64,000 nucleotides of DNA from a virus, in the IMG/VR virus record IMGVR_UViG_3300032315_001186, positions 1 to 64,000 of that record; one strand, 5' to 3'. Positions within the stretch are counted from its first letter, which is position 1. The number at the start of each line of letters is the position of its first letter. The translations under genes and the position numbers were made by a program. Below the pieces are notes generated by a model. The model ran no database searches, was not told the origin of the DNA, and was given only the letters and a program-made list of their open reading frames with translations. Below, piece by piece: positions 1 through 64,000 of this stretch.

Positions 1-297
1 AACACAAACACCAACTACTACTCAAACACCTACCAATACTCCGTCTAGTACAATAACACAAACACCAACTACTACTCAAACACCTACCAATACTCCGTCT
101 AGTACAATAACACAAACACCAACGAATACTCCTACAACGTCTATAACGTCATCAGTAACACCAACGAATACTCCTACAACGTCTATAACGTCATCAGTAA
201 CCCCAACTAAAACTGTAACACCAACGAATACTCCTACAACGTCTATAACGTCATCAGTAACCCCAACTAAAACTGTAACACCAACGAATACTCCATC
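1..297 (+). repeat. Coding tandem repeats (54 bp period, then 42/60 bp period)
   Basis: 1-54 is repeated at 55-108; the unit acaccaacgaatactcctacaacgtctataacgtcatcagta recurs at about 116, 158 and 218; all periods are multiples of 3. Confidence 0.9.
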
Positions 298-565
298 CGT
301 TACACCTTCACAAAGTGGTTTTGTTTCTTATGCATACACTAATTTAGGTACTGGAGGAAGTGATCCTGAAGCTTGTTCGGAAGGTGGTACCACATTCTAT
401 GGTATTAGAGCGAGTTTTTCAGGCCTTCAGATCGGTGATATCCTTTATATTGATACAAATTTGAATACCCCTGCGACTGGATTTGGATTTGTTTCAAACG
501 GTATTATTCATTACCAAATTGATGGTGGTACTGGTGAAATTACAACAATTTCTGGTCTTTGTTAA
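1..565 (+). CDS. 3' end of a Thr/Pro/Ser-rich (mucin-like) repeat protein with a C-terminal Cys-bracketed module (partial)
   Basis: Open frame from nt 2 (TQTPTTTQTPTNTPSSTIT...EACSEGG...GDILY...GEITTISGLC) to TAA at 563-565; missing from the ORF track because its start lies outside the window. Confidence 0.85.
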   Translation, partial: TQTPTTTQTPTNTPSSTITQTPTTTQTPTNTPSSTITQTPTNTPTTSITSSVTPTNTPTTSITSSVTPTKTVTPTNTPTTSITSSVTPTKTVTPTNTPSVTPSQSGFVSYAYTNLGTGGSDPEACSEGGTTFYGIRASFSGLQIGDILYIDTNLNTPATGFGFVSNGIIHYQIDGGTGEITTISGLC

Positions 566-634
566 AACAATGTAGTAGTATTTGTTTACCTTTATAAGTG
601 TTTAATTACTTTTTTTTCAAAAGTAAATTTTACT

Positions 635-1888
635 ATGAAAATATTCATTCAAATTGCGTCATATCGAGATCCTGAGTTAAAAAAAACAATCTTGAGTTGT
701 TTAGAAAATGCTGATAAACCTGAAAATTTAGTTTTTGGAATTGCTCGTCAATTTCATCCTGAGGACAAGTTTGACGACTTGACAGAATACATGACCGATG
801 AAAGATTTAGGATTTTAAACATCCCTTATACCGAGTCAAAAGGAGCATGTTGGGCTAGAAACCAAATTCAACAATTATACAATAAAGAACAGTATACAAT
901 GCAGTTAGATTCACATATGAGGTTTGCACCTCATTGGGATACTGAAATGATTGCAATGGTCAAACAATTACAGAAAAAAGGTTATAAGAAACCATTGCTT
1001 ACTGGTTATGTCTCTTCCTTTGATCCTGACAATGATCCTGCGGCGAGAATACAAGAACCATGGAGAATGGTTTTTGATCGATTTATACCTGAAGGTGCCG
1101 TATTTTTCTTACCTGAAACGATACCAAATTGGCAATCAATGACAGAACCTGTTACTGCTAGATTTTATTCAGCACACTACGCTTTTACATTGGGTAAGTT
1201 TTGTAAAGAAGTTCAACATAATCCAGAATACTATTTTCACGGAGAAGAAATTTCTATAGCCGCTAGAGCTTATACTTGGGGATACGACTTATTCCATCCA
1301 CATAAAGTTCTTATTTGGCATGAGTATACTAGAAAAGGTAGAACCAAACAATGGGATGATGATAAACATTGGGTTGACAAAAATAATGTGTCTCATTTAA
1401 CGAACAGAAAATTGTTTGGTATGGATGGTTTAACCCAAGAGGGTCACGAAGGTAAATATGGGTTTGGTAAAGTCAGATCACTTAGAGATTATGAGAAATA
1501 TTCGGGACTACTTTTTGAAAAAAGAGCCGTTCAACAATACACACTAGATAAACATTATCCACCAAATCCTTATAACTATTCTTCTGAAGAAGAATGGAAA
1601 TCCGACTTTGCTATGATTTTTAAACATTGTATTGATATTGGGTATTCACAAGTACCTGAAAAAGATTATGATTTTTGGGTTGTAGCTTTTCACGATGAAA
1701 CAGATGAGACAATCTTCAGAAAAGATGCTGATAAATCTGAAATAGCAAGAATGATGAATGACCCTGATGGATATTGTAAAGTGTGGCGAGAGTTTCAAAC
1801 AATACATAAACCAAAATACTGGGTAGTTTGGCCACACTCCGAATCCAAAGGTTGGTGTGATAGAATTACTGGAAATTTATCATTTTAA
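635..1888 (+). CDS. GT60-like polypeptide/Skp1-type GlcNAc transferase
   Basis: Motifs IFIQIASYRDPEL, GACWAR, QLDSHMRF (DxH) and FHGEE, typical of the GlcNAc-transferase family of Dictyostelium Gnt1 and trypanosome OGNT. Confidence 0.8.
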   Translation: MKIFIQIASYRDPELKKTILSCLENADKPENLVFGIARQFHPEDKFDDLTEYMTDERFRILNIPYTESKGACWARNQIQQLYNKEQYTMQLDSHMRFAPHWDTEMIAMVKQLQKKGYKKPLLTGYVSSFDPDNDPAARIQEPWRMVFDRFIPEGAVFFLPETIPNWQSMTEPVTARFYSAHYAFTLGKFCKEVQHNPEYYFHGEEISIAARAYTWGYDLFHPHKVLIWHEYTRKGRTKQWDDDKHWVDKNNVSHLTNRKLFGMDGLTQEGHEGKYGFGKVRSLRDYEKYSGLLFEKRAVQQYTLDKHYPPNPYNYSSEEEWKSDFAMIFKHCIDIGYSQVPEKDYDFWVVAFHDETDETIFRKDADKSEIARMMNDPDGYCKVWREFQTIHKPKYWVVWPHSESKGWCDRITGNLSF

Positions 1889-1889
1889 A

Positions 1890-2642
1890 ATGATATTAGA
1901 TTTTGAATCTATTCCGAAATTTGTAGTAAATTTGGATAGGAGACCTGATAGATTAGAACATATTACAAATGAACTAAATTATATCGGTTGGAAATGGGAA
2001 AGATTTTCAGGAATTGATTTGAATTCTTATATGGGAATAACAAAATCAACATTATCAATTATTGACATAGCAAAAGAAAGAAAATATCCAAGAGTAATGA
2101 TTATTGAGGATGATTCTTGTTTTATGCCTTATTCCAAAAGTTTACTAAACGAACTAGAACGTAACTACACAAATTTAGATTTTGGGATTTTTAATTTATC
2201 ACCAACATTAAACAGACCTGTCAAGAGATATAAAGATAGTGAATTGTTATTGGATTTAACAACTTTACCACCGGCAAGTCCCGATGCTAGAGGAATTTAC
2301 GCAGCAAATATGATTATCTACGATGAATCAATTTACGATAAAATGTTCGAAATCGTTTTGACGGCATTCACTAACAGTGAAAATTATTTTTTTGCTTTGG
2401 ACGATTTTACATTCCAACATGTAATGTGTTGTTACCAAAGTTATTCACCAATAATTCCAATAGCGCCACAAATGCATGGAATTTCAGATATATCTGATGG
2501 TTATTACAACAATTGGTATTTACAAACTTATAATTGGAATGCTCACAGTGAAATTAAAATTCCGAATGAATTTATGGATTGGGGGGTAGTTCAAGAAATG
2601 AAAAAAAATAAAGAACACAAACAATTTTATTATGTCAGTTAA
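1890..2642 (+). CDS. Glycosyltransferase family 25-like protein
   Basis: FVVNLDRRPDRL and IIEDD motifs; ATG at 1890 just after the upstream stop is preferred over 1857. Confidence 0.75.
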   Translation: MILDFESIPKFVVNLDRRPDRLEHITNELNYIGWKWERFSGIDLNSYMGITKSTLSIIDIAKERKYPRVMIIEDDSCFMPYSKSLLNELERNYTNLDFGIFNLSPTLNRPVKRYKDSELLLDLTTLPPASPDARGIYAANMIIYDESIYDKMFEIVLTAFTNSENYFFALDDFTFQHVMCCYQSYSPIIPIAPQMHGISDISDGYYNNWYLQTYNWNAHSEIKIPNEFMDWGVVQEMKKNKEHKQFYYVS

Positions 2643-3534
2643 ATTTATTACTTGTATTTTCAGTGACTTAAATGGAACTGAACTAGGTGGACGACCGAGT
2701 AGAGGTGGTCATTATCGATATAGTTTATTATCACATTTACAAATGTCAGATGCTGATTTTTTGTGTTATACTTCAGAAAGAGAACTTAAAGATCTCGAAA
2801 ATTTTTTCTATATTGAAAACAAAGTGGACCCAAAAAAATTAGAGTTAAAAATTTTTGATCTTCAGACCACTAAATTTCAAAATTTGATCTCTGAATATAA
2901 AGATGTTGAAGGAACAAAAAGAGGGGATAGATGCGTAGAAATTCAATACTCAAAGTTTCATTGGTGGTGGAATGAAGATAAATCGTATGATTTCTACTAT
3001 TGGATTGATGCTGGTCTATCCCATTGTGGTATAATACCGAACAAATATCTTGTAGATGAACATAGTTATAAGAGGTACTTTTATTCTACAATATTTGATA
3101 ATACTTTTTTAAAAAACCTTTGTGATTTCACTAGGGATAAATTTTTTATAATAACAAAAGATAATGTTAAAAATTATTGGTCTGGTACTGTAAATAGAAA
3201 ATGGTATAATGAGTTCTCTATGGATCTTCATGTAATTGGAGGTATGTTTGGGGGGCATAGAGATACTTGGGATAGGGTTGTCAATTTATTTGAAAAATAT
3301 ACCGAAGATATTCTAAAAGAAGATAAAGGGTTGCCTGCGGAAGAAAATGTTATGAGTTTAATGTATTACAATCACAAAGAATTATTCGTGACAAAATATT
3401 TTGAAACATGGTGGCATGAGGACAATTACCATTCGTTTTTCGGAAACCAAACTCAAGATGTAAAAAATAACTATTTTGAAAATACTAAAAGTTTTTACAA
3501 AATTTTAGAAGAATTAAAAAATTATTATGAGTAA
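2632..3534 (+). CDS. HtrL/YibB-like putative glycosyltransferase
   Basis: YYWIDAG, GGMFGG and EE motifs; overlaps neighbours in an operon-like arrangement. Confidence 0.6.
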   Translation: MSVKFITCIFSDLNGTELGGRPSRGGHYRYSLLSHLQMSDADFLCYTSERELKDLENFFYIENKVDPKKLELKIFDLQTTKFQNLISEYKDVEGTKRGDRCVEIQYSKFHWWWNEDKSYDFYYWIDAGLSHCGIIPNKYLVDEHSYKRYFYSTIFDNTFLKNLCDFTRDKFFIITKDNVKNYWSGTVNRKWYNEFSMDLHVIGGMFGGHRDTWDRVVNLFEKYTEDILKEDKGLPAEENVMSLMYYNHKELFVTKYFETWWHEDNYHSFFGNQTQDVKNNYFENTKSFYKILEELKNYYE

Positions 3535-5197
3535 CACAACACTAGTAACAGGATTATGGAATATAAACAGAGAAAGTCTAAAAGAAGGATGGTCTAGAAG
3601 TTTTGACCACTATCTTTCGAAACTAGAACAACTATTATCAATTGAAGAAAACCTTATCATTTTCGGGGAAAAGGAACTAGAAGATTGGGTTTTAACCAAA
3701 AGGGATAGATCGAAAACTCAATTTATTGTAAGGTCTCAAGATTGGTTCAAAAATGAATTTTTTGATAAGATTCAAATTATTAGAAAAAATCCAAATTGGT
3801 ATAATCAATCAGGTTGGTTACCTGAATCTACACAAGCTCGTCTTGAAATGTATAACCCATTGGTAATGTCCAAAGTTTTTTTATTGAATGATGCTCGAAT
3901 AATGGACAGATTTAATTCAACAAATCTATTTTGGATAGACGCAGGTATAACTAATACAGTACACCCAGGTTATTTTACTCACGACAAAGTTTTAACAAAG
4001 CTAGAAAAGTTAAAAAACATAACTTTTGTCGCATTTCCATACGAAGCGAATAATGAAATTCACGGATTTGACTATTCTGAAATGTGTCGTATGACCAACA
4101 AAAAAATTGATAAAGTATGTCGTGGTGGGTTTTTTGGTGGCCCCAAAGAAAAAATAGAAAGTTTCAATTCTCTTTATTACCATCTTATGTCTGATACTTT
4201 GTCTAAGGGATATATGGGTACTGAAGAATCACTTTTTACACTTTTAACTTATATGCATCCAGAAAGTTTCCACTATTTCGAAATAGAATCTAATGGATTA
4301 ATATCTAAGTTTTTTGAAGATGTTAAAAATGATCAACACAAAATAAAAAGTGAAAGTGAAATTTTAATTTCAGGAAATGATCTAGACGTTAATAACACCG
4401 CTCTTTATGTGATAACTTTTAATAGTCCAAAACAATTTGAGACCCTCATTGAATCGATGATACAGTATGATGAAGATTTTATTCTTAAACCAAAAAAGTT
4501 TTTATTAGACAATTCAACTGATTTATCAACAACACCAAAATATCAAGCACTATGTGAAGAGTATAATTTTGAACATATTAAAAAAGATAACATCGGTATT
4601 GTTGGGGGCCGTGTATTTGTCGCCGAACATTTTGACGAATCAGGATTAGATTTTTACTACTGGTTCGAAGACGATATGGCATTCTACCCAAAAAAAGGTG
4701 AAGTGTGTAGAAATGGTTTTAATAGATTTGTTCCAAATTTATATTCAAAAACACTAAAAATAATCAAAAATGAAAACTTCGATTTTTTAAAGTTAAGTTT
4801 TACCGAATTTTACGGTTCAAATGATGTACAATTTTCTTGGTATAACATCCCCCAAGATGTTAGAATAAAGTTATTTCCTGAAAAACCATCATTACCTATT
4901 CAAGGTTTAGATCCAAATGCCCCGAGAACAAAATTTAATAACATTAAAATATATCAGGGATTACCTTATGTGGATGGTGAAATCTATTTGTCCAACTGGC
5001 CGATTGTCTTAAGTAAAACAGGTAATTATAAATGTTACTTAGAAACAAAATGGGCATTCCCATTTGAACAAACGTTAATGTCATATTGTTATCAGGAGAC
5101 GGTAAAAGGTAATATTAAACCAGGTATTTTATTATTAACTCCTACTGAGCATAACCGATTTGAATTCTATGATGCAAATTTAAGAAAAGAATGTTAA
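3527..5197 (+). CDS. HtrL-like domain fused to a GT-A type glycosyltransferase domain
   Basis: N-half TLVTGLWNI, FWIDAG, GGFFGG, GTEE; C-half YVITFN, LLDNST, WFEDD. Confidence 0.6.
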   Translation: MSNTTLVTGLWNINRESLKEGWSRSFDHYLSKLEQLLSIEENLIIFGEKELEDWVLTKRDRSKTQFIVRSQDWFKNEFFDKIQIIRKNPNWYNQSGWLPESTQARLEMYNPLVMSKVFLLNDARIMDRFNSTNLFWIDAGITNTVHPGYFTHDKVLTKLEKLKNITFVAFPYEANNEIHGFDYSEMCRMTNKKIDKVCRGGFFGGPKEKIESFNSLYYHLMSDTLSKGYMGTEESLFTLLTYMHPESFHYFEIESNGLISKFFEDVKNDQHKIKSESEILISGNDLDVNNTALYVITFNSPKQFETLIESMIQYDEDFILKPKKFLLDNSTDLSTTPKYQALCEEYNFEHIKKDNIGIVGGRVFVAEHFDESGLDFYYWFEDDMAFYPKKGEVCRNGFNRFVPNLYSKTLKIIKNENFDFLKLSFTEFYGSNDVQFSWYNIPQDVRIKLFPEKPSLPIQGLDPNAPRTKFNNIKIYQGLPYVDGEIYLSNWPIVLSKTGNYKCYLETKWAFPFEQTLMSYCYQETVKGNIKPGILLLTPTEHNRFEFYDANLRKEC

Positions 5198-5814
5198 ATT
5201 AAAATTTTGTTACTTTTTTTTAAATTTTCTTCCGCCCACAAAGGTTGTAGATTTGTATAATGACAGAGTTTATAAATTTCTTCTTCAGTATCCACTGATG
5301 ACAATGGGATTACATGATCTATATGCCAACCATATAGACCATAATTTTCCCAAGACATACCCTCAGTGAATTTTTGTTCTAAATATTCTTTTAAAAATTC
5401 TGGTGAACAACCAATAATTTCATTATGGGTTTTGTTTTTTATTAATCCTTTTAACTTCAACATATATCTAAGTCTATTACTTAATTTATGTCTTAACTTA
5501 AATAAAATGTTTTCATTATATTTTTTTTTACGACTTGATTTAACTCTTGTATTGTACTTTGTGTTTCGTTTTAAAATTTTTTCTTTATTATTTTTATAAT
5601 ATTTTGTCCTATACTCGTTCCTTTTTTTACGAGTTTTATCATACCATATTTTATATTCTTCAGGATTTAATACTCTTCTTAATTTTTCTTTTTCGGATTG
5701 ACATTTTTTACACCGACTAAGATAGTATCGTATTCCTTTGGTATTGGGTGATCTTTTATTGAATTCACAAACATCTTTTTCAAGTTTACATTTAGTACAA
5801 ATTTTTTTTTCCAT
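5194..5814 (-). CDS. HNH homing endonuclease with N-terminal CxxC zinc-binding motifs
   Basis: CTKC...CKKC; WHIDHVIP...HYTNLQPLWAEENLKKSN; antisense to flanking genes. Confidence 0.85.
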   Translation of the reverse strand: MEKKICTKCKLEKDVCEFNKRSPNTKGIRYYLSRCKKCQSEKEKLRRVLNPEEYKIWYDKTRKKRNEYRTKYYKNNKEKILKRNTKYNTRVKSSRKKKYNENILFKLRHKLSNRLRYMLKLKGLIKNKTHNEIIGCSPEFLKEYLEQKFTEGMSWENYGLYGWHIDHVIPLSSVDTEEEIYKLCHYTNLQPLWAEENLKKSNKILI

Positions 5815-5950
5815 AATGTTCTCTTAATAACTTATTTATTAATGATGATTTTTTCGTTTTATCTTTAGCCATCCTGTCAAATAATTCTCGGTCTAAACTA
5901 ATACCAAACTTGATTTTACAATCTTTTTCTTGTTTTTTTGGTCTTCCCAT
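5792..5950 (-). CDS. Small ribbon-helix-helix-like DNA-binding protein (52 aa)
   Basis: Hand translation MGRPKKQEKDCKIKFGISLDRELFDRMAKDKTKKSSLINKLLREHYGKKNLY; overlaps the HNH start. Confidence 0.65.
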   Translation of the reverse strand: MGRPKKQEKDCKIKFGISLDRELFDRMAKDKTKKSSLINKLLREHYGKKNLY

Positions 5951-6031
5951 ATAATATAACTATCTACAAATATAGTAAAAGTTTCACTTTTATATTATAT
6001 GTTTATGATATATTTATCGAAAAAAGATCTA

Positions 6032-6412
6032 ATGAATTTTTACATAAATAAAAATGCAAACCTTCCACTTCTGAAAATGCAAGTGGTTAAAGATGGTCGT
6101 AGTGAGTATCAACAATTTATGCAATTATTAGAAACATCATCTATTTTTTTTACGATGATTAATAGTGAAACGGGTATACCCAAAATTGTGTCTAAACCTG
6201 CTTATATTGTTGAACTGACTAGTGTAGATGAAAATGCTCAGACAGAATATTATGTATATTTTAGATTCACGAAAAAAGATACCAATAAAGTTGGTACATA
6301 CAAAGGTCAATTTTTAATCAAATCGGAAGATGGTGATCTTATTTTACCACTAAGGGAAGAACTCAACATCTTTATTCAAGAAAGTTTTATCATAGATAGT
6401 CCTTGTTGTTGA
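6032..6412 (+). CDS. Hypothetical phage protein, possibly structural
   Basis: ORF; ATG at 6032 follows a TATTTAT motif at 6011-6017. Confidence 0.6.
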   Translation: MNFYINKNANLPLLKMQVVKDGRSEYQQFMQLLETSSIFFTMINSETGIPKIVSKPAYIVELTSVDENAQTEYYVYFRFTKKDTNKVGTYKGQFLIKSEDGDLILPLREELNIFIQESFIIDSPCC

Positions 6413-6454
6413 CTGGTTTTTTGTTACCTTTATAGTTGAAAAGGTATAAGTAAA

Positions 6455-9211
6455 ATGATTACAACGGAGGAAATCAAAAATTTTTTGGAGGGAAACGATC
6501 CTGAGCAGTATATTGTTGCTTTGGAATTCGATTATGCCACAGAAGAAATCTGTAAGATTAAAGAAATCCCTGGTAAGGGAAAACAAATCGTAAGAGATAC
6601 TTTTATACCTTTCTGTTGGGTTGGTGATCTACGTAGTTTAAATTTCTACAAAGGATCTAAAGCCAACCAAAAAGAAGCGATGTCCAAACATAAAATTCTG
6701 ATTGAAAAATTAGAAACTTATGACAATGACAGACTGAATCAGGGTCTTACTTTTATTGTAAAATCACTCAAAGGATACAGAAACTTAATTCAATTTTTTC
6801 GTGAGGGCGGTATAGATCCTTGGGGTGAGGCGGCTAAAGATCAGTTTCTACTCTTACCACCAGTTGAGCAATATCTTATTCAAAAAGAAAAAAGGTTGTT
6901 TAAAGGTTATGAAGAATATAATGATATTACTCGATTTGTATTTGACTTAGAGACCACCACACTTGATCCAAAAGATGGTCGTATATTTATGATCGGTATG
7001 AAAACAAACAAAGGTTTTCATCAAGTGATTGAATGTCTTACAGAAGAACAAGAGAAACAAGGATTGATTGAATTTTTTAGAACAATTCATAAACTAAATC
7101 CGAGTATTATCGCTGGATATAATAGTTTTAACTTTGACTGGCATTGGATCATTGAGAGGTCGAAGGCTTTGGGGTTAGATATGAAAAAAATTTGTATAAC
7201 CTTAAACCCTGAAAGACATTTCTCACAAAAAGAACAATTACTAAAATTAGCCAATGAGGTAGAGAAATATAATCAAATTGGTATGTGGGGTTATAATGTG
7301 ATAGATATACTTCACGCTGTAAGACGAGCCCAAGCAATCAATTCGAATATTAAAAGTGCGGGTCTTAAATACATTACTCAATACTTAGAATTAGAAAGTC
7401 CAAATCGTATTTACATAGACCATCAGAACATTGGTAAGATGTATGAAAAGAAAGAGGAATATTGGTTGAATATTAACAATGGGAAATATAAGAGAGCCGA
7501 CATTCCTGAATTCGAAAATTTGGATAAAAGATTTCCTTCTGTTTATGAAAAAGTAACAGGTGACAAAATCGTTGAGATGTATCTTGACGATGACTTGGAT
7601 GAAACACTTCGAGTTGATGAAGAGTTCAATCAAGGTTCTTTTTTACTCGCATCATTGGTTCCAACCACATATGAAAGAGTATCAACTATGGGTACTGCAA
7701 CTTTGTGGAAAATGATCATGCTTGCTTGGTCTTATAAACACAAACTTGCTATTCCTAAAAAACAAGAGAAAAAAGATTTTGTAGGTGGTTTGTCACGGTT
7801 AATCAAGGTTGGGTATTCTACAAATGTTCTTAAACTTGACTTTAGTTCGCTTTATCCGTCTATCCAATTAGTACACGAAGTATTTCCCGATTGTGATGTA
7901 ACAGGTGCTCTTAGAGGATTTCTAAAGTATTTTCGTGATACTCGTATTTTATACAAACAACTTGCTGAAGAATTTTCAGATTCAGACTCAAAGAAATCTA
8001 AATCTTACGATAGAAAACAATTACCTATCAAAATATTCATCAACAGTATGTTTGGAGCTCTGTCAGCACCTCAAGTTTTCGCTTGGGGTGACATGTATAA
8101 GGGAGAACAAATAACTTGTACAGGACGACAATACCTACGACAAATGACAAAATTTTTTATGGCTCGTGGTTATGAGCCTTTAGTGATGGACACCGATGGT
8201 ATCAACTTTTCAGCACCTAAAGGTGTTGAAGATAGAGTTTACATTGGTAGAGGTAATAATTGGAAAGTTAAACAAGGTAAGGAGTATAAAGGAGCCGCGG
8301 CAGACATTGCCGAATACAACGACATATTTATGCGTGGTGAAATGGCCTTAGATAATGATGGTGTGTGGCCGAGTTGTATTAATATTGCAAGAAAAAATTA
8401 TGCACTTTTGACTAAAAAAGGTAAGATTAAATTAGTAGGAAATACAATTAAATCCAAAAAACTACCTGGTTACATAGAGGATTTTCTAGACAAAGGAATT
8501 AAATTACTCCTTCAAGGTAAAGGTAAGGATTTTGTTGAATTTTATTATGAGTATCTTACCAAGATTTACAACAAGGAAATAACTCTCGTTAAAATCGCAC
8601 AAAGAGGAAAAATAAAACAAAGTGTCAAAGATTACGAAGAAAGGTGTAAACAAAAAACTAAAGCGGGCAATCTTATGTCTAGACAAGCACACATGGAACT
8701 TGTTATTCGAAATAATATGAATGTCAATCTTGGAGATGTTATTTATTATGTTAATAATGGAACTAAGATTTCACAGGGTGACGTTGCTAAAAAAGGAGAT
8801 ACTATTACATTGAATTGTTATTTAGTCAGTCAAAATGACATTGATAATAATCCGAATCTTACTGGTGAATACAATGTACCTCGTGCTATTTCTGTATTTA
8901 ACAAACGTATTGAACCACTTTTGGTTGTTTTCAAACCTGAGGTACGAGATGTTTTGTTAATCACCGATCCTGAAAAACGAGAATATTTCACGACCCTTCA
9001 ATGTGAACTAATAAATGGTCAACCTTTTAATGAAACCGATCAAGATAGTTTAGAAAAAGATGTATTAGAAATAACTGAACAAGAAATTGACTATTGGAAT
9101 AGAAGAGGATTGAACCCAAACTACATCTATGAGTTAGCTGAAAGTGGGTGGGAGAATCATATCAATCACCAAAGTTTAACTCCATCAGAGGAAAGTATGT
9201 ACCAATTTTGA
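6455..9211 (+). CDS. polB: Family B DNA polymerase with 3'-5' exonuclease
   Basis: ExoI FDLETT, ExoII GYNSFNFD; polymerase motifs LDFSSLYPSI, KIFINSMFG, MDTDG, KNYA. Confidence 0.95.
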   Translation: MITTEEIKNFLEGNDPEQYIVALEFDYATEEICKIKEIPGKGKQIVRDTFIPFCWVGDLRSLNFYKGSKANQKEAMSKHKILIEKLETYDNDRLNQGLTFIVKSLKGYRNLIQFFREGGIDPWGEAAKDQFLLLPPVEQYLIQKEKRLFKGYEEYNDITRFVFDLETTTLDPKDGRIFMIGMKTNKGFHQVIECLTEEQEKQGLIEFFRTIHKLNPSIIAGYNSFNFDWHWIIERSKALGLDMKKICITLNPERHFSQKEQLLKLANEVEKYNQIGMWGYNVIDILHAVRRAQAINSNIKSAGLKYITQYLELESPNRIYIDHQNIGKMYEKKEEYWLNINNGKYKRADIPEFENLDKRFPSVYEKVTGDKIVEMYLDDDLDETLRVDEEFNQGSFLLASLVPTTYERVSTMGTATLWKMIMLAWSYKHKLAIPKKQEKKDFVGGLSRLIKVGYSTNVLKLDFSSLYPSIQLVHEVFPDCDVTGALRGFLKYFRDTRILYKQLAEEFSDSDSKKSKSYDRKQLPIKIFINSMFGALSAPQVFAWGDMYKGEQITCTGRQYLRQMTKFFMARGYEPLVMDTDGINFSAPKGVEDRVYIGRGNNWKVKQGKEYKGAAADIAEYNDIFMRGEMALDNDGVWPSCINIARKNYALLTKKGKIKLVGNTIKSKKLPGYIEDFLDKGIKLLLQGKGKDFVEFYYEYLTKIYNKEITLVKIAQRGKIKQSVKDYEERCKQKTKAGNLMSRQAHMELVIRNNMNVNLGDVIYYVNNGTKISQGDVAKKGDTITLNCYLVSQNDIDNNPNLTGEYNVPRAISVFNKRIEPLLVVFKPEVRDVLLITDPEKREYFTTLQCELINGQPFNETDQDSLEKDVLEITEQEIDYWNRRGLNPNYIYELAESGWENHINHQSLTPSEESMYQF

Positions 9212-9501
9212 TATACAAAAACTAGTTCTATACAGGCACCTGTCTCTATTTGGATTTCATCCCAATGTTCATCAATTCTGTTGATATCAGGAACAATTAA
9301 AACACTCGTCAAAGCTTTAATTTTAATTCTATCAGTAGAAACACTGTTGAGGGTAATTTTACAATTCCCAACTCCTTTTACAACAATAGCATATTCACCA
9401 TTTGTGGTGTATGTTTCCTCTGAAACAACCGCTAATTCTGAAGTTTTAACTTGTATACCATTGATTATTTTTTCACTAGGTATCGATCTTATGATGGCCA
9501 T
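9166..9501 (-). CDS. Hypothetical beta-rich protein
   Basis: 111 aa ORF directly downstream of the neck gene; convergent 46 nt overlap with the polymerase. Confidence 0.6.
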   Translation of the reverse strand: MAIIRSIPSEKIINGIQVKTSELAVVSEETYTTNGEYAIVVKGVGNCKITLNSVSTDRIKIKALTSVLIVPDINRIDEHWDEIQIETGACIELVFVYQNWYILSSDGVKLW

Positions 9502-9504
9502 ATT

Positions 9505-10620
9505 TTAAACTGTCGTTATTGGTACTGGAAATGCCCTGTACTGCAATTGTTTATTTAGATTTTCTGCAATTTTAGCCTCTCTTTCCATTATAAATTCAGG
9601 TCTTAACCTTTCTAATCTTTTTGTTAATTCTTCCAAAAGTACCGTTTTTTCATCTTTTGCTTCGGTAGAGAGTGAGGTGTAGTCCATTTGTAGTTCACTA
9701 TCGGGTGTTTTTAAGTTTCCACTAAATTTACCCCTCACTCTAGCTAAAGTTTCTTTTGCATAAGCAGTCAACCATCTTCTAACCCATTGTTGTGCAGGAT
9801 CATTCAAATCTTGCCAAGAAAGTGCATCTAATGGAATATCTGATGGTAATTTAACAATGTCTGGATTATCTTTCAGACACTGATCTCTATCAGCATCGTT
9901 TGTATCATAATACCAATACCACACTTTACCTCTCATCAACTCCGAATTCCCGAAGTCAAATTTTCCACCAGGTGTGTTGTATAACATTACGGCTTTTTTA
10001 CCACCAGGTAATGCTGTGACTCTGTATTGTACGTCAGGTTGTATGATCCTTCGTTTGAGGTTAATGTCTTGAAGTCTAGATAAAACATCGTAGGATGAAA
10101 AAAAGAAATACCCCCCACTTCCCCATCCAGGTTGAGCAAATCCACCAGGCCCACCAATACCAGGCCCCCCAAGTGATCCAAAAGACCATGGATCGAAAAA
10201 TGCACTATTTTGTTCAGAGGGTGAAAACCAAAGTAATTCATTGAGTTCTCTTCCTGCTGGTATTTCATAGATCTGTTGATTTTGTTGTAACTGAAAATAA
10301 TCCTTTTTAAGTACCCAAGGTCCTGAGTTTTGAAGTCCAACAATTTTTGAGTAGGCATAGGTATATTGAGTTTCCCAATCTAATGATCTTCTCACTAGTG
10401 CATTTGCGACGGATTGAGTGTCTAAATTCAGACCATACAATGAAGTCCATTGTGACTCTATTAACCAATCTTGGACATATTGGGTATAATCTCCAATGGA
10501 AAGTTCCATTAGTGAATCCATCATTTCATCTGTCAATTCTACGGAACGTAACGGGGCACCTAAGAGATTAAAAATTCTCTTGTACATTTTACTTCTTTCT
10601 GGTTCTGCTATAATATTCAT
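9505..10620 (-). CDS. Neck / head-tail adaptor protein (T4 gp13-like)
   Basis: N-terminal LLGAPLRSVELT and C-terminal WVRRWLTAYAKETLARVRGKF match the gp13 family pattern. Confidence 0.7.
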   Translation of the reverse strand: MNIIAEPERSKMYKRIFNLLGAPLRSVELTDEMMDSLMELSIGDYTQYVQDWLIESQWTSLYGLNLDTQSVANALVRRSLDWETQYTYAYSKIVGLQNSGPWVLKKDYFQLQQNQQIYEIPAGRELNELLWFSPSEQNSAFFDPWSFGSLGGPGIGGPGGFAQPGWGSGGYFFFSSYDVLSRLQDINLKRRIIQPDVQYRVTALPGGKKAVMLYNTPGGKFDFGNSELMRGKVWYWYYDTNDADRDQCLKDNPDIVKLPSDIPLDALSWQDLNDPAQQWVRRWLTAYAKETLARVRGKFSGNLKTPDSELQMDYTSLSTEAKDEKTVLLEELTKRLERLRPEFIMEREAKIAENLNKQLQYRAFPVPITTV

Positions 10621-10630
10621 TTTTTTTCAA

Positions 10631-12751
10631 TTAACAAGGTACACCCCATTGAGGTTTCTCAGCCGTCGTCCAAGATATTGGTGTCCCAGTATCGAAGTTA
10701 GTCGGTTGAACAGGGATTATTTCGACACACCAAGAACTAATATCTTGGTCGAACGAACTTGCGTTTAAGAACATAGAGAACATATTGTTGGCATTAGCGG
10801 TGTCCCAATAGGCTATTGATTGATTGAAATTTGAACAACCTGAAAACGTAGAACTGAAGTTTGATACACTAGTGGTATTCCAAGATACTAATGGTTGGTT
10901 AAATAACGAACATCCCGCAAACGTAGTTCCCAAATTAGTTACGTTAAAACCACTAAAAATAGGCGAATTAAATGATGAACAACTTCTAAATGTGTTTGCT
11001 AATGATACACTACCAATATTCAACATATCCCAGCTAGAAAGATTTTGGTTGAAAGAAATACATCCGAAAAACATACCACTCATAAGTGTACAACTAGACA
11101 TGTCCCAATTCGTCATTGGAGCGTTGAACAATGTACAGTTTCGGAACATTTCTGTCGTGTTAGTTACGGCTGACATTGTCCAACCTGAAAGATAAGGGAA
11201 TAAAGTTATACTATTACAATTCTCGAACCAACTGTCCATACTCGTTACACCTTGTGTGTTTAATGTGTCTGTAAGTGCGTTGAGTGTTAAACCAGTACAG
11301 TTGAAAAATGCTCCAGTAGATTGAAGTGACCCGTAATTAATTTTAAGTTGACCCCATTGACTAATAGTTTTAAAATTATTTTTACTTGTACTATTCCCAC
11401 TAAATGACCATCCCTCAATTGTACCCGTAATAGATACTGTGTAAGTACCTGGAGACACATATGTATGTGAATTTGATGAAAAAAATGTAATTGTGTCGTA
11501 CTGACCATCGCCCCAACTAACGAAGAAATTATAATTACCAAAACTCAACAATGGTAATTGAATCTGTTCATTTGATGTTGTGGTTTCCCATGTACTAACA
11601 AAAGATGTTGGAACTATTGGGTCGGTTTGCGTTGGAGTTGGTGTTGCGTTAAGTGTTTGTGTTGGTGTTAAAGTATTAGTTGGTGTTGGTGTTTGTGTTG
11701 AACTCGAGGTTGGTGTTAAAGTATTAGTTGGAGTCAAAGTACTTGTTGGGGTAACTGTGGGTGTTCGAGTTGGAGTTGTCGTGATAGTTGGAGTCACAGT
11801 TGCTGAGGGTGTATTTGAGGGTGTAACCGCTAGACAGGCACAAGCTGGTTGATTACATATATTTTCAATAATAAGTGCAGGATCAACAATATATGTATCT
11901 GGAGTACCTATAGTACTGTTCCAAAAATAATAACAATCTCCTTCAAATTGAATTCCACTGTCTTGTGGTATTTCTATACTGTTTGAAATTGCAACGATCA
12001 CCGAATTACTTGGAGGACAACAATTAATATATTCAAAAATGTTAAAAACTGTAGTTGGTGTGTTTGTCGGAGTAAGTGTTGGGGATGATGTAACAGAAGG
12101 TGTTAAACCAATAGTTTGTGTTGGTGTGACTGTAGAAGATGGTGTTGGTGTTGGATTATTAGAAGTCGGTGTTACGGTTGGTGTGGGTGTATGTGTTGGG
12201 GTTACCGTACTTGTGGGAGTATTCGATGGGGTTGCAATAATGTTATTACAAGATGTAACACTTGTAATTGTAGACCCTGAATTTTGATAATATAAAACAA
12301 AACCAGTTGTTGAGTTATCTTGTGTTGACGTAAGTGCTCTGTATCTATCCGCTGACACTACAACTATGGGTTCATCAGTTGATACACTAAAAACTTGATC
12401 ACCAGGTCCTAAGGATGAAAGAGGTTTGGTTGTATATCCAATCAACAAAAGTGGTGTAAAGGCTCCAGCCAAACGACTACACGCAACTAATGAACTCGTC
12501 CTTAGAATATTAGAATCTGAGTAGACGTAAAATTTAGTTATCGATGGTGTCGTACTCGGAAAGTCAATTGTGTTAGTGATATTTTGACCTTCACTTGCAG
12601 TAATCAAGGTATTTGTTATGTACCAAACATTGATAGTCTCATTAGGTAAAATTTGTTGATTATCTATTAATAGATTGTCACCACATCTTCGATAAGTAAT
12701 CGAACTGATTTGAGATAGTGTATTTTGTATTGTTGACTTTTTACAGAACAT
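10631..12751 (-). CDS. Mucin-like Thr/Pro-rich protein with PKD-like and DUF285/BspA-type repeat domains
   Basis: Two TP-rich tracts; VSWGDG...HTY..PGTYTVSI (PKD-like); repeats of MF..C..FN..L..WD. Confidence 0.8.
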   Translation of the reverse strand: MFCKKSTIQNTLSQISSITYRRCGDNLLIDNQQILPNETINVWYITNTLITASEGQNITNTIDFPSTTPSITKFYVYSDSNILRTSSLVACSRLAGAFTPLLLIGYTTKPLSSLGPGDQVFSVSTDEPIVVVSADRYRALTSTQDNSTTGFVLYYQNSGSTITSVTSCNNIIATPSNTPTSTVTPTHTPTPTVTPTSNNPTPTPSSTVTPTQTIGLTPSVTSSPTLTPTNTPTTVFNIFEYINCCPPSNSVIVAISNSIEIPQDSGIQFEGDCYYFWNSTIGTPDTYIVDPALIIENICNQPACACLAVTPSNTPSATVTPTITTTPTRTPTVTPTSTLTPTNTLTPTSSSTQTPTPTNTLTPTQTLNATPTPTQTDPIVPTSFVSTWETTTSNEQIQLPLLSFGNYNFFVSWGDGQYDTITFFSSNSHTYVSPGTYTVSITGTIEGWSFSGNSTSKNNFKTISQWGQLKINYGSLQSTGAFFNCTGLTLNALTDTLNTQGVTSMDSWFENCNSITLFPYLSGWTMSAVTNTTEMFRNCTLFNAPMTNWDMSSCTLMSGMFFGCISFNQNLSSWDMLNIGSVSLANTFRSCSSFNSPIFSGFNVTNLGTTFAGCSLFNQPLVSWNTTSVSNFSSTFSGCSNFNQSIAYWDTANANNMFSMFLNASSFDQDISSWCVEIIPVQPTNFDTGTPISWTTAEKPQWGVPC

Positions 12752-12783
12752 ATTTCTTTTTTTTCTATAAATATATGTTCTTA

Positions 12784-13512
12784 CTATAATCTATCAGCAA
12801 CATAGTCCCAATCTACAACTCTCCAAAAATTTTTTATGTATTCATCTCTTCTATTTTGATATTTGAGATAGTATGCATGTTCCCATACGTCCAAACCAAG
12901 AAGTGGTTTCCCCCCATCTTTAACAAAACTCATCATCGGATTATCTTGATTTTGTGTTGTTACAATTTTTAATTTACCATTGTCTTTAAGTATTAACCAA
13001 ACCCAACCAGAACCGAATACACTTTTTGCCGCTTCATCAAACTTTTTTTTGAATTCCTTTACAGTACCAAAATTTGAGTTGATTCTTGATTCCAACTTCA
13101 TAGGTATTTTTGGTAAATTTGGTGTTAACATATTCCAAAACAAGGAATGATTGTATGCACCACCAGCATTATCACGAATGAGTTTTTCATTCTCCTTAAC
13201 CGATGAAACAATTTCTTCTAAAGACATAGTTTCATATCGTTTACCTTTTGTTGCTAGATTCAATTTATCAACGTATCCTTTGTAATGTTTCGTATAGTGA
13301 ACATTCATCGTTGTTGGATCGATGAAAGCTTTTAATGATGTAAAAGAATACGGTAGTGGTTCAAAAATAACATTACCGTGTTTGATCTTGGATTTTTTTT
13401 GTTCTTCAATTACCCTTCTACGTTCCTCAATTTTCTGTTCAATTAAATCAATTCTATTTTCCAAATATTTCATACCCACCAAGACTTTAGTGTCTTCAAT
13501 AAGTATTTTCAA
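12784..13512 (-). CDS. sodA: Fe/Mn superoxide dismutase, probably Mn-type, with N-terminal extension (alternative ATG at 13473)
   Basis: HYTKH, NAGGAYNHSLFW, FGSGWVWL, NQDNP, DVWEHAYY. Confidence 0.92.
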   Translation of the reverse strand: MKILIEDTKVLVGMKYLENRIDLIEQKIEERRRVIEEQKKSKIKHGNVIFEPLPYSFTSLKAFIDPTTMNVHYTKHYKGYVDKLNLATKGKRYETMSLEEIVSSVKENEKLIRDNAGGAYNHSLFWNMLTPNLPKIPMKLESRINSNFGTVKEFKKKFDEAAKSVFGSGWVWLILKDNGKLKIVTTQNQDNPMMSFVKDGGKPLLGLDVWEHAYYLKYQNRRDEYIKNFWRVVDWDYVADRL

Positions 13513-16373
13513 TTTCTCTTTTCGTTAATAGATTGAAGTATATTTTCAAGAGCATCCCCTTCAAACAACATTGTATCACCCATCACTGTGTTGATAATTC
13601 TTTTTTTCTTATCTAGAATATCATAGATAATTCCTTCAATTGTATTTTCAAATAAAGGATAGTAAACCACAACAGTATTTTTTTGTCCATATCGGTATGC
13701 TCTATCTTCAGCTTGAGAATGATCGGATGGTAAAAATGACAAGTCATTCATAATCACAGTTTCTGCTGCGGTCAAAGTTAAACCAACACCTGCGGCTTTG
13801 ATGTTACCAACAAATACTTTTACTTTATCGTCGGTTTGGAATTTATCCACAGCGTCTTGTCTTTCTCCTTTTGGAGTCGATCCGTCAAGTTTTACCGCGA
13901 CTTTTTTGAAGTGGTTGTAAATTGCATTCAGGGAATCTGTGAAGTTACAAAAAATAATAACTTTTTTATCTTGATCTAAAATGTTTTCACATAATTCTAT
14001 CGTTTGAGCAACCTTTTCGTTTGCAATAATTTGTCTGACTTTTGCGATTTTGGAAAATTGCATAGTAAGAGAATTGGATTCTCCACCTTTGTCGTACCAC
14101 TCGTAATACTCACCCATCACATCTTCATATTCTTTGGATCTTAATCTCATATAAACTGGTGTGATAATTTTTTCAGGTAGATCCAAAACATCATTTTTCA
14201 AACGACGTAGGACAAATGGCTTGGTTCTTTCATAGAGTTCTTCAAGATTAGAAGCCCCACTTACATTCCAAATTTTTCGATTACCAGCACGGAATTGATA
14301 TCCGTTACAATATCTTTTTACATAGGCCATCCAATTTTGCGCGACATTACAATCAACAAGATTGAGTAAATTAAAATAATTAATAGGACGAGACGTGACA
14401 GGTGTTCCAGTCAACAACCAAACTTTGTCTGTTATCCTAGCGATATCATTTACAAGTTTTGTTCTTTGTGCTTGTGTATTACAAATTGCGTGAGCCTCAT
14501 CAACAATAATTAAATCAAAACCCGAATTACGTATAATTGATTCTACGTCTTTTTCCAGACTATGAAAATTTTTAAGGATATCGTAGTTGATAATAACATA
14601 ATCAGCGTCTTCCCATTTTTTACCCTCAACAATTGAAATGGTCTTATCAGAATAATTTTCAATTTCTCTTTTCCAATTTATTTTAAGAGATGCTGGACAA
14701 ATTACAAGTATTTTTTTGGATTGTGACTCTACTGAAGCCACAACAGCAGAAGTTGTGTTGTGTGTAACAATACAATGTTCTGCTACATATAATTTGTCTG
14801 GAGCATCTACAGAAATACATGTACAATAATCTTCACCTTGTTTTTCAATTTTACTGATGTATCTACCCGTTTGATATTTTTGTGGTTCGTTGTATCTCTC
14901 TGATTTCCTTTTTAATCTGAACGGGTTCATACCCTTAGGTAGTTTTACATTCACTCTATATGATGGTCTACATTCAACCCGTCTACCATCTTTTTTATAA
15001 AAACTTCTCCTCCATTTTTTTCTTACAATCCCACCTAGTGTGTGAACAATCTCACATAGATCATCACAAAGTTTTTCAGATACTGTTGAGAATTCGGTTC
15101 CACAAAACTTTCCATTTTCTGATAACATACAATGTCCATCGGTATCCATTAGCCCTTGGAGTATAGCCAAACGATCCTCCACAGAAGAATATTTGTAGAT
15201 GTCAGGTATAAATTTATTATGAGAACGAGTATTAGCTAGTGATAAATTTTTTAGGACATCACCAATAAAAATAGAACAATTACGTTTATTACCTTCTGAT
15301 CTATTCTCATTAATAGAAATGTTATTGAATAATTCATCAAAATCATCTTTATGTATTTGAAATCTACATAAACTATTAATGATGTGACCATCACCCAACA
15401 TTAAACCCAAAAGGTATGGTTCTATTGGTAATTGATGATTATTTTGAAATTCAATTGGTTTCACAATTGGTATTTGCCATTTGTTTGCACCATTTGATCC
15501 TTTATAGTGAGTATTGATTGAGTATGTTCTGAAATGATTGTATCCACGTCCTTTGTCCTCTATTGTCTGATTTTCGTACATTTGTTTTGTAGACAATATC
15601 AAAGATTTTTTAAGTCTACTATTGTTTGAATTTTTTCCGTGATTTGAGGAAGATACTGACCAGAGATGTTCATCGTCCGTAAATATTGAGTATCCATCGT
15701 TGAACGTAATTTTATACGTTTCTTTTTTTCCCTGTGGGAAAACCCCAATTACATTATATGGTTTTCCATCCGAACCGATTACTTTATCTCCAATAACAAT
15801 TTCACCCATTTTCTTAGTACCAGTTGGTGTGTAAATCAAAGTATTATTGATCATTGCTTTACCAAGTCCCAAATCATCAGCTAAAATGTATTTTTTATTC
15901 TCACATAAAGTTTTAACCGCTTCTTTTTGGTGTTCGAGTAAAGGTCTATAACTGTATTTTTCAAAATCTATTTCTACATTTTTGACTTTGTTGTCTTTAA
16001 TGATCGCAACTTTTGGAATCCAAAAATCGTGAAGTCCTTGTTTCTCAAAATAATAACCCCAAATATGATAAGCGGTTTCTTTTTCAACCAAGAGTTTTTC
16101 AATCCAAATTTGATTTGGAACTTCTGTAAACATTTTTTCATCCGCAATTTTGTTTGCAAAATATGAATCTAATGTTACCCACTTTTTAGCAACCTTTGGT
16201 TCTTTTTTGTGAAACTTAATTATGTACTCCGTTTGAGTGGCATTTGGAAAAAACTTAGAGTTCGTCAATTTTTTTTGACGAAGTTTTAAAATATAGTTAT
16301 TCGCCCCCGAATAATTATCCAATATATCGAGCGCTTGATTCTCCCTTGCGTTTAGTTGATTTTCCAAAAACAA
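13509..16373 (-). CDS. SNF2-family helicase interrupted by an intein
   Basis: ILADDLGLGK[intein]TT Walker A, IVDEAH, LTGTP, AAGVGLTLT, QAEDRAYRYGQ. Confidence 0.92.
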   Translation of the reverse strand: MFLENQLNARENQALDILDNYSGANNYILKLRQKKLTNSKFFPNATQTEYIIKFHKKEPKVAKKWVTLDSYFANKIADEKMFTEVPNQIWIEKLLVEKETAYHIWGYYFEKQGLHDFWIPKVAIIKDNKVKNVEIDFEKYSYRPLLEHQKEAVKTLCENKKYILADDLGLGKAMINNTLIYTPTGTKKMGEIVIGDKVIGSDGKPYNVIGVFPQGKKETYKITFNDGYSIFTDDEHLWSVSSSNHGKNSNNSRLKKSLILSTKQMYENQTIEDKGRGYNHFRTYSINTHYKGSNGANKWQIPIVKPIEFQNNHQLPIEPYLLGLMLGDGHIINSLCRFQIHKDDFDELFNNISINENRSEGNKRNCSIFIGDVLKNLSLANTRSHNKFIPDIYKYSSVEDRLAILQGLMDTDGHCMLSENGKFCGTEFSTVSEKLCDDLCEIVHTLGGIVRKKWRRSFYKKDGRRVECRPSYRVNVKLPKGMNPFRLKRKSERYNEPQKYQTGRYISKIEKQGEDYCTCISVDAPDKLYVAEHCIVTHNTTSAVVASVESQSKKILVICPASLKINWKREIENYSDKTISIVEGKKWEDADYVIINYDILKNFHSLEKDVESIIRNSGFDLIIVDEAHAICNTQAQRTKLVNDIARITDKVWLLTGTPVTSRPINYFNLLNLVDCNVAQNWMAYVKRYCNGYQFRAGNRKIWNVSGASNLEELYERTKPFVLRRLKNDVLDLPEKIITPVYMRLRSKEYEDVMGEYYEWYDKGGESNSLTMQFSKIAKVRQIIANEKVAQTIELCENILDQDKKVIIFCNFTDSLNAIYNHFKKVAVKLDGSTPKGERQDAVDKFQTDDKVKVFVGNIKAAGVGLTLTAAETVIMNDLSFLPSDHSQAEDRAYRYGQKNTVVVYYPLFENTIEGIIYDILDKKKRIINTVMGDTMLFEGDALENILQSINEKRN
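14757..15857 (-). mobile_element. Class 3 (Ala1, WCT) intein with LAGLIDADG endonuclease, 367 aa
   Basis: Begins AMINNT after GLGK; block B DEHLW; LLGLMLGDG and LQGLMDTDG; block F CTCISV; ends VTHN followed by T. Confidence 0.9.
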
Positions 16374-16400
16374 ATAAATTAAATATAATAATGAAATAGA

Positions 16401-16407
16401 TATTTAT
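16401..16407 (+). promoter_or_regulatory. TATTTAT promoter-like motif (representative copy)
   Basis: Same motif lies shortly before gene starts at 6011, 16401, 20696, 26447, 27046, 28939, 30969, 47810, 56913 (+) and 12767, 20651, 26478 (-), and immediately before the mini-elements at 42771 and 54316. Confidence 0.6.
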
Positions 16408-16412
16408 CAAGT

Positions 16413-16928
16413 ATGACACAAAATCAAGTTCCAATAACAAGGTTAGGTAAGTTTTTCGGTCAAGAAGATTTTGATTTGGATATAAATATGGGTAGAGAAT
16501 GGCTCGATGGTGATATGAATTTCACCATTGTTGTATATCGTGTAAACAAACAAAAAACAAATCAAGATGATGTGTATGGTGAGGCTTTACCTCAGTCCAT
16601 AGAGTTCTTACCACCAATTTCTGTAAATGCGTATTTACAAATTCTACAACCAGACAATTCGTTTTTGGGTAATTCTAAAATACTACAAAATGAACCAGGT
16701 AATATAAAATTTGCAATCTACCAAAAAGATTTGGACGATTTACAAATATCTATCAGTTTGGGTGACTACATAGGTTATTGGATCACAGAAAATCAAGTGA
16801 GATATTATTCTGTTGTTGATAAAGGTATTCCAAACTACGACAACAAACATACCTATGGTGGGTATAAACCTTTCTATGTAAGTTACATTGCAACCCCAGT
16901 GACTGCTAATGAATTTATGGGGATTTAA
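16413..16928 (+). CDS. Putative head-completion/neck protein (gp14-like)
   Basis: Size, DDVYGE motif and location among neck/tail genes; preceded by TATTTAT. Confidence 0.5.
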   Translation: MTQNQVPITRLGKFFGQEDFDLDINMGREWLDGDMNFTIVVYRVNKQKTNQDDVYGEALPQSIEFLPPISVNAYLQILQPDNSFLGNSKILQNEPGNIKFAIYQKDLDDLQISISLGDYIGYWITENQVRYYSVVDKGIPNYDNKHTYGGYKPFYVSYIATPVTANEFMGI

Positions 16929-16934
16929 GTTTAA

Positions 16935-18854
16935 ATGATGAAAACTCAAATTATTAGAGAATTAATTCAGAAATTAAGATCTGAAAACAAAGACGATAAT
17001 GTTACTGGAATATCATATAGTAATAAGATTATCAATGGGAAATTTACGAACCACTTAAGTGTTACATTTTATGTTCAACGTAAAATTAATAAAGATGAGA
17101 TAAATCCTCAATTTTTAATACCTGATAAAATTGAATATTCAGGATATGAATTTTTAACGGATGTTAGTACGGTTGAAGTTGATTATTCTTCAGCTGAATG
17201 TCCCGATAGTTTTTATGATTGGCAAACTAATCCAATCCCATTCGAGAAAGTATCTAAACTCTCGGGTGGTACTAATATTTTATTTTGTACATTAGGGGGG
17301 TTAGTCATTGATAACACCACCAACTCTCTCGCGGGATTGACTAATGCTCATTGTGGTTGGTGGAAAAACATAAATTCAGATGTAAATCCTTTTTTTCCTT
17401 TGAATTATGGAACAACACAAATATATTACAATGGTACAAACAACGATGCTCAAATTGTTGGTATCCAAAAAAGATATAGTCCAGGTTTTAGACCACCAAC
17501 AACAACTAAAGTTGATGCTGCTTTATTAACAGTACCATATGATTTAATAGATTTTACAACATCTTATCGACAGGTAGGACTTACAGGTTGGACACAACCT
17601 ATGGATTTTGCCACAACAGAAGAAATAGATAATTTGATTTTTACAAAAGGAAATTTATACAGTACAGGAATAACCACAGGTGCTAAGGGTGAGGGTGAAA
17701 TGAAGTTGGTGTGTGTAGCAACACACTTTTATCATGAATTCCGAGGTATTCCACAAGTTGAGGATATGGTTGTTTATGTTGCTAGTGCTACAACAACACC
17801 CAATGGTACCGCGTGTCCTTACCCGATTTATTATGGTGATAGTGGATCAATTGTTTCGGCAGACATAAATGGTGTACGTAAAATAATTGGATTGGGAAGT
17901 TTGATGGTTACATATCGTACACCTTCAGGTGATCCTCTTTATGGTGCTGGGGTAGTAAGAATTGATAACATTGTCGAAAGTCTTGATATTTCACCTTGGA
18001 CAGGTCAAACAGATATTTCTTTTTCGAGCACTGCGAACACAGAAACGTATTATACAGAATCAAATTACAATAACAAAACCATACAATTATCTGGTAAAAC
18101 TTTTTGGCAATGGGGACAAATTGTAACCACACCCACACCATCTGTCACTGTCACCCCAACTTTATCCTATAATTCAACACCATATCCAACAGTTACTCCG
18201 ACAATCACACAAACAGTCACTCGTACCCCAGATCCCAATTGTTCACCATTTACGAATGTTATTTGTTATACTTATCGAATTGATTTTCTACCCCTTGGAA
18301 TTTCAAATTCCTTTTATCCCACACTATCTATTTGGGTAACATACAAAGATTGTTTTGACCCAAATATTATTAAGTTGGTAGAAGTCCCATTAAATATTCC
18401 AAAATTTATATGTTCATCAGAAGTACCAATTGTGGTTAATAGTAAAGAAAATACAGCTACAGATGGATGTCCTGACATTGAGGACTTCACATCAATCACA
18501 AAACTTGAGGTTTGTGGTTCACATTGTCCACCACCTAATCCAACCCCATCCGCAACTCCTACAAATTATTTATTGTATAGTAATTTACTACCAGCACAAG
18601 GATCTACGACTTTTGAATTAGCATGTTCTAGACTCACCTCGGAAACTGCAATTTTATGGGGTTATAGTACAAAACCCTTGAGTGAGATGGGGTTAGCGGA
18701 TGTGATTTATGATATAAACACAAATCTACCAAAACAAACATTTGGTCTTAGATTTAGAGCATTTAGTGCGACCCCAGATGTCTCGACTCAAAAATATGTT
18801 ATTTATTGGCAGAATAGTGGTAGTTCGATAACATCTGTTGAACCTTGTATTTAA
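16935..18854 (+). CDS. Trypsin-like (S1) serine protease with TP-rich stalk and Cys-rich C-terminal modules
   Basis: Catalytic triad motifs LTNAHC, KVDAAL, GDSGS. Confidence 0.75.
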   Translation: MMKTQIIRELIQKLRSENKDDNVTGISYSNKIINGKFTNHLSVTFYVQRKINKDEINPQFLIPDKIEYSGYEFLTDVSTVEVDYSSAECPDSFYDWQTNPIPFEKVSKLSGGTNILFCTLGGLVIDNTTNSLAGLTNAHCGWWKNINSDVNPFFPLNYGTTQIYYNGTNNDAQIVGIQKRYSPGFRPPTTTKVDAALLTVPYDLIDFTTSYRQVGLTGWTQPMDFATTEEIDNLIFTKGNLYSTGITTGAKGEGEMKLVCVATHFYHEFRGIPQVEDMVVYVASATTTPNGTACPYPIYYGDSGSIVSADINGVRKIIGLGSLMVTYRTPSGDPLYGAGVVRIDNIVESLDISPWTGQTDISFSSTANTETYYTESNYNNKTIQLSGKTFWQWGQIVTTPTPSVTVTPTLSYNSTPYPTVTPTITQTVTRTPDPNCSPFTNVICYTYRIDFLPLGISNSFYPTLSIWVTYKDCFDPNIIKLVEVPLNIPKFICSSEVPIVVNSKENTATDGCPDIEDFTSITKLEVCGSHCPPPNPTPSATPTNYLLYSNLLPAQGSTTFELACSRLTSETAILWGYSTKPLSEMGLADVIYDINTNLPKQTFGLRFRAFSATPDVSTQKYVIYWQNSGSSITSVEPCI

Positions 18855-18921
18855 TACTCAGTCTTTACCTATTCGATCATTTAATATCAATATAATATCT
18901 TCTGATTAATATTTACCATAA

Positions 18922-20460
18922 ATGGCTCTACCTAAAAAAGTAATACCAAATATTAATTTAGTCCCTCCAAAAATTTTACTTGAGAGGAGAGAACAATTAT
19001 TACAGGATATTACAGAAGACGGAACATATCTTCCAAAGAATTTGGGTTATGCCGAAATGGATAGAGGATTTTTAGATTTTGTTAAAAATGAACTTAAAAC
19101 AGTTGTTGAGGGAAAAGTAATTCCAACAATTGACATTCTTATAACAACACAAAACTGGGCACAATTTACTCAAACTTGGTCTTTTCAAGATTTGAACGGC
19201 AACACCGAACCACCCTTTATTACGGTGGTGAGAGTTCCTGAAGTAAAATATGGTACAAATCCTGCGACTCTTTATAATATCCCAAACCAAAAAGAATTTT
19301 TCTATGCAGCTGTACCTACTTGGAATGGTAATGTAAAGGGGCTTGACATTTATAAAATACCACAACCAGTACCTGTTGATATCTCGTTTAGTGTAAAAAT
19401 TGTTTGTAATCGAATGAGAGAACTCAACGAGTTTAACAAAAATGTTCTTCAGACATTCGCATCACGTCAAGCGTACACTAAAGTTAATGGGCACTTTATC
19501 CCAATTGTAAACACAAACATAAGTGATGAATCTGTCACACAGGTTGATAAAAGAAGATTTTACATCCAAAATTATGATTTCACACTTTTGGGATTCCTAT
19601 TAGATCAAGATAAGTTCGAGGTAGCACCTGCGGTCTCTAGAGTTCTTAATGTTTTTGAGACCAATATGAAACCCATAAATCGTAAAAGAAAAAGATTCCC
19701 TGTGAATGAAGGTGTCTTTGATCTTACGATTCAAGCGGTAAGAAACTCCCCTGTTATTAGGACAATCAGTGTTGATTATACAGGTACTTTTACAATTTTA
19801 TCAACCCAAAATGTGAGTACCTATGATTTGTTTGTTAGGTTAAACACCAGTACAGAGTTTGACTATTATGGGACAAATGTTGTCAATTTTGAGGTGAATA
19901 CTGGTGACCAGTTACGATTTGAAATTACTCAAGAAAATGCCGACCCAACTTCTACCATAACATATGGGGTATCTTTTTTAGGTTCACCACAAAATTTAAC
20001 TTTCGATTTACCAACCCCGTCAATTACCCCAACAAACACAATAACCCCTTCTATTACACCAACGAGTAGTTTGACACCAACACCATCAATAACCCCAACA
20101 AAGTCAACAACACCAACGAATAGTTTGACACCAACACCTACTATCACTCCGACAAAAACTTCTAGTTTATGTCAATCTTTGGAATTAATTTGTAATAATT
20201 ATGAAATAACCAATACAACGTCTTCAGCACAACCACTTTTATTAGTATATTCAGCATGTACAAATCAACCGACAGTATCATCAATTACTTTGAGTTCTGG
20301 ACAAACCACTAACTTTTGTGCAGTAGCATACACAATAGCTTATTCTGGTGGTCATATAATTAATCAAACGGGAACTTGTGGAAAATTCTGTTCTTCATTT
20401 ACAAACATTTTCCTACATATACCAAATTTGACTCCAACACCTACTCCAAGTCTATCGTAA
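18922..20460 (+). CDS. Putative tail terminator/completion protein (gp15-like) with TP-rich C-terminal extension
   Basis: Just upstream of the sheath gene; PQPVPVDISFSV motif; TPS/TPT repeats in the C-terminal third. Confidence 0.55.
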   Translation: MALPKKVIPNINLVPPKILLERREQLLQDITEDGTYLPKNLGYAEMDRGFLDFVKNELKTVVEGKVIPTIDILITTQNWAQFTQTWSFQDLNGNTEPPFITVVRVPEVKYGTNPATLYNIPNQKEFFYAAVPTWNGNVKGLDIYKIPQPVPVDISFSVKIVCNRMRELNEFNKNVLQTFASRQAYTKVNGHFIPIVNTNISDESVTQVDKRRFYIQNYDFTLLGFLLDQDKFEVAPAVSRVLNVFETNMKPINRKRKRFPVNEGVFDLTIQAVRNSPVIRTISVDYTGTFTILSTQNVSTYDLFVRLNTSTEFDYYGTNVVNFEVNTGDQLRFEITQENADPTSTITYGVSFLGSPQNLTFDLPTPSITPTNTITPSITPTSSLTPTPSITPTKSTTPTNSLTPTPTITPTKTSSLCQSLELICNNYEITNTTSSAQPLLLVYSACTNQPTVSSITLSSGQTTNFCAVAYTIAYSGGHIINQTGTCGKFCSSFTNIFLHIPNLTPTPTPSLS

Positions 20461-20616
20461 TCAGTCCTCACCATAGATATCTTTTTTCTTAGTACAGTTT
20501 TGATCTATAAGTTTTTCTAAGAACTTATAGATTTTTATTCCGTTGTCATCACAATATTTTTTCAATTTATTGTGGGAATCCACCGAAATTTTAATGTTTT
20601 TGGTTGATTTTTTCAT
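20461..20616 (-). CDS. Small ribbon-helix-helix-like protein (51 aa)
   Basis: Hand translation MKKSTKNIKISVDSHNKLKKYCDDNGIKIYKFLEKLIDQNCTKKKDIYGED; reverse TATTTAT at 20651-20657. Confidence 0.65.
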   Translation of the reverse strand: MKKSTKNIKISVDSHNKLKKYCDDNGIKIYKFLEKLIDQNCTKKKDIYGED

Positions 20617-20737
20617 TAAGGATAAAAAAAGATAATTTTTTCCTCCTAATATAAATAAGTTTTTATAAAAAAAAATACTTTATCGATTAAGATAATATTT
20701 ATATCAATAAAACCTAAAAAAATAAAAAAATCATCAT

Positions 20738-23700
20738 ATGGCGACTACCAATAAAATATTCGTATCCCCTGGTGTTTACACATCGGAAAGGGATTTAAGT
20801 TTTGTAGCACAAAGTGTAGGTGTTACAACCCTAGGGTTGGTTGGCGAAACCTTAACAGGTCCCGCTTTCGAACCTATTTTCATAACTAATTACGACGAAT
20901 TTGAGGCGTTTTTCGGTGGGACTATTCCCGAAAAATTTGTCAACACTCAGATACCTAAGTATGAATTAGCTTATATCGCTAAATCTTATCTACAACAATC
21001 CAATCAGTTGTTTGTAACACGTGTTTTGGGTCTTTCAGGTTATGATGCGGGGCCAGGTTGGTCTTTATCAATTCAAGCAAATGTGGACGGAACCACTGTA
21101 GGTTTGAATGGTTCTTCTTCCAACTATACAATTAGTTTCGTTGCCACTACTGGTGGTACCGTCACTCTCACACCTGTAGGTACGACATTAGTTGGTACAA
21201 ACTTGAATAACCCTTTTACTCTTTTAAATGGAAATCAATCATCTTTCAATACTGAATTGAGTACTCAACTTACAGGTATTGTAAATGCTTCTGGTAATAC
21301 TAGTGGTACTTCAGTTTATTATTTTGGTACAATTACAGACGCGGCTTACAGTGCTTTGAGTTCTTATACAGGTGAAACCAATGTGTTTGGTATGTCTGGT
21401 CTTACTAACTCTACCGCAGAATACACTTCTCCAAACAATGATGCTTGGTATTACTCTAATTTTAACGAAAGTACCAATGGTAATTATACAGGATACTCTT
21501 TCTTTAGTGTGGTAACTTCATTAACAGATGCGGGTGGTGGAACTTATAATGGAACTATATCTGGTACTGTATTTAATTTTTCAGGTGTTTCGTATTTGGA
21601 TTATAACAATGTGGTAGTAGCTACTTTACGTTCAAGAGGTATTTCAAATTATGGTTCTGGTGGAACAGGTCCAAGATACCAAGTAACTGGACTTACAAGT
21701 GTTGTATTAAACACTACGGGGTCATACTCTGCTATTACAGAAAATCCATTCTCTCGTTTTGCTATTTCAGGTGTTACAGATGGCGCCGCTTCTCCTGAGA
21801 ATTTCTCTTTCGTTGTTTCCTTATCACAAACAGACCAAAACTACCTACCATCTGTGTTGGGTCGATCTAACTTTGGAAAAAGTAGAACTGAGGTTCCAAT
21901 AATGGTCGAGGAAGTTTACCCAACCTTATTAACGTATGGGTATAATAAAGGTTTTATCAGGGGTCTTAAAACTGACTTGATTGCCACCCCCGGTTTAAGG
22001 TATAATCCTACTACTGATTCTATTGCCAATTATTTGGAAAGATATAGGGCTGCTGAATCTCCTTGGGTTGTATCACAACTTCGTGGTAGTACCGTTGAAA
22101 GATTATTTAAAATTTTAACGATATCTGATGGTGATTCGGCCAACACTCAAATCAAAATTTCTATACAAAATATTTCATTTAATAATGTGTCCTTTGATTT
22201 AGGTGTTCGTGACTTTTTCGATACAGATACCAATCCAGTTTATTTGGAGAAGTTTACTAATTGTAATATGGACCCTTCATCGAATAATTACATCGGTGTT
22301 AAGATCGGTACTTCTGACGGAGAATATGCTTTGAATTCTAAATATATTATGTTAGAATTGGATTCGGATGCACCTATCGATTCATTACCTTGTGGTTTCG
22401 AAGGATATGTTATGAGGGAGTATCCCAATGCAATCCCTCCTTTCCCAATTTACAAAACCGCTTACTATTTCCCTGGTGAAGTTATTTACAACCCCCCATT
22501 TGGAACTACGACAGGACCTGTTTCTTCTCGTGGTATGTCAAATGCGGTTCAGAGTTCAGGAGACAGAGTAAGAACAACCTTCTTAGGTATCTCAAGTCAA
22601 ATTGGTTATGATGTTGATTTTTATCAGTATAAAGGAGCTCAGTATCCCGTAAGTATTTGTGATTCTGAAGTGGCTGAACCATGGGATTACATTACTCAAG
22701 GTTTCCATATGGACTCAGGGGCTACTGTTGTTCAAATTGCAGTAGGACCAACTTCGGGAACTCCTGCATTCCAGTGTGGTGATGCATCATTCCAATCGGA
22801 TCCCGAAACTTCGGAAAACCCTTACTATCAGATTCAAGCTCGTAAGTTTACGTTCTTAGTTCAGAAAGGTTTTGATGGTTGGGATGTTTATCGTGAATAT
22901 CGTACAAATGGAGATAGTTTTATACTCGGTGGTGCTGGATATCAGAGAGGTGCTTGTTCAACAACAAGATATCCGAATGCCACAGGGTGGGGAGCATTTA
23001 AACCTATTAGTGTTTCAAACTTCACAGATTACACTAATACTGACTACTATGCATATTTGTTGGGTATTAGTACATTCAATAACCCTGAATCCACAAACAT
23101 CAATGTGTTCGCAACCCCTGGTATTGACTATGTTAATAACTCAAATCTTGTAGAAGACGCAATTTCGATGATTACTTATCAGAGGGCTGACTCGATTTAT
23201 ATCGTCACCACACCTGATTGTAATGTGTTTTTACCAACTAGTAACGATAATTTCATTTATCCGACCGAAGCGGTTGATAACTTGGATAATACAGGTATCG
23301 ATTCTAACTATACGGCTACCTACTATCCTTGGATACTTGTAAGGGATACTGTAAATAACACTCAAATTTATATTCCACCAACCAACGAGGTTTGTAGAAA
23401 CTTAGCATTAACTGATAACATCGCATTCCCTTGGTTTGCAACTGCGGGTTACACACGTGGTTTGGTCAATGCTATCAAAGCTCGTAAGAAGTTGACACAA
23501 GAAGATAGAGACACTTTGTATCAAGGTCGTATCAATCCTATCGCAACTTTCTCGGATGTTGGTACTGTTATTTGGGGTAATAAAACACTTCAAATATCCG
23601 ACACAGCATTGAACAGAATTAATGTGAGAAGATTGTTACTACAAGCTAGAAAACTTATTTCTGCTGTTGCAGTAAGATTGTTGTTCGAACAAAACGACGC

Positions 23701-23923
23701 TAAGGTTCGTCAGGATTTCTTGGATAGTGTTAATCCGATCTTGGATGCTATCAGAAGAGATAGAGGTCTTTATGACTTCAGAGTAACCGTAAGTAGCTCT
23801 CCTGAGGATTTGGATAGAAACACCCTTTCAGGAAAAATTTATTTAAAACCAACTAAGGCACTTGAATTTATTGATATTGAGTTCTTGATAACTCCAACTG
23901 GAGCATCATTTGAAAATATCTAA
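20738..23923 (+). CDS. Contractile tail sheath protein
   Basis: FVSPGVYTSERD N-terminus; PWFATAGYTRG, LYQGRINPI, WGNKTL, RINVRRLL, LEFIDIEF C-terminal sheath motifs. Confidence 0.95.
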   Translation: MATTNKIFVSPGVYTSERDLSFVAQSVGVTTLGLVGETLTGPAFEPIFITNYDEFEAFFGGTIPEKFVNTQIPKYELAYIAKSYLQQSNQLFVTRVLGLSGYDAGPGWSLSIQANVDGTTVGLNGSSSNYTISFVATTGGTVTLTPVGTTLVGTNLNNPFTLLNGNQSSFNTELSTQLTGIVNASGNTSGTSVYYFGTITDAAYSALSSYTGETNVFGMSGLTNSTAEYTSPNNDAWYYSNFNESTNGNYTGYSFFSVVTSLTDAGGGTYNGTISGTVFNFSGVSYLDYNNVVVATLRSRGISNYGSGGTGPRYQVTGLTSVVLNTTGSYSAITENPFSRFAISGVTDGAASPENFSFVVSLSQTDQNYLPSVLGRSNFGKSRTEVPIMVEEVYPTLLTYGYNKGFIRGLKTDLIATPGLRYNPTTDSIANYLERYRAAESPWVVSQLRGSTVERLFKILTISDGDSANTQIKISIQNISFNNVSFDLGVRDFFDTDTNPVYLEKFTNCNMDPSSNNYIGVKIGTSDGEYALNSKYIMLELDSDAPIDSLPCGFEGYVMREYPNAIPPFPIYKTAYYFPGEVIYNPPFGTTTGPVSSRGMSNAVQSSGDRVRTTFLGISSQIGYDVDFYQYKGAQYPVSICDSEVAEPWDYITQGFHMDSGATVVQIAVGPTSGTPAFQCGDASFQSDPETSENPYYQIQARKFTFLVQKGFDGWDVYREYRTNGDSFILGGAGYQRGACSTTRYPNATGWGAFKPISVSNFTDYTNTDYYAYLLGISTFNNPESTNINVFATPGIDYVNNSNLVEDAISMITYQRADSIYIVTTPDCNVFLPTSNDNFIYPTEAVDNLDNTGIDSNYTATYYPWILVRDTVNNTQIYIPPTNEVCRNLALTDNIAFPWFATAGYTRGLVNAIKARKKLTQEDRDTLYQGRINPIATFSDVGTVIWGNKTLQISDTALNRINVRRLLLQARKLISAVAVRLLFEQNDAKVRQDFLDSVNPILDAIRRDRGLYDFRVTVSSSPEDLDRNTLSGKIYLKPTKALEFIDIEFLITPTGASFENI

Positions 23924-23929
23924 TAGTTA

Positions 23930-24754
23930 ATGATTTCACACACCAAACAGGCTTTAATTTCGGAGGGTTTCGATGCTTTCGGAACCCCCGAATTAAAGTA
24001 TTATGCATTTGATTGGGATGATAACATAATGCATATGCCGACCAAGATTATGGTTCTTGATGATAAAGGATCTGAAGTTGGAATGTCCACCGAAGATTTT
24101 GCTAAGTATCGTGGAATTATAGGTAAGGAAAATTTCCCGTATGAGGGGACCACCATTGTGGACTATGCTCAAAACCCCTTTCGTAATTTTAGAACGGAAG
24201 GAGACAGACAATTTATCATTGATAGTATGAAGGGAAAACCTGGACCAGTATGGTCCGACTTTGTGGAGGCAATTAATAATGGTTCTATTTTTTCAATTAT
24301 TACGGCTAGAGGACATAACCCAAACACTATAAAGCAAGCCATATACAATATGATTGTGACTAATTACAATGGAATTAATAAAGATTTATTACTTAAAAAC
24401 CTAAAAAAATATAGAAAGGTATCAGGAAATAGAATCAACACAAGAGACTTGATAAATTATTATATGGATTTGAATAAGTATTATCCTGTGTCTTATGGAA
24501 GTGAGAATAGTGCAGCTAGTCCTGAAGAACTCAAAGTAAAAGCACTACAAGAATTTATTGATTATGTAAAAAGACATGCAAAAAAATTGAAGAAAAAACT
24601 TTATTTGAAAGACAATGTCAAAGGAACATTTACACCTACAATTGGATTTTCAGATGATGATATAAGAAACTTAGAAAAAATTAAACAAGAATTTATTAAA
24701 GAACCTATATTAAAGACATATTCAACCGCGAGCGGGAAAAAAACCAGATTCTAA
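23930..24754 (+). CDS. HAD-superfamily hydrolase-like protein
   Basis: YAFDWDDN (motif I), IITARGH (motif II), K, GFSDDD (motif IV). Confidence 0.65.
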   Translation: MISHTKQALISEGFDAFGTPELKYYAFDWDDNIMHMPTKIMVLDDKGSEVGMSTEDFAKYRGIIGKENFPYEGTTIVDYAQNPFRNFRTEGDRQFIIDSMKGKPGPVWSDFVEAINNGSIFSIITARGHNPNTIKQAIYNMIVTNYNGINKDLLLKNLKKYRKVSGNRINTRDLINYYMDLNKYYPVSYGSENSAASPEELKVKALQEFIDYVKRHAKKLKKKLYLKDNVKGTFTPTIGFSDDDIRNLEKIKQEFIKEPILKTYSTASGKKTRF

Positions 24755-24797
24755 TAGAGAATATCCGAAAAAAAAACAAAGTAAATAGATAAATTTT

Positions 24798-26441
24798 TCA
24801 ACGCTCAAATTTCTTCAAAAACACAATTGTACCACAATCAAAAATTCTTTCAATATTTCGAGAAACCATAATTTGTTTTTCGGTTAACTTAATATCAAAA
24901 CCTTCTTTTTTCAATTTTTCTTTTCTAAAATTCATTCTATGTACTCTTTTTTTTCCAATGATATACCAATAATTTGGTTTATTAATATTGGTCTGAGTAA
25001 ACCCTAGTTTACGATACAAATGCCCCTGACTCCAACGACGATCTGCATAACTAATTATTTGAGTTGGGTGATAGTTTTTTATGAAGTGATTAAGTAATTT
25101 GTCAGCCCCCCCTACAACTATCGTATCTGTTTTATTACAAAACCTACTTAATTCATATCCACTATGATGTGAACCGATACCTAGTCTTGGTTTTGTAAAG
25201 GTCATCAAAGATACTAATTCTTGATTATAGTATAAACCTAAATTAATTTTTGAATTTATTTTTCCTTGTAAATGGTGTGTGTCCAAAAAACTAGACGATG
25301 TTTGGGGGTCTACAATTTTAATAACACACTTTCTTGCAAACACTCTGTCCAAGGTAAGACCTAACAAATTTTTTAATTTGGACTTAATAATGTTTTTTTT
25401 GAATAACCATTCGTCTTCAAAGATGTGAATTAGTCGTATATTATTTTGTTCACAAATTTGGGTTTTATTCAAATGATAATTCTTTCCAACCTTATTTTCA
25501 GAATGCCAATACAGACCATTAAACTCAATTGCCAGATTATGTGAAGGTATAAAAATATCGATTTGATATGGAGGAATTATGGATAGCGATGATGTGATTG
25601 TCTGAACACCACAAGAAAGTAAAAATTGATTGATTTCTTTTTCTATGTTGGATACACTAGATGAACAGTTTGGACACCCATGCTTGGATAAATGATCGTA
25701 GGGGAGTTGATCGAATATCCCGTGTGTTGGACAAATTATTTTAATCTTTGTGTGTGAGTTATGATATTCCACAAGAGAATAATCATATTTGTCAGAATGA
25801 ATTTTTTCAGATCTTTCGATAAATTCAGATTCATTTAAACTAAACTTTTCTTTCTTTCGGTCAATTGAACATTTTTTACAACCTTGCCCGCACAAGTGTT
25901 TCGAAGGGGTTTGTTCAAAAACACCATGTTTTGGACACAAGATTTTTACATTTTTTGTAGATTTGATAAGATGCACCAATGAATAATCATAATAAGTTCC
26001 GTGTTTTTCAATTGCTTTATTAACAAAAGTTTCAGTGTTAGAACGGGGTTTACTCCTACTACAAGAAGGACAACCCTGACCAATCATATGTTGAGAAGGA
26101 AGTTTTTCAAAAATCCCATGAACAGGACATATAATTTTTACCTTGGTTTCTGAATTATCATAATTAGTTAATGAGTAGTCATATAGATCCCCAAACCTAT
26201 TTTTTACTTTGGTTAAAAACTCTTGGGTATTTGTAACCCTGTCTAAACAAAACTTACAACCATTTTTACCACGTAAATGTTCACTAGGTAATTGCATAAA
26301 ACTGTAATTGTGTAAATTACAAATTAATTTCACTTTAATAGTGGATTTTACATAATCAACAAATTCATAATTGAATTTATCAGAATATAATTTTTTTGAT
26401 TTTTCAATAAATTTTGATCTGTCGTAAAATATTTTAGGCAT
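24798..26441 (-). CDS. Free-standing homing endonuclease with DUF723-like zinc-ribbon repeats and a Vsr/PD-(D/E)xK-type domain
   Basis: Four YDYS..Y....K.KI.C..HG.F.Q.P..H..G.GC..C repeats; IDIFIP..LAIEFNGLYWH; IHIFEDEW; antisense to the tail genes. Confidence 0.85.
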   Translation of the reverse strand: MPKIFYDRSKFIEKSKKLYSDKFNYEFVDYVKSTIKVKLICNLHNYSFMQLPSEHLRGKNGCKFCLDRVTNTQEFLTKVKNRFGDLYDYSLTNYDNSETKVKIICPVHGIFEKLPSQHMIGQGCPSCSRSKPRSNTETFVNKAIEKHGTYYDYSLVHLIKSTKNVKILCPKHGVFEQTPSKHLCGQGCKKCSIDRKKEKFSLNESEFIERSEKIHSDKYDYSLVEYHNSHTKIKIICPTHGIFDQLPYDHLSKHGCPNCSSSVSNIEKEINQFLLSCGVQTITSSLSIIPPYQIDIFIPSHNLAIEFNGLYWHSENKVGKNYHLNKTQICEQNNIRLIHIFEDEWLFKKNIIKSKLKNLLGLTLDRVFARKCVIKIVDPQTSSSFLDTHHLQGKINSKINLGLYYNQELVSLMTFTKPRLGIGSHHSGYELSRFCNKTDTIVVGGADKLLNHFIKNYHPTQIISYADRRWSQGHLYRKLGFTQTNINKPNYWYIIGKKRVHRMNFRKEKLKKEGFDIKLTEKQIMVSRNIERIFDCGTIVFLKKFER

Positions 26442-26502
26442 GGATATATTTATTAAGTGTATTTAAAAAGTACGACTATAAATATAATCAAAAAAAAATA
26501 AA

Positions 26503-26991
26503 ATGGCAGATTTACTGATGAAAATGCCGGTTCCATACGAACCGAAAAGAGTAAATAGATTTATATTAAGATTTGACTCTACCCTTGGGATTAACGAATG
26601 GTTTGTTGAATCGACGGATAGACCTTCGATTGATATCACATCTGTGGCAATCCCTTTCCTAAACACAGAAACCTATGTAGCTGGTAGGTTTAAATGGAAC
26701 GCTATGAACGTAGTATTCAGAGACCCAATTGGACCTTCGGCAACACAAGCCCTTATGGAGTGGGTACGATTACATGCGGAATCTGTCACAGGTCGTATGG
26801 GATACGCCGCAGGATATAAAAAGAATGTGGATCTAGAAATGTTAGACCCAACGGGTGTAGTGGTTGAAAAATGGATATTGGACTCTTGTATGATTACGAA
26901 GTCAGCTTGGAATCAAGCACAATATGGTCAAGATGGTTTGGCAACATTGTCTGTCACTTTACAACCTGATCGTTGTATTCTTGTTTACTAA
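26503..26991 (+). CDS. Tail tube protein (gp19-like)
   Basis: YEPKRVNRF, YVAGRFKW, ALMEW, YKKN..LEMLDPTGVVVEKW; lies downstream of the sheath. Confidence 0.88.
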   Translation: MADLLMKMPVPYEPKRVNRFILRFDSTLGINEWFVESTDRPSIDITSVAIPFLNTETYVAGRFKWNAMNVVFRDPIGPSATQALMEWVRLHAESVTGRMGYAAGYKKNVDLEMLDPTGVVVEKWILDSCMITKSAWNQAQYGQDGLATLSVTLQPDRCILVY

Positions 26992-27008
26992 AAAAATCTA
27001 CAATACTT

Positions 27009-27044
27009 AAAAATCTCGTGTAGCAATATACGAGATTTTTTTTT
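27009..27044 (+). terminator. Rho-independent terminator after the tail tube gene
   Basis: aaaaatctcgtgta-GCAA-tatacgagattttt stem with GNRA loop followed by a T run. Confidence 0.8.
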
Positions 27045-27093
27045 GTATTTATTTTTCTTTGGTTGCGTCTTACATTAAAAAAAAAGAAATAAT

Positions 27094-27639
27094 ATGCCAT
27101 CATTACAAATTAAAGATTTAGAGGATATCATATCTATGTGTGATTCGAATATGTCGACATATAAGTATTTTATTGAGACTGGTACATATCACGGGGAGAC
27201 AACTCTTAGAATGGAGGGTTTCTTTGAAAGAATATTTACCATAGAACTTAGTACATATCTTTATCAACTTTTCACATCTAGGAATTACGATAAAAATAAA
27301 ATTACTGCTTTACTTGGTGATAGTGGAGAGGAACTTTCTAAAGTTATCCCACATCTAGACGGGGATGCTATTTTTTTCTTAGATGGTCACTATTCATCTG
27401 GTGAAACCGCACAGGGAGTTAAGGATTGTCCACTTTTAGAAGAACTTGAAGTAATTAACAGGAATCTCCAGCACGGTGCAATTGTTATCATCGACGATCT
27501 TAGACTTTTTGGAACCAAGATGAATGAGGATTGGACTTACATAACCAAGGAATCATTGTTAGAAAAGATTGAAAAAAGAGTGGAGAAATCATTTGATATC
27601 AACGACAGATTTGTCATTTTACTATCTAAAAAGAAATAA
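27094..27639 (+). CDS. SAM-dependent methyltransferase
   Basis: FIETGTYHG, TIEL, GDS, FFLDGH, IIDD. Confidence 0.75.
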   Translation: MPSLQIKDLEDIISMCDSNMSTYKYFIETGTYHGETTLRMEGFFERIFTIELSTYLYQLFTSRNYDKNKITALLGDSGEELSKVIPHLDGDAIFFLDGHYSSGETAQGVKDCPLLEELEVINRNLQHGAIVIIDDLRLFGTKMNEDWTYITKESLLEKIEKRVEKSFDINDRFVILLSKKK

Positions 27640-27641
27640 TT

Positions 27642-28004
27642 ATGATAGAGATTCCAAATCCGATAGAACCATTAATGGCGAACAGGTACGCGATAGAAGT
27701 CGTAGGAACCGAGATTCCTAGTTATTTGTTTAGAGAATTCAAAATTTTCAATGAGGGGGACGAACTTATTTTTACGACAGAATTTTATGAAACAGTCAAT
27801 TTTTGTTTTAACCCAAATGAGTTCTTCAAAATTACAGCAGTAAAAATATTATATCTAGATCCTATAGGTAGTGTTGTCAATGAATTATTGTTTGAAACAA
27901 AATCTATGAATTATGAAAAAACCGCATCATATGGTAGTGACGACCTACTGACTAATAAAATGAGGTTTGTAATTGGAAAAACACACAACTTCATTACTTT
28001 GTGA
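27642..28004 (+). CDS. Divergent tail-tube-like paralog
   Basis: P.EPLMANRY and LDPIGSVV match tail tube PYEPKRVNRF and LDPTGVVV. Confidence 0.55.
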   Translation: MIEIPNPIEPLMANRYAIEVVGTEIPSYLFREFKIFNEGDELIFTTEFYETVNFCFNPNEFFKITAVKILYLDPIGSVVNELLFETKSMNYEKTASYGSDDLLTNKMRFVIGKTHNFITL

Positions 28005-28038
28005 AAACAAAAATTAAAACAAAATTATATTTTAAGCC

Positions 28039-28788
28039 ATGGACGAAAATTTAAAAAAATACGGACAAGAAAATTTTTCATTACCACATGACGTTGTAAA
28101 ACTACCAAGTGGTGGTAAATTCTACCCAAATAAAAAAAAGTCGGTTAAAGTTGGATATCTAACAGCAAGTGATGAAAATTTATTAATGGCGAGTAATACA
28201 GATGACTTAATTATCAACCTATTAAGGTCAAAGGTGTACGAACCGGATTTGAGACCTGATGATATGATAAACGGAGATTTAGAAGCTATTCTAATTTTTC
28301 TCCGAAACACATCTTTTGGTCACGAATACAACCTTCAATCTGTAGACCCAACTACGGGGAAATCATTCTCAGTTGTAATACCTTTGGATGAACTAGAATT
28401 CAGAAAACCAAACGTAGAACCAGATGAAAACGGAACTTGGACTATTACATTACCCAAGTCACAATCTACTGTGACTCTTCGTCCTTTAATTTATAAAGAA
28501 ATAACCGATATAAACCGACAAGTTGAATCTTATCCCCAAGGTAGAGTAGCACCAAGAGTTACTTGGAGATTACACAAACAAATCTTGTCGGTAAATGGGG
28601 ACAACCAACCTCAAACAATTCACAAATTCGTGGACTCTATGCCGATAATGGATTCCAAATACATTAAAAACTTTTTGGAAGAAAACGAACCCAAAATAGA
28701 TTTAAAACGCACAGTTATAGCCCCGTCAGGAAACAAGGTAGATGTAGAAATCACCTTTGGGGCGGAGTTTTTTCGTGTTTTCTTCTGA
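28039..28788 (+). CDS. Baseplate hub / tail assembly chaperone (T4 gp26-like)
   Basis: V.LPSGGKFY, LTASDE, GDLEAILIFLR..SFG..Y and C-terminal EFF; lies before the tape measure gene. Confidence 0.7.
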   Translation: MDENLKKYGQENFSLPHDVVKLPSGGKFYPNKKKSVKVGYLTASDENLLMASNTDDLIINLLRSKVYEPDLRPDDMINGDLEAILIFLRNTSFGHEYNLQSVDPTTGKSFSVVIPLDELEFRKPNVEPDENGTWTITLPKSQSTVTLRPLIYKEITDINRQVESYPQGRVAPRVTWRLHKQILSVNGDNQPQTIHKFVDSMPIMDSKYIKNFLEENEPKIDLKRTVIAPSGNKVDVEITFGAEFFRVFF

Positions 28789-28921
28789 TTATAGAGGCTA
28801 TCAAATAGACGAGTTTTTTTTATTAAATCAGAGATTAAACGTTTCGTACTCTGATTATTTGAGTATGCCTATTTTTTGGAGAAGGAAATTATTAGAAAAA
28901 ATCAACAATCAATCTATCTAA
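28775..28921 (+). CDS. Short gp51-like chaperone ORF, probably reached by frameshift from the upstream gene
   Basis: Frame +1 relative to the upstream gene: VFSSDYRGYQIDEFFLLNQRLNVSYSDYLSMPIFWRRKLLEKINNQSI; no 5' ATG; T6 run at 28768-28773. Confidence 0.6.
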   Translation: MFSSDYRGYQIDEFFLLNQRLNVSYSDYLSMPIFWRRKLLEKINNQSI

Positions 28922-28949
28922 GAAATTGTTGTAGTGGCTATTTATTGAT

Positions 28950-30950
28950 ATGGATGAAAACGGACAAATTGGGGGATTTTTTGAAGAGTTAAAAAAATTT
29001 TCACAACAAGCCCTTGCTAGTTTGAGTAATTTGAGTGGAGAGGCTTATGAATTAAATAAACAGATCCTAGAGGCAAATGCTTCACTAGCAGGTACTTTTG
29101 GACGAACCCAAAGTTCAGTACAAGGTCTTCGAAAAGAATTAGTTATTGCACTACCCGAGGTGGTTCGTTTGGGTGGAAACCTATCTGATGTAGTTAACAT
29201 ACAAGATAAAATATCTAAAAATTTAGGAACAAACAGGATATTACTAGGCGAAACTACGTCCGATTTGTTTGTCGCGATGAAAGCTCTAGGACAGGCAGAT
29301 TATGGAGCCGTAGTTGCATCATTTCAAGATGCTGGAATTCAAGTTAGTTTAATAAAAGATCGAATGCAAGAAACTGCGAATATAGCTCGATTGGTTGGTC
29401 AAAATAGTTCGGCGATATTCGAGTTAGTTCAACAAAATTTGAGTAAACTAAACGAGTTTGGATTCAAAAATGGAGTAGAGGGACTCTCAAGAATGGCAGC
29501 TAAAGCGGCAGTTATGAGGTTTGACATGTATCAAGTTTTTACGTTTGCTGAAAAAGTATTCTCTCCTGAAGGAGCTATCGAAGCGGTGTCGGCCTTTCAA
29601 AGATTAGGGGTTGCTGTTGGTGATTTAGCGGACCCATTTAGGTTAATGTATTTGGCGTCCGAAGATGTTGAAGGATTGACAGACCAAGTCGTTCAAATGA
29701 CAAGTAAATTCACGTTCTTTGATGAGAAAAGTAAGGAATTCAAAGTGTTCCCCTATGCTAAAAGAGATCTACAAGATATTGCCAAGACTATGGGTATATC
29801 GTATGAAAACCTAGTCAAAATGTCTATGGCACAAACTAAACTTAATCAGATCTCTTCAGAATTTAAGTTTTCTGGTTTTGATAAAGATGATCAACAATTA
29901 ATTGCCAATTTTGCACAATTTAGTAAAGAGAAAAACGCTTTCATAGTGAAGGTCGATGGTAAAGAGAAATTAATTGCTGAATTGGGTAAGAAAGATGTTG
30001 AAGCACTTAGAGGAAGACCTGAAACTTTGGAGGAAATCGGACAAGCCCCACAGTCGGAACAAAAATTACTAAAAACTACAATTGATAGTTTAGTAAGTTT
30101 ATTGGCAGGCATACCAGTAGGTAGTAAAATGACTCAAGATTTAACACAAGCTGTAAGAGCAAGTATTGAAGCGACGAACGTAGCGCCAAGAACTTTAACG
30201 ACAGGAATGAGAGGGGGACTTGAAAGGGTTGACACTACATATGAAAATTTCCCTAAACTTATCAAAGAAATGTATCAAGATTTGTCTAGTGGAAATTTTG
30301 ATTTAACTAAATATACAAAAAAACTTACTGACGCTTCTGAGGGATATGTGAACGATTTAGAGAAACTCGGAAAAAAAATTCAATCTTTTGATTTTACTGG
30401 TGAAATATCAAAAAGAATCAGTGGAGATAATTTGATTGCCAAAGGAGTTGATTTTGGTGTAAATCTTACTGAAGTTTTAATTGGAAAGGTGGATAATATA
30501 TTTGTAGACCCTTTAAGACAGAGTGTATCCAATGCAACTACTCAATTAAGTAATATCAATACGACAACAGTAAATAATAATTTAAATAATTTAGGTACAC
30601 AATCGAGTAAGACAGCGGCAGAGTTAGGAAATTTACAATCGACAATTAAAAATAAGTCCACAGTTATATCACAACCTACTAACATTAGCAGTGCACCTCC
30701 TATAATCCCCCAAAATATACAGACTATGGTGGTCACAACACCTCCAGGATCTACGAATCAAAATGTATCATTTTCGCCAATAACGGGGGGGATCGAGTTG
30801 AAGGTCGTAACCCAAGACGGACGAAGTTTGGATGTAACTAATCAAATCGTGAATAGTTCCGAATTTCAAAGAAAAGTTGTTGAATTAATTTCAGAAAGAA
30901 TGAATCAACCAACATACAGTAATTTACCAAATTCGACAAGAACTACGTAG
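28950..30950 (+). CDS. Putative tape measure protein
   Basis: Helical Ala/Leu/Gln-rich 666 aa protein directly after the chaperone pair. Confidence 0.6.
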   Translation: MDENGQIGGFFEELKKFSQQALASLSNLSGEAYELNKQILEANASLAGTFGRTQSSVQGLRKELVIALPEVVRLGGNLSDVVNIQDKISKNLGTNRILLGETTSDLFVAMKALGQADYGAVVASFQDAGIQVSLIKDRMQETANIARLVGQNSSAIFELVQQNLSKLNEFGFKNGVEGLSRMAAKAAVMRFDMYQVFTFAEKVFSPEGAIEAVSAFQRLGVAVGDLADPFRLMYLASEDVEGLTDQVVQMTSKFTFFDEKSKEFKVFPYAKRDLQDIAKTMGISYENLVKMSMAQTKLNQISSEFKFSGFDKDDQQLIANFAQFSKEKNAFIVKVDGKEKLIAELGKKDVEALRGRPETLEEIGQAPQSEQKLLKTTIDSLVSLLAGIPVGSKMTQDLTQAVRASIEATNVAPRTLTTGMRGGLERVDTTYENFPKLIKEMYQDLSSGNFDLTKYTKKLTDASEGYVNDLEKLGKKIQSFDFTGEISKRISGDNLIAKGVDFGVNLTEVLIGKVDNIFVDPLRQSVSNATTQLSNINTTTVNNNLNNLGTQSSKTAAELGNLQSTIKNKSTVISQPTNISSAPPIIPQNIQTMVVTTPPGSTNQNVSFSPITGGIELKVVTQDGRSLDVTNQIVNSSEFQRKVVELISERMNQPTYSNLPNSTRTT

Positions 30951-30988
30951 AAAAAAATCAAGGATGGGTATTTATTTGTAAATAATAT

Positions 30989-33900
30989 ATGCCATCTAGA
31001 TTAACATTTGATGCCACTTCAGCGGTAAGAAACAGTTTGTTAGTTAGGAATTTAAAACCATACTACAAACCAGGCGCTTTTGGATATTCAGTATCAAACC
31101 AACCAAATCAGTACGAACCGAGTCAATATTCCGTTATTGATTCTCCTGATCAGTTAATTGATTTAGCACCATTTGCTGATGGCTTATACTTAACAAATGA
31201 ATTCGGACCTTATGGGGGATATAATAAGGATATTTCAGGATTAATATCTGTATCTCAAAATCCAACAAATAGAGGTCCTTATGGTCCATTCCCCCCCTAT
31301 ACAGACGCACTTAAGGTATTTTCGGAAAGTTTTCAAAAAAAAGGTCAAATAAAAAATGAATATTCACCGAGAGATGGTTTTATAAGATACTATGATATTG
31401 GTGATATCGTTAAGGTACAAAAAAATGCAACCTATTGGGATCCACCAAGTTTCAGACCTTCTTCCTACTCACCTTTCAGTGTTTTATTACAAGAAATACC
31501 TGAAGGGTCTAACGGGCCTGTAACGGACGACTCGAGGCTGGCACAATTGAGTGTTGAGTTTCTTAAAAACGCATATCAACAAAGAGTAGATCAAAACGTT
31601 CGAACTGAAACTCTCGGTAGGGTTAACATATTAAATGGTCTCCAAGATCCAATCAACTTATCATTAATTGTTGCGGGTAAGAGACCGTTAATTTTTAGAG
31701 ATTATAAAATCACATCGGGTGGTGGAAATATTTTATCACAAGGACAAGATATTGTCCAAAGAATCGCAGGATTTACTTTACCATTGTCACCTATCCCAGG
31801 TGATTATTTTACAGTAGATAATGAACAAAGAACTATAAATTCAACACAATCTTTAGCAAGAGCTAGTGAGGGTGGAACTAGAGGTGGCGTATTTGGATTA
31901 TTTGGAAGTAGACCAACGTCTCCTTCACAACTTTTTTTAGATTACACAGGTGAAGGCCAAAGAGCACAACTAACAAACAACTTAGATTACAACAGATACA
32001 GACCAAGGTATAACACTGGTGGAAGAGGGATCGTATCGGCAATTGGACAGGCAATTTTTGGGTCTCAAGCTCAAGATTTAGGTCAAGGATTATACTATGT
32101 AGGTTCACCAGATAGAGAACCAATTTACTTAAATTCACCCCCCGGTGCAGTTCCAATCAACGAGTTTGGACAAGAAGTTTTAGCTCCTGTTTATGGACCA
32201 CAAGTATTGGGTAAAGAATATGAAGGTCAAGAACTTTCAGAACAATTAAACTTTGGTTTTGTTGGAGCAACATATCAGAGTCAAGGAGATATAACGGGAG
32301 GGTTTTCTTGGGTTAATAGTCGAGTAGCTCCAGATGCGGGAAAACGAGTTGGTCCTGATGGGACAGCTTTAACCGAAGATCCTGACTATTCTGTAATAGC
32401 CAATCAGTTTGTTGCAAGTGAGTCATCAAACACAAGATATGAATTTAAACCTGGATCTATTCTTGATGATACACAAAGGTTAGTTGAGTCAATGCCTTTG
32501 GACGGCAATAGATACTCACATGTTGGGAATGCTATAAATCAGACAAGTAAAATTTTTAGCGACGGATACAAATTGATTACCAAAGGGTCAAGAGTTTTGA
32601 GTTTCACACCAGGTCAACTCAATATCCCTTTGGAATATTGCCGAGTTTTTACTAAAGATACTCCGTACATTTCATATGGGGATTTACAAAAATCGGATGG
32701 AAACATTCGAAAAGCTTCGTATTCAATATTGGATAAGACTTATCAACTTAACATTGCGCCCGAAAAAGGGGGTGACTCGATATTACGCGGAGAAGGTGGT
32801 GTCAAAAAGTATATGTTTTCTATTGAAAATTTGGCTTGGAGAACCTCGTCAAGACCTGGACTTAGATACCAAGATTTACCGAAATGTGAACAAGGACCGA
32901 ATGGGGGAAGAATTATGTGGTTTCCTCCGTATGATTTGGATTTTAGTGAGGACACGAGACCACAATTTAACGAAACAACATTTTTGGGTAGACCTGAACC
33001 AATATACACCTACAGAAATACGACAAGAACTGGTACGTTAAAATGGAAAATCTTAGTAGACCATCCATCGGTATTGGATTTGGTCGCTCAAAAAGTTTTG
33101 GCAAATGAGGGTTCAAGAGAAATAGCCGATCAGGTAATTAATTCATTTTTTGCTGGTTGTAAAAAATATGATTTGTATGAGTTAGCGACATTTTATAATA
33201 ATGTCCCATTAACAGAACTTCAAGCGTGGCAAGAAGTTGTAAACAATCCAAATGTTACGCAGGAACAATTCCAAGATGCCATCAATAATAATCAACCAGA
33301 CCCACAAAGTGTTAGTATAACAACAGTCGAGCAACCACAAATTCCTAATTTACAAGAATATCTAAATTTTGGATTTTATTTTGATAATGATATACCAAAA
33401 TCTAACGATGCAAACTACGAACCATTATACTCGGCATATACATCAGTTGCAACCAAAAATAACTATCGGGCAAACACTAAACCACAAAACCAAGTCCAAC
33501 CTGTTCAAGAATTTTTTACCTCAGTAGTTCAAGGTAATTTCGAAAAAATGAAAGAGTTGTGTCAGAAAATGTACGATATTCTTTCACAGAACTCAGACGT
33601 AAAGATTAAAATTAATTTGTTCTCATCGGCATCTGAACCTGGAAGAATCTCATACAATCAGAGTCTTTCAGAAAGAAGAAATCAATCCGCACTAACTTTC
33701 TTTAAAAACTACAAATTCAGTGGGGGTAAAAGTTTATCGGAATATATCAATAACAGTAGATTAACTTTTCAATTAAATGCGGTCGGTGAAACAACCACCG
33801 TAAACCCCAAGAGGGGGGATGGTCAATGTGGTAATTCAGTAAATTGTGGAAGTGTTTTGACAGGTAATAGCAAAATATATTCTACTGCGGCTATGGCGTG

Positions 33901-35914
33901 TAGACAGGCAAACATCCAAGGTATTCAGGTAATCTCCGATCCGAGGAATCCAACACCAGCAAATGTAGGTTCTAACATTGTATTGACACAAGATGGTCGA
34001 GAAAACCAAGCATCAGCAAGACCGACACCAGTATCAGTTAATCAACCTACCAAAGACTTATACAAGGGTGCGTCTAAAAAACTTTTGAGACTATTGTTAA
34101 ATGAATGTGATTATTTTGAAGTACTCAAAGAAACAGATTTCTTTGCATACGACTCAATTAAGAATAAATTAAAACATTTCAATCCATCATTTCATTCAAT
34201 GACCCCCGAAGGATTAAATTCACGACTTACTTTCATTCAACAATGTTCAAGACCTGGTGATACCATTCCGACAATAGGGCCGGATGGACAACCAATATAC
34301 AATGACGCTTTAAACACATCTTTTGGAGCCCCACCAGTATTAGTGTTAAGAGTTGGGGATTTTTACAATACCAAGATAATTCCAACTTCATTTGGTATTA
34401 CTTACGAGAAAACTTACGATATGAACCCTGAGGGTATAGGGTTTCAACCTATGATTGCAAACATCACTATGAACTTTAATTTTATTGGTGGATCAGGTCT
34501 TGCTAAACCGATAGAAACACTCCAAAATGCTCTATCGTTTAACTACTATGCGAATACTGAAGTTTACGATGAGAGAGCAGAAACAACCGACACGTCGTTT
34601 AATGCTCTCGATAAACAAATTATTGAAAAACTACAGAACACTTTACCAGGTGTAGGTGTAGCAAATAACATTTATACCCTACAAAACGCTGGTGGAGACA
34701 CTATTGGACTTTTTGTTAGAACAGGTGAAAATATTTCAGGGGTTACAGGTAATTTGAACTACAAAACATTTGTCAACACTTTTGTGGAGGCAACAAAATT
34801 TTATTATACAACTACGATTAGTTTTTTTGATAATATTTTGAAAAAGTATGGGTATGGTCTTTTATCTTTAATGAATACAACGAGCGGAAATAATAGAGGA
34901 TATTCTGAAGGAGTTTTGGGGACTTTACCAACTTACTTATACGGAAAACCACTTTTGTATCAAAGAAATGTCGACTCCGTTTTTAGAATATTACAATCTT
35001 ATGTTGAATCAAAGGCTTTGAATATATTTAGTGCGGCAACACTAAATAGTTCAGGAGTTGTAACGTTCAGTATTGGAGAATTCAGTGATCCGTCAGTCAC
35101 AGAAACGGACAAAGAAATATTCAAAGGAAATTATCAAAGATTTTTAGACACCTATAGATCAAGTTTTATAAACGAGGCGACTGAAATGGTGTCTAACTTG
35201 GTAGAGTTCGAACAAAATTATGTTTTTCAAATAGATAGATCCAATTATATTATTGCAGAACAGGTAGATGGAAAAATTGATTCTAAGGGTATTGCTGTAA
35301 TTTATAAATTCTCAGGGTCAACATCTCAAAGAACACAACTTGGACTTGATATAGATAGTATATCAACAAACAATACTTCTTTTTTGAGTTCTTTGGAAAC
35401 AGGAGGGTTATATTTAGATAACTTTCAATCTAATTTGAACCAACCTTTAACAAATCCTTATAATTCTTATATTTTCAGTATTGATATGTTAGCAACTACA
35501 TCTTTTAGTTCGTCTAATGCTTTAATAAGTGCTCCACAACAAGCAGAGTTTTTGATTTTAAATAAAATTTATAGAGACAACACGGCACTACAAAATTTTG
35601 TGGCAGATTTGGTGGTTGGTTTATCTGAATATTCTAAGAGTGTAATTACCCAATACTATGGAACTTTTTTAAAAGTTACCTATGATGGTCTTACAAAAGC
35701 TGGAGTTGATCTTCTAGAAAACTATAAATTAACACTTGGTAAAAATTTTGTGAACTACACACCATCATTTTCCTTGACCGAAGAAAGAGTAATTAATTTC
35801 CAACAAGATTTGACAAACGATATTGGTTATACATCTAATTTACAACAATTGTACTCACCGAATAATCCAAATACAAGTCCTATCAATTTTAATCTCAAAA
35901 AGAAATTCAACTAA
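30989..35914 (+). CDS. Large baseplate / tail-tube-initiator-like protein with an inserted OmpA-like domain
   Basis: RIMWFPPYDL..FLGRPEPIYTY and PPVLVLRVGDFY motifs; FYFDND...SAS...YNQSLSERR. Confidence 0.55.
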   Translation: MPSRLTFDATSAVRNSLLVRNLKPYYKPGAFGYSVSNQPNQYEPSQYSVIDSPDQLIDLAPFADGLYLTNEFGPYGGYNKDISGLISVSQNPTNRGPYGPFPPYTDALKVFSESFQKKGQIKNEYSPRDGFIRYYDIGDIVKVQKNATYWDPPSFRPSSYSPFSVLLQEIPEGSNGPVTDDSRLAQLSVEFLKNAYQQRVDQNVRTETLGRVNILNGLQDPINLSLIVAGKRPLIFRDYKITSGGGNILSQGQDIVQRIAGFTLPLSPIPGDYFTVDNEQRTINSTQSLARASEGGTRGGVFGLFGSRPTSPSQLFLDYTGEGQRAQLTNNLDYNRYRPRYNTGGRGIVSAIGQAIFGSQAQDLGQGLYYVGSPDREPIYLNSPPGAVPINEFGQEVLAPVYGPQVLGKEYEGQELSEQLNFGFVGATYQSQGDITGGFSWVNSRVAPDAGKRVGPDGTALTEDPDYSVIANQFVASESSNTRYEFKPGSILDDTQRLVESMPLDGNRYSHVGNAINQTSKIFSDGYKLITKGSRVLSFTPGQLNIPLEYCRVFTKDTPYISYGDLQKSDGNIRKASYSILDKTYQLNIAPEKGGDSILRGEGGVKKYMFSIENLAWRTSSRPGLRYQDLPKCEQGPNGGRIMWFPPYDLDFSEDTRPQFNETTFLGRPEPIYTYRNTTRTGTLKWKILVDHPSVLDLVAQKVLANEGSREIADQVINSFFAGCKKYDLYELATFYNNVPLTELQAWQEVVNNPNVTQEQFQDAINNNQPDPQSVSITTVEQPQIPNLQEYLNFGFYFDNDIPKSNDANYEPLYSAYTSVATKNNYRANTKPQNQVQPVQEFFTSVVQGNFEKMKELCQKMYDILSQNSDVKIKINLFSSASEPGRISYNQSLSERRNQSALTFFKNYKFSGGKSLSEYINNSRLTFQLNAVGETTTVNPKRGDGQCGNSVNCGSVLTGNSKIYSTAAMACRQANIQGIQVISDPRNPTPANVGSNIVLTQDGRENQASARPTPVSVNQPTKDLYKGASKKLLRLLLNECDYFEVLKETDFFAYDSIKNKLKHFNPSFHSMTPEGLNSRLTFIQQCSRPGDTIPTIGPDGQPIYNDALNTSFGAPPVLVLRVGDFYNTKIIPTSFGITYEKTYDMNPEGIGFQPMIANITMNFNFIGGSGLAKPIETLQNALSFNYYANTEVYDERAETTDTSFNALDKQIIEKLQNTLPGVGVANNIYTLQNAGGDTIGLFVRTGENISGVTGNLNYKTFVNTFVEATKFYYTTTISFFDNILKKYGYGLLSLMNTTSGNNRGYSEGVLGTLPTYLYGKPLLYQRNVDSVFRILQSYVESKALNIFSAATLNSSGVVTFSIGEFSDPSVTETDKEIFKGNYQRFLDTYRSSFINEATEMVSNLVEFEQNYVFQIDRSNYIIAEQVDGKIDSKGIAVIYKFSGSTSQRTQLGLDIDSISTNNTSFLSSLETGGLYLDNFQSNLNQPLTNPYNSYIFSIDMLATTSFSSSNALISAPQQAEFLILNKIYRDNTALQNFVADLVVGLSEYSKSVITQYYGTFLKVTYDGLTKAGVDLLENYKLTLGKNFVNYTPSFSLTEERVINFQQDLTNDIGYTSNLQQLYSPNNPNTSPINFNLKKKFN

Positions 35915-36234
35915 TGGAACAATATTACAACAGATACAAAGAGTTTTTAATCAACGGAGAACAGACCGTTGTACCATTTGTTCCATTACCATCTAAAGGG
36001 ACCGATCAAAGATATATTTATAAAACCGCTGTGAGTAGATTGGATAAAATATCACAACAATATTATAACACCCCCTTCTTCGGTTGGTTAATTTTACAAG
36101 CTAATCCACAATTTGGAGGGTTAGAATGGAATATTCCTGACAATTCAATAATAACCATTCCGTTCCCTTTGGTATCATCTCTTCAAGATTACCAAAACGC
36201 TTTAAACAACTACTTCTTATATTATGGCAGATAA
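35914..36234 (+). CDS. LysM/gp53-like baseplate protein
   Basis: RLDKISQQYY...GWLILQANP...ITIP. Confidence 0.7.
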   Translation: MEQYYNRYKEFLINGEQTVVPFVPLPSKGTDQRYIYKTAVSRLDKISQQYYNTPFFGWLILQANPQFGGLEWNIPDNSIITIPFPLVSSLQDYQNALNNYFLYYGR

Positions 36235-39200
36235 TCTTTCAAGAGTAAATGAAGATGTATTCGTTGTTCAGAGTTACGACAATATCGTTTTGGTTGACCC
36301 AAACAAAGTAATTAACCAAGACGGACAAGTCAGAGAGAGAGGTATAAGACAAGAAGATTTTGTAATGTATGCGAATCTAGAAGCTCAAATGTTACCGAGA
36401 ACCAAGCTTATCCAGGGGCAAGCACAAGATGATGGAATACAGACTCAAGTGTTAGCGTCTATAAATTTTTTGAGACCTGGAGGAAAGACCTTTTTAGACA
36501 ACACTTATACAGATCAATTTACGGGGTTAAACTCTTTGACCGCTGAAGGCATCAATCAACCAAGTATTCAACAAATAAGTAAACCAAACAAATCTTCTGA
36601 ATTTTATTACACTCAAAACACAATAAATAAACAAGACACGGGTCTTTTGGGTATTGAAAGTATTGCGATAAAAAACACGAGATCATTTACGCCTACAGTG
36701 GATATGGTTTTGATAGACACACACGGAAGAGCTTTATTTGAAAAAGGTGAAAACTCAGAGTATGCTTTTTTCTTTAATTTACCATATCCGACGTTTTATT
36801 TAACAATCAAAGGGTATTATGGTAAAGCTATTAAATACCAATTGATTCTCACCAAGTTTTCAGCGGCATTTGAATCAGCGACAGGTAACTACAGAATAAC
36901 ATTACAATTTTATTCATACAAGTATACGGTTCTTGCAGAAACACAAATAGGTGCTTTGTTTGCAACACCATTTATGTACGCTAGTGATTTCAAAATAACA
37001 ACAGAACAATCACCATCAATCTCGGCATCTCAAGTTTCTGTTGGTGATGACAAAAAAACGGCAATAAACGTAAGAACTACTCGTGGTCGACAATTTATAT
37101 CAGATGTGTATAAAAAATACAAGTCGCTAGGTTTATTAGATCCTGATTTCCCAGAAGTTTCTTTTCCTGAATTTAGAGCACAACTCCAATCATTACAGAA
37201 AAATTTAGAAACAACTTTTGGACAATCAGATTTTACACCACTAACAAACGCGGATGAATATTTCGAAATACTACAAACATTCAGAACGGCTATTACAGAT
37301 CCCACAACAGAGTCTAGTTGGTTCAGAAAATACATTGACACCGATAAACTATTTATTCTTAACCAAGTTAATAATAAACCCCAAACTCAAGTTTGGATTT
37401 TGAATCAACAAACAAGATCCAATAGTCAATTTGTCGAAAACGCACTTACTGAGTTACAACAAATTGTAACAAAATACAAAAGTGTTTTACAAAAAAACTC
37501 AACGTTTGGAGTTGGTGGAACTTTTACAGTAGAGAAGTTAAGATATACTAGTCAAATAAAGACAATAGAACAAATAGATGCCTCGAAGAGTAAAGATAAG
37601 GCTCTAGTTCAAGAAAATAGTTTTGTTAAACTATTAAATGCAAATGATATTGACTGGATTGCAACTTACGAGGCGAGGTACAAAAGAAAACCGTTGAACG
37701 AGTTGGAATGGACAACACTTAGAAATGAAGAAACACAATTTTTTCAAACTATTTTGGATGAAGCATTAAAAGATGTCAAGTTCCCAAATTATACGTTTGT
37801 TTTTTCAGATGGTGTGGGACAATTTGAAGAAATAATCTATAAAACTTTCGGTGAGCTAGAAAAACAAAGATCGATTGTAATTGAAAAACTATCTCTTTTT
37901 TTATCAAAAAAAATTGAAGGACCGAATGGTTTAGGATTCAAACCTACTATGAGAAATGTAATGGGTATTATTTTTGCCTCTGTAGAGGCCTTTTATAGGT
38001 TATTGAATCTCGTACATAAGGATGCCTGGTCACAAAGAAATAACCCTTTAAAAAAATTGGCTTGTTATGGTCAAGGAAATGATGGGGTTTCACCTGATAT
38101 CAAAAACAACAATAAAGATGTTAATCAAAACAACCTAGTTAATCAGGAGGTTTATCCATGGCCTTTGTATTTAACCAAACAGATAGAAAAAGATGGGAAA
38201 CAGAATTATGTTGTAATGTATCCTGGCGAACAATCAGAGTTACAAAGGACAAGAGCGTCTGATTATCAGATTTGGCCTGAAGTCCAATTCGTTGAAGAAT
38301 ATATCAGAGGGATAACCAAAAGTTATCAAAGCGAATCTCAACAATCGGGCAACTTAAGTGAAAATGATATCGGACGAATAATCAATAGGATTACAGTTAA
38401 TGCGGTTGAATTTCCAACAAGTAATGCTATACTAAGTGACTTACAAGATGTAAAGTTCCTATATGAAATATATGAGAGAGTACTTTTACAAACCTTTTGG
38501 GATCGACTATCAAGACCTAATGCTGAGAAAGTTGGTATTATTGATAGTTTGTCTGAAATGGAACTGATAAATATTCGAAATGCATTGAATTCATTTTCTA
38601 ACCCATTAATTACAAAATTATTAAAGAACACGGCTTTTAGTTCTGCAAATTATTTACAAGTTTTGAGAAACATATCGAACGAGGGGGTTGGTATTTCATG
38701 GCAACAATTTATAAGAGGAATTTTTACATCTGATTATTTAAGAGCAAAAACACAAAAAGATTTTTCTATTTTATCTGTAGCAACAATTAGTTCAGGTGCA
38801 CAGAATTCAAGCAAAGATACAAGTATATTGAAAAATGTCCAAGAGTTTATTAAGAGTAGTTCATCAAACACAACTGATTTATTGGATTTGTACCCGTTTG
38901 TAGATAATTCTTGGGTACAACAAAATCTATCGAATGTAAATAATAATTCATCGTACAATAGTACTACACGGAGTTTGTTTTTGAACGATACTCTAAATTA
39001 CATTACTAATTTTCAAACTATTGCAAACACCGAAAACAATATTAACAGACCATTTGTTAACAATTCTTATTTGTCCTTCACAGAACCTAATATTGTAATT
39101 TCTAATTTTCCACAACAAATCGGGTCTAATAATTTTGTGGACTTTAACACATACTACACAGAAAACAGAACTTTATCTAAATTTGCAATCACAGAAGGTT

Positions 39201-42200
39201 CTTTAAGTTATAATGGAAATACAGGTAATCTCACACCAAATCAAACGGTATCTATGTTGAATACCCCGTATTTTACAAACGCATTTATCGAAGGTGTACA
39301 AAACGATAGAAATGACATTCAGTATCCATATCTAAAAGCCGCATATCTATTCTTGAATAGTTTACCATTATCCACTTTGAGGGAACCTCTCAAAGACATC
39401 GTAGACGTAACATCTAATGTTAACAATGTTTCTAAGGATTATTTATTTGCAACACTGACAAAGTTTGGTGCTATACATAGATTACCTTATGCATGGATCT
39501 TAAAATATGGTTCCATATGGCACCGATATAAAAAGTATGTTGAGTCTGGGGTCGACATTTTAGATTCTGTGTGGAAAAATGTGGATGTTGGACAAATATA
39601 CTATCCAACAACAAACAGTTTACAACATCAATATGTTACAAAAGATTTGTATGGTAGTGGAATTACAATATACGCTCAAACAGAAATTTTGAATCCAGGT
39701 TCAATTGAATCCATTCAGAAAAAGTATGTTGGATTTTATCCATCCCTTGTAAATGATGTTTTATTCTTTTATACTGGGTTGGATTTTTTAACAGGTTATA
39801 CAAATAATGATTTAGATAAATTTGTTGATGAAGGTTTGAACATTGGAGCTACAGACGCAACAATGAGAGAGGGAATTGGGTTCGATCCTAATTTCACAAA
39901 TCGTTACGCTTCTTTGGATTTTCAGGGTTGGTTTATGACCTTCAATACCAAAACATCCACAAAATTCAATACCACTGCTCGAAACAAAACTATAGTTTTA
40001 CCTAGTTTTGGTACTAATTACAATCAAGTAAAGTACGAGTGTTTCAAGAATAACGGAACAAGGTTGATTATGTCACAACCAATTTTAAACAACACGGCAG
40101 TTAACGATGGGTCAATTAGATTTTTCTGGGGAGCTCCTAATTTTGGGTATTTCGACAATAGCAGTATTACAAAACCAGCATACAATGAATATGTCAATTT
40201 AATACAACCATCCAAAGATAATAGTAATGCGTTCGAAATGTCAAATAAGTATTCAAATATTGAAGAAATTTTTGGTGTTTTTAAGACAGAAATATTGGAT
40301 GAATTTGAAACAGAATTTTTAAATTTTTCTAGATCTAGTCGACAATTTAATAGTCAAGAACTTTTGTCTGATGATTTTGTGAACAGATCATTCCAACAAG
40401 TTTTTGCAAATTGTTTAGTTGTTGATGAAGTTTCTAAAGAACTGACACAAACAAATTATGTGAATACTTGTGTAACAAAACAAGGTAAGGTATTAACAGA
40501 GGCCATACAAAAATTCTTAAATTATAATATTGCTTTCAAATTTGGCAACCCAGGAAATTTTGATAGAAAGTTATTTGGAAGTGTCACTACAGACGATAGG
40601 TATAGAGTTTTTGATGGATACGATTTTTCTCCATATGTACTTGGATCTTTACCAGGGGATGGATCGGGAATTAGTTTAGTTCAATCAGAATTAAACAATC
40701 CAGAGTCGTGGAAAACCTTGAAGACTTATGTTGGATTCGCAAGTGTAGATGGTATGAAGTATAGTGACAATGGAAGTTATATTACAGATTTTTTTATCAC
40801 TATGAATGTGGGGTTTACACCTGAGAACATACAAATAGTTGCACCACTCGTAAAAATATTTGCGACACAAAAACTAGGAGAACCGTTTAACAATTATACA
40901 AGAAGTGATTTCGTTACAGAAATAAATGATTTTTATACCACAAAAAATAATTTCTTGAATTTAGTTTTAAATTCACTTTTCAACCTATTACAAAAACAAT
41001 TACCCCAAGTAGAAGAATCAACAGTGAAACCTCTATTAACTGCAATCGACGGGGTTCAACCTAAAATTGAGTTATATCAAGCATTCAAGTCTTTTAATGA
41101 CAAATGGATAGCTGGCGCTAATTTTGACGAAAAAACGATATTTGAGGAAGTTTTATTTTTAGACAGAGCAAACAGAGATGTTGGAGATGTTCTTGTAGAT
41201 CCATTTAAATTACTAGAATTCTTTAATTCTTATGCAAGTTTAGACGCACGTGTTATTGATTTTGTCAGTAAAATTTTAGTTGACAATAAATTTTTTATGA
41301 TGCCAATACCTGCCTACATTAATTGGTGGGGTCAAGGTGAAGTCCGAAATGGTGTTGAACCAAAATCTCAAACGGTTGAAGACATTGCAAATAATTTATT
41401 CGGGATATACAATAATGTAGATACACGTGATTCCAAACCAGCATTTTTGTGTTATTATGTTGGAAATCCAAGCGAACATTTAGATTTGAATCAGAACTCA
41501 AATTATGGATGGAGATCGGATGGTTTTGATTTTGCAAACCAATCTCAAAATAGTTTGGCAACCACAAACACTAAACAAAATTGGGCAAACACAAATAGGG
41601 TGGTTGGTTTTAATGTGGATTTTGGAACTCGTAATCAAAGTATATTTAGTTCCATTAATTTGGATCAAAATCTCGGGGCATCTACCACTGAAGCAAATAA
41701 GGTAATTACAGAAATGGCAGCACAAGCAGGTGGATTAAGAACAAGTTTAGGTAGTGTAAGTTTATACAATCTTTATAAGACAAGGAGTTATAACGTACGA
41801 GTTGAGGCTTTGGGATGTGCACTTATTCAACCTACCATGTATTTCAATTTACGATATGTACCCATGTTTAATGGTGCATACCAAATACAATCAGTAGAAC
41901 ATAGAATAGAAGCGGGCTCTTTTAAAACATATTTCGAGGGAATAAGAATGCCTTTTTATTCATTAGCTAAAATTGACACACAACTTTTATCAATCAATAA
42001 CAACTTATTAAGCGAATTAGTTCAACAAGTTAGAAGATTGAAACAATCGAGTGCACCAACAACTGGAACTACAAATAATATAAGTATAGTAAACTCAATT
42101 CAAACAAACCTTCGTTATACTACCGCTCAACCCATATTTTGTGATGCAAGTATACGAAGTTCAGAGTTACCATATAAAAATTGGGAAGGTACTGAAGGTT

Positions 42201-42757
42201 TTGTATCTGGAATCACCTATGCTAATTTTAGTAACATTTTGAAACAAAAAACTACAGACCCGAGAGTAAGAGCAATGGTATTCTACACCGCATACAATAA
42301 TGGACATGACGACAACCAATTTATTACGTTCAACTACGACCTAGGAGGTACCCCGTTAGGTGGATACCCAATACCAAACATAAGTTATGGCGGATTGAAT
42401 AGTTATATGTCAGATGTTTATACTTGTAAACAATTTCCAAATGGTGGTAGAGTTCCATTCGCTACCTTTGCAAGTTTTGAAAAATCAATTGAGTTTATCA
42501 AAAACTTGTATTTTACAACAAATAGTAACAATCTTTTAATACCTGATACTAAAATTGGTTATAATAATAAGTGGGTAACTGAAGCAGATTATGTTGAAAA
42601 TATGTTAAACCTTTGGGCTTACTATTGGTCAAGAAAAAGATTCCAAACTTCAGAAGATTTCCAAAAATGGAAAACGAATAATACTGATCAGACAGAAACA
42701 TTTGCAAAAGTAGGAAAGGAAGTTTATCAAAAACTTAAACAATTTAAGTTGATTTAA
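36224..42757 (+). CDS. Very large baseplate hub-like protein (gp27/VgrG-type motifs at both ends)
   Basis: N-terminal LGIESI.I..LID.HGRALF..PYPTFYLTIKGYYG; C-terminal VEALGCALIQP..YFNL..FNGAYQI.SVEH; follows the LysM gene. Confidence 0.6.
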   Translation: MADNLSRVNEDVFVVQSYDNIVLVDPNKVINQDGQVRERGIRQEDFVMYANLEAQMLPRTKLIQGQAQDDGIQTQVLASINFLRPGGKTFLDNTYTDQFTGLNSLTAEGINQPSIQQISKPNKSSEFYYTQNTINKQDTGLLGIESIAIKNTRSFTPTVDMVLIDTHGRALFEKGENSEYAFFFNLPYPTFYLTIKGYYGKAIKYQLILTKFSAAFESATGNYRITLQFYSYKYTVLAETQIGALFATPFMYASDFKITTEQSPSISASQVSVGDDKKTAINVRTTRGRQFISDVYKKYKSLGLLDPDFPEVSFPEFRAQLQSLQKNLETTFGQSDFTPLTNADEYFEILQTFRTAITDPTTESSWFRKYIDTDKLFILNQVNNKPQTQVWILNQQTRSNSQFVENALTELQQIVTKYKSVLQKNSTFGVGGTFTVEKLRYTSQIKTIEQIDASKSKDKALVQENSFVKLLNANDIDWIATYEARYKRKPLNELEWTTLRNEETQFFQTILDEALKDVKFPNYTFVFSDGVGQFEEIIYKTFGELEKQRSIVIEKLSLFLSKKIEGPNGLGFKPTMRNVMGIIFASVEAFYRLLNLVHKDAWSQRNNPLKKLACYGQGNDGVSPDIKNNNKDVNQNNLVNQEVYPWPLYLTKQIEKDGKQNYVVMYPGEQSELQRTRASDYQIWPEVQFVEEYIRGITKSYQSESQQSGNLSENDIGRIINRITVNAVEFPTSNAILSDLQDVKFLYEIYERVLLQTFWDRLSRPNAEKVGIIDSLSEMELINIRNALNSFSNPLITKLLKNTAFSSANYLQVLRNISNEGVGISWQQFIRGIFTSDYLRAKTQKDFSILSVATISSGAQNSSKDTSILKNVQEFIKSSSSNTTDLLDLYPFVDNSWVQQNLSNVNNNSSYNSTTRSLFLNDTLNYITNFQTIANTENNINRPFVNNSYLSFTEPNIVISNFPQQIGSNNFVDFNTYYTENRTLSKFAITEGSLSYNGNTGNLTPNQTVSMLNTPYFTNAFIEGVQNDRNDIQYPYLKAAYLFLNSLPLSTLREPLKDIVDVTSNVNNVSKDYLFATLTKFGAIHRLPYAWILKYGSIWHRYKKYVESGVDILDSVWKNVDVGQIYYPTTNSLQHQYVTKDLYGSGITIYAQTEILNPGSIESIQKKYVGFYPSLVNDVLFFYTGLDFLTGYTNNDLDKFVDEGLNIGATDATMREGIGFDPNFTNRYASLDFQGWFMTFNTKTSTKFNTTARNKTIVLPSFGTNYNQVKYECFKNNGTRLIMSQPILNNTAVNDGSIRFFWGAPNFGYFDNSSITKPAYNEYVNLIQPSKDNSNAFEMSNKYSNIEEIFGVFKTEILDEFETEFLNFSRSSRQFNSQELLSDDFVNRSFQQVFANCLVVDEVSKELTQTNYVNTCVTKQGKVLTEAIQKFLNYNIAFKFGNPGNFDRKLFGSVTTDDRYRVFDGYDFSPYVLGSLPGDGSGISLVQSELNNPESWKTLKTYVGFASVDGMKYSDNGSYITDFFITMNVGFTPENIQIVAPLVKIFATQKLGEPFNNYTRSDFVTEINDFYTTKNNFLNLVLNSLFNLLQKQLPQVEESTVKPLLTAIDGVQPKIELYQAFKSFNDKWIAGANFDEKTIFEEVLFLDRANRDVGDVLVDPFKLLEFFNSYASLDARVIDFVSKILVDNKFFMMPIPAYINWWGQGEVRNGVEPKSQTVEDIANNLFGIYNNVDTRDSKPAFLCYYVGNPSEHLDLNQNSNYGWRSDGFDFANQSQNSLATTNTKQNWANTNRVVGFNVDFGTRNQSIFSSINLDQNLGASTTEANKVITEMAAQAGGLRTSLGSVSLYNLYKTRSYNVRVEALGCALIQPTMYFNLRYVPMFNGAYQIQSVEHRIEAGSFKTYFEGIRMPFYSLAKIDTQLLSINNNLLSELVQQVRRLKQSSAPTTGTTNNISIVNSIQTNLRYTTAQPIFCDASIRSSELPYKNWEGTEGFVSGITYANFSNILKQKTTDPRVRAMVFYTAYNNGHDDNQFITFNYDLGGTPLGGYPIPNISYGGLNSYMSDVYTCKQFPNGGRVPFATFASFEKSIEFIKNLYFTTNSNNLLIPDTKIGYNNKWVTEADYVENMLNLWAYYWSRKRFQTSEDFQKWKTNNTDQTETFAKVGKEVYQKLKQFKLI

Positions 42758-42777
42758 TTCAATATCAATATATTTAT

Positions 42778-43017
42778 AATAAATCCACCGAAAAACCCAT
42801 CGGTTTTCAGCCGATGGGATGGAAGGTGTGAATTGACTAAAAAAAACCAAATGAAAAACATCCAAATTAAAGGATATAAACAAACATCGTCAGGAACTGA
42901 CGATTACAGACGTGGAGATGAAATAAGACCAACTATTGTTCACACAATCAATGAAGCGTCCAAAATTCTGAACTTAGTTTCAGAAACCCAACCATCTTTA
43001 GTGGTTGGGTAGTTCAA
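42778..43017 (+). mobile_element. Non-autonomous IS200/IS605-derived mini-element (copy 1) with TnpB omega-RNA-like scaffold
   Basis: Left hairpin CCCATCGG..CCGATGGG (42796-42818); right hairpin ACCCAACCA..TGGTTGGGT (42986-43010) ending GTTCAA; repeated at 54323-54552. Confidence 0.75.
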
Positions 43018-43029
43018 TGAAAAAAGATT

Positions 43030-43254
43030 ATGGAACTACAAAATATTTTAGACAATTATTTGGGTAAAAGAACGCGTTATACCCAAAAACAAGTAGCAAA
43101 TGGCTTTAGTGAGGTTTGCGATTTAGATACAGGTGACTGTTATACTGTTAGAGAAAGAGACGGATTAATTGAGAGAGTTGACAATACAATGAGAACAAAT
43201 AAAAAAATCCAAGTAGAAACATCTCACGGAATTAAACAATTATTAAATGGATAA
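43030..43254 (+). CDS. Hypothetical protein
   Basis: 74 aa ORF with CDLDTGDC. Confidence 0.65.
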   Translation: MELQNILDNYLGKRTRYTQKQVANGFSEVCDLDTGDCYTVRERDGLIERVDNTMRTNKKIQVETSHGIKQLLNG

Positions 43255-43257
43255 CAT

Positions 43258-43908
43258 ATGTCTATAGAAAAAAAAATTCTTCAAGAAATCAGACGCCATC
43301 ACCAAATTAACAAATATGTGACGGAACAAGAAGTTGCACCTGATGCAGCACCACCAATTCTAGATCCCAATGCTCCACCACTCGGTGCTACAGACCCTAT
43401 GCTTCCACAAGAGGCACCAAAACCTGAAGTTATTGATGTATCTCAAGATGACGAAGTTGAAAAAATCGGTTCTGAAGGTCAGACTGACGAAACTGAATCA
43501 GGAACCGAGGAACTTGAGATTACGGATCTAGTAAATGCTCAAAAGGATATACAAAGTAAACAAGAAGAATACTTCGATAAGATGTTTAAACAATTAGAGA
43601 CACTTCAATCAAAAGTAGGTGAAATGGATCAGTTAATTGATAAAATCAATTCGTTAGAAACAAAAGTTGAAAAATACAGACCCAAAACCGCTCAAGAAAA
43701 ATTAGAATTGAGAAGTTTGGATTCAGGCCCATTCAACCAAAAGTTGACAGATTTTTTTGATGAAAAAGAAGAAGACCTTGAAAAGTCGGGAAAAAATGAG
43801 TATATTCTGACATCAGACGAAGTAGAAAACATTGTACCATCAGAAGTTAAAAAAAGTTTTGATATTACTCTACCTACACCTGATACAAATTTCAGATCCT
43901 ATTATTGA
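43258..43908 (+). CDS. Acidic coiled-coil hypothetical protein (possible head scaffold/internal protein)
   Basis: Pro/acidic linker followed by a heptad-rich segment. Confidence 0.6.
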   Translation: MSIEKKILQEIRRHHQINKYVTEQEVAPDAAPPILDPNAPPLGATDPMLPQEAPKPEVIDVSQDDEVEKIGSEGQTDETESGTEELEITDLVNAQKDIQSKQEEYFDKMFKQLETLQSKVGEMDQLIDKINSLETKVEKYRPKTAQEKLELRSLDSGPFNQKLTDFFDEKEEDLEKSGKNEYILTSDEVENIVPSEVKKSFDITLPTPDTNFRSYY

Positions 43909-43932
43909 TTTTTTTATATTTTATCGTATATT

Positions 43933-43960
43933 AAAAGGGTTATTAAACCCTTTTTTTTTT
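43933..43960 (+). terminator. Rho-independent terminator-like hairpin
   Basis: aaaagggtt-atta-aaccc followed by T10. Confidence 0.6.
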
Positions 43961-43989
43961 ATTCACTATTTTAAATTTCTAAAAACAAC

Positions 43990-44820
43990 ATGATGAGTTC
44001 ATTAGACGCCGTTTTGGCACAGTACGAGAAAAACCATTCAGGTGATGGTTTATCTCAAGAGGAAAAAATGAAGAAATACTTCGCTTGTATCCTCCCACAA
44101 AATTCCTCAACAGGACAAAAAAGAGTACGAATTCTCCCTACCAAAGATGGTTCGTCCCCATTCAAAGAAGTTTACTACCATGAACTTCAAGTCGGTGGAA
44201 AATGGGTAAAACTGTATGACCCAGGTAAAAATGATAATGAGAGGTCTCCTTTGAACGAGCTCTACGAAGAGTTGAGGTCTACAGGAAAAGAGTCAGACAA
44301 AGAGTTGGCGAAACAATATAATTCAAGAAAGTTTTATATTGTAAAAGTCATCGATCGTGATGCTGAAGAAGAGGGTGTAAAGTTTTGGAGGTTCAAACAC
44401 AACTACAAAAATGATGGGATTCTTGATAAGATCATTCCTATTTGGAGACAAAAGGGTGATATCACAGACTCCGAAAAAGGTCGAGATTTAATTATTGAGA
44501 TGGCAAAACAAAAAACACCCAAAGGTGCGGAGTATACCGCAATCCAAACCATCATGCATGATGACCCTAACCCACTACACACTGATCCAAAAATCAAAGA
44601 AGAGTGGATTAAGGATGAACTAACGTGGAATGATGTATACTCTAAAAAACCAGTCGAGTATCTTGAAGCAATTTCAAGAGGAGAAACACCACGTTGGGAC
44701 TCTAATGCTAATAAGTACGTTTACGGAGATTCAACTGAATCACAAACAAGTATGGGCGGTGCGTCATCCTATGAAGATCCACAAATCAACGCTGAACCAG
44801 ATGAGGATCTTCCCTTCTAA
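43990..44820 (+). CDS. Single-stranded DNA-binding protein (T4 gp32-like)
   Basis: VRILP, FYIVKVIDR, VKFWRF, GRDLII; acidic tail ending DEDLPF. Confidence 0.75.
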   Translation: MMSSLDAVLAQYEKNHSGDGLSQEEKMKKYFACILPQNSSTGQKRVRILPTKDGSSPFKEVYYHELQVGGKWVKLYDPGKNDNERSPLNELYEELRSTGKESDKELAKQYNSRKFYIVKVIDRDAEEEGVKFWRFKHNYKNDGILDKIIPIWRQKGDITDSEKGRDLIIEMAKQKTPKGAEYTAIQTIMHDDPNPLHTDPKIKEEWIKDELTWNDVYSKKPVEYLEAISRGETPRWDSNANKYVYGDSTESQTSMGGASSYEDPQINAEPDEDLPF

Positions 44821-44832
44821 GATTAGAAAAAA

Positions 44833-45279
44833 ATGAAAAAAGTATACATTGCTTCAGACCACGCAGGAGTAGATTTGAAAGAACTACTTGTGAAAAGATT
44901 ACAGTCGGATGGTTTAGATGTTGAGGATCTAGGTCCTAACACCTATGATGCGGTCGACTACCCTGACTTCGCTCACAAAGTATCCAAGAAAATCTCAAAT
45001 GAACCTGAGAATTTTGGAATACTCCTGTGTGGATCTGGTAATGGTGTATCAATTACATCCAACAAATGGGCAAATGTTAGAGCGGCAGTTTGTTGGAACT
45101 CTGAGACGGCATCTCTAGCAAGGTTACACAACAATGCAAACATATTGTGTATACCTGCTAGATTCGTCTCTGTAGAAGATGCTATCGATATTTTGGATTA
45201 TTTTATGGAAACCAAATTCGAAGGTGGAAGACACGAAAGAAGAGTCAACAAAATTCACATACCAACACATTTAATTTAA
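44833..45279 (+). CDS. rpiB: Ribose-5-phosphate isomerase B
   Basis: IASDHAG, DYPD, CGSGNG, ARLHNNANIL, FEGGRHERRV. Confidence 0.95.
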   Translation: MKKVYIASDHAGVDLKELLVKRLQSDGLDVEDLGPNTYDAVDYPDFAHKVSKKISNEPENFGILLCGSGNGVSITSNKWANVRAAVCWNSETASLARLHNNANILCIPARFVSVEDAIDILDYFMETKFEGGRHERRVNKIHIPTHLI

Positions 45280-45282
45280 GTT

Positions 45283-46296
45283 ATGGCAATTAAGAAAAAA
45301 GATTTTACAGATATTAAGAAAAAGTTTTCCACATCCGCTAAATACAAGCCTCAAGAGTACTTTGATTTAGGCCGTGAATTTTTGGATGCCGTTGGCTTAC
45401 CAGGCCCAGCGATTGGTCACATCAATATGTTACTCGGTCACTCTGACACGGGAAAAACCACCGCATTAATCAAAACAGCGATTGATGCTCAAAGGAGAAA
45501 TATTCTACCCGTATTTATTATAACCGAACAGAAATGGGATTTTGGTCATGCAAAAATGATGGGTTTCGAATGTGAAGAAATTGTTGATGAGTCGACAGGT
45601 GAAATAGATTGGGAGGGGTTCTTTTTATTCAACAATAATTTTTTGTACATAGAACAAATCACAGATTATATCAATGAAATTTTGGATGCCCAGGAAAAAG
45701 GAGAAATTGATTATGATTTAGTTTTCCTTTGGGATAGTGTGGGATCGGTACCTTGTAAAATGACTTATGACGGTAAAGGTGGTAAACAACACAATGCATC
45801 TGTTCTATCTGATAAAATTGGTATGGGCATCAATCAAAGAATTTCTGGAACAAGAAAATCTGAATCAAAATTCCAAAACTCACTGGTAATTGTTGCCCAA
45901 CCTTGGGTTGAGCTTCCTGATAATCCATTTGGACAACCCAAAATCAAGAGTAAAGGTGGTGAATCTATTTGGTTAAACTCATCGATCGTATTGTTGTTTG
46001 GGAATCAAAAGGGTGCTGGTACAACTAAAATTACGGCAACCAAGGACAAGAGAACTGTCAAATTTGCATCTCGTACCAAAATTTCAGTATTGAAAAACCA
46101 CATTAATGGTTTGGGTTATGAGGATGGTAAAATCATTGTAACACCTCATGGGTTTATTTCGGGTAAAGATAGTACCGAAGAAAAAACTTCTGTTGAAAAA
46201 TACAAAAAAGAATACGCCGATTATTGGAAAGAAATTCTCGGATTGGAAGGTGATTTTACATTGAAGGAAGAAACTGAGATAGATAATGAACAATAG
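45283..46296 (+). CDS. recA: RecA/UvsX-like recombinase
   Basis: Walker A GHSDTGKT, Walker B FLWDSVG, KGG, KNH. Confidence 0.8.
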   Translation: MAIKKKDFTDIKKKFSTSAKYKPQEYFDLGREFLDAVGLPGPAIGHINMLLGHSDTGKTTALIKTAIDAQRRNILPVFIITEQKWDFGHAKMMGFECEEIVDESTGEIDWEGFFLFNNNFLYIEQITDYINEILDAQEKGEIDYDLVFLWDSVGSVPCKMTYDGKGGKQHNASVLSDKIGMGINQRISGTRKSESKFQNSLVIVAQPWVELPDNPFGQPKIKSKGGESIWLNSSIVLLFGNQKGAGTTKITATKDKRTVKFASRTKISVLKNHINGLGYEDGKIIVTPHGFISGKDSTEEKTSVEKYKKEYADYWKEILGLEGDFTLKEETEIDNEQ

Positions 46297-47303
46297 TGAA
46301 AACATTATTAATTGATGGAGATAATTTATTCAATCTCGGATTCTTTGGTGTCAGAGACTTCTTTGTTGACGGAACACACATCGGTGGATTATACCATTTC
46401 ATCGACGCCATTCGTAAACAATTGGACGAACACGATTACGACAAAGTATTTGTCGTTTGGGATGACGAACATAACTCAAGTAGGCGACGAGAAATATACC
46501 CTTACTATAAGTTAAATCGTAGAGAAAGACTGAATGAGTTCCAAAGAGAATCATTCAATATTCAAAAAAACAAAGTCCAAAATTATCTAGAGGAGTTTTT
46601 TATAAGACAACTTAAAGTTCCTTACAATGAGGGTGATGATTTAATTTCCTACTATTGTCTACACGCAGAAAAAGAAACAATTACCATTTTTTCTTCAGAT
46701 AAAGATTTACTTCAACTTTTAAATTCACGAATTAGTGTTTATTCTCCACTTCACAAAAAATATTTTTACGAAGGTGATAAAATAAAACTTGATGAAATAG
46801 AAGTTCCTCACGTTAACTTACTACTTGCTAAAATTTTATTAGGCGACAAATCTGATAATGTTTTTGGAATATTAAACTTCGGTGAAAAAACTTTGGTTAA
46901 ATTTTTTCCAGAGGTATTGGAACATCCAACAACACTTGAACATATTCTAAGTAAAACAACAGAAATATATCAAACTAAAAAATTGAAGGGTTTAGAGAAT
47001 CTGATGAGTGGTAGATGTAAGAATTCGGAAGAGGGAATGGAGTTTTTCAATAAAAGAAGAATGATTATGGATTTACACAACCCTATGATAACTGAAAATG
47101 CAAAAGAGTTGGTTCTAGAAAACATTCGAGATAATATAGACCCTGAAGGAAGAAGTTACAAAAATGTTATTCGAATGATGACACAAGATGGGTTTTTTAA
47201 GTATCTCCCTAAAACAGATGAAGGGTTTGTTGAGTTCCTTCGTCCGTTTATGAAGTTAACAAGAAAAGAAAAAAGAAAATTCAACAGAGAAGAAAAAAGT
47301 TAA
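46296..47303 (+). CDS. 5'-3' exonuclease / RNase H (PolA N-domain or T4 rnh-like)
   Basis: LLIDGDN, YKLNR, EGDDLI, SSDKDLLQL, GDKSDN; GTG start. Confidence 0.88.
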   Translation: MKTLLIDGDNLFNLGFFGVRDFFVDGTHIGGLYHFIDAIRKQLDEHDYDKVFVVWDDEHNSSRRREIYPYYKLNRRERLNEFQRESFNIQKNKVQNYLEEFFIRQLKVPYNEGDDLISYYCLHAEKETITIFSSDKDLLQLLNSRISVYSPLHKKYFYEGDKIKLDEIEVPHVNLLLAKILLGDKSDNVFGILNFGEKTLVKFFPEVLEHPTTLEHILSKTTEIYQTKKLKGLENLMSGRCKNSEEGMEFFNKRRMIMDLHNPMITENAKELVLENIRDNIDPEGRSYKNVIRMMTQDGFFKYLPKTDEGFVEFLRPFMKLTRKEKRKFNREEKS

Positions 47304-47356
47304 AAAAATTTGAAAAACCCAAAAAAACCCTTATATTTTAATAAATTCAATAAATT

Positions 47357-47806
47357 ATGAAAGAACAAGATTTAACTAAGTTAGAATTCCTTATCACATT
47401 GAATAACAATATTGTTATTCAAAGATATTTCAATGTGAAAAATTACAATCCCGTGGCTGAGAGATCACTCGAAGTTTATGATTACATGAGATATTTTGTC
47501 GAAGAGTTTCTTACGGAACAGAAAATGAGAACCACAGTTTATATGATGGATCTCGTGGATGAGATTATGGAGGATCCTACAATATTGGAGACCTCTATGA
47601 CCGATGGACCTGAAATTTTTCACTTCAAAATAATGAAAGAAAATATGACAATTTGTCATAGATCACTAGATGCAAAAATTTTTCCACCTAAAATAAGATA
47701 CACCGTAGACATACGTCAGCAAGTAAAAAGTGTACTTAAGGACCTTACTGACATTTTTGCAGCGAAAGATTTTGAGACAAATTACCTTGACTATAGTCTA
47801 GTTTGA
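47357..47806 (+). CDS. Hypothetical protein
   Basis: 149 aa ORF within the replication block. Confidence 0.65.
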   Translation: MKEQDLTKLEFLITLNNNIVIQRYFNVKNYNPVAERSLEVYDYMRYFVEEFLTEQKMRTTVYMMDLVDEIMEDPTILETSMTDGPEIFHFKIMKENMTICHRSLDAKIFPPKIRYTVDIRQQVKSVLKDLTDIFAAKDFETNYLDYSLV

Positions 47807-47837
47807 TTGTATTTATCAATACACAAAATAAAAAATT

Positions 47838-49220
47838 ATGTCGAGAAACTTTGAATATTTAGGAGAAACTTTCCAATTACAACTTATCAATCAACTTATT
47901 GTTGAGAAGGATTTTTCACACACTATTCTCGACGTATTAGAATCAACACACTTCGAAAACAAGTATTTCAAAACACTTGTTCAACTGATAAAAGAGTATT
48001 ACATCAAGTATGAATGCTCACCCTCCTTTGAAACGCTTTATCAAATTGTTAAAAGTGAATTTCCACAAGAACTGATGTTGAAGATATTGAATGACACAAT
48101 ATCAAAAATTCAAAAAGCCCCCATCGATGGTCTTGCCTTTGTACAAGAAAAAGCCCTGAAGTTCTGTAAACAACAAGAATTACAGAAAGCCATTACCAAA
48201 TCGCAAAAGATATTGGATAGTGGGGAGTTCGAAAACTACGACAAGTTAGAGGAATTGATTAAATCAGCTCTTCAGATTGGAGAAAACAACAAAAACATTG
48301 TAGATGTTTTCGATGATCTCGAGGACCTTCTTAAAGAAGATTTCAGACACCCAATTCCTATGGGTATACCTGGTATCGACAACCTATTAAAAGGTGGACT
48401 AGCAAAGGGAGAAATAGGTGTAATACTCGCTCCGACAGGGGTTGGTAAATCGACCATTCTTACTAAGATCGCAAACACAGCATTTAACTTAGGATTCAAT
48501 GTACTTCAAATATTTTTTGAGGACAACTTGAAAGTAATCCAAAGAAAACACTTCACACTTTGGACTGGAATTTCTCCCGATGACTTACCAAATCATAAAG
48601 ATGATGTAATCGCTAAAGCTGAAGAAATCCGAAACACTTCTCAAAATAATTTATACCTTAAAAAACTAGCATCAGATACATATACTATGACTCAAATCAA
48701 AAGTATGGTAAGAAAAATGATAGCGGACGGTAATCCAATTGATATGATTGTTTTGGATTATATTGATTGTGTCGTACCTGATAAAAACTTGGGAGATGAA
48801 TGGAAAAGTGAAGGTTCTGTGATGAGGGGATATGAGGCGATGTGTCATGAAATTGGTGTTGCAGGTTGGACTGCAACCCAAGGAAATAGGAGTAGTATAT
48901 CCTCTGAGATCGTAACTACCGATCAAATGGGTGGATCTATTAAGAAAGCACAAGTTGGTCACGTAATTATTACAGTTGCTAAGACCTTACAACAAAAAGA
49001 AGCGGGTCTTGCGACAATGGCCGTTACGAAGTCTAGAATAGGTAAGGATGGAGTAGTATTTGAAAATTGTAAATTTGATAATGAAATGCTCGTTATTGAT
49101 ACAGAAAATTCTGTAACTTTCTTAGGATTCGAAGAGAACAAAGAAGAAAGAAAAAGAGACAGAATTAAAGAACTTATGGAACAAAGACAACAAAGATTGT
49201 CAGAAAAAACAAACAACTAA
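47838..49220 (+). CDS. dnaB: Replicative helicase (DnaB/gp41-like)
   Basis: APTGVGKS Walker A, IVLDYID, TATQGNR, KSR.G. Confidence 0.9.
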
Positions 49221-49236
49221 TTTAAATTTAATAACT

Positions 49237-50199
49237 ATGGAAAAGATTTTACAAGAAAATCCGAATCGTTTTGTCCTATTCCCAATCCAACATGAAGATT
49301 TGTGGAAACTCTACAAACAAGCCCAATCTTGTTTTTGGACAGCTGAAGAAATTGATCTACAACAAGATCTAACTGATTGGGAAAAATTAAATGAGGGTGA
49401 AAAATATTTTGTCAAGAATGTATTGGCGTTTTTCGCCGCCTCAGACGGGATCGTAAATGAAAACCTTGCTGAAAACTTCGTAAAAGAAGTTCAGTATACT
49501 GAAGCAAAGTTTTTTTACGGGTTTCAAATCATGATGGAAAACGTTCACTCAGAAACTTACTCTCTGTTGATTGACACCTATATCAAAGATAAAGAAGAAC
49601 AAAATATATTGTTCAATGCAATAGAAACTATTCCTGCCGTTAAGAAGAAAGCGGACTGGGCACTTAAATGGATTGGATCGTCCTCCTTTACGGAAAGGTT
49701 AATTGCCTTTGCGGCAGTAGAGGGTATATTCTTTTCTGGTTCATTTTGTTCAATCTTTTGGCTTAAAAGACGTGGATTAATGCCTGGGTTGAGTTTTTCC
49801 AATGAATTAATATCTCGGGATGAGGGACTACATACCAATTTTGCGGTTCATTTGTATCGTCATCACATCCAAGACCAACTATCAAAAGAGAGAGTTTTAG
49901 AAATTCTAACCTCAGCACTTACGATTGAAAAAGAGTTTATTACCGAATCACTTCCAGTAGATTTAATCGGAATGAACTCTAAACTAATGTGTCAGTACTT
50001 GGAGTATGTTACTGATAGACTGTTAGTTGATTTGGGTATTGGTAAAGTTTATAATTCAGAAAACCCATTTGATTTTATGCAAAATATTGCATTAGAAAAC
50101 AAAACAAACTTTTTTGAAAAACGAGTATCTGATTATTCTAAACGAGGGGTGGGGGATGTAATTGAAACCAAAGAAATAAATTTTGAAGAAGATTTTTAA
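49237..50199 (+). CDS. nrdB: Ribonucleotide reductase class Ia beta subunit
   Basis: [48 protein letters not shown]. Confidence 0.96.
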
Positions 50200-50211
50200 A
50201 AATAAAAAGTA

Positions 50212-51402
50212 ATGGAAGTTGTAAAAAGAGACGGAACAAGAGAATATGTGAAATTTGAAAAAATTTCATCAAGAATCAAAAAGCAAACATATGGTTTGAA
50301 TGAAGATTATGTTGATTACTTTGAAGTATCAAAAAAAGTAATTGCTGGTTTATATGACGGAGTGACAACGGAGGAACTAGATCGATTGGCTGCGGAAACA
50401 TCAGCATCACTAGTAACTAATCATCCTGATTATTCTACCTTGGCGGCACGTATTGCGATTACGTCGTTGTATAAAAGAGTTGATAAAAGGTTCACGGCTA
50501 CAGCAGATAAGTTATATCATTACATCAATCCTAAAACAGGAGAGAAAGCGGGTATGATTTCAGATGAAGTGTACAAAGTAATTGTTCAACACGGAAAAGA
50601 ATTGGATGCGATGGTTGTCCATGATCGTGATTTTAATTTTGATTACTTTGGTTTCAAAACCTTAGAAAAAAGTTATCTACTTAAAATGTTTGGTGAGGTT
50701 GCAGAAACCCCCCAACATTTATACATGAGGGTTGCTGTAGGTATTTGGCTTGATAATTTGGAAATGGTACAAAAAACCTATGATATGTTATCACAAGGGT
50801 TATTTACCCATGCAACACCTACGTTATTTAATTCTGGAACCAAACGACCACAATTGAGTTCTTGTTTCTTGTTAGATATTGATGATGATTCAATTCCTGG
50901 AATTTACAAGACATTATCAGATTGTGCGGTGATATCTCAAAATGCTGGAGGTATAGGTGTAAATATTCACAAAATAAGAGCTAAAGGTGCTTATATTAAA
51001 GGAACCAATGGATCTTCAAATGGTATTATCCCTATGTTGAAGGTGTTTAATGAAACTGCCCGGTATGTTGATCAGTGTTTTGTTCCAGATACAAAAGTTA
51101 AAACAAATCTTGGTTATAAAAAAATTTCAGAGATTACTGTTGGTGATATGGTTTTGAATTCAAACGGTACTTACAATCCAGTATCAAATGTCAAGAAGTT
51201 CGAAAAGAATGAAAGAGATTTTATAACCATCAATTCTTCTATTGGTGAGAATACTGTAACACGAGGGCACCTATATCTTACAATAAAAAATGGTAAGAAA
51301 GATGAAAACTTAACATATAAAATTCAAAACAAGTTGGTAAAAGCGGAATGGGTTGAAGCTGAAAATTTGACAACTGAAGATATTTTGATTAAAATGAAAT
51401 AA
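50212..51402 (+). CDS. nrdA: Ribonucleotide reductase alpha subunit, N-terminal part (ATP cone) plus split intein N-fragment
   Basis: VVKRDG ATP cone, ATPTLFN, QLSSCF, NETARYVDQ, then CFVPDTKV intein start. Confidence 0.93.
   Translation: MEVVKRDGTREYVKFEKISSRIKKQTYGLNEDYVDYFEVSKKVIAGLYDGVTTEELDRLAAETSASLVTNHPDYSTLAARIAITSLYKRVDKRFTATADKLYHYINPKTGEKAGMISDEVYKVIVQHGKELDAMVVHDRDFNFDYFGFKTLEKSYLLKMFGEVAETPQHLYMRVAVGIWLDNLEMVQKTYDMLSQGLFTHATPTLFNSGTKRPQLSSCFLLDIDDDSIPGIYKTLSDCAVISQNAGGIGVNIHKIRAKGAYIKGTNGSSNGIIPMLKVFNETARYVDQCFVPDTKVKTNLGYKKISEITVGDMVLNSNGTYNPVSNVKKFEKNERDFITINSSIGENTVTRGHLYLTIKNGKKDENLTYKIQNKLVKAEWVEAENLTTEDILIKMK
51076..51399 (+). mobile_element. Split intein N-fragment (108 aa)
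   Basis: Block A CFVPDTKVKT..G.KKISEI.VGD.V; block B VTRGH; WVEAENL..ED. Confidence 0.88.
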
Positions 51403-51411
51403 TTTAAAACT

Positions 51412-51609
51412 ATGAAAAATACAAATATTCAATTAGACCATCAAATTTTAGATGGTGAAATCGAAAGTGAAATTGTTAATCTAAATTTAGATGAGATTGA
51501 GTTAGTAACTATAGACTCCATTCAGGAAACAAAAATAGATACTGAAGTATATGATTTGGAAATCGAGCAACTCCCAAATTATACTACAGATATAAGTTTA
51601 GTTCACAAT
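51412..51609 (+). mobile_element. Split intein C-fragment (66 aa, highly acidic), followed by Gly+1
   Basis: Block F EVYDLEIE..PNY, block G LVHN; next codon GGC. Confidence 0.88.
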
Positions 51610-54288
51610 GGCGGGGGTAGGAGAAAAGGTTCTATTGCGGTATATCTTGAACCTTGGCATGCAGATGTATTTGACTTTTTAGACCTTAGAAAAAACCATG
51701 GTAAGGAAGAAATGAGAGCTCGTGATTTGTTTTTAGCTATGTGGACACCAAACCTATTTATGGAAAGAGTTGAGAGTGATGGACTATGGTCTTTATTTTC
51801 ACCTGAGGAAGTGCCTGGTTTGATTGATGCATATGATACACCTGATTCGAAAGCTTTCACTGAGCTTTATACAAAATACGAACGGGAGGGTAGAGCCATC
51901 AAAACTATCAAAGCTCGTGAACTTTGGGAAAAGATTTTGGATTCACAAATCGAGACTGGTACTCCATATATGTTGTACAAAGATGCGGCCAACTACAAGT
52001 CTAATCAAAAAAATTTGGGTACAATCAAATCGTCAAATTTGTGTATAGCAGGAGACCAAAGGGTTGTGACTTCCCTTGGGTATTTAACTGCAAAAGAACT
52101 CAATGAAATTGGTCAAAAGTTGGAATTGTTTAACAATAAAGAAATGGTTTTATCATCTGAAATGAAGTTAAGAGCAGAACAGGAAGATGTATACAAAATC
52201 ATTTTAGAAAATGGGATGGAACATAAAGTGACACCATACCATGGTATTCCAGTTTTAAAATCTTCTCGTAAAATTGAAAGGGTTGAGTGTAAAGACTTGA
52301 GAGTAGGTGACGTGGTTATGGTACAAACGAAGAAAGGTTTATTTGGTACCAAAGAAATGATAGATGAGGCTTTTTTGTTGGGTATGTATCAATCAGATGG
52401 GACACAAAGTGAGGGATCAATTATGCTTGATTTGTGGGAAAATGATTTTGATTTAGTCGAGGATATAGAAAATAGACTTCAAAAATTGTATTCTAAATAT
52501 GAATACAAACCAAGATACTCGAACAAAGGAGGAAAATTCATAGATTGTACTGTTTCATTTTCACCTGTTAAGAAAAAGAGATTAACAACCGACTTTTTCA
52601 AAAAAACTTTCCCATTTAACAAAGGATATGTACCAAGTTGGATTTGGGAATCAAATGAAGAAACACAATGGTCATATCTAAAAGGTTTGTTCTATGCCGA
52701 TGGTTCAGTATTCGTTAGTAAATCGCGAGGTAACCCAATTCAATTGTGTTATGCCGATATAAATTTAGATTTTCTCAAAGAGCTACAACTTATTTTCAAT
52801 AATTTAGGACTTCAATCTTCCATTAGATTACTTACAAAGGGTGGGGATAGACTACTACCAAATGGTAAAGGAGGACAATCAATTTATAAAACCAAAGATT
52901 GTTATAGATTAATAATTGGAAATAAAAATGATGCTTTGATATTGAATACTAAGACTGGATTTTTAGACAGAAAAAATATTATCTTAGATGAAAAAGAATA
53001 CAGAGATAACACCAAAAAAGGTCATAAAGTTAAATCTATTGAGTATGTAGGTAAAGAGGATGTCTATTGCCCAACAATCAATAACGATGAACACCTTTTT
53101 GTTTCACAAGGAATGTTAACATACAATTGCACTGAAATTCTAGAATATACAGACAAAAACGAGATTGCGGTTTGTAATTTAGCGTCAGTAGCACTTCCTA
53201 AATTTGTGGACATTCCATCAGGAAAAGTACGTGAGAAAAACAAAAAGTTGCGGACTTACAACTTCCAAAAGTTATATGAAGTTGTTTATCAAATGACAAT
53301 TAACTTGAATCAAGTAATCGATATAAATTATTATCCTACAATAGAAACAAGAACTTCAAATTTCAAACATAGACCCATAGGACTAGGAGTGCAGGGTTTA
53401 GCGGATACTTTTGCAATGTTATCCCTACCTTTTGAAAGTCCTGAGGCTCAAAAATTGAATAGTGAAATATTTGAAACAATTTATTTTGCGGCGTTGTCAG
53501 CATCAAAAGATTTGGCAATAAAACATGGTCCATATGAAACATACGAAGGATCACCAGCATCATTTGGAAAGTTACAATTTGATTTGTGGGATGTCAGTAT
53601 GGAGAATCTTTCTGGTTTATGGGATTGGAGTACATTAAAATCTCAAATTGAAAAACATGGACTTAGAAATTCCTTACTTGTAGCTCCGATGCCTACCGCG
53701 AGTACCGCACAAATTCTTGGTAATAACGAATGTTTTGAACCTTTTACAACTAACTTATACAAAAGAAATGTATTAAGTGGTGAATTTGTAATCATCAATA
53801 AACATTTGGTTGAGGATTTGGTTAACCTTGGACTTTGGAACGATAGAATTCGATTGAAACTATTTGACGGAAATGGGTCAGTCCAAAAGATAGATGAAAT
53901 ACCATCTGAGATCAGAGAAGTTTACAAAACTGTTTGGGAAATGAAGGGTAAAACTATTTTGGATATGGCTCGAGACAGAGCAATTTTTATTGACCAATCA
54001 CAATCTCTAAATATTTTTATGCAAGATGTAACACAGTCTAAGTTATCTTCGGCACATATGTATGGATGGAAATTAGGATTGAAAACAGGAATGTATTATT
54101 TGAGAACTAAGGCTAAAGCTGCGGCGATCAAAGGATTGGGTGTTGATATGTCAGCGTTGAATACTCCAGAAATACAAGAAAGTTTCAAACCCAAACCACT
54201 CGAAAACAATAATTTGACATTGACAGAAGATATGATAAACAAAGTTTGTTCTTTAGATGATCCAAATTGTTTGACATGTAGTTCATAG
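51412..54288 (+). CDS. nrdA: Split intein C-fragment plus C-terminal part of RNR alpha, with a second internal intein
   Basis: VYDLEI...VHN|GGGRRKGSIAVYLEPWH; ETGTPY; SNL[intein]CTEI; AVCNLAS; PMPTASTAQI; KTGMYYLR; C-terminal CLTCSS. Confidence 0.93.
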   Translation: MKNTNIQLDHQILDGEIESEIVNLNLDEIELVTIDSIQETKIDTEVYDLEIEQLPNYTTDISLVHNGGGRRKGSIAVYLEPWHADVFDFLDLRKNHGKEEMRARDLFLAMWTPNLFMERVESDGLWSLFSPEEVPGLIDAYDTPDSKAFTELYTKYEREGRAIKTIKARELWEKILDSQIETGTPYMLYKDAANYKSNQKNLGTIKSSNLCIAGDQRVVTSLGYLTAKELNEIGQKLELFNNKEMVLSSEMKLRAEQEDVYKIILENGMEHKVTPYHGIPVLKSSRKIERVECKDLRVGDVVMVQTKKGLFGTKEMIDEAFLLGMYQSDGTQSEGSIMLDLWENDFDLVEDIENRLQKLYSKYEYKPRYSNKGGKFIDCTVSFSPVKKKRLTTDFFKKTFPFNKGYVPSWIWESNEETQWSYLKGLFYADGSVFVSKSRGNPIQLCYADINLDFLKELQLIFNNLGLQSSIRLLTKGGDRLLPNGKGGQSIYKTKDCYRLIIGNKNDALILNTKTGFLDRKNIILDEKEYRDNTKKGHKVKSIEYVGKEDVYCPTINNDEHLFVSQGMLTYNCTEILEYTDKNEIAVCNLASVALPKFVDIPSGKVREKNKKLRTYNFQKLYEVVYQMTINLNQVIDINYYPTIETRTSNFKHRPIGLGVQGLADTFAMLSLPFESPEAQKLNSEIFETIYFAALSASKDLAIKHGPYETYEGSPASFGKLQFDLWDVSMENLSGLWDWSTLKSQIEKHGLRNSLLVAPMPTASTAQILGNNECFEPFTTNLYKRNVLSGEFVIINKHLVEDLVNLGLWNDRIRLKLFDGNGSVQKIDEIPSEIREVYKTVWEMKGKTILDMARDRAIFIDQSQSLNIFMQDVTQSKLSSAHMYGWKLGLKTGMYYLRTKAKAAAIKGLGVDMSALNTPEIQESFKPKPLENNNLTLTEDMINKVCSLDDPNCLTCSS
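52042..53127 (+). mobile_element. Contiguous intein with LAGLIDADG endonuclease at the RNR active-site Cys (362 aa)
   Basis: SNL|CIAGDQ...VTPYH...FLLGMYQSDG...YLKGLFYADG...DVYCPT...LTYN|CTEI. Confidence 0.92.
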
Positions 54289-54322
54289 AACTACATCACA
54301 AAATTCAAGGTGGTATATTTAT

Positions 54323-54552
54323 ATGAAACCCATCAGTCTTCAACCGATGGAATAAAAGATGGGAATTGATTGTAAAAAAAACCAAATGAAAAACATCCAA
54401 ATTAAAGGATATAAACAAACATCGTCAGGAACTGACGATTACAGACGTGGAGATGAAATAAGACCAACTATTGTTGGTACAATCAATGAAGCGTCCAAAA
54501 TTCTGAACTTAGTTTCAGAATCCCAATCATCTTTAGTGGTTGGGTAGTTCAA
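54323..54552 (+). mobile_element. Non-autonomous IS200/IS605-derived mini-element (copy 2)
   Basis: 54374-54552 matches 42839-43017 at 174 of 179 nt by manual comparison; left hairpin more degenerate; ends GGGTAGTTCAA. Confidence 0.75.
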
Positions 54553-54556
54553 ACGT

Positions 54557-55018
54557 ATGGCTCAAGGAAAGACATATGGAATAAGTTTTCCATTCGTGGA
54601 TAGTATGAAAGGTAAGTATTTGGAGTTAACTGAATATGTTGCTGAAGAAATCCGAACGAATCTTATTCATCTTTTACTCACAAGAAAAGGTAGTAGATAT
54701 TTTCTACCGAATTTTGGGACTAGATTGTATGAATACATTTTTCAACCAATGGACGGACCTACCTTTTCTGAAATTGAATCTGAGATACGAGACTCTGTAC
54801 AACAATTTTTACCCAACTTACAAATCACAAATATAGTCATACAGGCAGCTTCTGATGAAGCTGCTGGTATGACAGTGACAACTGCGGGAAATGTGGTTAA
54901 TCCTGAGTTATCAATACCAAATCAAAATGTCTCAGAATATACAGCTAAAGTTAGAATTGATTACGCAATTTCTAACGATGTCTTTAATTCTAAAGATTTT
55001 GTAATTATTAATATCTAA
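54557..55018 (+). CDS. Baseplate wedge protein (gp25-like)
   Basis: IRTNLIHLLLTRKGSRYFLPNFGTRL..YIF.P. Confidence 0.88.
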   Translation: MAQGKTYGISFPFVDSMKGKYLELTEYVAEEIRTNLIHLLLTRKGSRYFLPNFGTRLYEYIFQPMDGPTFSEIESEIRDSVQQFLPNLQITNIVIQAASDEAAGMTVTTAGNVVNPELSIPNQNVSEYTAKVRIDYAISNDVFNSKDFVIINI

Positions 55019-55019
55019 T

Positions 55020-56861
55020 ATGGCTGAAAGAAAAATATCATACACTGCGAGAGATTTTGTAACTATAAGACAGGAACTCATCAATTATACAAGGACATAT
55101 TATCCTGAGTTAATTGACAACTTTAACGACGCTGCCGTATTTTCGGTATTTCTAGATCTTAACGCTGCGGTTGCGGACAATCTTCACTATAATATAGACA
55201 GAAGTATTCAGGAGACCGTACTTCAATTTGCACAACAAAGATCATCAATTTACAACATAGCAAGGACATATGGATTAAAAATTCCAGGTCAAAGACCTTC
55301 AGTTGCTTTGGTTGATTTTTCGATAACGGTACCTGCGTTTGGGGACAAAGAAGATGAACGGTACTTAGGTATTCTAAGAAGGGGAAGTCAAGTAATTGGC
55401 GCAGGTCAAATATTTGAAACGGTATATGACGTTAATTTTGCATCACCTTTCAATATTGATGGGATTCCAAATAGGTTGAAAATACCTAATTTCGACGTAA
55501 ATAATAATTTAATTAATTACACAATAACCAAAAGAGAAACTGTAGTTAATGGAATTACAAAGGTCTTCAAAAGAACCATTCTTCCAAATGATGTAACACC
55601 CTTCTTTAGTTTTTTCTTACCTGAAAAAAATGTCTTAGGAATTACATCGATGATACAAAAGCCTGGAACTGCCTATTCGAATATTCCATCGGATCAAGAA
55701 TTTTTAGGTGCTCAAGGTAGATGGTATGAAGTCCCAGCGTTGGCTGAGAGTCGCATATTTGTTGAGGATCCATCAAAACCATCCGATGATCCAGCAATCA
55801 AAGTAGGTGTATACATTGAAACTCAAAACAGGTTTATCACAGAATACACACCCGAAGGTTTTTATAAAATTACTTTTGGTGGAGGTACTAACACTGCGGA
55901 TGACCAACTTAGAGAATTTACCGCTTTAGATGTACCACTCAAGGTACAACGATATCAAAATAACTCACTAGCGTTGGGGGCTATACCACAAGCAAATTCG
56001 ACGTTATTTATTCAATATAGAATCGGTGGTGGACTTGGTACAAATTTAGGGGTCAATGTAATTAATCAAATTGGGTCTGTAAATTTCTTTGTAAATGGTC
56101 CATCTGAGACAATTAATACCCAAGTAATTAATTCTTTGGTTTGTAATAACCCAACTGCCGCTATTGGAGGTGCAGGATACCCATCGACTGAGGAGATTAG
56201 AAATTACGTAACATACAATTTTAGTGCTCAAAATAGAGCGGTAACAATCCAGGATTATGAAGCTGTCTTAAGAAATATGCCACCACAATTTGGTGCACCT
56301 GCAAAAGTTTCAATAACGGAAAATAATAATAAAATAAATGTTAGTGTTTTGTCTTATGATCAAAATGGTAAATTAATTCCTGAGGTATCTCAAACTTTGA
56401 AAAATAACATTGCGGAGTATCTTTCAAACTATAGAATGATAAATGATTATGTTACAATTGGCAGTGCTCAGGTTATTGACATTGCAATAGATACTTCAGT
56501 GGTCTTAGATGCGTCACAAAATCAAGGAGTTGTTATCACTAATATAATTGATAAGATCTCTACATTTTTCAGTCCCGCCATTAGAGGTATGGGACAAAAT
56601 ATAGTACTATCGGAACTTTATAGAATCATACAAAATGAAAATGGAGTATTGAGTATAAACGACATTTCAGTTTTTGGAAGAGTTGGTGGACAATATTCAT
56701 CCGCACAAACTTCAATGCCATACTCAAATTCTGAAACTAAAAAAATATCTTTGGTTGATAATACAATTTTCGCAGAACCAAATCAAATTTATCAAATCAG
56801 ATTCCCAAATAGAGATATTACTGTAAGAACCAAAAACTACCAGTCAATTATTTTGACGTAA
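55020..56861 (+). CDS. Baseplate wedge protein (gp6/J-like)
   Basis: YTARDF..IR, A..YG, ITFGGG, YRIGGG..TN, AQNRAVTIQDY. Confidence 0.85.
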   Translation: MAERKISYTARDFVTIRQELINYTRTYYPELIDNFNDAAVFSVFLDLNAAVADNLHYNIDRSIQETVLQFAQQRSSIYNIARTYGLKIPGQRPSVALVDFSITVPAFGDKEDERYLGILRRGSQVIGAGQIFETVYDVNFASPFNIDGIPNRLKIPNFDVNNNLINYTITKRETVVNGITKVFKRTILPNDVTPFFSFFLPEKNVLGITSMIQKPGTAYSNIPSDQEFLGAQGRWYEVPALAESRIFVEDPSKPSDDPAIKVGVYIETQNRFITEYTPEGFYKITFGGGTNTADDQLREFTALDVPLKVQRYQNNSLALGAIPQANSTLFIQYRIGGGLGTNLGVNVINQIGSVNFFVNGPSETINTQVINSLVCNNPTAAIGGAGYPSTEEIRNYVTYNFSAQNRAVTIQDYEAVLRNMPPQFGAPAKVSITENNNKINVSVLSYDQNGKLIPEVSQTLKNNIAEYLSNYRMINDYVTIGSAQVIDIAIDTSVVLDASQNQGVVITNIIDKISTFFSPAIRGMGQNIVLSELYRIIQNENGVLSINDISVFGRVGGQYSSAQTSMPYSNSETKKISLVDNTIFAEPNQIYQIRFPNRDITVRTKNYQSIILT

Positions 56862-56936
56862 GAATTCACTTATCGATTCGTAGAATTACATTTTGAAAAA
56901 TAGTAGTATTACTATTTATCAAAAAAAGACATTTTT

Positions 56937-59900
56937 ATGTCCAATAGTTACAGAATCAGAACCCAAGTAGGGGTAGACAAACAAATCAATATTCAATTGG
57001 ATCAAGATTTTGACCAATTAGAAATTTTATCTTTGAAGATTCGACAAGAAGAGGCATATCCACGTTTTTGTGCGGACTACGGAGTTGTTGCAGGGAGAGT
57101 TATTGTAAATGATGGATTTGGTGTTCCAAATGTTAAGATAAGTATATTTGTCCCTATAGATCAAGTTGACTTACAAAATCCAATAATATCAACTTTATAT
57201 CCGTATAGAGATGTAACAGATGTTAATGATGATGGTTATAGATACAATCTTTTACCCTATGATAAACAACATGGTGGTCACACACCAACAGGTACTTTTC
57301 CCTCGAAACAAGACATCATTACCAATCCAGCACTGATAGAAATATACGATAAATATTACAAATATACTGTTAAAACCAACGCTAGTGGGGATTTTCTAAT
57401 AATGGGGGTACCACTTGGTGAACAAAAATTGGTCATGGATTGTGATTTATCTGACATCGGACCGTTCTCATTAGCACCACAAGATTTAGTTGACATAGGA
57501 CTTGCAACACCTGAAGAGATAGACGGTAACAAATTTCCATCATCTAACAATCTAGACTTACTACCACAGATAATCAATCAAGTAAAAACAATTCAAGTTC
57601 AACCTTTTTGGGGTGATCCTGAAACCTGTCAAATAAGGATTACACGAGAAGATTTTAACTTACTTGATTCAGGAGTTAAAATTATACCTTCAGCCATTTT
57701 TATGGGATCTTTGTTTTCCAATGTAGATGAACAAAGCTTAAGTAAAAGATGTAGACCTAAAAATGGAATTGGTAAACTTTGTAATCTAACGAGTGGTCCT
57801 GGTGAAATAGTTGCGGTTCGTCAAACAATTTTCAATGATGAAAATGGGTATCCTATTCTAGAACAAGCTGAACTACCAAATGGTGGTAAAGTTATCGATG
57901 TTGATGGTACATTTGTTTTTAATGTTCCTATGAATATGGATTACGTAACAACTAACGAGTTTGGAGAACAAATCATTAGTTTGGATCCATCTGTCGGTAT
58001 TCCAACATCAGGAAAATATCGGTTCAAAATTAAGTATGATCAACCACCAACTTTTCAAAAAAGAGAAATACGAAGAGGTTATTATTTGGTACCAAATATA
58101 AAAGAGTATGGATGGTCTGTATCACAAACCGATCCTGCCTACAATATTAGTACTAACTCAACGGAGTATAAAAAATTCCAAAGTTCGTATTATTTTGGAC
58201 TAGATTGGAGTGGTTATACAAACGGATTTACAATAACTAACAATGAATTTATAGATAGGATGACCGAGATGGTAAATTGTCAAGACACATTTTATCAACT
58301 CAAATATAGAAAAGTTTACACAACTGCAGCCTTAATAGATAATTTTAAAAGTGGTGATTTTGTAAATAGATTTGTAGCCATCAAAGATATTACTGATGAA
58401 ACTTGTGAAGGTACAATCAATAAATTTCCATCGACCGATGCAAATTATAAATTTGATTTTATTTTTTTTGTTGCAAATATCTTATTAACTATTTTAGGTC
58501 CGATATTACTTGTCCTTATTGTTCAACTACATGTACTTTCATTATTACTAACATTCATCAGAGAATTTTTTATAGTTGTGTTGTTACCAGTACTTAAACT
58601 AGTTTACAGGTTATGTAATTGGGCAAACAAAATCGGGTTCAAGGTAAAATGTAAAAAACCACCATCACCATCAGAAATTAGGAAAAGATTTCCAGATTTG
58701 AAAAAACTTAAAATACCGATGTTAACTTATCCTGATTGTCAAGCTTGTGATTGTTCTAGTGATGATATATTAGGTGGTGGTGGATTTGATGATACAAGTT
58801 GTAATGCTGATTTGAACATTGCTGAAAATTGGACACAACCATACAATGCTGGACCAAATGGTGAAAGTATAGAATTCGATAAGATTCAATATATGTTTGC
58901 AGGATGGGGTTGGGATGAAGTAGAACCAAGAGGACATCCTTATGAACAGAGAATCCCAAAAGCAGAGATGGGAGGAAATTCATACAGAAATTGGTATTAT
59001 TATGTAAATTCGTTACCCCCATGGGAAACTATCAATATGTTTTCACTAAAAGGAAACTATTTTAATCACCCTAATGTGGGGGCTACGAGTGGAGGTATTA
59101 GTAGAATAGGTGTAACATTCAATCCAGATTTCAATGTTGGAAAACAACATTACGACAACGCAATTGCTCTAATAGTAGATGAACAATGTTTCACATCACT
59201 TTCAGGACAAACATTATTAACATTCCAAAACCCGAATTTATCTAAGGATATTAACGCAGTTAATGTTATATCAGGTGTAACTTATACAAATATAGATATA
59301 GAAGTAAATTATGCCAATTTTTCAAACACTAATTTACAAAACAGTTCAGTTAATTATAGGATTGGAGGAAATGCCCCATTACAAACGACAGATTCGAAGT
59401 ACTTTTTTCCTTCAGACTTGGAATACTTTCAGGTAATAACTGGAATGTCTTACAATCAGTTTGTTTCGTTAAACGTAACAAACAGCTCTTCTGGAGGTAT
59501 TAATTTTCTATGTTTTAATGTGACTTTTGATTTATTACCAGACCCAAATATTAATGTAAATGCACAAAATTACCAAACATTAAATGAACACACGATTGAA
59601 TATACGGATTGTTTTGGAGTTCAACAAATTGAAAGTTTAGTACCAGGACAATACTCAAGATGTGTCAGAACCCAACAAGGACAACAACCTCAAATAACAA
59701 ATCAATGGACTGATCCGGCTAATCACACACAACCAGGTAGTGCAATACCAATTTCACCGCAAATACTATTCACTACAAACTGTTCTAATCAACCCACTCC
59801 ACCACCTCAGAACGTATATGTACTGTCAGATAGTTTATACAAAAGATTGTCAAAACAATTTACTTTATATTGGGATCCTCAAGGGTTCCAAACAGGTGCA

Positions 59901-62213
59901 CCTTTTTCAGCCCCGAACTTGAGTGATTATTTGAGTTATTATAAAGGAGAACAACTTTACATAATTTTTATGGTAAGAGGGGTTGATCCATACAGTGGGA
60001 AACATAAAGTAAAATATGATTTATCTAGGTTATTTGGGTATGATACAAGTTTTAACCCAAACACAATAACTGTTGAGGGAAATTATTATTTAAATGTCCC
60101 AATACAGGCGGGGGGTCGTTGTGTTAGACACGACCAATTGGTAACCAATTCAGATACACAACCAGACGGAAATAATTCAAACGCGACTTTAAAACTTTAC
60201 TTTGATTCATACCTATTCCAGCCTGGTATAAATTGGAATTCTTACAATTCAGATTTACATTTATATTATTCCTCATTGGATGGTACACAAATAGACAAGT
60301 TCCAAGCACCTGGTTATTTCAATAACCAATTCAGTTTAGGACCCACTCTGTCAATAACTGATGTTGATCAAACTACAACATCGTTAAAATTGGAAGTAAA
60401 AGTACAGGGGACGAATGCATATAGTCAGGAGGAGTATATTGAAGGCGGTTCATACATTAGATATGGACCTTCAGGGGTCAATTCTTTTCCAGGTAATATA
60501 AAACCTACTGTATATTTTGGTCCATCCTATATCAATGGTTCGTATTCTACATCAACACCACCGCCAAACAGACCTATTTTACAAATGACCGATCAATTTA
60601 AATTGGTAATGAGAACGGACAGATTACCTACAGGTACTGATTTGGATACATTGGGTACCAATACATTTTCATTTCAGTGTAGCACAAGTTTAGGTTTTTA
60701 CTTTATTTCAGAATCTGGTGCAACAAATGTTATTTTGGGTGACTTGGTACCAGACCCACCTTTAGACGATTTGAATGATGATATTGTAACGGGTAACACA
60801 ACTCAAAAAATTTTGGAAAGTTTAACTTGTCAAGGATTGGTTGATTTGGATTGTTATGTGGGTTATGGTTCTAATTTAATCATTAAACCTTCTACAGACC
60901 CATGTAACACGAATACGAATAGGAATTTACCAGTAATCAAAGATGGGTGTTATGTACTTTTGAATGAACCTTTTGGTAGTTTGTTTGGGAGAAATAACGA
61001 TTTCACAATATTAAGTGAATGGAAACTTAGGTTTCGTACAACACTTGCACTATGTCGTGGTGTTGTTTCACAAAGTTTTAATAATTCTTGGGTTAATGGA
61101 GGTCTATTTGCATTTCCGTTCAGTAGTAATGTTTTTTTCGATTCTAATAACAAACCATTTGTTAGGAGAGTAGGACCTAATGTCCAAGGACAATCTGTTG
61201 AGTATAGTTTTTGTGGATTACAATTAGCATTTGAAGAACAATCAAATAACTTTTATTACAGATCTAGTCCTTACAGTTTAACTTCAGGATTTATTGGTGC
61301 GTCGTATAGTCCAAACTTTTACAGAAGACAGTCAAATTCGAAATACTTGAAATACCCGACCACTATGGTAGATTTGGGTCCCCAATTTTTTTGGACAAAA
61401 GATGTGTACTATTCGAATGATTACTACGGGTATAATATGGACAATTTGGATCCAACCTCATATGGCCCAACAGAAAATTTAACGTCTGTATTTGCCCTGT
61501 CACGTATTCTCAATACTAACGAATTTTTCTCGGCAGGTGTTGTAAGAGGTTTATTTTCTAGATCTAACTTAAGAGTTGATGGTGATTACGCTCAAATGTT
61601 ACAAATAAATTCTCAATACGGTATAAATCCATTTAATGCTGAAAATTATCCCGACGATGGAACAACTTCATCTTCAATATATTTTGGACTAACTCCGTCC
61701 AATTTTATAGGTTTAAGGCCCAAACCAGTATTTGGTATTTTTTATTCTGGTGAAACTACGGATAGAGATTTGATTTCACCCAAAAGGATCGACTACACCC
61801 TAACAGGATCGGTTGTAGATTTTGTTGCCGACAGTTTGCCTGTTATAAACCAGACAGTTCCATTTTACCCATGGAAAAATAATGGTTTTTCGAATATAGC
61901 CAACAATGGTGTTTTCTCCATATTCGGAAGTGAATCAAATAGTTGGATTACAGATAAAACCACGTTTTCACCCTTCACTTATCAAAGATTGGACAGATTT
62001 TATTTTCCTTTCTTTGTTGGTGGAAACCAACAGGTTCAAAATTCTTTGGGATATATCTATCAAACAGATCCTACAGGTTTGAATTTACCTAGTGTTGTGC
62101 CTGGAACAACAAATTTAGAAACATTAACTTCAGGGCCTTTCTACTTTTATTTTGGTATTAAAAATGGTGCTACAGCGATAGATAAATTTAGACAAAAATA
62201 TATTCCGAACTAA
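56937..62213 (+). CDS. Large putative baseplate/tail-associated protein with an internal hydrophobic segment
   Basis: 1758 aa ORF after the wedge genes; N-terminal GVVAGRV....GFGVPNVKISIF; about 50 aa hydrophobic stretch. Confidence 0.55.
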   Translation: MSNSYRIRTQVGVDKQINIQLDQDFDQLEILSLKIRQEEAYPRFCADYGVVAGRVIVNDGFGVPNVKISIFVPIDQVDLQNPIISTLYPYRDVTDVNDDGYRYNLLPYDKQHGGHTPTGTFPSKQDIITNPALIEIYDKYYKYTVKTNASGDFLIMGVPLGEQKLVMDCDLSDIGPFSLAPQDLVDIGLATPEEIDGNKFPSSNNLDLLPQIINQVKTIQVQPFWGDPETCQIRITREDFNLLDSGVKIIPSAIFMGSLFSNVDEQSLSKRCRPKNGIGKLCNLTSGPGEIVAVRQTIFNDENGYPILEQAELPNGGKVIDVDGTFVFNVPMNMDYVTTNEFGEQIISLDPSVGIPTSGKYRFKIKYDQPPTFQKREIRRGYYLVPNIKEYGWSVSQTDPAYNISTNSTEYKKFQSSYYFGLDWSGYTNGFTITNNEFIDRMTEMVNCQDTFYQLKYRKVYTTAALIDNFKSGDFVNRFVAIKDITDETCEGTINKFPSTDANYKFDFIFFVANILLTILGPILLVLIVQLHVLSLLLTFIREFFIVVLLPVLKLVYRLCNWANKIGFKVKCKKPPSPSEIRKRFPDLKKLKIPMLTYPDCQACDCSSDDILGGGGFDDTSCNADLNIAENWTQPYNAGPNGESIEFDKIQYMFAGWGWDEVEPRGHPYEQRIPKAEMGGNSYRNWYYYVNSLPPWETINMFSLKGNYFNHPNVGATSGGISRIGVTFNPDFNVGKQHYDNAIALIVDEQCFTSLSGQTLLTFQNPNLSKDINAVNVISGVTYTNIDIEVNYANFSNTNLQNSSVNYRIGGNAPLQTTDSKYFFPSDLEYFQVITGMSYNQFVSLNVTNSSSGGINFLCFNVTFDLLPDPNINVNAQNYQTLNEHTIEYTDCFGVQQIESLVPGQYSRCVRTQQGQQPQITNQWTDPANHTQPGSAIPISPQILFTTNCSNQPTPPPQNVYVLSDSLYKRLSKQFTLYWDPQGFQTGAPFSAPNLSDYLSYYKGEQLYIIFMVRGVDPYSGKHKVKYDLSRLFGYDTSFNPNTITVEGNYYLNVPIQAGGRCVRHDQLVTNSDTQPDGNNSNATLKLYFDSYLFQPGINWNSYNSDLHLYYSSLDGTQIDKFQAPGYFNNQFSLGPTLSITDVDQTTTSLKLEVKVQGTNAYSQEEYIEGGSYIRYGPSGVNSFPGNIKPTVYFGPSYINGSYSTSTPPPNRPILQMTDQFKLVMRTDRLPTGTDLDTLGTNTFSFQCSTSLGFYFISESGATNVILGDLVPDPPLDDLNDDIVTGNTTQKILESLTCQGLVDLDCYVGYGSNLIIKPSTDPCNTNTNRNLPVIKDGCYVLLNEPFGSLFGRNNDFTILSEWKLRFRTTLALCRGVVSQSFNNSWVNGGLFAFPFSSNVFFDSNNKPFVRRVGPNVQGQSVEYSFCGLQLAFEEQSNNFYYRSSPYSLTSGFIGASYSPNFYRRQSNSKYLKYPTTMVDLGPQFFWTKDVYYSNDYYGYNMDNLDPTSYGPTENLTSVFALSRILNTNEFFSAGVVRGLFSRSNLRVDGDYAQMLQINSQYGINPFNAENYPDDGTTSSSIYFGLTPSNFIGLRPKPVFGIFYSGETTDRDLISPKRIDYTLTGSVVDFVADSLPVINQTVPFYPWKNNGFSNIANNGVFSIFGSESNSWITDKTTFSPFTYQRLDRFYFPFFVGGNQQVQNSLGYIYQTDPTGLNLPSVVPGTTNLETLTSGPFYFYFGIKNGATAIDKFRQKYIPN

Positions 62214-62217
62214 AATT

Positions 62218-63963
62218 ATGGATGTACAAAATTATCTAGTTGTAAAACCTGACTTGCTAAATGCCGCAGCACCTCAGACGGATATAAATATTAATACACA
62301 ACTCAATGAAACTCAATCACAACTTATTGAGTATGAACAAACGTCTAACGTAAGTCTGATTACTGTATTTGATAATGAAAGACAAGATTCTAATATTTTT
62401 AGACCGACATATAAAATAAATTATATTTACGAAAATAATATAGTAGGTTACTGTCCAAACCCATCTTGGGAAAATTATTTGAATAATTTACACTATGTTG
62501 ACCCTATAACATCTTTAGTTTCACAACAATGGAGTGGACTTCCATCTTATCAAGAATTTGAGTTTATACGAACAGATGTAACGAATACACAACTTAATAT
62601 ACCTGGACTTTTTGATGGATTTATAACAAAAAGTGCATCTTCTTATAATTGGGCGGTAAGATTATCATATCCTTTTGAAAACCTTACGGGAGTGACTATG
62701 TCATATAATTTTGGACCAAACAACTCATTCACATGGAAATCGGATGATGGGGTACCTTTTATAATATCTACAGGATCTGATAATGGGTTACAAATACTTC
62801 AGTTTAATTGTCCTGTTAAACATGGTTTGTCTATTGGGGAATATGTTCAATTACTGTCTGGATTTACGTACAACAATATTGATACATATCAAGTTTATAG
62901 TTTGGGTAATAACACTTACGGTTCGGACGAATATATTTTCAACCTTTATAATGTTGGATACACGGGTAATACTTTTTTTTCAAGTAAAACTGGAACTTTC
63001 AAAAGAATAATTGACATTTATAATTCAGGAGAAACCAAGTCTAGGTATTATGTAAGAAATCATAAAATTATATCTAATGCTCAGGATACCATTACTACTC
63101 GAAGTGCTTTTGAAGAAAATTCTTATGCAAACAAATCTTCCTACCAACTGTCGGCATTAACACCAAATAAGATCGCTAAGATATTTCAGTATCAAAGTTC
63201 ATATACATATAACGTAACATTTGAGCGTGATTTAGATTTAACAAATTTATTAGACAACAACAAACGACCTGTTTCAGAAATATTTGCGTCGTTCCAATGG
63301 GTAGGATATTTTGGATGGCATAATCGATTACAGAGGGGTTGGCAATTTAATTTAACAAGCGGTGCGACAAATACATGGTTCGATTTCACCAATTCGGACT
63401 CAATAGAAGATGTTAGAACATCCCAATATTCAAGAGTTTCTAGAGGATTATTCAACACAACTCCAAATTATTTCAATTTTACAATCAATTTACCAAAACA
63501 AAGTGGTGATACAGTTCTTGGAGATTTTTGTGAGTTTAACGACACAGAACAATTGGAAAGGGTCATATCTCCGTATATGAATAAATTTACTTACAATCAA
63601 TCGTTATTTACAACTGATGTCACCGCAAATCAAACAAATCCGAATGGGTTTTATTATCAAGTTCATTTTCCTGTAAGAATTAAAACTTTTTCTAATTATG
63701 TAGAAACTGCACCCCCCAATTTGGTGGATGTAGTTCCTAGTTACGCTTTTTTTTCAGAAAATCAAAATCTTTGGTTGTGGAGAGATCTCTACACTTATGG
63801 GTTTATCGATGATGAAGGAAGAGGAGTTGACTTTCCATTTCTAAATGAAGCACATTACCCATTTGGAAACATAACATTCAGATTGTTCTCTGATGAATCA
63901 TCTTTCAATCCAATTGATTATTATCAAATAACAATACAACCTTTAATAGATCCGTGTGAATAA
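62218..63963 (+). CDS. Hypothetical putative structural protein
   Basis: 581 aa ORF in the baseplate cluster. Confidence 0.6.
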   Translation: MDVQNYLVVKPDLLNAAAPQTDININTQLNETQSQLIEYEQTSNVSLITVFDNERQDSNIFRPTYKINYIYENNIVGYCPNPSWENYLNNLHYVDPITSLVSQQWSGLPSYQEFEFIRTDVTNTQLNIPGLFDGFITKSASSYNWAVRLSYPFENLTGVTMSYNFGPNNSFTWKSDDGVPFIISTGSDNGLQILQFNCPVKHGLSIGEYVQLLSGFTYNNIDTYQVYSLGNNTYGSDEYIFNLYNVGYTGNTFFSSKTGTFKRIIDIYNSGETKSRYYVRNHKIISNAQDTITTRSAFEENSYANKSSYQLSALTPNKIAKIFQYQSSYTYNVTFERDLDLTNLLDNNKRPVSEIFASFQWVGYFGWHNRLQRGWQFNLTSGATNTWFDFTNSDSIEDVRTSQYSRVSRGLFNTTPNYFNFTINLPKQSGDTVLGDFCEFNDTEQLERVISPYMNKFTYNQSLFTTDVTANQTNPNGFYYQVHFPVRIKTFSNYVETAPPNLVDVVPSYAFFSENQNLWLWRDLYTYGFIDDEGRGVDFPFLNEAHYPFGNITFRLFSDESSFNPIDYYQITIQPLIDPCE

Positions 63964-64000
63964 AATCGAAGTTATATTTAATAACCAATCAAAAGATTTG

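What the first reader, a model, noticed from the sequence alone, without database searches (positions are those of the whole stretch)
42778..43037. TnpB-less omega-RNA mini-transposon (copy 1): stand-alone guide RNA cassette behind a phage promoter
Seen: a ~240 bp intergenic element with a left hairpin, a short remnant reading KNIQIKGYKQTSSGTDDYRRGDEIRP, internal stems (ATCGTCAG-GAA-CTGACGAT; ATTGT-N4-ACAAT; TTCTGAA-N6-TTCAGAA), a right hairpin and a GTTCAA end. A second copy is about 97% identical over 179 nt and diverges exactly after TTCAA. Known: IS200/IS605 elements have subterminal hairpins and end in TCAA/TTCAA, and their TnpB omega-RNA overlaps the tnpB 3' end and uses the adjacent flank as guide. 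The peptide remnant resembles TnpB C-terminal tails (from memory, not aligned). Inference: a minimal non-autonomous element that lost tnpA/tnpB but kept the full RNA scaffold. Predicted guide TGAAAAAAGATTATGGAACT covers the downstream start codon. With a TnpB in trans it could cut element-free alleles of competing phages, or repress genes if the partner is nuclease-dead.
Basis: partly seen in the sequence, partly recalled or inferred. Interest (0 to 1): 0.85.

Follow-up and report, generated by a model that had tools for sequence, protein, structure and literature searches.

The report
Gene-less TnpB guide-RNA mini-transposon in phage
A 240-base mobile element in a large lake phage has lost its nuclease gene but keeps both transposon ends and the guide-RNA scaffold of a TnpB nuclease; elements of this kind are already described, so this is a well-documented but fairly ordinary case.

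Summary
Window 42778-43017 is a 240-nt insertion with exact boundaries. Close relatives and one lake-metagenome contig carry the uninterrupted site TTTAT|TGAAAAAAG.

It is an internally deleted IS200/IS605-family element of the tnpB-only type. About 75 nt of left end, with its hairpin, are fused to the last ~160 nt of tnpB. That stretch encodes the omega-RNA scaffold and the right-end hairpin. Full-length relatives have a 402-aa TnpB whose C-terminus matches the 53-aa remnant.

A covariance model built only from distant full-length elements matches copy 2 at 73.6 bits and copy 1 at 66.2; background is at most 11.5. The same deletion junction occurs at seven or more insertion sites, always after TTTAT of a conserved promoter-like motif. 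A tnpB of the matching type starts at the end of the same record.

Not shown: any RNA, any TnpB activity, or an intact partner gene. Copy 1 has two broken pairs in one conserved stem. Gene-less elements carrying omega RNAs are in print (Meers et al.), and this scan has met them in other phages. This is a new member of a known kind.

The parts
42770..42777 (+). ATATTTAT promoter-like phage motif. Its last five bases, TTTAT (42773-42777), are the insertion target and the inferred TAM.
   Evidence: The motif is conserved 5-14 nt before the start codon at this site and at the copy-2 site in all relatives examined, down to 57% protein identity. In the 73-kb record, 9 of its 17 occurrences lie within 50 nt upstream of an ORF start once the elements are discounted. 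Promoter function is inferred, not shown.
42778..43017 (+). Copy 1: a 240-nt gene-less IS200/IS605-family mini-element (left end, internal deletion, then tnpB 3' end and right end).
   Evidence: Empty alleles L133 and L137. An X5 contig joins 42777 to 43018. There is no target duplication. Both ends are shared with the full-length IS in L030.
42778..42850 (+). Left-end (LE) segment of the parent IS.
   Evidence: It aligns to the LE upstream of full-length tnpB in L030, in L007 and at G000 72,907-72,960. It folds at -23.2 kcal/mol, z -4.2.
42796..42818 (+). LE subterminal hairpin CCCATCGG-N7-CCGATGGG.
   Evidence: In other copies it has the same CCCA..TGGG base and TCTTTAG loop as the right-end hairpin.
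42851..43012 (+). 53-codon ATG frame, a remnant of the tnpB reading frame (from N-I of the RuvC-III motif to the stop). Probably not a gene.
   Evidence: It matches the C-terminus of the 402-aa L030 TnpB. It has no Pfam family. The aligned tail of ISDra2 TnpB is disordered and dispensable (PMC10097598, passages).
42858..43017 (+). tnpB 3'-end-derived omega-RNA scaffold region.
   Evidence: Model R1 matches 42857-43016 at 66.2 bits over model positions 1-142. Homology to L030 starts at AAACATCC.
42886..42904 (+). Scaffold stem 1 (8 bp, GAA loop).
   Evidence: Six of its pairs are in the RNAalifold consensus, four of them with compensatory changes..
42909..42960 (+). Long-range helix GACGT/GCGTC. 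It encloses a 3-bp middle helix and stem 2.
   Evidence: Covarying pairs at columns 55-57/102-104 and 61-64/93-95..
42929..42942 (+). Scaffold stem 2, weakened in copy 1. It reads CCAAC-TATT-GTTCA, where all 8 other full mini copies compared have GTTGG.
   Evidence: Two non-canonical pairs are marked in the cmsearch alignment. No X1 or X5 contig shows C-A at 42941-42942 (table 3).
42966..42985 (+). Stem 3 (7 bp), an insertion specific to the phage subfamily.
   Evidence: Absent from the 21 distant relatives used to build the model. Folded.
42987..43009 (+). Right-end hairpin CCCAACCA-TCTTTAG-TGGTTGGG. It is followed by the tnpB stop TAG (43010-12) and TTCAA (43013-17).
   Evidence: A 24-nt right-end motif is found in 51 IMG/VR loci. 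The stem covaries. TTTA lies 18-21 nt from the end; in ISDra2 the UUUA loop is at -20 to -17.
43018..43037 (+). Predicted guide segment (16-20 nt of flank). It includes the ATG at 43030 of the 74-aa ORF.
   Evidence: By analogy with ISDra2, where the last ~16 nt of the RNA come from the flank (PMC8612924). TTTAT plus this sequence is the empty allele.
54315..54322 (+). ATATTTAT motif at the copy-2 site.
54323..54552 (+). Copy 2: a 230-nt mini-element with the same deletion junction. Its left end is decayed (12 nt missing, 2 hairpin mismatches) and its scaffold is intact. It sits in front of a gp25-like baseplate wedge gene.
   Evidence: R1 scores it 73.6 bits. It folds at -42.0 kcal/mol, z -4.7. 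At this site 8 of 74 related loci are occupied and the rest are empty. gp25 assignment.
54553..54568 (+). Predicted guide of copy 2 (ACGTATGGCTCAAGGA). It covers the ATG at 54557.
   Evidence: Empty alleles read TTTAT|ACATATGGCT and variants of it.

Best explanation
SHOWN. Window 42778-43017 is a gene-less, internally deleted derivative of a tnpB-only IS200/IS605-family insertion sequence that lives in a clade of ~290-kb freshwater phages. It keeps about 75 nt of the left end, with its subterminal hairpin. It also keeps the last ~160 nt of tnpB, which in this family run to within 5 nt of the right end and encode the omega-RNA scaffold plus the right-end hairpin. It was inserted without target duplication directly 3' of TTTAT. 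That pentamer is part of a conserved ATATTTAT motif in front of phage genes. Copies with the same deletion junction sit at seven or more different sites, so the mini-element moved as a unit.

INFERRED.
1. Transcription from the upstream phage motif reads through the element.
2. A TnpB supplied in trans binds the scaffold. The supplier would be the full-length sibling IS whose left end and first 13 codons lie at the end of the same record.
3. The adjoining 16-20 nt (TGAAAAAAGATTATGG...) serve as the guide.
4. The complex cuts TTTAT-flanked element-free alleles, either after excision or in co-infecting relatives.
5. Repair from the occupied genome restores or spreads the element. This is homing.
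6. Jumps to new sites need a Y1 transposase from outside the phage.

For copy 1 itself, a weakened stem makes activity less certain than for copy 2.
For: Boundaries and empty sites.
- L133 and L137 read TTTAT|TGAAAAAAGATTATGG. That is 2 of 37 related loci with an exact target; 5 more differ by one base.
- An X5 contig skips exactly 42778-43017.

Parentage.
- Of 52 right-end motif hits, 14 have an open frame of more than 380 codons ending at the TAG.
- These frames carry the Pfam families OrfB_IS605, Cas12f1-like_TNB and HTH_OrfB_IS605.
- ISDra2 TnpB matches at E 1e-79, with D, E and D aligned to D191, E278 and D361.
- The C-terminus of the L030 TnpB matches the 53-aa remnant, and the L030 left end matches the element's left part.

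RNA.
- RNAalifold on 21 distant full-length 3' ends gives 31 pairs, 18 with compensatory changes.
- Model R1, built from those 21 alone, scores copy 2 at 73.6 and copy 1 at 66.2 bits over all 142 positions. The best background in the window is 11.5. Parent-type L030 scores 84.2.
- On the model-fitted alignment, 95.8% of cells pair, against 67.1% when shuffled and 31-44% when slid.
- The deletion junction lies 29 nt upstream of stem 1. In ISDra2 everything 5' of the 116-nt scaffold is dispensable (PMC10097598).

Mobility.
- Seven distinct pairs of flanks are fully visible, all after TTTAT.

Partner.
- G000 72,907-73,071 holds a left end plus MLKSYKYKLKPN..., of the L030/L007 type.
- Relative G006 holds a mini-element plus a tnpB 3' part 93% identical to L030.

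Precedent.
- Meers et al. state that PATEs often encode omega RNAs that TnpB from other elements would have to act on in trans.
Against: - No RNA evidence. Contigs of the two RNA runs laid do not cover the element.
- The partner tnpB is seen only as 13 codons at the record's end, so its integrity is unknown.
- Copy 1 has 2 of 5 pairs broken in stem 2 and scores 18 bits below its parent type. In ISDra2, the paper's stems 2 and 3a contact the RuvC domain; that copy 1's stem 2 corresponds to stem 3a is my inference.
- Among 9 mini copies, paired and unpaired scaffold columns are about equally variable (8 of 72 against 14 of 88). Four of the 8 variable pairs are broken in some copy. I therefore see no clear purifying selection on structure since the gene was lost.
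- A variant at the copy-2 site carries a 9-nt scaffold deletion and scores 50 bits (L008).
- A 100%-complete relative (G002, 257 kb) keeps one omega-like remnant but has no TnpB TNB domain. Remnants can therefore persist without a partner.
- No Rfam family matches.
- No tnpA was found in any of the 6 phage records searched.
Confidence: 0.5

Rival explanations
1. Inert hitch-hiker. This is the same anatomy, a PATE-like deletion derivative of the IS, but its RNA is not used by any TnpB. It spread only because a transposase supplied in trans recognised its two hairpin ends. It is now decaying neutrally in an intergenic spot where the phage tolerates 240 extra bases.
For: - Stem 2 is broken in copy 1. 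The left end is decayed in copy 2. L008 has a 9-nt scaffold deletion.
- Scaffold pairs are no better conserved than loops among the mini copies.
- A complete relative, G002, has an orphan remnant and no TnpB TNB domain.
- A 103-nt ultra-mini relative, with the left-end hairpin and only part of the right end, matches R1 at just 31 bits (L010 group).
- No RNA was seen.
Against: - The one deletion derivative that reached seven or more sites keeps about 160 nt of right end. The 103-nt relative suggests much less may suffice for the ends.
- The left-end part is more variable than the scaffold part: 26 of 81 columns against 22 of 160.
- Copy 2 kept an intact scaffold (73.6-77.2 bits) while its left end decayed.
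- A cognate-type tnpB start lies in the same record.
Confidence: 0.38
2. The phage has taken the insertion over for its own use. It would act as a structured 5' leader that tunes expression of the downstream gene, or the 53-codon frame would encode a small protein.
For: - The elements lie between a conserved promoter-like motif and the start codon at every site seen, and in the gene's orientation at the sites where a downstream gene was checked. They would therefore be part of the leader of essential genes such as gp25.
- The 53-codon frame is open, with an ATG, in both copies.
Against: - Most close relatives lack the insertion at both sites: 37 of 37 at the copy-1 site and 66 of 74 at the copy-2 site. 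It is therefore dispensable.
- The position follows from the TTTAT target.
- All 5 base differences between copies 1 and 2 change the peptide. Most differences from the parent do the same.
- The peptide has no Pfam family.
- The aligned TnpB tail is disordered in ISDra2.
Confidence: 0.07
3. Guide for a nuclease-dead TnpB relative (TldR-like). This would repress the downstream gene by binding at its start codon.
For: The guide overlaps the start codon of the next gene in both copies. RNA-guided repressors derived from TnpB are in print (PMC10705468; I saw only the abstract in a search listing).
Against: - The cognate-type TnpB has D and E at the positions aligned to ISDra2 D191 and E278, whose alanine mutants are inactive, and D at the position aligned to D361.
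- In the occupied allele the target is preceded by GTTCAA, not TTTAT, so the phage's own copy should not be bound.
- Overlap with the start codon follows simply from insertion a few bases upstream of it.
Confidence: 0.03

Closest known systems
PATEs (palindrome-associated transposable elements) of haloarchaea, and the PATE-like gene-less IS elements of Geobacillus stearothermophilus (PMC3119063, passages read; Meers et al. preprint 10.1101/2023.03.14.532601, passages read)
   Same: There are no terminal inverted repeats. Palindromes lie near both ends. There is no target duplication. The element is too short for a transposase. It arose from an IS605-type (IS1341/tnpB-only) element by deletion of the core. 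It occurs at several sites. Meers et al. state that PATEs often encode omega RNAs that would need a TnpB supplied in trans.
   Different: The host replicon is a large virulent-type phage, not a chromosome. The target TTTAT lies inside a conserved promoter-like phage motif, so every copy sits between that motif and a start codon. No Y1 transposase was found in any of the 6 phage records searched. The PATE figures and tables of both papers are in extended data or supplements that I could not see.
ISDra2 TnpB and its omega/reRNA (PMC8612924 and PMC10097598, passages read; PDB 8BF8/8EXA/8H1J)
   Same: The cognate-type TnpB matches at E 1e-79, with the aligned catalytic D and E. The RNA comes from the tnpB 3' end plus the right end. 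The flank serves as guide. The TAM equals the transposon's 5-nt target. The UUUA loop of the last hairpin is at nearly the same distance from the end. A GAA/GGA triplet at the position of the ISDra2 pseudoknot bases faces an invariant UUC at the 3' end; the pairing itself is inferred.
   Different: The inferred TAM is TTTAT, not TTGAT. Here tnpB runs to within 5 nt of the right end. The internal hairpin is shorter, and the phage subfamily has an extra stem. In the element studied the protein gene is gone.
Free-standing homing endonuclease genes of T-even phages, and 'transposon non-restorative homing' as a concept (review PMC13565253, passages and Table 1 read)
   Same: The predicted outcome is cleavage of the element-free allele of a co-infecting relative, followed by copying of the element and its flanks.
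   Different: Recognition would be by an RNA guide plus a TAM, and the nuclease would be encoded elsewhere in the genome. Nothing of this has been shown for this phage.
TldR, nuclease-dead TnpB-derived RNA-guided repressors (PMC10705468; abstract seen in a search listing only)
   Same: A guide RNA derived from the TnpB omega RNA that points at a gene start.
   Different: The partner type here has D, E and D at the positions aligned to the ISDra2 RuvC catalytic residues. The guide is simply the insertion flank.

Membership tests
PATE / non-autonomous IS200/IS605 derivative | Palindromes close to both termini, with no terminal inverted repeats | tested here: met
   Left-end hairpin 42796-42818 and right-end hairpin 42987-43009. 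Both have the form CCCA-N4-loop-N4-TGGG, with the loop TCTTTAG in most copies.
PATE / non-autonomous IS200/IS605 derivative | Insertion 3' of a short fixed target, without target duplication | tested here: met
   The empty allele reads TTTAT|TGAAAAAAG and the occupied one TTTAT[240 nt]TGAAAAAAG. All 9 mini copies with a visible left flank follow TTTAT.
PATE / non-autonomous IS200/IS605 derivative | Too short to encode a transposase or nuclease | tested here: met
   The element is 240 nt. Its only frame is 53 codons and has no Pfam family.
PATE / non-autonomous IS200/IS605 derivative | Ends shared with a full-length IS605-type element | tested here: met
   The left end and the last 160 nt align to the L030 element, which carries a 402-aa TnpB.
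PATE / non-autonomous IS200/IS605 derivative | Mobilised as a unit (same element at several sites) | tested here: met
   The same deletion junction sits between seven distinct pairs of flanks.
PATE / non-autonomous IS200/IS605 derivative | Transposition by a Y1 (TnpA) transposase supplied in trans | not testable with these tools
   Pfam Y1_Tnp gave no match in the own record or in 5 related phage records, three of them 90% or more complete. The source of any transposase is unknown.
TnpB omega RNA (OMEGA guide RNA) | Derived from the 3' end of tnpB plus the right end | tested here: met
TnpB omega RNA (OMEGA guide RNA) | Conserved secondary structure supported by covariation, present over its whole length | tested here: met
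   18 of 31 pairs are compensatory on an unfitted alignment. R1 matches copies 1 and 2 over positions 1-142. Caveat: copy 1 lacks 2 pairs of stem 2.
TnpB omega RNA (OMEGA guide RNA) | Match to a curated RNA family | tested here: not met
   Rfam 15 gave nothing at gathering thresholds in the window. At E up to 10, the 601 nt around the element gave only chance-level hits to unrelated families.
TnpB omega RNA (OMEGA guide RNA) | Guide is the flank next to the right end; target is the TAM plus that flank in the element-free allele | tested here: met
   The guides have no other match with fewer than 2 mismatches in the 73-kb record.
TnpB omega RNA (OMEGA guide RNA) | Expressed and bound by a TnpB | not testable with these tools
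   Only assembled contigs of RNA runs were available, and none covers the element.
TnpB omega RNA (OMEGA guide RNA) | Cognate TnpB encoded in the same genome | tested here: inconclusive
   A left end plus 13 codons of an L030/L007-type tnpB lie at G000 72,907-73,071, and then the record ends. The record is estimated 24% complete.
TldR-type RNA-guided repressor system | Partner protein lacks the RuvC catalytic residues | tested here: not met
   The L030-type TnpB has D, E and D aligned to ISDra2 D191, E278 and D361. D191A and E278A are inactive.

The most novel reading that the evidence does not exclude
The IS family has matched its 5-nt target/TAM to the core of the phage's own promoter-like motif. 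Every insertion then lands between a promoter and an essential gene and is transcribed automatically. One TnpB gene plus several gene-less guide cassettes would form a multi-site gene drive. It would cut and convert the element-free alleles of co-infecting relatives, and within phage populations it would spread without any transposase. Maturation of each guide would also consume one copy of the downstream gene's mRNA, because the guide contains its start codon. That would link the selfish element to late-gene dosage.
Probability: 0.2. Interest if true: 0.6.

Novelty: new member of a known kind. Interest (0 to 1): 0.3.

Why it matters
It gives a clean natural example, with exact boundaries, natural empty alleles and a covariation-supported RNA model. 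The example shows the guide-RNA module of a TnpB transposon surviving and spreading after loss of the nuclease gene, inside large lake phages that carry no transposase of their own.

If the guide is used in trans, these phages would be a natural setting to test two things. One is whether TnpB can drive homing between co-infecting viruses, an idea listed in a recent review but not shown. The other is how a TAM that sits inside a promoter shapes where such elements settle.

The concept itself is in print, and this scan has met similar elements in other phages, so the gain is mainly a well-characterised test case.

Tried and rejected
Searches that found nothing.
- Rfam gave nothing at gathering thresholds in the window, and only chance-level hits at E up to 10 around the element.
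- blastn of the element against GenBank phages gave no match.
- A search for the nested-insertion junction of the third locus in IMG/VR gave 0 loci, so I could not recover the rest of the partner tnpB.
- Pfam Y1_Tnp gave nothing in the own record or in 5 related records.

Expression. Of 20 runs listed I laid 4: two DNA and two RNA. All are kept as assembled contigs. The RNA-run contigs cover parts of the downstream genes and a right end of another element type, but not copy 1. This says nothing either way about transcription.

Sigma-70 scan. It found 4 promoter-like sites against 2.2 expected, none in a useful place. I did not use it.

Selection test among the 9 mini copies. The left end is more variable than the scaffold. 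Within the scaffold, paired and unpaired columns vary alike, and half of the variable pairs are broken in some copy. The test is inconclusive.

Readings rejected.
- ATTGT-N4-ACAAT as a scaffold stem. It is not conserved in L030 or L007; the family stem is CCAAC/GTTGG.
- The 53-codon frame as a gene.
- A TldR-like reading.
- The left hairpin as an independent phage terminator. It is the IS left end, although on the minus strand it does look like a terminator.

Corrections and limits.
- My notebook says 9 of 74 loci are occupied at the copy-2 site. The output shows 8 of 74.
- Model R1 was built from 21 of the 47 distinct 3' ends listed. I left out all members of the phage subfamily (so that they could serve as a test), the second stem-1 type (L009, L025, L034, L260, L272, L274) and a few near-duplicates or outliers.
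- searched 93 of the roughly 280 loci then held.
The PATE figure of Meers et al. and the PATE tables of PMC3119063 may bear on how new this is.
Full report
WHAT IS THERE. The window is the first 64,000 bases of a 73,071-base IMG/VR virus record. The record has 33.7% G+C and is estimated 24% complete. That estimate, and related records of 257-295 kb, point to a genome of roughly 290 kb.

A second copy lies at 54323-54552. It sits between a ribonucleotide-reductase gene with an intein and a gp25-like baseplate wedge gene. The two copies share 180 nt at 97% and diverge directly after TTCAA. A 46-nt core occurs exactly twice in the window, against none in 100 shuffles.

EXACT BOUNDARIES. I fetched 37 related loci through the 216-aa protein encoded downstream of copy 1.
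- None carries the mini-element at this site.
- L133 and L137 read ...ATATATTTAT|TGAAAAAAGATTATGGAACT.
- Five others differ by one base in the first three positions after TTTAT.
- Three carry the right end of a different IS605-type element at the same spot.

In a lake-water DNA run (X5), one 1,713-nt contig joins 42777 to 43018, skipping 240 bases, with 2-3 other differences in about 640 nt of flank. In run X1, contigs cross both junctions of the occupied form. X1 may be the source sample, so it is not independent support.

The element is therefore 42778-43017, inserted 3' of TTTAT with no duplication. At the copy-2 site, 8 of 74 related loci are occupied. All 8 belong to the 15 loci of the 99%-identity group. 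The remaining 66 are empty and read TTTAT|ACATATGGCT or variants of it.

WHAT IT DERIVES FROM. A 24-nt motif from the right hairpin and end occurs in 51 IMG/VR loci, 52 times in all.
- In 14 of the 52, an open frame of more than 380 codons ends at the TAG four bases before the motif's end.
- The three frames I scanned (L030, L017, L009) carry OrfB_IS605, Cas12f1-like_TNB and HTH_OrfB_IS605.
- The 402-aa L030 protein matches ISDra2 TnpB (8BF8) at E 1e-79. D, E and D align to D191, E278 and D361. D191A and E278A are inactive in ISDra2 (PMC8612924, passages). The role of D361 is recalled, not checked.
- Its C-terminus, ...NILNEGYKQISSGTDDYRRGDEIRPTPVGTIAEASKILNLVSESQPSLVVG*, is the parent of the window's 53-codon frame MKNIQIKGYKQTSSGTDDYRRGDEIRPTIVHTINEASKILNLVSETQPSLVVG*.
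- DNA homology to L030 starts at AAACATCC, the N-I codons of the last RuvC motif, and runs to TTCAA.
- About 125 nt upstream of the L030 tnpB start lies the same sequence as the window's 'left hairpin' (TAAATCCACCGAAAAACCCATCGG...CCGATGGGATGGAAGGTGG). This hairpin is therefore the IS left end.
- There is no room for a tnpA inside the full-length element.

The mini-element is thus the left end (about 75 nt) fused to the last ~160 nt of tnpB and the right end.

A THIRD LOCUS, OUTSIDE THE WINDOW. At G000 72,680-72,900, on the minus strand, lies the 3' remnant of a second TnpB type. It reads ...WTCSSCGTTHDRDVLAANNIKHFAFTKNNTAGTA* and matches Pfam TNB at 35.8 bits over model positions 22-60. A relative (L017) has the full 399-aa gene at the same site. 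That type is 43% identical to the L030 type.

The remnant is cut off by a plus-strand insertion at 72,907. The insertion consists of a left end, the ATATTTAT motif and ATG TTA AAA TCA TAC AAA... (MLKSYKYKLKPN), which is the start of an L030/L007-type tnpB. The record then ends. So a cognate-type tnpB begins in the same phage record, but whether it is intact is unknown.

THE RNA. From 47 distinct tnpB 3' ends I aligned 21 distant ones. They come from elements whose TnpB is 53-63% identical to L030, and none is from the phage subfamily.
- RNAalifold gave 31 pairs, 18 with compensatory changes. They form a 5' hairpin, a long-range helix enclosing a short helix and a second hairpin, and the terminal hairpin.
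- The covariance model built from these (R1) matches copy 2 at 73.6 bits and copy 1 at 66.2 bits, both over model positions 1-142. The third-locus remnant scores 29.4, and the best background hit in the window scores 11.5.
- Over 93 sources, ends of the phage subfamily attached to full-length tnpB score 82.7-89.8. Examples are L030 at 84.2 and L007 at 84.5.
- Mini-elements score 77.2 (L047, L051), 73.6, 66.2 and 50.0. The last is L008, which has a 9-nt deletion.
- On the model-fitted alignment, 95.8% of cells pair, against 67.1% in shuffles and 31-44% with slid partners. 29 of 31 pairs show double changes. That alignment leans towards the model; one search is the unfitted control.
- Single-sequence folds give the same helices: copy 1 at -37.1 kcal/mol (z -3.6) and copy 2 at -42.0 (z -4.7).

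Comparison with ISDra2 (PMC10097598, passages):
- The functional ISDra2 scaffold is 116 nt, and everything 5' of it is dispensable. Here the deletion junction lies 29 nt upstream of the first scaffold hairpin.
- The TTTA of the last hairpin loop lies 18-21 nt from the end. In ISDra2 the UUUA loop is at -20 to -17.
- By the protein alignment, the GAA loop of stem 1 falls where ISDra2 has the pseudoknot bases that pair with -5 to -3. Here it faces an invariant UUC at the 3' end. That pairing is my inference.

THE WEAK POINT OF COPY 1. Bases 42941-42942 are C-A, where all eight other full mini copies and the parents have G-G. This breaks 2 of the 5 pairs of stem 2. No contig of X1 or X5 shows C-A there (table 3). 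Contigs drop rare variants, so this is either a private change or an assembly error. In ISDra2, the paper's stems 2 and 3a contact the RuvC domain; I infer that copy 1's stem 2 corresponds to stem 3a, so the change may matter.

MOBILITY AND TARGET. The junction-specific 29-mer finds 10 IMG/VR loci and 6 metagenome contigs. With the window's two copies, these give seven distinct pairs of flanks, and every visible left flank ends in TTTAT. One deletion derivative therefore spread as a unit.

TTTAT is the end of ATATTTAT. That motif is conserved 5-14 nt before the start codon at both sites in every relative examined, down to 57% protein identity. In the record, 9 of its 17 occurrences lie within 50 nt upstream of an ORF start once the elements are discounted. 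One of those lies inside the IS left end, about 25 nt before the tnpB ATG, and is invariant in three left ends. I read it as a phage promoter or a similar start signal. That is an inference from conservation only.

TRANSPOSASE AND PARTNERS ELSEWHERE.
- No Y1 transposase domain was found in the own record or in five related phage records, three of them 90-100% complete.
- One complete 257-kb relative has a single omega-like remnant and no TnpB TNB domain.
- Among five fragments that hold a mini-element, one also holds a tnpB 3' part 93% identical to L030 plus a full TnpB of another type. One holds an L017-type TnpB. Three show only the mini-element.

IS THE RNA STILL UNDER SELECTION? The evidence is mixed.
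- Among 9 full mini copies, the left-end part varies at 26 of 81 columns and the scaffold part at 22 of 160.
- Copy 2 has lost 12 nt and two hairpin pairs of its left end while keeping the scaffold.
- Inside the scaffold, however, paired and unpaired columns vary alike (8 of 72 against 14 of 88). Four of the eight variable pairs are broken in some copy.

MECHANISM. The anatomy, the origin by internal deletion, scarless insertion after TTTAT, spread as a unit, and the presence of empty alleles matching TAM plus guide are shown. The remaining steps are inferred: read-through transcription from the upstream motif, binding by a TnpB made elsewhere in the phage, cleavage of empty alleles, and copying of the element by recombination. 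For these I rely on ISDra2 and Geobacillus work read in passages. I put about even odds on the family's RNA being used in trans, and somewhat less for copy 1 itself.

COMPARISON WITH WHAT IS KNOWN. The element meets every descriptive criterion of PATEs given in Table 4 of PMC3119063. Meers et al. already say that PATEs often encode omega RNAs that TnpB from other elements would have to act on in trans. A 2026 review lists homing between co-infecting phages as a conceivable mode. TnpB genes in phages have been reported.

My searches were TnpB with PATE and guide RNA; with bacteriophage, homing and IS605; with phage genomes and omega RNA; with jumbo phage; and with palindrome-associated transposable. 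None turned up a paper describing such mini-elements in phages or a TAM embedded in a phage promoter motif.

The scan's own index lists 84 earlier notes with these words in at least 75 genomes, among them follow-ups on other phages that reached the same reading. I did not test those. This is a new member of a known kind.

Noticed in passing
G000 72,680-73,071 (outside the window; L004 1500-1892): Nested insertion. The 3' remnant of an L017-type tnpB, with its own omega-like region (R1 29.4 bits), lies on the minus strand. It is cut off by a plus-strand L030/L007-type IS whose left end and first 13 tnpB codons reach the end of the record.
   Followed up: yes
window 16400, 20695, 26446, 26485(-), 12774(-); G000 65873, 73001: The motif ATATTTAT recurs just upstream of ORF starts on both strands and inside the IS left end before tnpB. 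It is conserved at two sites across distant relatives. It is a candidate phage promoter or start signal that doubles as the IS target.
   Followed up: partly
L139, L140, L170 (relatives, copy-1 site): In three relatives a different IS605-type right end (...TTCAACCATATTTAGTGTTTGAATAGTTTCAT) occupies the same intergenic site. The site is a hot spot for the family.
   Followed up: no
L010, L011, L020, L023, L024, L028, L035, L050: An ultra-mini relative: 103 nt from the left-end hairpin motif to the right-end tip. It keeps only part of the right end and matches R1 at just 31 bits. It has the same flanks in all 8 loci, and its left flank ends in GAAAT, not TTTAT.
   Followed up: partly
G002 (257,166-bp related phage record, 100% complete, inverted terminal repeats): It carries one omega-like remnant (60.2 bits, next to a 152-codon frame) but no TnpB TNB domain and no Y1 transposase. 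This is an orphan remnant in a complete genome.
   Followed up: partly
window 51412-54288: The ribonucleotide-reductase large-subunit gene holds an intein with a LAGLIDADG domain (Pfam). First-stage notes also describe a split intein just upstream, at 50212-51630.
   Followed up: no
window 42796-42818, minus strand: Read on the minus strand, the IS left-end hairpin is followed by TTTTT and scores as an intrinsic terminator. It might stop antisense transcription into the element.
   Followed up: no
window 1-313, 20026-20162, 11616-12221: Thr/Pro-rich coding repeats with periods of 42-54 nt lie at the first two places. A GGTGTT-rich repeat lies on the opposite strand at the third. They fall in several large ORFs.
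   Followed up: no
runs X1 and X5 laid on window 42779-43026: Word depth inside the element is 3 to 20 times that of the flanks, and loose ends lead into many different flanks. One loose end leads into full-length L030-type tnpB sequence in X5. Many copies of this IS family therefore coexist in these lake samples, together with the empty allele.
   Followed up: partly
L134-L136, L138, L141 (empty copy-1 sites): The empty alleles differ from the predicted guide only within the first three bases after TTTAT (TAA, TTA or TGG instead of TGA). That is the TAM-proximal region where mismatches abolish ISDra2 cleavage. This could be escape from cutting, or chance.
   Followed up: no

Follow-up and report, generated by a model that had tools for sequence, protein, structure and literature searches.

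Can an intein rejoin the two pieces of an essential enzyme when the first residue of its C-extein (+1) is a glycine? Cys, Ser or Thr at this position is stated to be required for intein splicing (PMC2814812; PMC4031507). The question is raised by a T4-like freshwater phage (IMGVR_UViG_3300032315_001186), whose nrdA gene is cut in loop 2 at Q288|G by a split intein. We analysed a window of 64,000 nucleotides of this phage contig, which is itself partial (73 kb), so that a further nrdA elsewhere in the phage genome is possible. The N-terminal ORF (50212-51402, 396 aa) reads straight from ...ARYVDQ into the first Cys of the intein N-half, and the C-terminal ORF (51412-54288) opens with the intein C-half, which terminates in VHN and is followed by GGGRRKGS. 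The features of the locus, with the evidence for each, are as follows:

49237..50199, + strand: nrdB, RNR small subunit (320 aa); Pfam Ribonuc_red_sm, E 5e-111
50212..51075, + strand: NrdA N-extein, residues 1-288; sequence and domain search
51076..51399, + strand: intein N-half, 108 aa, with Cys1 and block B T62/H65 (TRGH); dN/dS ~0.11
51400..51402, + strand: TAA stop of the N-terminal gene; near-identical contigs and an independent contig
51403..51411, + strand: 9-nt spacer; contig comparison
51412..51609, + strand: intein C-half, 66 aa, with block F Asp48 and His65-Asn66; dN/dS ~0.10
51610..51633, + strand: C-extein start GGGRRKGS, the remainder of loop 2; sequence and alignment
51610..52041, + strand: NrdA C-extein, first segment, to SSNL; sequence and domain search
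52042..53127, + strand: second, contiguous canonical intein, 362 aa; domain search and contig comparison
53128..54288, + strand: NrdA C-extein, last segment; sequence and alignment

The N-extein comprises the ATP cone, the all-alpha domain and the start of the barrel with Cys218 (SSC), and its last residue is the loop-2 Gln288. In the C-extein, position +1 is Gly and the Arg at +5 aligns with Arg293 of yeast Rnr1, while the last segment bears the thiyl Cys (CTEI), the AVCNL cysteine and the C-terminal CLTCSS redox pair. The intein N-half carries a family insertion of ~17 aa after block B, and the C-half begins with an N-terminal extension of ~28 aa common to the split lineages. No tRNA genes were found within the 64-kb window. 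The ORFs, the matches to intein models and the homologous pairs described below confirm the main claim of the first-pass annotation, a naturally split intein in nrdA with Gly+1 in loop 2, and the sizes and motifs it gave for both halves, as well as the stop and the spacer, were all found in the sequence. It had overlooked the second intein of the C-terminal ORF, which has Cys1, a Tyr-Asn end, Cys+1 and a LAGLIDADG endonuclease, sits immediately before the thiyl cysteine and is missing from sister strains that bear an endonuclease gene between the halves.

That the split is an artefact, a pseudogene or a stop read through to give a contiguous mini-intein is suggested by one feature, the common frame of the two ORFs in the present lineage, which we confirmed. 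The TAA is found in 12/12 near-identical IMG/VR contigs, four of which have the identical 9-nt spacer, and an independent study (2017) yielded a contig that crosses it with the stop unaltered (all of these being assembled contigs and not raw reads). In L108/L384 only 2 nt separate the halves, which stand in different frames, and in other lineages 886-985 nt lie between them. TAA is also the commonest stop in the window, ending 21 of its 30 long open frames. The dN/dS values, ~0.1 for the intein halves and 0.01-0.02 for the exteins with dS saturated, indicate that both halves are under purifying selection. The matches in an RNA dataset cover extein parts only and, coming from contigs, are uninformative on expression. 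Taken together, the conserved stop, the out-of-frame relatives, the low dN/dS and the common use of TAA led us to reject sequencing error, pseudogene and read-through, which are highly improbable here and already refuted as a general explanation.

Profile searches matched both halves to HINT/intein models (Hint, E 2e-6; Intein_splicing, E 6e-5), under the curated cut-offs. The host gene is broken at the usual endonuclease position of the HINT domain. The residue set of class 1 inteins is present except at +1, with C1, T62 and H65 in the N-half and D48, H65 and N66 in the C-half; position +1, for which class 1 inteins and fractured genes require Cys, Ser or Thr, is Gly here and in all split C-halves seen. 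The read-through product of the joined halves is predicted to fold as a HINT domain (pLDDT 85.8, pTM 0.82) in which the C-half extension is poorly modelled (pLDDT ~50). This model gave 62 PDB matches at E<=0.001, and among the matches listed all are inteins, BIL or hedgehog domains; the top Foldseek match is BIL2, by a trivial margin over gp41-1. The model, together with the analogy to known inteins, suggests that the two halves associate. Their charges had been proposed to reflect evolved pairing with a polarity reverse to that of DnaE inteins. The composition stands, with a net charge of +3 for the N-half and -14 for the C-half (16 D/E vs 2 K). The pairing argument finds no support in the net charges of whole halves, whose polarity is not conserved: the N/C values across split pairs are +3/-14, +4/-13, +2/-14, 0/-9, -1/-9 and -10/-7, and two C-halves of split lineages are electrically neutral. 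Net-charge complementarity was thus rejected as a sign of co-evolved pairing. An N-positive/C-negative arrangement has already been described for gp41-1 and gp41-8 (PMC2677866).

The origin of the break becomes apparent from the sister strains. Eight of the 12 near-identical contigs have a different sequence after the TAA, and six of these eight contain a complete 296-aa ORF, with the C-half 936 nt downstream; in another dataset the two halves are joined with 930 letters between them. This ORF belongs to DUF7487 (E 1e-18) and matches a PHROG endonuclease (E 9e-5); the putative endonuclease ORF of the A/B lineages is a DUF7487 protein with a PD-(D/E)xK-like motif, and in L368 and L218 other ORFs between the halves are endonuclease-like. 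The leader of the endonuclease gene folds into no more than weak hairpins (-3.4 to -3.8 kcal/mol, without a shuffle control). We infer that the 9-nt spacer is a scar left by the loss of a free-standing endonuclease gene; as judged from the sequences, nrdA here is a "fractured gene" whose putative endonuclease was lost, such losses having occurred at least twice. The earlier remark that the halves are not separated by an endonuclease gene therefore holds within the window and fails as a trait of the lineage, and the contrast it drew with fractured phage genes falls away.

Indeed, the locus closely resembles the fractured genes with split inteins gp41-1, gp41-7, NrdA-1 to -7 and NrdJ-1 (Dassa et al. 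2009, PMC2677866) in its two ORFs with intein halves, the break at the endonuclease position, the phage RNR host and the putative endonuclease gene of the sisters; its endonuclease-less state resembles gp41-7. The NrdA inteins of Dassa et al. lie just before the thiyl cysteine and keep the +1 nucleophile, whereas the present one lies in loop 2 with Gly+1. The C-halves are also longer (56-68 aa in the loop-2 split lineages vs. 33-54 in the Dassa inteins), and the putative endonuclease is a DUF7487 protein, PD-(D/E)xK-like in the A/B lineages, vs. Vsr-like or GIY-YIG in the Dassa systems.

A search for homologous inteins at the same Q|G site, which the first-pass annotation had proposed, recovered a large and mostly contiguous family in giant viruses and Bacteroidota, into which the split form falls. 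Gly+1 is found in most members and Ser+1 in one clade, of the CroV type, so the former is not peculiar to the split form. Residue 1 is Cys at 113 and Ser at 1 of 114 loci with the N-extein in the same frame, from 185 located by a C-end pattern; the terminal residue is Asn at all 72 loci with a visible C-junction (Gly+1 in 65, Ser+1 in 7), from 119 located by an N-end pattern. Both counts were made without selecting for the tested residue. Thr(B7) occurs in 79 of 81 contiguous Gly+1 representatives, and His(B10) and Asp(F4) each occur in 80; the split pairs have all three residues in 6/6 cases. As F4 is Asp and Cys1 is retained, a class 3 intein was rejected. The catalytic residues at both ends are nearly invariant while the scaffold diverges to 20-40% identity. 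The contiguous relatives insert 148-488 residues into loop 2, and one of them carries LAGLIDADG. In related phages 56/79 loci are intein-less, every one reading GGG[KR]RKGS, which matches loop 2 after the intein. Like class 1 inteins, the phage intein thus occupies a conserved site in its host protein, for which alleles without an intein and relatives with an endonuclease exist. Only 2 of 50,697 GenBank phage records match, and the Atlas search gave leads under 0.9 only.

In two single-chromosome Bacteroidota genomes (metagenome-assembled and lacking a completeness figure), the Gly+1 nrdA is the sole RNR gene found, which suggests that Gly+1 precursors probably yield enzyme; the other three of the five genomes tested have a second RNR gene. 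All four Gly codons are used at +1, with 126/181 a single transition from Ser, although these counts come largely from scans requiring Gly; AGY serves in only 1/7 of the Ser+1 codons, giving no hint of pressure to regain the nucleophile. No residues setting the Gly+1 members apart from the Ser+1 clade were found, the insertion after block B being present in Ser+1 inteins too. A noisy FastTree tree places the loop-2 inteins among Cys/Ser/Thr inteins, apart from two BIL-like repeats, the C-termini in this analysis having been partly misassigned by the regular expression; the backbones of the quick and FastTree trees are weak and their root is unreliable, and one family tree left out the outgroups and three long-branch rows.

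The InBase entry "Avin RIR1 BIL" may, we presume, be the loop-2 Gly+1 allele; our literature search found no paper on it and none on the split Gly+1 form. Among published inteins, those of CroV RIR1 (InBase; YP_003970087) and of Pandoravirus RNR share the insertion site [DN]Q|C... with the phage intein; a table in supplement 3 of Green et al. 2018 (PMC5784728) lists them. They are contiguous, CroV with Ser+1, whereas the phage intein is split with Gly+1. In the three Pandoravirus rows the C-extein starts with GGGKRKGAF, so contiguous Gly+1 alleles are already in a published table, unremarked: "Gly" never occurs in the main text of that paper, and the missing nucleophile is thus undiscussed there (PMC5784728). 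Type A BILs likewise have Cys1, a His-Asn end and no +1 nucleophile, and their ligation is proposed to proceed by aminolysis; they lie in variable host regions, have no endonucleases and mostly cleave (PMC4031507; PMC7664689). The phage intein, in contrast, is naturally split and interrupts a conserved loop in the active site of an essential enzyme, and its family has LAGLIDADG relatives and intein-less alleles and groups with canonical inteins in the rough tree.

How, then, could the two chains give an active RNR? Without a side-chain nucleophile at +1, the branched class 1 intermediate is impossible as written. Downstream Ser, Lys side chains and a block F Cys were rejected as substitutes, none being conserved; the Ser at +8, for instance, is replaced by Ala in at least 28/136 distinct contiguous inteins. 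On balance, the sequence data incline us to the reading that the products of the fractured nrdA are rejoined by trans-splicing, with a Gly amine attacking the Gln-Cys thioester. The intein halves would associate, Cys1 would form a thioester with Gln288, and Asn cyclisation would release the C-extein with its N-terminal Gly free; held beside the thioester by the folded RNR barrel, this unhindered amine would then restore the native VDQ-GGG loop by aminolysis. In a variant, the backbone nitrogen of Gly+1 would attack ahead of Asn cleavage. The second, canonical intein would also have to splice, giving the thiyl cysteine its proper context. Such aminolytic splicing is the mechanism proposed for type A BILs (PMC4031507).

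The first-pass annotation had named two candidates, non-canonical trans-splicing and a cleavable clamp; this proved the right pair, and computation favours neither decisively. As a clamp, the halves would join the chains and both junctions would be cut, by thioester hydrolysis and Asn cyclisation, leaving a non-covalent RNR nicked in loop 2. We regard this as unlikely, though a serious contender. The conserved Cys1, Thr, His, Asp, His and Asn fit it equally well, since a need for the two cleavages alone would preserve the same residues; type A BILs yield mainly cleavage products (PMC4031507; PMC7664689); and the two-chain NrdA of phage Aeh1 works (Crona et al., PMC3045599). The conserved C-half extension, under purifying selection, could help association. 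Two points count against splicing itself: no aminolysis-specific residue distinguishes the Gly+1 members from the Ser+1 clade, and the requirements of RNR alone may explain why Gly is retained. Against the clamp, the loop glycines are kept as in intein-less alleles over deep lineages, though most scans required glycines. Moreover, a nick would separate Gln288 from the Arg293 equivalent of the specificity loop, both of which we take to be catalytically important.

Aeh1 is also an imperfect parallel. Like the present gene, it is a phage nrdA that an insertion linked to an endonuclease has split, the active-site cysteines being divided between two chains; its break, however, is not in loop 2 but falls between the equivalents of Cys439 and Cys462, and its short non-intein tails stay attached, have no splicing chemistry and are what the enzyme depends on (PMC3045599). 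Similarly, with no or one-sided processing, the assembled intein could stay attached to one chain or to both and hold the dimer together permanently. This would suit the block that Gly+1 imposes on the textbook step 2; in some inteins, moreover, C-terminal cleavage is coupled to the steps that precede it (PMC4031507). Such a permanent clasp seems improbable to us given the near-invariant catalytic residues on so divergent a scaffold, and the long loop-2 insertions of the contiguous relatives would be hard to square with an active enzyme.

In this work, we describe a widespread family that breaks the +1 rule inside an essential enzyme. Either aminolysis can serve splicing in true inteins, or a class Ia RNR can cope with a break in its specificity loop, and both outcomes would be newsworthy. 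With a natural split pair this small (108 + 66 aa), the question can be put to the test in vitro by mixing two purified chains, and the Ser+1 relatives provide natural controls. If the pair ligates, protein trans-splicing would be freed of its main constraint at the junction, and the chemistry could serve protein ligation. It is conceivable, although we would not yet wager on it, that this natural split intein ligates efficiently and tracelessly onto an N-terminal glycine without Cys, Ser or Thr and might work on foreign exteins; it would then represent, in trans, a mechanistic class of true mobile inteins that has escaped recognition and that matures an essential enzyme in giant viruses and Bacteroidota as well as in phages.

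The window covers the first 64 kb of a partial virus contig of 73,071 bases, and its tail sheath, baseplate J, PolB, gp32, RecA-like and DnaB-like proteins point to a large T4-like myophage. Freshwater, lake water or plain metagenome are the labels given to public runs that contain half or more of the stretch (14 of 24 listed). The nrdA gene is eukaryote-like, with yeast and human Rnr1 as the best solved relatives; no second nrdA was found in the 73,071-base contig, itself partial.

Features of the nrd region (window positions)
49237-50199, nrdB, upstream of nrdA
51076-51399, intein N-half, 108 aa, C-terminus of chain 1, followed by TAA
51412-51609, intein C-half, 66 aa, N-terminus of chain 2, followed by GGGRRKGS
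52042-53127, second intein in chain 2, canonical, 362 aa, LAGLIDADG, directly 5′ of the thiyl cysteine

The break, Gln288|Gly, aligns with yeast Q288-G289 in loop 2, the specificity loop of NrdA, and Arg+5 of the C-extein aligns with yeast R293; yeast Q288 and R293 connect the substrate and effector sites. Cys218 of the active site lies on chain 1 and the other active-site cysteines on chain 2. An AlphaFold2 model of the read-through (the stop set as X, a 74-sequence alignment) has a HINT fold at pLDDT 85.8, with the C-half extension unresolved. This N-terminal extension of 20-30 aa (51412-51495 in the window), common to split C-halves, carries the pattern H..DGE..E and then xLxLxxL, and is conserved and under purifying selection. 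An insertion of about 17 aa after block B (about 51280-51345), helical in part in the model, is found family-wide in Gly+1 and Ser+1 members alike (+1 being the first C-extein residue).

The first-pass annotation had read nrdA as naturally split, and the stop on which this depends is confirmed in related phages, the same TAA being present in all 12 near-identical IMG/VR contigs (lineage A). Four of these have the 9-nt spacer, six a 296-aa ORF with the C-half 936 nt on, and two end early. With run X1 left out as a possible source, the public runs hold both states: a contig from X3 crosses the stop unchanged, while X10 has 930 additional letters at the joint. In lineage B, whose N-half is 57% identical, the ORF is present in contigs L025 and L222 and absent from L108 and L384, where a 2-nt spacer leaves the halves out of frame. 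Since both states occur in both lineages, at least two losses of the inserted gene are implied, after which the halves stayed apart. Further complete split loci are L368 and the 636-kb uncultured phage LR756504.1; free C-halves occur at L120/L144, L149, P0046 and P0048, and N-halves at the protein end in 18 records (P0063-P0080) plus P0114 and P0201. Gly follows every split C-half seen. Between the window and L025, dN/dS is 0.11 for the N-half, 0.10 for the C-half and 0.01-0.02 for the exteins, with dS near saturation. In each of the two trees a branch (support 46 and 88) sets the split forms apart, which would allow a single origin. Sequence comparison thus leads us to conclude that the split in nrdA is real and old.

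Endonuclease-like genes between the halves
L005:4366-5256, lineage A
L368, about 4680-5576
L218:4447-5370, LR756504.1

For the lineage A/B ORF, DUF7487 is a match at E 1e-18 and a PHROG endonuclease a weak one; by eye, a PD-(D/E)xK-like motif is visible. The inserted genes are mosaics: the L368 ORF has its N-terminal part in common with the A/B ORF (30% identity) and a different C-terminal domain, which is 47% identical to that of LR756504.1. The element ATATTTAT and an AGGAG ribosome site precede the endonuclease-like gene (L005:4326-4366; L025:1445-1487), whereas neither nrdA nor the C-half has AGGAG before its start. ATATTTAT, of which the 73-kb genome holds 11 copies, is possibly the phage promoter. 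Three elements coincide in loop 2 of LR756504.1 (L218:3176-7470). A split Gly+1 intein has a free-standing endonuclease-like gene lying between the two halves, and three codons past the intein comes a group I intron (RF00028, 60.4 bits, 5573-5852), so that the C-half would reach its extein only via RNA splicing. The second intein is present in the endonuclease-less contigs L001-L004, missing from the complete endonuclease-bearing L005-L008, L011 and L012, and found again at the thiyl site in lineage-B protein P0036; this distribution indicates that it moves independently.

The search for homologous inteins at the Q|G site, suggested in the first-pass annotation, revealed a large family, mostly Gly+1. 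DNA patterns for the C-end retrieved viral loci in two sets, of at least 119 and of 31, together with 35 loci in genomes (185 listed), with many giant-virus bins, the genome loci being mostly Bacteroidota. A contiguous intein of 148-488 aa lies between [DN]Q and Gly in 132 of the 185 listed; the remainder are mainly short loci or split forms, with a few chance matches. A scan keyed to the N-junction, which left the C-end unspecified, found 119 loci, and the C-junction is visible in 72 (HN|G 60, KN|G 4, MN|G 1, HN|S 7); the others are two intein-less hosts with Cys there, one split N-half, and loci ending too early. In the viral RNRs L246 and L263, which lack an intein, Cys directly follows the loop-2 Gln (VDQ-CGKRNGS), so that they would be natural hosts in which a loop-2 intein is canonical. 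Both junctions are present in 45 (35 Gly, 10 Ser) of the 150 top-ranking representatives from a profile search. The Ser+1 members all cluster together, with a support of 99 for 7 rows and 86 for 17. Judged by these junctions, Gly+1 is typical of the family. An additional RNR gene is present in three of five bacterial genomes examined; in two single-chromosome assemblies, searches for class I/II found only the Gly+1 nrdA, and those for class III and monomeric class II families found nothing. The Saprospiraceae MAG locus L214 has a contiguous Gly+1 intein with a frameshift within the endonuclease domain, which may be an assembly error, a pseudogene or a nascent split.

Gly+1 rules out the second step of textbook splicing, and the family sequences compared share no conserved substitute nucleophile. 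Residues that serve the N-S shift and Asn cyclisation hardly vary, neither end having been selected for when it was scored, and this makes it very likely that the chemistry at both ends is under selection. The amine of the freed Gly could attack the Gln-Cys thioester to yield a ligated chain, as PMC4031507 describes for type A bacterial intein-like domains (BILs), where it is a proposal; steric hindrance would be lowest for a Gly amine, and the two ends could be kept together by the RNR barrel. Alternatively, the thioester may hydrolyse and the RNR work as a nicked enzyme. BILs mostly cleave, according to PMC4031507 and PMC7664689, and Aeh1 NrdA is described in PMC3045599 as active in two chains, but we consider this outcome the less likely of the two. 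Ligation is modestly favoured because the cut falls in the specificity loop, because the loop sequence equals that of intein-less alleles (56 of 79 related-phage loci have no intein), and because +1 gives no sign of reversion to Ser, from which 126 of 181 Gly+1 codons are one transition away; the latter two arguments are weakened since the scans demanded glycines.

The fractured genes of Dassa et al. (PMC2677866) have the same arrangement, and their gp41-7 is endonuclease-less, as here; however, their NrdA inteins interrupt the protein at the thiyl site and retain a +1 nucleophile, in contrast to loop 2 and Gly+1. Green et al. 2018 (PMC5784728, supplement 3) list a Ser+1 CroV intein and three Pandoravirus Gly+1 inteins at the loop-2 site, the Gly+1 passing uncommented in the main text as available. 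Neither a Gly+1 RNR intein nor this split form was found discussed in the accessible open articles and preprints, including PMC10710043 with supplements, the main text of bioRxiv 2025.01.02.630785, PMC2814812, PMC5874633 and PMC7664689. With its Gly, the split intein of the window lacks the +1 nucleophile of class 1 inteins. The primary BIL literature reportedly includes Dassa 2004 and an engineered split CthBIL4. The Gly+1 split intein is real and conserved, and it probably acts as type A BILs do, although it is not itself one of them.
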